Assembly: GCA_964510165.1 (NCBI GenBank)
Contig: CAZEBC010000139.1
Coordinates: forward strand, 1 to 10,695
Source: an uncultured bacterium
GTDB lineage: Bacteria; Abyssobacteria; SURF-5
Direction: 5' to 3'
Length of the DNA stretch: 10,695 bases
Position numbers and translations under genes: made by a program. The first letter of the stretch is position 1, and each line of letters starts with the position of its first letter. Shown piece by piece: positions 1 through 10,695 of the stretch. The notes under the pieces are model-generated. The model did no database searches, was not told where the DNA came from, and was given only the letters and a program-made list of their open reading frames with translations.

Positions 1-527
1 CCGGGAAAATGCTTGGCGGCGGCGAGGATGCCGTTTTGTTGGATACCGCGTATCATAGCGGCGCCGAGCCGTGCGGCGAGCGTGGGGTCGGAGCCAAACG
101 CGCGCGCGCCGACGCCGGGATTATACGGGTTGGAGTTGATATCGAGGACCGGTGCGAAGTTCACGTTGATTCCGAGCGAGGCGAGTTCCGCTCCGGTAAC
201 GTCACCCACCTGACGGGCAAGGTCATCTGAGCCGATTGCGCCGAGGGCCATATTGCCGGGAAACACCGTGACGCCGTCGGTGATTCTGGCGACACAGCCA
301 CCCTCCTGGTCAATAGCGATGAAGAGGGGCGAGTCGTTCACCTCCCGCCGGAATTGCTGCAGTTGTTCGCACATCTCCTTGAGGTGGGCGGCGCTTCGAA
401 TATTTCTTGAAAAGAGTATGATGCCGCCGACGTGATACCGTTTGATGAGGTCGCTTGCGGCTTTCGGGTCGGTTCCGTAGAATCCGACCATGAACATCTC
501 GCCGACTTTTTCGATCAAGCTCGACAT
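1..527 (-). CDS. nagZ: Glycoside hydrolase family 3 beta-N-acetylglucosaminidase (NagZ-like); partial, 3' end runs off the window
   Basis: Not in the ORF track. Manual translation from ATG at 527 gives MSSLIEKVGEMFMVGFYGTDPKAASDLIKRYHVGGIILFSRNIRSAAHLKEMCEQLQQFRREVNDSPLFIAIDQEGGCVARITDGVTVFPGNMALGAIGSDDLARQVGDVTGAELASLGINVNFAPVLDINSNPYNPGVGARAFGSDPTLAARLGAAMIRGIQQNGILAAAKHFPG. It has the GH3 motifs GGIILFxRN, DQEGG, FAPVLD, RAFG and KHFPG. No signal peptide. An SD-like GAAGGA lies in the last codons of the upstream gene. Confidence 0.93.
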   Translation of the reverse strand, partial: MSSLIEKVGEMFMVGFYGTDPKAASDLIKRYHVGGIILFSRNIRSAAHLKEMCEQLQQFRREVNDSPLFIAIDQEGGCVARITDGVTVFPGNMALGAIGSDDLARQVGDVTGAELASLGINVNFAPVLDINSNPYNPGVGARAFGSDPTLAARLGAAMIRGIQQNGILAAAKHFP

Positions 528-533
528 CGAGAA

Positions 534-1679
534 CTATCCTTCATATAAGAAGTACTGTTGCCTGAGTTTTTCGAATTCCGCGAGCGGGCGCTTCCACTCT
601 TCGAAAATCGCTTTGGGAGGAAGGCCGCCGCACAGTGCGCGTCTCAGGGAATCGGAGCCTGAAAGCGCATCGAAATGGGCCCCGTTCCATTCAAGCTCGC
701 GATGTCGGGCGGCGATGAGCGAAAGCAATGCCACCGCGAACGCGATCGGGTCCGCCGTCTCCCTGTCGACAGTGGTTATTGCCAGGCCGGTGCATTCAGT
801 TCCTGCATATTTTGATGATTTGGGAACAAAACGCTGGGGTGTCAGCGCGAAGCCCGCGGTCCATTGTTGGTCGAGCCGGGTGATAAGCGTCGGGTCCAGC
901 CAAGGCGCGCCGAGCAGCCGGAACGGCGAGGCTGTGCCGCGCCCTTCCGAGAGGTTCACGCCCTCGAACAGGCATGTTCCGGTATAGCAGAGGGCGGTCT
1001 CCGGGGTGAGAATCGCGGGCGAGGGGGGCAGCCACTCAAGTCCCGTGTCCGTGAACCATAGCCGTCTTCGCCAGCCTTGCATCCTTATGACGGCCAGGTT
1101 CGCGCCTATCTCGAAACGTTGATTAAAAAGGAGCGCCAGTTCTCCTGTGGTCAGTCCGTGCCGCAACGGGATGGGATACATTCCCACGAAGGAGGCGAAT
1201 CGGGTATCCAGCACAGGCCCCTGCAGGGCCACGCCTCCGAGCGGGTTTGGACGATCGAGCACGACAAACAGCTTGCCAAACAGCGCGGCCGCCTGCATTG
1301 CGAGCGCCATCGTCCAGATATATGTGTAGCACCGTGTGCCGATGTCCTGGAGGTCGAACACGAGGGCGTCAATATCGCGCAGCATCAGAGGAGTTGGCTG
1401 ACGGGTCTCGCCGTACAGGCTCATGACGGTCAGCCCCGTGGCGGGTTCGATTGAATCGGAAATCTTCTCGCCTGCCGAGAATGTGGCGCTGAAGCCGTGC
1501 TCGGGCGTGAAGATGCAGCGCAGGTCAACGCCCGCGCGCAATAGGAGCGAGGCCGTCGGCGTTCCATGCTCGTCGGCGCTGGCGGCATTGGCTATCAAGC
1601 CCGCGCGCGCGCCTTCAAGGATGTCGAGTTCCGATTCGAGGAGGCGCGTGACGCCGAGCTTGATGGATTGCTTAGTCAT
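534..1679 (-). CDS. namZ: Exo-beta-N-acetylmuramidase NamZ / DUF1343 (YbbC) family, 381 aa
   Basis: Family motifs FTPEHGF, SLYG, FDLQDIGTRCYTY, LDRPNPLGG, PLRHGLTTGELA, PPSP and SEGRGT..PF..LGAPW. I placed the start at ATG 1679 (MTKQSIKLGV), which overlaps the SpoIID stop by 8 bp. The track's start at 1805 lies deep inside the SpoIID gene. No hydrophobic signal peptide. Confidence 0.92.
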   Translation of the reverse strand: MTKQSIKLGVTRLLESELDILEGARAGLIANAASADEHGTPTASLLLRAGVDLRCIFTPEHGFSATFSAGEKISDSIEPATGLTVMSLYGETRQPTPLMLRDIDALVFDLQDIGTRCYTYIWTMALAMQAAALFGKLFVVLDRPNPLGGVALQGPVLDTRFASFVGMYPIPLRHGLTTGELALLFNQRFEIGANLAVIRMQGWRRRLWFTDTGLEWLPPSPAILTPETALCYTGTCLFEGVNLSEGRGTASPFRLLGAPWLDPTLITRLDQQWTAGFALTPQRFVPKSSKYAGTECTGLAITTVDRETADPIAFAVALLSLIAARHRELEWNGAHFDALSGSDSLRRALCGGLPPKAIFEEWKRPLAEFEKLRQQYFLYEG

Positions 1680-3495
1680 ACAATTGCTTGACCTCGGCCC
1701 CTGAGAAATAGTGTTTGAGGATTTCAAGCGCCTTGTAGTCGCGGAGCGCCATTCCCTCGGCGCCAGCCTGGCACAAGCCGACGCCGTGACCCCATCCGCC
1801 GCCATAGAACGTGAAGGAGGTTGGTCTTCCCGCGGAATCGCGGGGTATCTCGATGATGAACATCGAGCTTTTCAGTCCGCCGAGCGCGCGCCTTATCTGG
1901 AGTTCCTTATTAATTACCGCGACATCGCGGCTGCCGGTAATCTTTATCTGCAGGGCGCGGCCCGATTTCCCTCTGCGGAGAATCTTGATATCCTTTACAG
2001 AGCCGACGCTGCGGTGCCTATTCACCACAGCATCCATTTCCTTTGGCGAGTATCTGACTCTCCAACGGAAATTGTTCTGGTTGCCGACGCGCGGGTCGGA
2101 GCAATAGGCGCGGGGAGTTCGTTTGAGCCACAGATCAAGCTGCGAACTGGGAAGCGGGAAATGGAATGAGTCGGGATTCGAATAGAGGTCCGAGACTCCG
2201 CGGAGCGCCCGATTTGGGCTGGAACTCCATACATCTTCGTTGTTCTCGGTATGGCCGCCGCAATTGGCGGAGTATACGGCCTCGATGAGCGAGCCGTTGT
2301 ACATGAGCACCTGGCCACGAGTGGCATTGACGGCGGCATCGGTTCTGGTCGTACGCCGGGTAAGCCCGCCAAACTCCTGGCAATGCTGCGAGGCGCAGAA
2401 GTCGAATGGGTCATAGAGGTGCTGTATTCCGAGCTTTGCCAGGGCCTCGGTACGTGCGGCGATGGCCTGGGCCTTCAGCGCTTCGTCGGGAGCGGTGAGC
2501 CTAATTTCAACCGGCACTATCCCTTTGACGTATTCTTCCAGGGCAAGCTTGTTAATTGCGGCCAGTTTTCCCTTCTGGTCGACTATTATCTCTATGGGTC
2601 CTGAGAAAATCCGGTCCTCGTTGTTGCTCGATCCCCAGAAGCCGGCGCCGAATGGCACATCCAGAATCTTTATGGGAGAGCCGCTCGTAACGGTGACGTG
2701 CGAATTGGCGTAGGCGCGAGGATTGCCGTTCCCGTCGACCAGCTCGATGTTTCCCCTCGGGTTGAGAACGCTTTCATCAATGACCCAGCATGACGCTCCG
2801 CGCCGGAACAGTTTGTCGCGGAACTCCTCGGCGGCCCTTCTGTCCTTAAACATCCCAAGCGCCACCCAATAGAGCGTGGTGTCGGCAATCGAGCCGTCAG
2901 CTTGCACCAGGGGCCCGCCTGCCCTTATGAGCCGAACGGTATAACCTTCGTTCTTCCACTTTTCGGCCGATTTGAGCGCCCGGTCGTATTCCTCTCCCTT
3001 GAAGGTCGCCACGCCGACGGCGTACCGGTGCACCGAGACCCGCGCGCTTCTTGGCCTGAACGTGATGTGCGAATTCGGCTCCACCTTCATGACATTTTGG
3101 CCGAAGCTCAAGGCCAGCCCGCGGTCACCCTTGACGGTGATTGCCGAGGCGTCACCCAAAATTCGCACCCTGAGGATAGGCTCGACGTATGCCTTGCGCG
3201 GCTCGACCTTTCTCGGTTCGATCACCGGAACGGTTGGCTTGGGTTTAGGTTCGGGCTGCGGCGGCAGTTTCGGCGTTTCTACCGCCGAAGTCGGCGGCAC
3301 AAGGCTGTGCTCGAGAGTCGGCTCAATCTGTGCGATCTCCTGGTTTGCGGTCGGAATGGCATAGATATCCTCCGACACTGTGATCGGTTCGGTTTCAGGC
3401 AGGATAGCTTGTTGCAGTTCTTGCCTCGCGCAACACACTATGAAGAGAAGGCTGGCTAATGAAACTGTCAATGAAAAGAAACCATTGCGAATCAA
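1672..3495 (-). CDS. SpoIID/LytB-domain lytic transglycosylase with N-terminal signal/anchor, Pro-rich linker and SPOR-like domain, 607 aa
   Basis: SpoIID motifs LEEYVKGIVPVE (putative catalytic E330), EALKAQAIAART, CASQHCQ, AVNATRGQVL, YSANCGGHTE, GWGHGVGLCQAGA and EILKHYF. Hydrophobic N-terminus ending LLFIVCC (possible lipobox). TTG start preceded by AAGGAG with a 7-nt spacer. Confidence 0.92.
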   Translation of the reverse strand: MIRNGFFSLTVSLASLLFIVCCARQELQQAILPETEPITVSEDIYAIPTANQEIAQIEPTLEHSLVPPTSAVETPKLPPQPEPKPKPTVPVIEPRKVEPRKAYVEPILRVRILGDASAITVKGDRGLALSFGQNVMKVEPNSHITFRPRSARVSVHRYAVGVATFKGEEYDRALKSAEKWKNEGYTVRLIRAGGPLVQADGSIADTTLYWVALGMFKDRRAAEEFRDKLFRRGASCWVIDESVLNPRGNIELVDGNGNPRAYANSHVTVTSGSPIKILDVPFGAGFWGSSNNEDRIFSGPIEIIVDQKGKLAAINKLALEEYVKGIVPVEIRLTAPDEALKAQAIAARTEALAKLGIQHLYDPFDFCASQHCQEFGGLTRRTTRTDAAVNATRGQVLMYNGSLIEAVYSANCGGHTENNEDVWSSSPNRALRGVSDLYSNPDSFHFPLPSSQLDLWLKRTPRAYCSDPRVGNQNNFRWRVRYSPKEMDAVVNRHRSVGSVKDIKILRRGKSGRALQIKITGSRDVAVINKELQIRRALGGLKSSMFIIEIPRDSAGRPTSFTFYGGGWGHGVGLCQAGAEGMALRDYKALEILKHYFSGAEVKQLYD

Positions 3496-3502
3496 TTGAA
3501 CA

Positions 3503-3508
3503 CTCCTT
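3503..3508 (-). promoter_or_regulatory. Shine-Dalgarno site (AAGGAG) for the TTG-initiated SpoIID gene
   Basis: The minus strand reads acAAGGAGtgttcaaTTG in the 16-bp gap between the permease stop (3512) and the TTG at 3495. Confidence 0.7.
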
Positions 3509-3511
3509 GTT

Positions 3512-4315
3512 TCACCCCTTTAGTGCGCCTGCTCGTACTCCTCGCACGAACATCTGTTGGAACAATAGGAACACCCCGAACATGGGCAGCGACGCGACGA
3601 CTGCGCCCGCCATTAACAAGCCGTAATCGAGCGCGTGTTTATCCTGCAATGTGGAAAGACCCACCGTGAGCGTATAGGACTCGGCGCTGTTGAGCACCAG
3701 CAGTGGCCAGAGGAACGAATTCCAATTCGAAATGAAGAGGAAGACGGCGAGCACCCCGAGCGCGGGCGCGGAAACAGGCAGAATGATCCGTTGAAAAATC
3801 TGAAACTCGGTGCACCCGTCTATCCGGGCGGCTTCCTCAAGGGTGGTCGGTATCGTCACCATGTATTGTCGCATGAAGAAGATTCCGAACGGGCCGGCCA
3901 GCCCGGGCAATATGGCGGCCCACAATGTATCCACGAGGTGGAGCCTCACCATCATGATATACAGCGGGACTATAAGGATATGAACCGGGATCATCAAGGT
4001 TCCCATCATCAGCCAGAAGAGCGGGGTGCGGCCAGGGAACCGCTTTCGCGCGAAGGCATAGCCGGCCATGCTGTCGAAAAGAAGCTGGCCGAGTGTGATG
4101 ACGGCGCAAATGACGAATGAGTTCAGCGTCCATCGCGCTATGGGAGCGTTCAGGAGCAGGTTCGCGTAGTTTGCGGTTGTCAAATGGGGGCTGATCACTG
4201 ACTGAAAGACCTCGAAGTCCTCAGCCGGCCAGAACGAGGTGTATCCCATCCAGAGCATGGGAAAGACGGAGATCATGGCTCCGAGCGTCAGAATGCCCAT
4301 TCTCACGTGTCTCAT
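3512..4315 (-). CDS. Carbohydrate ABC transporter permease (CUT1, MalG-like), 267 aa
   Basis: About six hydrophobic segments, the EAA loop IPTTLEEAARIDGC, and the motifs NS...SMAGYAFAR, WNSFLWPL and FLLFQQMFVRGVRAGALKG. Confidence 0.95.
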   Translation of the reverse strand: MRHVRMGILTLGAMISVFPMLWMGYTSFWPAEDFEVFQSVISPHLTTANYANLLLNAPIARWTLNSFVICAVITLGQLLFDSMAGYAFARKRFPGRTPLFWLMMGTLMIPVHILIVPLYIMMVRLHLVDTLWAAILPGLAGPFGIFFMRQYMVTIPTTLEEAARIDGCTEFQIFQRIILPVSAPALGVLAVFLFISNWNSFLWPLLVLNSAESYTLTVGLSTLQDKHALDYGLLMAGAVVASLPMFGVFLLFQQMFVRGVRAGALKG

Positions 4316-4330
4316 AGTATCTTTGCCAGG

Positions 4331-6580
4331 TCAATATTCGACCTCGGACCTGAAGAACCTGTATTGCAAAGCCGATGCCAATGCGATGACGCCCAATAAG
4401 AGGAACGACATGGCGGATGCCAGCCCGAAATCGAAGTCTCTGATCGCCGTTGTATAAATCCTGTGGGCGATAACCTCGGTCGCGTATCCCGGCCCGCCGT
4501 CTGTGAGGATGAATACCTGTGTGAACACCTGGAACGATGCGATAGTTATTGTCAGCGCGATGAACAGTGTAGTCGGCCTCAGGAGAGGAACACTGACGTG
4601 CCACCACTTCTTCAGCGACCCGGCCCCATCCATTTCGGCGGCATCGTACAGAGACTTCGGTATTGCATCGAGCGCGGCGAGGTAGATGAGTATTGGTCCG
4701 CCGGGCGGCCTGGCGATGCTTGTCAGTATCACGCTCCACAAAGCCACATGCGGGCTGGTCAGCCATCTGACCCCCGGGAGGCCGAAAAAGCCAAGCGATT
4801 GATTGAGCAGGCCGAAGTCTTCATTGAACATCCAGCGCCAGACCATTGCAATGACGACAACGGAAGCCACGCCGGGCAGGTAGTAGGCACCCCGAAAGAA
4901 CGCTCTCGCCCGCTCCGAAAGCGGATATATGAGGCTGGCGACCACGAGAGCCGAAAGCGTGCTTGCGGGCACGACCACAACTGTGTATACGATCGTATTC
5001 AGGGAGGCCCGAAGAAATGCCGCGTCATGAAAGACTGCGCGCATGTTCCCGAGGCCGGTCCATGTTCCACTTCCGTCCGCGATGGAGTATTTTTGAAACG
5101 AAAGCGCCGTCACCCATGCCAGTGGAAACAGCAGGAACACCGCGAAGATTGCCAAGGCTGGCAAGAGGAATCCAAAGGCGGAGGCCGCGTTCGCGCCTTT
5201 TCGCCGAGCGAAGAATAGCATTGCGGGGGTGGATACCGCTGCGACAACAAGCACCGTCAGGACTAACATGAGGATTCGGTTGGTTTTCACCGCCTTGCTC
5301 TCTCCACCGGTCCTCGCTCTTGTGTTCAGGGTTTGTCGTGCGTGTGCAATCGCGTCGGACAACGCGGCCTGCGCCGGTTTTTCACCCAGCAGAGCCAATT
5401 GAAATGCGCGCTGCAAGTCCTCGTCTATCTTTGACCATTCAGGATGTTGGGGAACGGTTTGGCCTCGCTCGATTATTGCCTGAGTCTCCGCCATGGGCCG
5501 GTCATCCTCATAGATGTTGCCAGCCGATGTCCTCGATGGGAACACGCCATATTGCGCGAGGTCTTTTTGGGCCTCGGGCCGGACCAAGAACCTGGCAAAG
5601 TCCATGCAGAGTGAGCGTTTCGCTTCGTCCTGCTGTTTCAGCACGAAAATGCCGGAGACGCCGATGAAGGCCCGCCTCGGGGCTGAGAGAGGAGAGTCAA
5701 TTGAGGGAAACGGAAGGACGGCGAAATTGAAATCGCCCATCGAGCGCAATTTCGGGATCGCCCATACACCCCATGGCGCCATGGCGATCTCACGCCTGTG
5801 CGCGAACCGCTGCCACAGGGCCTCCGTGTCCCACGCGGCGCACTGGATGGGCGAAACACTGCTCTTATGGATGAGGCCGTGGAGGAAAGCGATTCCGGCG
5901 GCGGGTTCGGCCTCTTCCTTGAAGGTGACGCCGTTCGCAAAGAGGAACGGCCACACGGCGGTGTCGCCGGGCCTTATGAGAAAGCCGAAGCCATGGATAT
6001 CCGGGACTCCATCTCCATTAATGTCACGCGTCAGCTTTCGCGCGCAGTCAAGGAACTCGGCGGTGGTCCAATTGTGGCCGGGAAGCGCGACATCGAGTTG
6101 CCTAAACAAATCGAGGTTGAGGAACATGGCGTTTCCTGTCAGGTACCACGGCCAGCCATACACCATGCCGTCGTACGTGAGCGCGTCAAGCGCGGGCGAG
6201 AGGAAATCGGCCCGTTCCTCCGCGTTCATGTAGTCGTCAATCGGCTCTACAAGGTTGCTCTCGACAAGCTGTACGGGTAGTGTGCCGGTGATAATGTCGG
6301 GGCCTACACCTGCGGATATGGCGATGCGCTTTTTGTCCTCGCCATGTTCCCAACTGAGTTCGGTGAGTTCGATGGAAACTCCGGGATGATTGCGTTCAAA
6401 ATCGGCCGCCTGTTGGCGCACCCAAAAAAACCTGTCGATTGAATCAGGCGTCTCGCGCCAACGCGGATATTCCCACAATTTGAGCGAGAGCGGTTTCTGC
6501 TGAGGTCCACAACCGGTAAGGATTGGTAGAGAGATAAGGAGAATCGCAAGGAACTTGCACGAAATGGTTGAAGTCAGCAT
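4331..6580 (-). CDS. Fused carbohydrate ABC substrate-binding lipoprotein plus MalF-like permease, about 749 aa
   Basis: Lipobox LTG-C24. Sugar-binding-protein features include FERNHPGVSIEL, GVGPDI, YDGMVYGWPW, W..AEFLDCARKLT.D.NGDG and FLVRPEAQ. These are followed by hydrophobic helices with FLLPAL, YLPGV.SVVV.AMVWRWMFN..FGLLN, the EAA loop IPKSLYDAAEMDGA, SFQVF and LTDGGP. Start is ATG 6580 (TGATG overlap with the upstream stop) or TTG 6583. Confidence 0.92.
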   Translation of the reverse strand: MLTSTISCKFLAILLISLPILTGCGPQQKPLSLKLWEYPRWRETPDSIDRFFWVRQQAADFERNHPGVSIELTELSWEHGEDKKRIAISAGVGPDIITGTLPVQLVESNLVEPIDDYMNAEERADFLSPALDALTYDGMVYGWPWYLTGNAMFLNLDLFRQLDVALPGHNWTTAEFLDCARKLTRDINGDGVPDIHGFGFLIRPGDTAVWPFLFANGVTFKEEAEPAAGIAFLHGLIHKSSVSPIQCAAWDTEALWQRFAHRREIAMAPWGVWAIPKLRSMGDFNFAVLPFPSIDSPLSAPRRAFIGVSGIFVLKQQDEAKRSLCMDFARFLVRPEAQKDLAQYGVFPSRTSAGNIYEDDRPMAETQAIIERGQTVPQHPEWSKIDEDLQRAFQLALLGEKPAQAALSDAIAHARQTLNTRARTGGESKAVKTNRILMLVLTVLVVAAVSTPAMLFFARRKGANAASAFGFLLPALAIFAVFLLFPLAWVTALSFQKYSIADGSGTWTGLGNMRAVFHDAAFLRASLNTIVYTVVVVPASTLSALVVASLIYPLSERARAFFRGAYYLPGVASVVVIAMVWRWMFNEDFGLLNQSLGFFGLPGVRWLTSPHVALWSVILTSIARPPGGPILIYLAALDAIPKSLYDAAEMDGAGSLKKWWHVSVPLLRPTTLFIALTITIASFQVFTQVFILTDGGPGYATEVIAHRIYTTAIRDFDFGLASAMSFLLLGVIALASALQYRFFRSEVEY

Positions 6581-8433
6581 CAACTTATCTTTTTTATGCG
6601 ATCTTCAGGGATATCAATGGAACCGTTCTTCATTTGAAGCCTGATTCCGTTGGGTGTCTTCTCATATGCTGTGCCTCGCATATTGTAGCCGCTTTTCAGA
6701 TAGACTATGACTTCGCCCGGTGAGGCCGTCGGCTCCGGAACCGGGGGAGAAGAGATCATCTCGACGACTTCCACTTCTTCGACGACCTCGGTTTCGGGCA
6801 GGTAGTCCATCTTGGGCTTCTTGTTGAGCGCCACCTTCAGTTTGACGGGTGAGGGATCGTTCCTGTAATCTTCGTAATACTTGAGTACTCGAGGCACATA
6901 CGCTTTGGTCTCTTTGAACGGGGGGATTCCGCCATACCGCAGGACATTGCCGGGTCCGGCGTTGTACGCGGCGAGCGCGAGGTTGAGGTCGTTGTTGAAA
7001 AGCTCGAGCATCCGCGAGAGATATTGCACGCCTCCGCCGATGTTGTCGCTCGGATCGAATATGTCCTGCACGTTCATTTCTTCCGCGGTCGGGGGCATGA
7101 GCTGCATCAGGCCTCTAGCGCCGGCGCTCGAGACGACGTAGGGGTCGAAATTGGATTCGGCCTTGATGACGGCTTTGACAAGCGCCGGTGAGACTCCGTA
7201 ATCCTTGGCGTAGAAACGAATGATCTCTTCGAGGTCGAACTCCTCGACCTCCGGCTCACCCTTTACCTTCCTAACGACTTTCTCCCTCGTGATCTTCTTG
7301 ATCGGCTCATAGTTAAGGAGCACATAATCCGGTCCCAGGTCCTTGACGTGGCTCGTCAACTTGAGTAATCCGGACTTGTGCTGATACAGATATATGTTCG
7401 GCTCTTTGCCCTCGCGCCCGTACAAATGACGCGGGACATGTCGTTTCTTGAACCCGTTCTCCTCCTCGGTCTTGCGGGCAGTCGCCTCATCACATTCTCT
7501 CGCGCGCTGAGCTATGGCCGAAGATTGCGAATCCACCGAGGCGGCAAGTTCATAGATCTGGTGGGTGATAATGCCACAAGGAAGGTCAAAAAACTCGTTT
7601 CCAACAAATGAAGGGGTAAGCGGGATTCGTCTACCTTCCTGTTTCAAGGCGACGAGCGCGGAGTACACATCATCGGGATAATTGTTCTGCGAAGAGAAGC
7701 GTATCTGCTCGGCATAATAACTCACGCGTGCCGACATCGAAGCGGCAAGGGAGGCAGGTTCATTGGAGAGAATGGTATACCAGACGGTCGCGACCGTCTC
7801 GACGGCCCGCTTGAAAGCCGGCGTTACAATATCGTTTCGGCATGCTGGATATCCGTCGCCCGCCAGGTATCGTGTTCTTACGAAGTTCTCGGAAAGACGG
7901 GAGTCATTTGCGAGACGGTCCAGATAGTTTGCCGGATAAGTCAGGGAAAAGGGAGCCGGAAGCAGGAACTTCTTAAAGGTGTCAAGGTCGGCGTCGATAT
8001 CATTCTCGAAGTCGGCCAGGAGCGCCGTGTCAGTCGAGCTCGAGCATGCAAGGGGCAATGTGGATTCGGCCACTGCCGAGCCAATTTGTCCGAGGCGGAA
8101 CGCGAAGTAATGTGATATTTCGACGTTGTGGGGGATTAGCATGAGAAGCTGGATATCTGGGGCGATTTGCGAGCCAATGCTTGGACTAATTGAGGCCTTG
8201 GTGGGCTGCTGCGGTTTCTTCTCTGACGCGCCCCGGAGCAGATCATCCTTGTATGGGCTGAGCCGAGCGGAGTATTCGGCGGGAAGCGCGTCAAGAGCGA
8301 GTTCGGCGATTTCGCGATGAGCGCGTGGTCCCCATGCCGAAGATTCACCCGGGAGCAGACAAGCACCAAGTGCGATCAGTGCGCAGAGCACGCGTCTGTA
8401 AGCGGCGCGAGGGCGCATAGTGATGGTGCGCAT
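6580..8433 (-). CDS. Secreted multidomain Slt-family (GH23) lytic transglycosylase, 617 aa
   Basis: SLT motifs AVIKAES (catalytic E426), GARGLMQLMP.TA, NIGGGVQYL, LALAAYNAGPG and PPFKETKAYV. Signal peptide ending SSA|W. The N-terminal helical region resembles the Zn-PLC/P1-nuclease fold, and there is a small C-terminal beta domain. An alternative ATG lies at 8418. Confidence 0.9.
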   Translation of the reverse strand: MRTITMRPRAAYRRVLCALIALGACLLPGESSAWGPRAHREIAELALDALPAEYSARLSPYKDDLLRGASEKKPQQPTKASISPSIGSQIAPDIQLLMLIPHNVEISHYFAFRLGQIGSAVAESTLPLACSSSTDTALLADFENDIDADLDTFKKFLLPAPFSLTYPANYLDRLANDSRLSENFVRTRYLAGDGYPACRNDIVTPAFKRAVETVATVWYTILSNEPASLAASMSARVSYYAEQIRFSSQNNYPDDVYSALVALKQEGRRIPLTPSFVGNEFFDLPCGIITHQIYELAASVDSQSSAIAQRARECDEATARKTEEENGFKKRHVPRHLYGREGKEPNIYLYQHKSGLLKLTSHVKDLGPDYVLLNYEPIKKITREKVVRKVKGEPEVEEFDLEEIIRFYAKDYGVSPALVKAVIKAESNFDPYVVSSAGARGLMQLMPPTAEEMNVQDIFDPSDNIGGGVQYLSRMLELFNNDLNLALAAYNAGPGNVLRYGGIPPFKETKAYVPRVLKYYEDYRNDPSPVKLKVALNKKPKMDYLPETEVVEEVEVVEMISSPPVPEPTASPGEVIVYLKSGYNMRGTAYEKTPNGIRLQMKNGSIDIPEDRIKKIS

Positions 8434-8452
8434 TTGTGTTGCCCCAATTGGA

Positions 8453-10695
8453 TCAACGCGACACGCCAGCGGCGTACAGAGTCATCTTGGTCGGACCGCT
8501 TCCGACTTCAATCGTATCGAGCACGTTGAGCCCTTCTGTCGCGATCACGGAAACATTGTTGTCAAAGCGGTTGGAAACATAAATATATCGGCCATCGGGG
8601 CTGACCATTACACCGCTTGGGCCGTTACCCAAGGGGAGTTCGCCGACGATCTTGAAGGTGTCGGTATCGATGACCGAGAGGGTCTGCGAGAAAAAATTGA
8701 CGCAGTAGAGGGTCCTTCCATCTGGCGAGAGCGCGAGCGCTTCGGGCCGGTCTCCGACCGGCAGAGCGCCAACCACCGAATCGCCCTGGATGGTGGTGAC
8801 TCTGTCCTCTATGGAATCGGCGACATACAACTTTCCATCGGGCCCGAGCGAGATCGCCTTGGGTGAGCGACCGACTTTGATCGTCGATACCACTTTATTG
8901 GCCTCAGTATCGACTATTGAGACGGCGCCCGAGTATCTGTCGGCGCTGTAGAGGCGTGTTCCGTCGGATGAGAGCGCCAACGCTATCGGTCCGGCGCCGA
9001 CCTTGACGGTGGAAACCACTTCGGCCTCCGGCATGGCGAGGACGGATATGGTGGAATCCTCATCATTGGCGACGTACACAATCTTCCCGTTCGGGTGTAG
9101 GGCCACTGCGCGAGGATAGAGTCCTACCGGGGTCCGGGAGAGCACTTTTCCCGTCTCGGCATCGACCACCAGCAGCGAATTCTCGTAGCGCATTGTTATG
9201 TAGAGACGGTTGGACAGCGGGTCAACGGCCAGTCCTTCAGGACGGTCTCTCAGGCGGAATTTCGAGACGATTTCGTGGGCGCGCATATCCATGACGCTGA
9301 TGTCGTGGCTGTCCTCGTTCACGATGAGGGCGGCAAGTGCTTGAATCTTCACGCCGCCGACCGTTTCGCCTTCGATCTTCATTTCCTGTTCGAGCGGCGG
9401 CACGAGTCGCGAGATGAGAAGTTGCTCCGGCTTGGCGGCAAGCGGCTTGCTTGGTTCCCTTGCAGGAACGGGTTCCGCCTCAGTCTGTTCCGACAGAGGT
9501 GGATGTGGTAACGCTTCTTTGACCCCAAACTCAGGGGAGATCGGCTCTGCCGATGCCGAGGCACGAGTTTGTGACGGTTCGAGCCGGGGTTGTAGCGACG
9601 CTGCGTCGGTCGCCTCAGTCTCGGTCGGTGCTGCGGGGAGTGTGGATGGCTCCTTCTCGGAGGCGCCGGTTTCGTCCGGTTCGACGCGCTCCTTGGCGGG
9701 AAGCGGCGGACTCTGGGGCGGGCGCCCGAGTTCCTTTGCGCCGGTTTCAGATCCCTCCGGCTGCAAGATGTAAAGCGCATCCGATTCACTAGCGGTCACG
9801 AGAACGATGTCGGAACCCGGGACCAGCGCGAGGTGTGTGGGAGCCTTTCCGACCGCGATATCGGAATGAGCGATGTCGTAGGGATCGGTAACGCGCAGGG
9901 TGTCGCTCTCCTTGTTGATCACGAAGAGCGTGGAGCCCTTCTGATCCATGGCGATGTCAAAGGGCGTCTGGCCAATGTGCAGCTCACCTTTGACTGATAG
10001 GGTTTCAGTGTCAATTACAACAAGCCTGCTGCCGTCATGATCGGCGACGTATAGTCGTGCGCCGTCCGGCGAGATTGCCACGGCTCGCGGGAATCCGCCG
10101 ACCGCGACTTCCTCAACAATCGCGCCTGTGCCCGAATCGAGGACGAGCACCGCCGCTTTCTCGCGTACCGCGACAAAGAGGAGCTTGCCGTCCGGGGAGA
10201 TGGCGAGGTCGTGTGGATAATCGTCGAGAGGGAATGCGGTTGTGGCTTGTCTCTGCCTGGTACTGATTACGGTGATGCTCTGGCCCATGAGATTGGCGAC
10301 GAATAGGGTGGCGTTATCCCCGGACAGGGCCATCGATAGAGGGCCGTCGTCCACTTGAATTCGCGATTCGACGGTATCGGTCTCAGGGTTTATGAGCCAC
10401 ACATCGCCCGATAGGAAATTGGCGGCGGCAAGAAACGAGTTGTCGCTCGCGATGGCGAGCGAAGAGGGCCCGTCCCCTGCAGCGATATCGGTGAGTTTGG
10501 CTTTCGTTGCAAGGTCTATGATGCTGAGATTGTCCGAACCAAAGTTGGCGACATATGCATACGCGCCGTCACGGGTAACCACTACGGCGCGCGGGTTTTC
10601 GTTTACCGGGATCGAGGTGGGATTTTGGTATTGCGCGGGTTGCGCGACGGCAGTCGCCGCAAGGAGAATGCAGAGCGCCAGTGTCGCGGGAAGCA
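8453..10695 (-). CDS. Secreted YVTN/YncE-family protein with two 7-bladed beta-propellers; partial at the 5' end, at least 746 aa
   Basis: About 14 repeats of roughly 42 aa of the form I.VG..P..lA.SPDG..LYVAN...VSVID. The frame stays open upstream of the track's GTG at 10582 to the window edge and reads LPATLALCILLAATAVA|QPAQYQNPTSIPVNENPRAVV, which is a signal peptide plus the first blade. Confidence 0.92.
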   Translation of the reverse strand, partial: LPATLALCILLAATAVAQPAQYQNPTSIPVNENPRAVVVTRDGAYAYVANFGSDNLSIIDLATKAKLTDIAAGDGPSSLAIASDNSFLAAANFLSGDVWLINPETDTVESRIQVDDGPLSMALSGDNATLFVANLMGQSITVISTRQRQATTAFPLDDYPHDLAISPDGKLLFVAVREKAAVLVLDSGTGAIVEEVAVGGFPRAVAISPDGARLYVADHDGSRLVVIDTETLSVKGELHIGQTPFDIAMDQKGSTLFVINKESDTLRVTDPYDIAHSDIAVGKAPTHLALVPGSDIVLVTASESDALYILQPEGSETGAKELGRPPQSPPLPAKERVEPDETGASEKEPSTLPAAPTETEATDAASLQPRLEPSQTRASASAEPISPEFGVKEALPHPPLSEQTEAEPVPAREPSKPLAAKPEQLLISRLVPPLEQEMKIEGETVGGVKIQALAALIVNEDSHDISVMDMRAHEIVSKFRLRDRPEGLAVDPLSNRLYITMRYENSLLVVDAETGKVLSRTPVGLYPRAVALHPNGKIVYVANDEDSTISVLAMPEAEVVSTVKVGAGPIALALSSDGTRLYSADRYSGAVSIVDTEANKVVSTIKVGRSPKAISLGPDGKLYVADSIEDRVTTIQGDSVVGALPVGDRPEALALSPDGRTLYCVNFFSQTLSVIDTDTFKIVGELPLGNGPSGVMVSPDGRYIYVSNRFDNNVSVIATEGLNVLDTIEVGSGPTKMTLYAAGVSR
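9345..9765 (-). other. Low-complexity Pro/Glu/Ala/Ser/Thr-rich linker between the two beta-propellers
   Basis: Translation RPPQSPPLPAKERVEPDETGASEKEPSTLPAAPTETEATDAASLQP...PVPAREPSKP (about 140 aa) has almost no aromatic residues and no repeat motif. Boundaries are approximate. Confidence 0.75.

Follow-up and report, generated by a model that had tools for sequence, protein, structure and literature searches.

The window, a stretch of 10,695 nt that forms one whole contig, is probably the middle of a nine-gene operon that, judging from its sequence, would serve the turnover and recycling of the peptidoglycan sugar backbone. We consider it likely that the predicted ABC importer of this operon stands in for AmpG and MurP, a judgement that covers the glycan recycling reading as a whole. 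All genes of the window lie on the minus strand, where they follow one another 5′ to 3′ as double beta-propeller, SLT, SBP-permease fusion, second permease, SPOR-SpoIID/LytB, NamZ and the start of NagZ, with intergenic gaps of -8 to 19 nt along the cluster. Terminator-like sites occur at chance level (14 observed versus 10.2 ± 3.4 in shuffles). The locus was not found in any RNA run. The features are as follows.

8453..10693, minus: exported double beta-propeller with YVTN/YncE-type repeats and a Pro/Glu-rich linker (Pfam, NCBIfam, N-terminal signal)
6580..8433, minus: exported multidomain lytic transglycosylase, 617 aa (PF01464 SLT, signal-like N-terminus)
7750..8334, minus: N-terminal domain of the SLT protein, zinc-dependent phospholipase C / S1-P1 nuclease fold (AlphaFold model)
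6901..7224, minus: SLT catalytic domain, residues 404-511 (PF01464, 106.4 bits; NCBIfam lytic transglycosylase models)
4331..6583, minus: lipoprotein-type CUT1 solute-binding protein (SBP) fused to a UgpA/MalF-type permease, 750 aa (Pfam, NCBIfam, lipobox)
5249..6511, minus: solute-binding domain, fusion residues 25-445 (structure model with pLDDT 87.1, fold matches)
3512..4315, minus: second permease, UgpE/MalG type, 267 aa (BPD_transp_1, PF00528, 62 bits; UgpE 130 bits; MalG 112 bits)
1672..3495, minus: exported SPOR-SpoIID/LytB protein (TIGR02669, PF08486, PF05036)
2779..2985, minus: SPOR domain, residues 171-239 of the SpoIID protein (PF05036, a marginal 23.8 bits versus a cut-off of 21)
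534..1679, minus: NamZ, GH171 exo-beta-N-acetylmuramidase family, 381 aa (NamZ_N, NamZ_C)
3..527, minus: NagZ-type GH3 beta-N-acetylhexosaminidase, first 175 aa (PF00933, 162.8 bits; NF003740, 118.5 bits, under the cut-off of 207 because the contig end truncates the protein)

The sequence-only reading had linked two exported transglycosylases, a CUT1 importer, namZ and nagZ on one strand, and Pfam and NCBIfam models place every one of them where it had put them. It had drawn the unit from 1 to 8433; the genes stand, but the conserved unit is larger, with the propeller gene upstream and AnmK and an amidase past the contig end. Its prediction that the operon runs on beyond that end was borne out by a second contig of the same genome (C261), which holds the C-terminal part of NagZ followed by AnmK and a double Amidase_3 lipoprotein (711 aa). 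Another contig of this genome (C321) carries LeuRS.

With the fusion as query, the cluster proved to be conserved, as had been suggested for checking. Seven related genomes retain the gene order and a second family of the phylum does so in part, and the eight closely syntenic genomes count as kin rather than as independent samples. L001 and L005-L008 have all seven window genes in this order, and L002, L003 and L004 follow it up to their contig limits; in the other family, at 46% identity, G010 keeps propeller, SLT, fusion, permease and SpoIID up to its contig end. The fusion occurs in 11 of 11 phylum genomes, always as an uninterrupted frame (740-824 aa). Downstream of nagZ, where anmK was to be sought, AnmK follows directly and the double MurNAc-L-Ala amidase comes next at all seven loci that reach that far, as on contig C261; this amidase would supply the step that yields peptide-free glycan. 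The linkage of these genes is far beyond chance; all related loci of sufficient length have it too. MurB is likewise found in 11 of 11 phylum genomes, and the phylum therefore makes its own wall.

The first conserved gene of the cluster encodes the propeller protein (Pfam YNCE 124 bits, Lactonase 126 bits; TIGR02276 repeats). It is syntenic in L001, L005-L008, L078 and L109, lies 19 nt upstream of the SLT gene and has lost its 5′ end at the contig end; the N-terminus of its product is a hydrophobic signal. The SLT protein consists of a signal peptide, a helical domain resembling phospholipase C and S1-P1 nuclease, TPR-like helices and a C-terminal SLT domain. The last is of family 1 (Slt70 type), with the Glu-Ser motif, and its translation displays AESNF, GLMQLM and AYNAGPGNV, which we take to be the motifs of family-1 lytic transglycosylases. 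The phospholipase-like domain (residues 34-228) opens with W-G-P-R-A-H right after the predicted signal peptide. Its model (pLDDT 74.2) aligns with 1ah7_A over 192 residues (VIA-align Z 15.7, rmsd 3.0; next unrelated fold at Z 5.4), its Foldseek matches are weak (E 0.011-0.2), and the sole potential metal ligand invariant across eight orthologues is His10 in model numbering.

The second transglycosylase carries an N-terminal hydrophobic anchor, a Pro-rich linker, the SPOR domain and the SpoIID/LytB domain. The catalytic part scores 196.8 bits against TIGR02669 (cut-off 83.3) and 88 bits against PF08486, and it is present in 14 of 14 orthologues. The Glu of its VPVEIRL motif is invariant (E330 in the ortholog alignment) and is presumably the counterpart of catalytic E88 in B. 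subtilis SpoIID. The SPOR domain, which was found in 8 of 14 aligned orthologues (E <= 0.01; best 1.4e-6), is a predicted binder of denuded glycan.

NamZ contains both DUF1343 halves (NamZ_N 263.2 bits, cut-off 26.9; NamZ_C 148.8 bits, cut-off 25), and its start overlaps the SpoIID stop codon by 8 nt (ATGACTAA). The start had earlier been put at 1805; we moved it to the ATG at 1679, where 8 of 8 orthologues begin aligning. From this start, set by the eight orthologues, NamZ has no hydrophobic N-terminus of the kind that serves B. subtilis NamZ as a secretion signal. The lack of a signal is a difference of location and not of fold, and the protein is a predicted muramidase. Of NagZ, residues 1-175, ending in KHFP, were available for comparison with the GH3 N-domain and its Asp-His catalytic motif region; full-length orthologues have 507-523 aa and score 317 bits. 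AnmK on contig C261 is a full-length, equivalog-level match (NF007148 489.8 bits versus 387; NF007142 454.7 versus 435), with PF03702 scores of 333-358 bits in six relatives.

By N-terminal hydrophobicity, the propeller, SLT, fusion, SpoIID and amidase proteins bear signals, whereas NamZ, NagZ and AnmK have none. Glycan fragments would therefore probably be imported first and then cut in the cytoplasm, and the predicted topology fits release outside, import and hydrolysis inside. The signals on the window's hydrolases do not distinguish periplasmic from secreted proteins.

The host genome, which is 97% complete, was searched for the known routes of wall-fragment recovery. Neither ampG nor murP, both proposed for checking, was found: the best AmpG score (TIGR00901) is 19.2 bits versus a cut-off of 350, which is exceeded by two control genomes, E. 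coli being one of them, and by 0 of 11 phylum genomes. PTS EIIC models have no match in the genome (7 of 14 control genomes are positive), and thus there is no MurP in it. For MurQ the best TIGR00274 score is 39.4 bits versus 302; the cut-off is passed by 0 of 11 phylum genomes and by 6 of 14 controls. The MurU model reaches 75.8 bits versus 250, a cut-off that 0 of 14 controls pass either. No APH-family kinase shares a contig with a nucleotidyltransferase in this genome; its one APH-family protein (316 aa, contig C20) lacks such a neighbour. NagA is present for GlcNAc use. Each of the in-silico checks suggested with the sequence-only reading turned out in its support. The proposed route of release, import and hydrolysis is thus upheld in its topology and its genes, but it had been called full, and murQ is below cut-off with no clear amgK or murU found.

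The transporter belongs to the CUT1 family, with two permeases of UgpA/UgpE or MalF/MalG type and an SBP_bac_1/8 binding protein of MalE-like fold. The claimed SBP-permease fusion is genuine: one 750-aa frame (6583..4331) holds SBP_bac_8 (PF13416, 102.7 bits) and SBP_bac_1 (PF01547, 74.5 bits) at residues 56-355 and the permease at residues 471-750 (UgpA 110 bits, GlcT 120 bits, and BPD_transp_1, PF00528). Its lipobox is LTGC, with the Cys retained in the consensus. A MalK/UgpC-type ATPase is encoded once in the genome, at the end of contig C103 and unlinked to the operon; it scores 399 bits against UgpC, under the subfamily cut-off of 432 in a frame truncated by the contig end, and its OB_MalK match (31.6 bits versus 27) is the C-terminal regulatory OB/TOBE domain expected of a CUT1 ATPase. 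We infer that it pairs with the importer. The top Foldseek matches of the modelled binding domain are CUT1 oligosaccharide SBPs, for cycloalternan, maltotriose, sophoropentaose and arabinobiose (E 1e-27 to 1e-22, 17-22% identity); UspC of M. tuberculosis takes ranks 42 and 50 among the fold matches. By sequence, solved SBPs match at E 3e-16 or weaker, and neither set of matches includes a close characterised relative.

Homologues of the fused transporter elsewhere are also linked to wall-recycling genes, a linkage whose lack would have counted against the sequence-only reading. In clade B (39-41% identity) the order is fusion, permease, BadF-type kinase, MurQ and SpoIID in L009 and at 7 of 25 metagenome loci, and two further metagenome loci have the kinase and SpoIID. 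In a third clade (L095), the genes immediately upstream of the transporter encode two Amidase_3 proteins that bear T9SS sorting domains. The closest cultured homologues of the SBP and permeases, from Paenibacillus, are unfused (SBP 33-34% identity, 36% over the whole query) and adjoin a GlpP antiterminator and a phosphodiesterase. Because these neighbours differ, specificity changes at that distance; the Paenibacillus split from the fused group has an SH-aLRT of only 85 in a quick tree search.

These Paenibacillus neighbours raise the idea that the transporter is unrelated to the wall and that its cargo is some other sugar or a glycerophosphodiester. Sequence does not reveal the specificity of a CUT1 system, and the best NCBIfam permease matches are UgpA and UgpE. 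We regard this as very unlikely: the transporter genes sit mid-cluster in overlapping or nearly abutting reading frames, their place is retained across the phylum, and in two further clades they travel with MurQ, sugar kinase and SpoIID or with amidases. The genome, moreover, has no other known wall-fragment importer and yet keeps cytoplasmic NagZ, NamZ and AnmK. Uptake of chitin oligosaccharides, with NagZ acting as a chitobiase, seems more improbable still. NagZ-type GH3 enzymes and CUT1 importers do handle chitobiose, NgcEFG and DasABC of Streptomyces being such importers, and the chitin-oligosaccharide SBP 7ehp is among the weak PDB sequence matches (E 0.0011). However, NamZ, AnmK, MurNAc-L-Ala amidase, SPOR, SpoIID and SLT are all specific to peptidoglycan, and a domain search within the cluster found no chitinase or chitin-binding domain.

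Clade B bears on the size of the cargo. Its partners, the BadF-type sugar kinase and MurQ, come without a glycosidase, and its genome holds two AmpG-like permeases as well as two NamZ paralogues whose signal-like N-termini suggest hydrolysis to monosaccharides before uptake. The clade B transporter may carry MurNAc or a small unit instead of oligomers, and oligomer import may consequently hold only for the window's phylum. Exolytic lytic transglycosylases, too, typically release disaccharides. The operon of the window could then be the same, with an importer that takes up only a small unit (MurNAc, anhydro-MurNAc or the GlcNAc-anhMurNAc disaccharide), which we judge unlikely. In the window's phylum the NamZ gene belongs to the operon, and an export signal is missing from 8 of 8 orthologues. 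An exo-muramidase in the cytoplasm depends on a glycoside whose non-reducing end is MurNAc, and for this the cell would have to import MurNAc-GlcNAc or a tetrasaccharide at the least. The SBPs that match best in fold, furthermore, bind di- to octa-saccharides.

The operon might instead serve mainly for feeding on foreign peptidoglycan, from necromass or prey walls, rather than for recycling of the cell's own wall; we give this a minor but appreciable chance. The L095 transporter follows two amidases whose type IX sorting domains point to the surface or beyond, the undistinguished location of the window's own hydrolases would allow it, NagA could serve GlcNAc use, and window-matching DNA occurs in freshwater and hot-spring metagenomes. 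On the other side, MurQ for MurNAc catabolism is found in 0 of 11 phylum genomes, a domain search found no outer-membrane uptake component within the cluster, and SPOR, amidase and lytic transglycosylase are a known set for septal self-turnover, as far as the available text of two studies goes (PMC6895207, PMC6635528). Such feeding and own-wall recycling are not mutually exclusive.

Own-wall recycling by import of oligomers would proceed as follows. Outside the cytoplasmic membrane, the double Amidase_3 lipoprotein, by its family, would strip the stem peptides. The SPOR domain would then direct the SpoIID/LytB enzyme to peptide-free glycan, and this enzyme and SLT would break the strands down to soluble GlcNAc-MurNAc oligomers, of which many would have 1,6-anhydro-MurNAc at their end, if the two proteins act as characterised SpoIID, SPOR and SLT proteins do. 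The fragments would be bound by the lipid-anchored domain fused to its own permease and taken up by the CUT1-type importer, presumably powered by the single unlinked MalK/UgpC-type ATPase. In the cytoplasm, NagZ would take the terminal GlcNAc and NamZ the terminal MurNAc, and AnmK would turn the last anhydro-MurNAc into MurNAc-6-phosphate, as families and absent export signals suggest. The pathway is open-ended at MurNAc-6-phosphate, with no MurQ-type enzyme found. We tentatively propose, at somewhat less than even confidence, that the phylum swapped AmpG for a lipid-anchored, fused CUT1 importer of denuded oligomers, which are taken apart inside by NamZ, NagZ and AnmK, and that MurNAc-6-phosphate passes to an enzyme that is neither MurQ nor AmgK/MurU. 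This candidate route is not yet described in the laboratory.

As in E. coli and Pseudomonas, lytic transglycosylases would generate anhydro-MurNAc fragments, there in the periplasm, and NagZ and AnmK are located in the cytoplasm; KdsD is present, which makes a diderm organism likely. Unlike in those species, there is no AmpG, the ABC importer has a tethered SBP, NamZ is cytoplasmic, no MurQ was found, and the peptides are probably taken off outside, by Amidase_3, whereas AmpD does this inside. UspABC of M. tuberculosis shares the CUT1 family, and in structure the SBP model resembles UspC, which binds amino sugars and for which a part in wall recycling has been proposed. The two are only 17-18% identical, however, UspC is not fused to its permease, and we know of no link between UspC and NamZ, AnmK or SpoIID. 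YejBEF-YepA is a peptide/Opp-type ABC system. As described in the text available to us, it is an ABC importer that replaces AmpG in an AmpG-less lineage, Agrobacterium tumefaciens (PMC9790009), and imports anhydromuropeptides (PMC11509177). The present importer differs in its CUT1 carbohydrate type, its MalK/UgpC-type ATPase, its fused SBP and its probably peptide-free glycan cargo.

The catalytic domain of RlpA has the RlpA fold, unlike the SpoIID/LytB domain here, whose gene is also embedded in an uptake and catabolism operon. The logic is shared with RlpA, a lytic transglycosylase with a SPOR domain that works on denuded glycan after AmiB in Pseudomonas and Vibrio; there, in the portion of the report at hand, an amidase yields denuded glycan that SPOR recognises and the attached domain cuts (PMC6895207). 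SpoIID of Waddlia chondrophila, a homologue from a non-sporulating diderm, acts on the peptidoglycan of the septum together with amidases. It has lytic transglycosylase activity on sacculi, and from denuded glycan it sets free (NAG-NAM)2; the accessible part of its description mentions neither a fusion to SPOR nor linked genes for a transporter, NamZ, NagZ or AnmK (PMC6635528). The B. subtilis operon murQ-murR-murP-amiE-nagZ-namZ, according to the sections available, likewise sets NagZ and NamZ side by side with an amidase and dismantles glycan stepwise from the non-reducing end, with NagZ, NamZ and AmiE secreted and MurNAc passing through the MurP PTS and then MurQ (PMC8054146). Here, in contrast, NagZ and NamZ lack signal peptides, PTS EIIC and MurQ are missing, and the operon also includes AnmK and two lytic transglycosylases.

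Only a few model bacteria have had their peptidoglycan recycling worked out. In the text available, the importers described are AmpG, Opp/MppA, the PTS permeases MurP and NagE, CadB and the ABC system YejBEF-YepA (PMC11509177). If the reading proposed here is true, a carbohydrate-type ABC importer for bare glycan would be a third transport solution, NamZ would gain its first role inside the cell, and the denuded glycan left by amidases at the septum would have a defined physiological sink. The compact SBP domain, the fused-SBP architecture within the CUT1 family and the missing MurNAc-6-phosphate enzyme are leads that follow from it, and the fused transporter group could mark the route genomically in uncultured lineages.

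Domain searches of the window bore out the gene inventory proposed by the sequence-only reading, including the fusion of a substrate-binding protein (SBP) to a permease in one frame. The window spans the whole of contig C139 in a 4.17-Mb metagenome-assembled genome (325 contigs, 57.7% G+C, 97% complete, 1.6% contamination), and it is filled by seven genes, all on the minus strand:

10693..8453, minus: double YVTN/YncE-type beta-propeller, 5′ end cut (Pfam and NCBIfam matches)
8433..6580, minus: 617-aa protein with a C-terminal SLT domain (PF01464, 106 bits)
6583..4331, minus: 750-aa fusion, one frame encoding an SBP_bac_1/8 binding domain and then a UgpA/MalF-type permease
4315..3512, minus: UgpE/MalG-type permease
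3495..1672, minus: 607-aa protein with SPOR and SpoIID/LytB domains (TIGR02669, 196.8 bits against a cut-off of 83.3; SPOR, 23.8 against 21)
1679..534, minus: NamZ (both Pfam halves, 263 and 149 bits)
527..3, minus: GH3 NagZ-type enzyme, first 175 residues

The SLT stop overlaps the start of the fusion, the NamZ start (an ATG at 1679, placed by alignment of eight orthologues) overlaps the SpoIID stop codon (ATGACTAA), and the remaining gaps are 7 to 19 nt. A longer 423-aa NamZ frame was ruled out as an artefact by the same alignment. Terminator-like hairpins occur in the window at chance frequency (14, versus 10.2 +/- 3.4 in shuffles). The sequencing runs that match the window are six DNA runs across four studies, none of them RNA.

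The sequence-only reading had pointed downstream of nagZ for further recycling genes, and these were found both in close relatives and in the window's own genome. In the relatives, NagZ is followed by a 383–390-aa AnmK (PF03702, 333–358 bits) and then by a 600–800-aa protein with two Amidase_3 domains, which is called as two frames in two of the loci (L005 and L008); this order holds in all six loci scanned with Pfam and in 7/7 by tblastn. A second contig of the own genome (C261, 4,089 bp) carries the C-terminal part of NagZ, an AnmK (NF007148, 489.8 bits against a cut-off of 387) and a double Amidase_3 gene in the same order on one strand, the last encoding a 711-aa protein with a lipoprotein-like signal. 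The unassembled part between the two contigs is only a stretch inside nagZ. At the other end, LeuRS precedes the propeller gene in the three loci examined, and the LeuRS start is carried by contig C321 of the own genome.

Searching genomes with the fusion gave 56 loci, eight of which are 60–67% identical to it, some publicly labelled Ca. Abyssobacteria or Ca. Poribacteria. The linkage read from this one locus recurs in these eight, where gene order is kept as far as the contigs reach: all seven window genes stand in order in five (L001, L005–L008), and the other three (L002, L003 and L004) hold as many as their contigs allow. The fusion is a single open frame of 740–824 aa in 11/11 species genomes of the reference phylum. 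In the single genome of a second family (G010, 46% identity), the order propeller–SLT–fusion–permease–SpoIID is kept to the contig end. Because these genomes are kin, the synteny shows retention over the depth of the phylum and not independent origin. Throughout the phylum, the first cluster gene is a conserved, exported double YVTN propeller with a Pro/Glu-rich linker (window 8453–10693, minus).

We also observed that residues 34–228 of the SLT protein (window 7750–8334, minus) are predicted to adopt a zinc-dependent phospholipase C / S1-P1 nuclease fold (model against 1ah7_A: VIA Z 15.7, rmsd 3.0, 192 residues aligned; next unrelated fold, Z 5.4). This domain begins W-G-P-R-A-H directly after the predicted signal peptide, a W-G-x-x-x-H start reminiscent of that of P1 nuclease. 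Conservation extends to few of the candidate metal ligands, and a single His is invariant among eight orthologues; the domain may therefore be non-catalytic. A protein atlas search with it gave no usable match, and no protein joining such a fold to an SLT domain is known to us.

In a simple hydropathy scan, five products showed a hydrophobic signal at the N-terminus (propeller, SLT protein, fusion, SpoIID protein and amidase), and three, NamZ, NagZ and AnmK, did not. The fusion has a lipobox, LTGC, whose Cys is retained in the alignment consensus. From these signals we infer that the first five products are exported and that the three enzymes are cytoplasmic.

The sequence-only reading had proposed a salvage route independent of AmpG and MurP, and neither transporter was found in the own genome at 97% completeness. 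The best AmpG score is 19.2 bits against a cut-off of 350. There are 0 matches to PTS EIIC, a search positive in 7/14 control genomes, and hence no MurP. MurQ reaches at best 39.4 bits against 302, with the matches falling in a 640-aa frame, a 202-aa frame and KdsD. The AmpG and MurQ cut-offs are passed by none of the 11 phylum genomes, and are passed by outgroup genomes in these searches (2 and 3 of 31). MurB is present in 11/11 phylum genomes, showing that the lineage builds its own wall, and the presence of KdsD in the own genome suggests lipopolysaccharide and hence two membranes. The genome holds one copy of a MalK/UgpC-type ATPase, an orphan at a contig end adjoining methyltransferase genes (L064, C103:12943–13932), and this single ATPase presumably serves every CUT1 permease of the cell.

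For the later steps, NagA is present (348 bits against a cut-off of 226). It lies between a 245-aa SIS_2 protein and a GNAT acetyltransferase (L107, C31:14326–18459; frames 727–1464, 1486–2658 and 2667–3335). In this MurQ-lacking phylum, the SIS_2 protein, a 'sugar isomerase domain' match (NF002805, 272.8 bits; cut-off 135), is a candidate enzyme for the MurNAc-6P or GlcN-6P step that is missing. The MurU model scored at best 76 bits against 250 in the own genome, a weak test whose cut-off was passed by no control genome either. Six places on five contigs of this genome match the APH family, none of them on a contig that also has an NTP_transferase or NTP_transf_3 match; the only clear APH-family protein lacks a neighbouring nucleotidyltransferase. 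The best short nucleotidyltransferase (contig C48, 241 aa; RmlA, 243.6 bits against 360.65; MurU, 76 against 250) could be a divergent MurU. Directly upstream of this sugar-1-phosphate nucleotidyltransferase lies the gene of a small protein with a SPOR domain (46 bits; L103, C48:1–4000; frames 82–669 and 700–1425).

The SBP domain has remote sequence matches to solved SBPs (best E 3e-16). Its AlphaFold model, built from 31 sequences (pLDDT 87.1), superposes best on CUT1 oligosaccharide binders at 17–22% identity, with ligands including cycloalternan, maltotriose, sucrose/maltotriose, sophoro-oligosaccharides and arabinobiose; M. tuberculosis UspC ranks 42 among the structural matches. The predicted fold fits an oligosaccharide ligand, without identifying which.

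The nearest cultured homologues, in two Paenibacillus species (L010 and L011), are unfused, with 33–34% identity over the SBP domain and 36% over the whole query. Their transporter genes are flanked on one side by a GlpP-type glycerol-3-phosphate antiterminator and on the other by a type I phosphodiesterase (L010:9173–14755, L011:9180–14773), neighbours that point to another substrate and suggest uptake of a phosphodiester or glycerophospho compound. Full-length tblastn matches had raised widespread fused forms in Oscillospiraceae and Lachnospiraceae; these were rejected, as the SBP frames (411–526 aa) are closed by a stop codon, with the permease in a gene of its own. Queries with SLT, SpoIID, NamZ, NagZ, AnmK, amidase and MurQ found no match in these Bacillota loci. 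In a quick maximum-likelihood tree built from 66 SBP domains, with one fragment (L101) left out, the Paenibacillus pair is separated from the fused sequences, which all lie to one side, by a branch with SH-aLRT 85, below the 95 mark.

A metagenome scan with the fusion alignment yielded 25 loci, which we sorted by running a set of cluster proteins against them in tblastn:

Metagenome loci of the fused transporter, by neighbouring genes
Window's type: L078 (n = 1)
Fusion–permease–kinase-like–MurQ plus SpoIID: L080, L081, L082, L085, L088, L091, L099 (n = 7; L081, L082 and L099 near-identical to one another)
Kinase-like gene plus SpoIID, no MurQ match: L089, L093 (n = 2)
Kinase-like gene only: L083, L087, L090 (n = 3; contigs of L083 and L087 end inside this gene)
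Transporter only by tblastn: L079, L084, L086, L092, L094, L096–L098, L100, L101 (2–4.7-kb contigs) and L095 (n = 11)
Distant (29% identity), no other cluster gene: L102 (n = 1)

The order fusion–permease–kinase–MurQ–SpoIID likewise occurs in a genome labelled Ca. Riflebacteria (L009), where MurQ scores 369.8 bits (cut-off 302). In L085 (36 bits) and L091 (38 bits; cut-off 31.5) the kinase-like protein falls in the BadF/BadG/BcrA/BcrD ATPase family, which includes the characterised MurNAc kinases (MurK); that of L009 has no Pfam match and only a weak NagK match. The Riflebacteria-labelled genome also encodes two permeases that resemble AmpG but score below the cut-off (198 and 194 bits), an AnmK and NamZ matches at three loci, with signal-like N-termini on the two NamZ copies inspected. 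There, the transporter may import MurNAc itself for the adjoining kinase and MurQ. Upstream, the loci of this clade have TPR proteins and a propeller-like protein that differs from the window's, and one locus has a second SpoIID-domain protein 4 kb downstream of the first (L091:20667–22175, 93 bits).

At L095 (44.5% G+C), by Pfam and not by the tblastn panel, the genes directly upstream of the fusion and permease encode a PorP/SprF-like protein and two Amidase_3 proteins of ~965 aa, each bearing a type IX secretion sorting domain. Both amidase proteins (L095:3007–8871) combine Amidase_3, fn3, five CarboxypepD_reg repeats and the sorting domain, and just downstream of them come PorP/SprF, the transporter, an fn3 protein of 1,921 aa and a protein with an OmpA domain. 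By its gene content, the locus looks like a surface peptidoglycan-harvesting locus. Thus, in three clades the fused transporter is accompanied by enzymes specific for MurNAc or by MurNAc-L-Ala amidases.

Combining this gene anatomy with established enzymology gives a mechanism for the window's lineage. The amidase would leave peptide-free glycan, which the SPOR domain would recognise and the SpoIID/LytB and SLT domains would cut; the tethered SBP would then pass the fragments to the permeases, and NagZ, NamZ and AnmK would dismantle them in the cytoplasm. Published work on a non-sporulating diderm describes its SpoIID as a lytic transglycosylase: it acts on sacculi and, given denuded glycan, liberates (NAG-NAM)2 (PMC6635528). 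A cytoplasmic NamZ would need a molecule bearing MurNAc at its non-reducing end to form inside the cell, which argues for import of units longer than a disaccharide in this phylum.

A 2024 review of muropeptide transporters names MurP, NagE, AmpG, Opp, CadB and YejBEF-YepA, with no carbohydrate-type ABC importer among them (PMC11509177). Full-text searches of a collection of open-access papers found none describing this gene combination, and we therefore take the route to be a new version of a known pathway type. With Gram-negative recycling it would share the logic of lytic transglycosylases and cytoplasmic NagZ and AnmK, whereas AmpG would be replaced by a CUT1 importer; with B. subtilis it would share the NagZ–NamZ–amidase set, while the same importer would stand in place of MurP.
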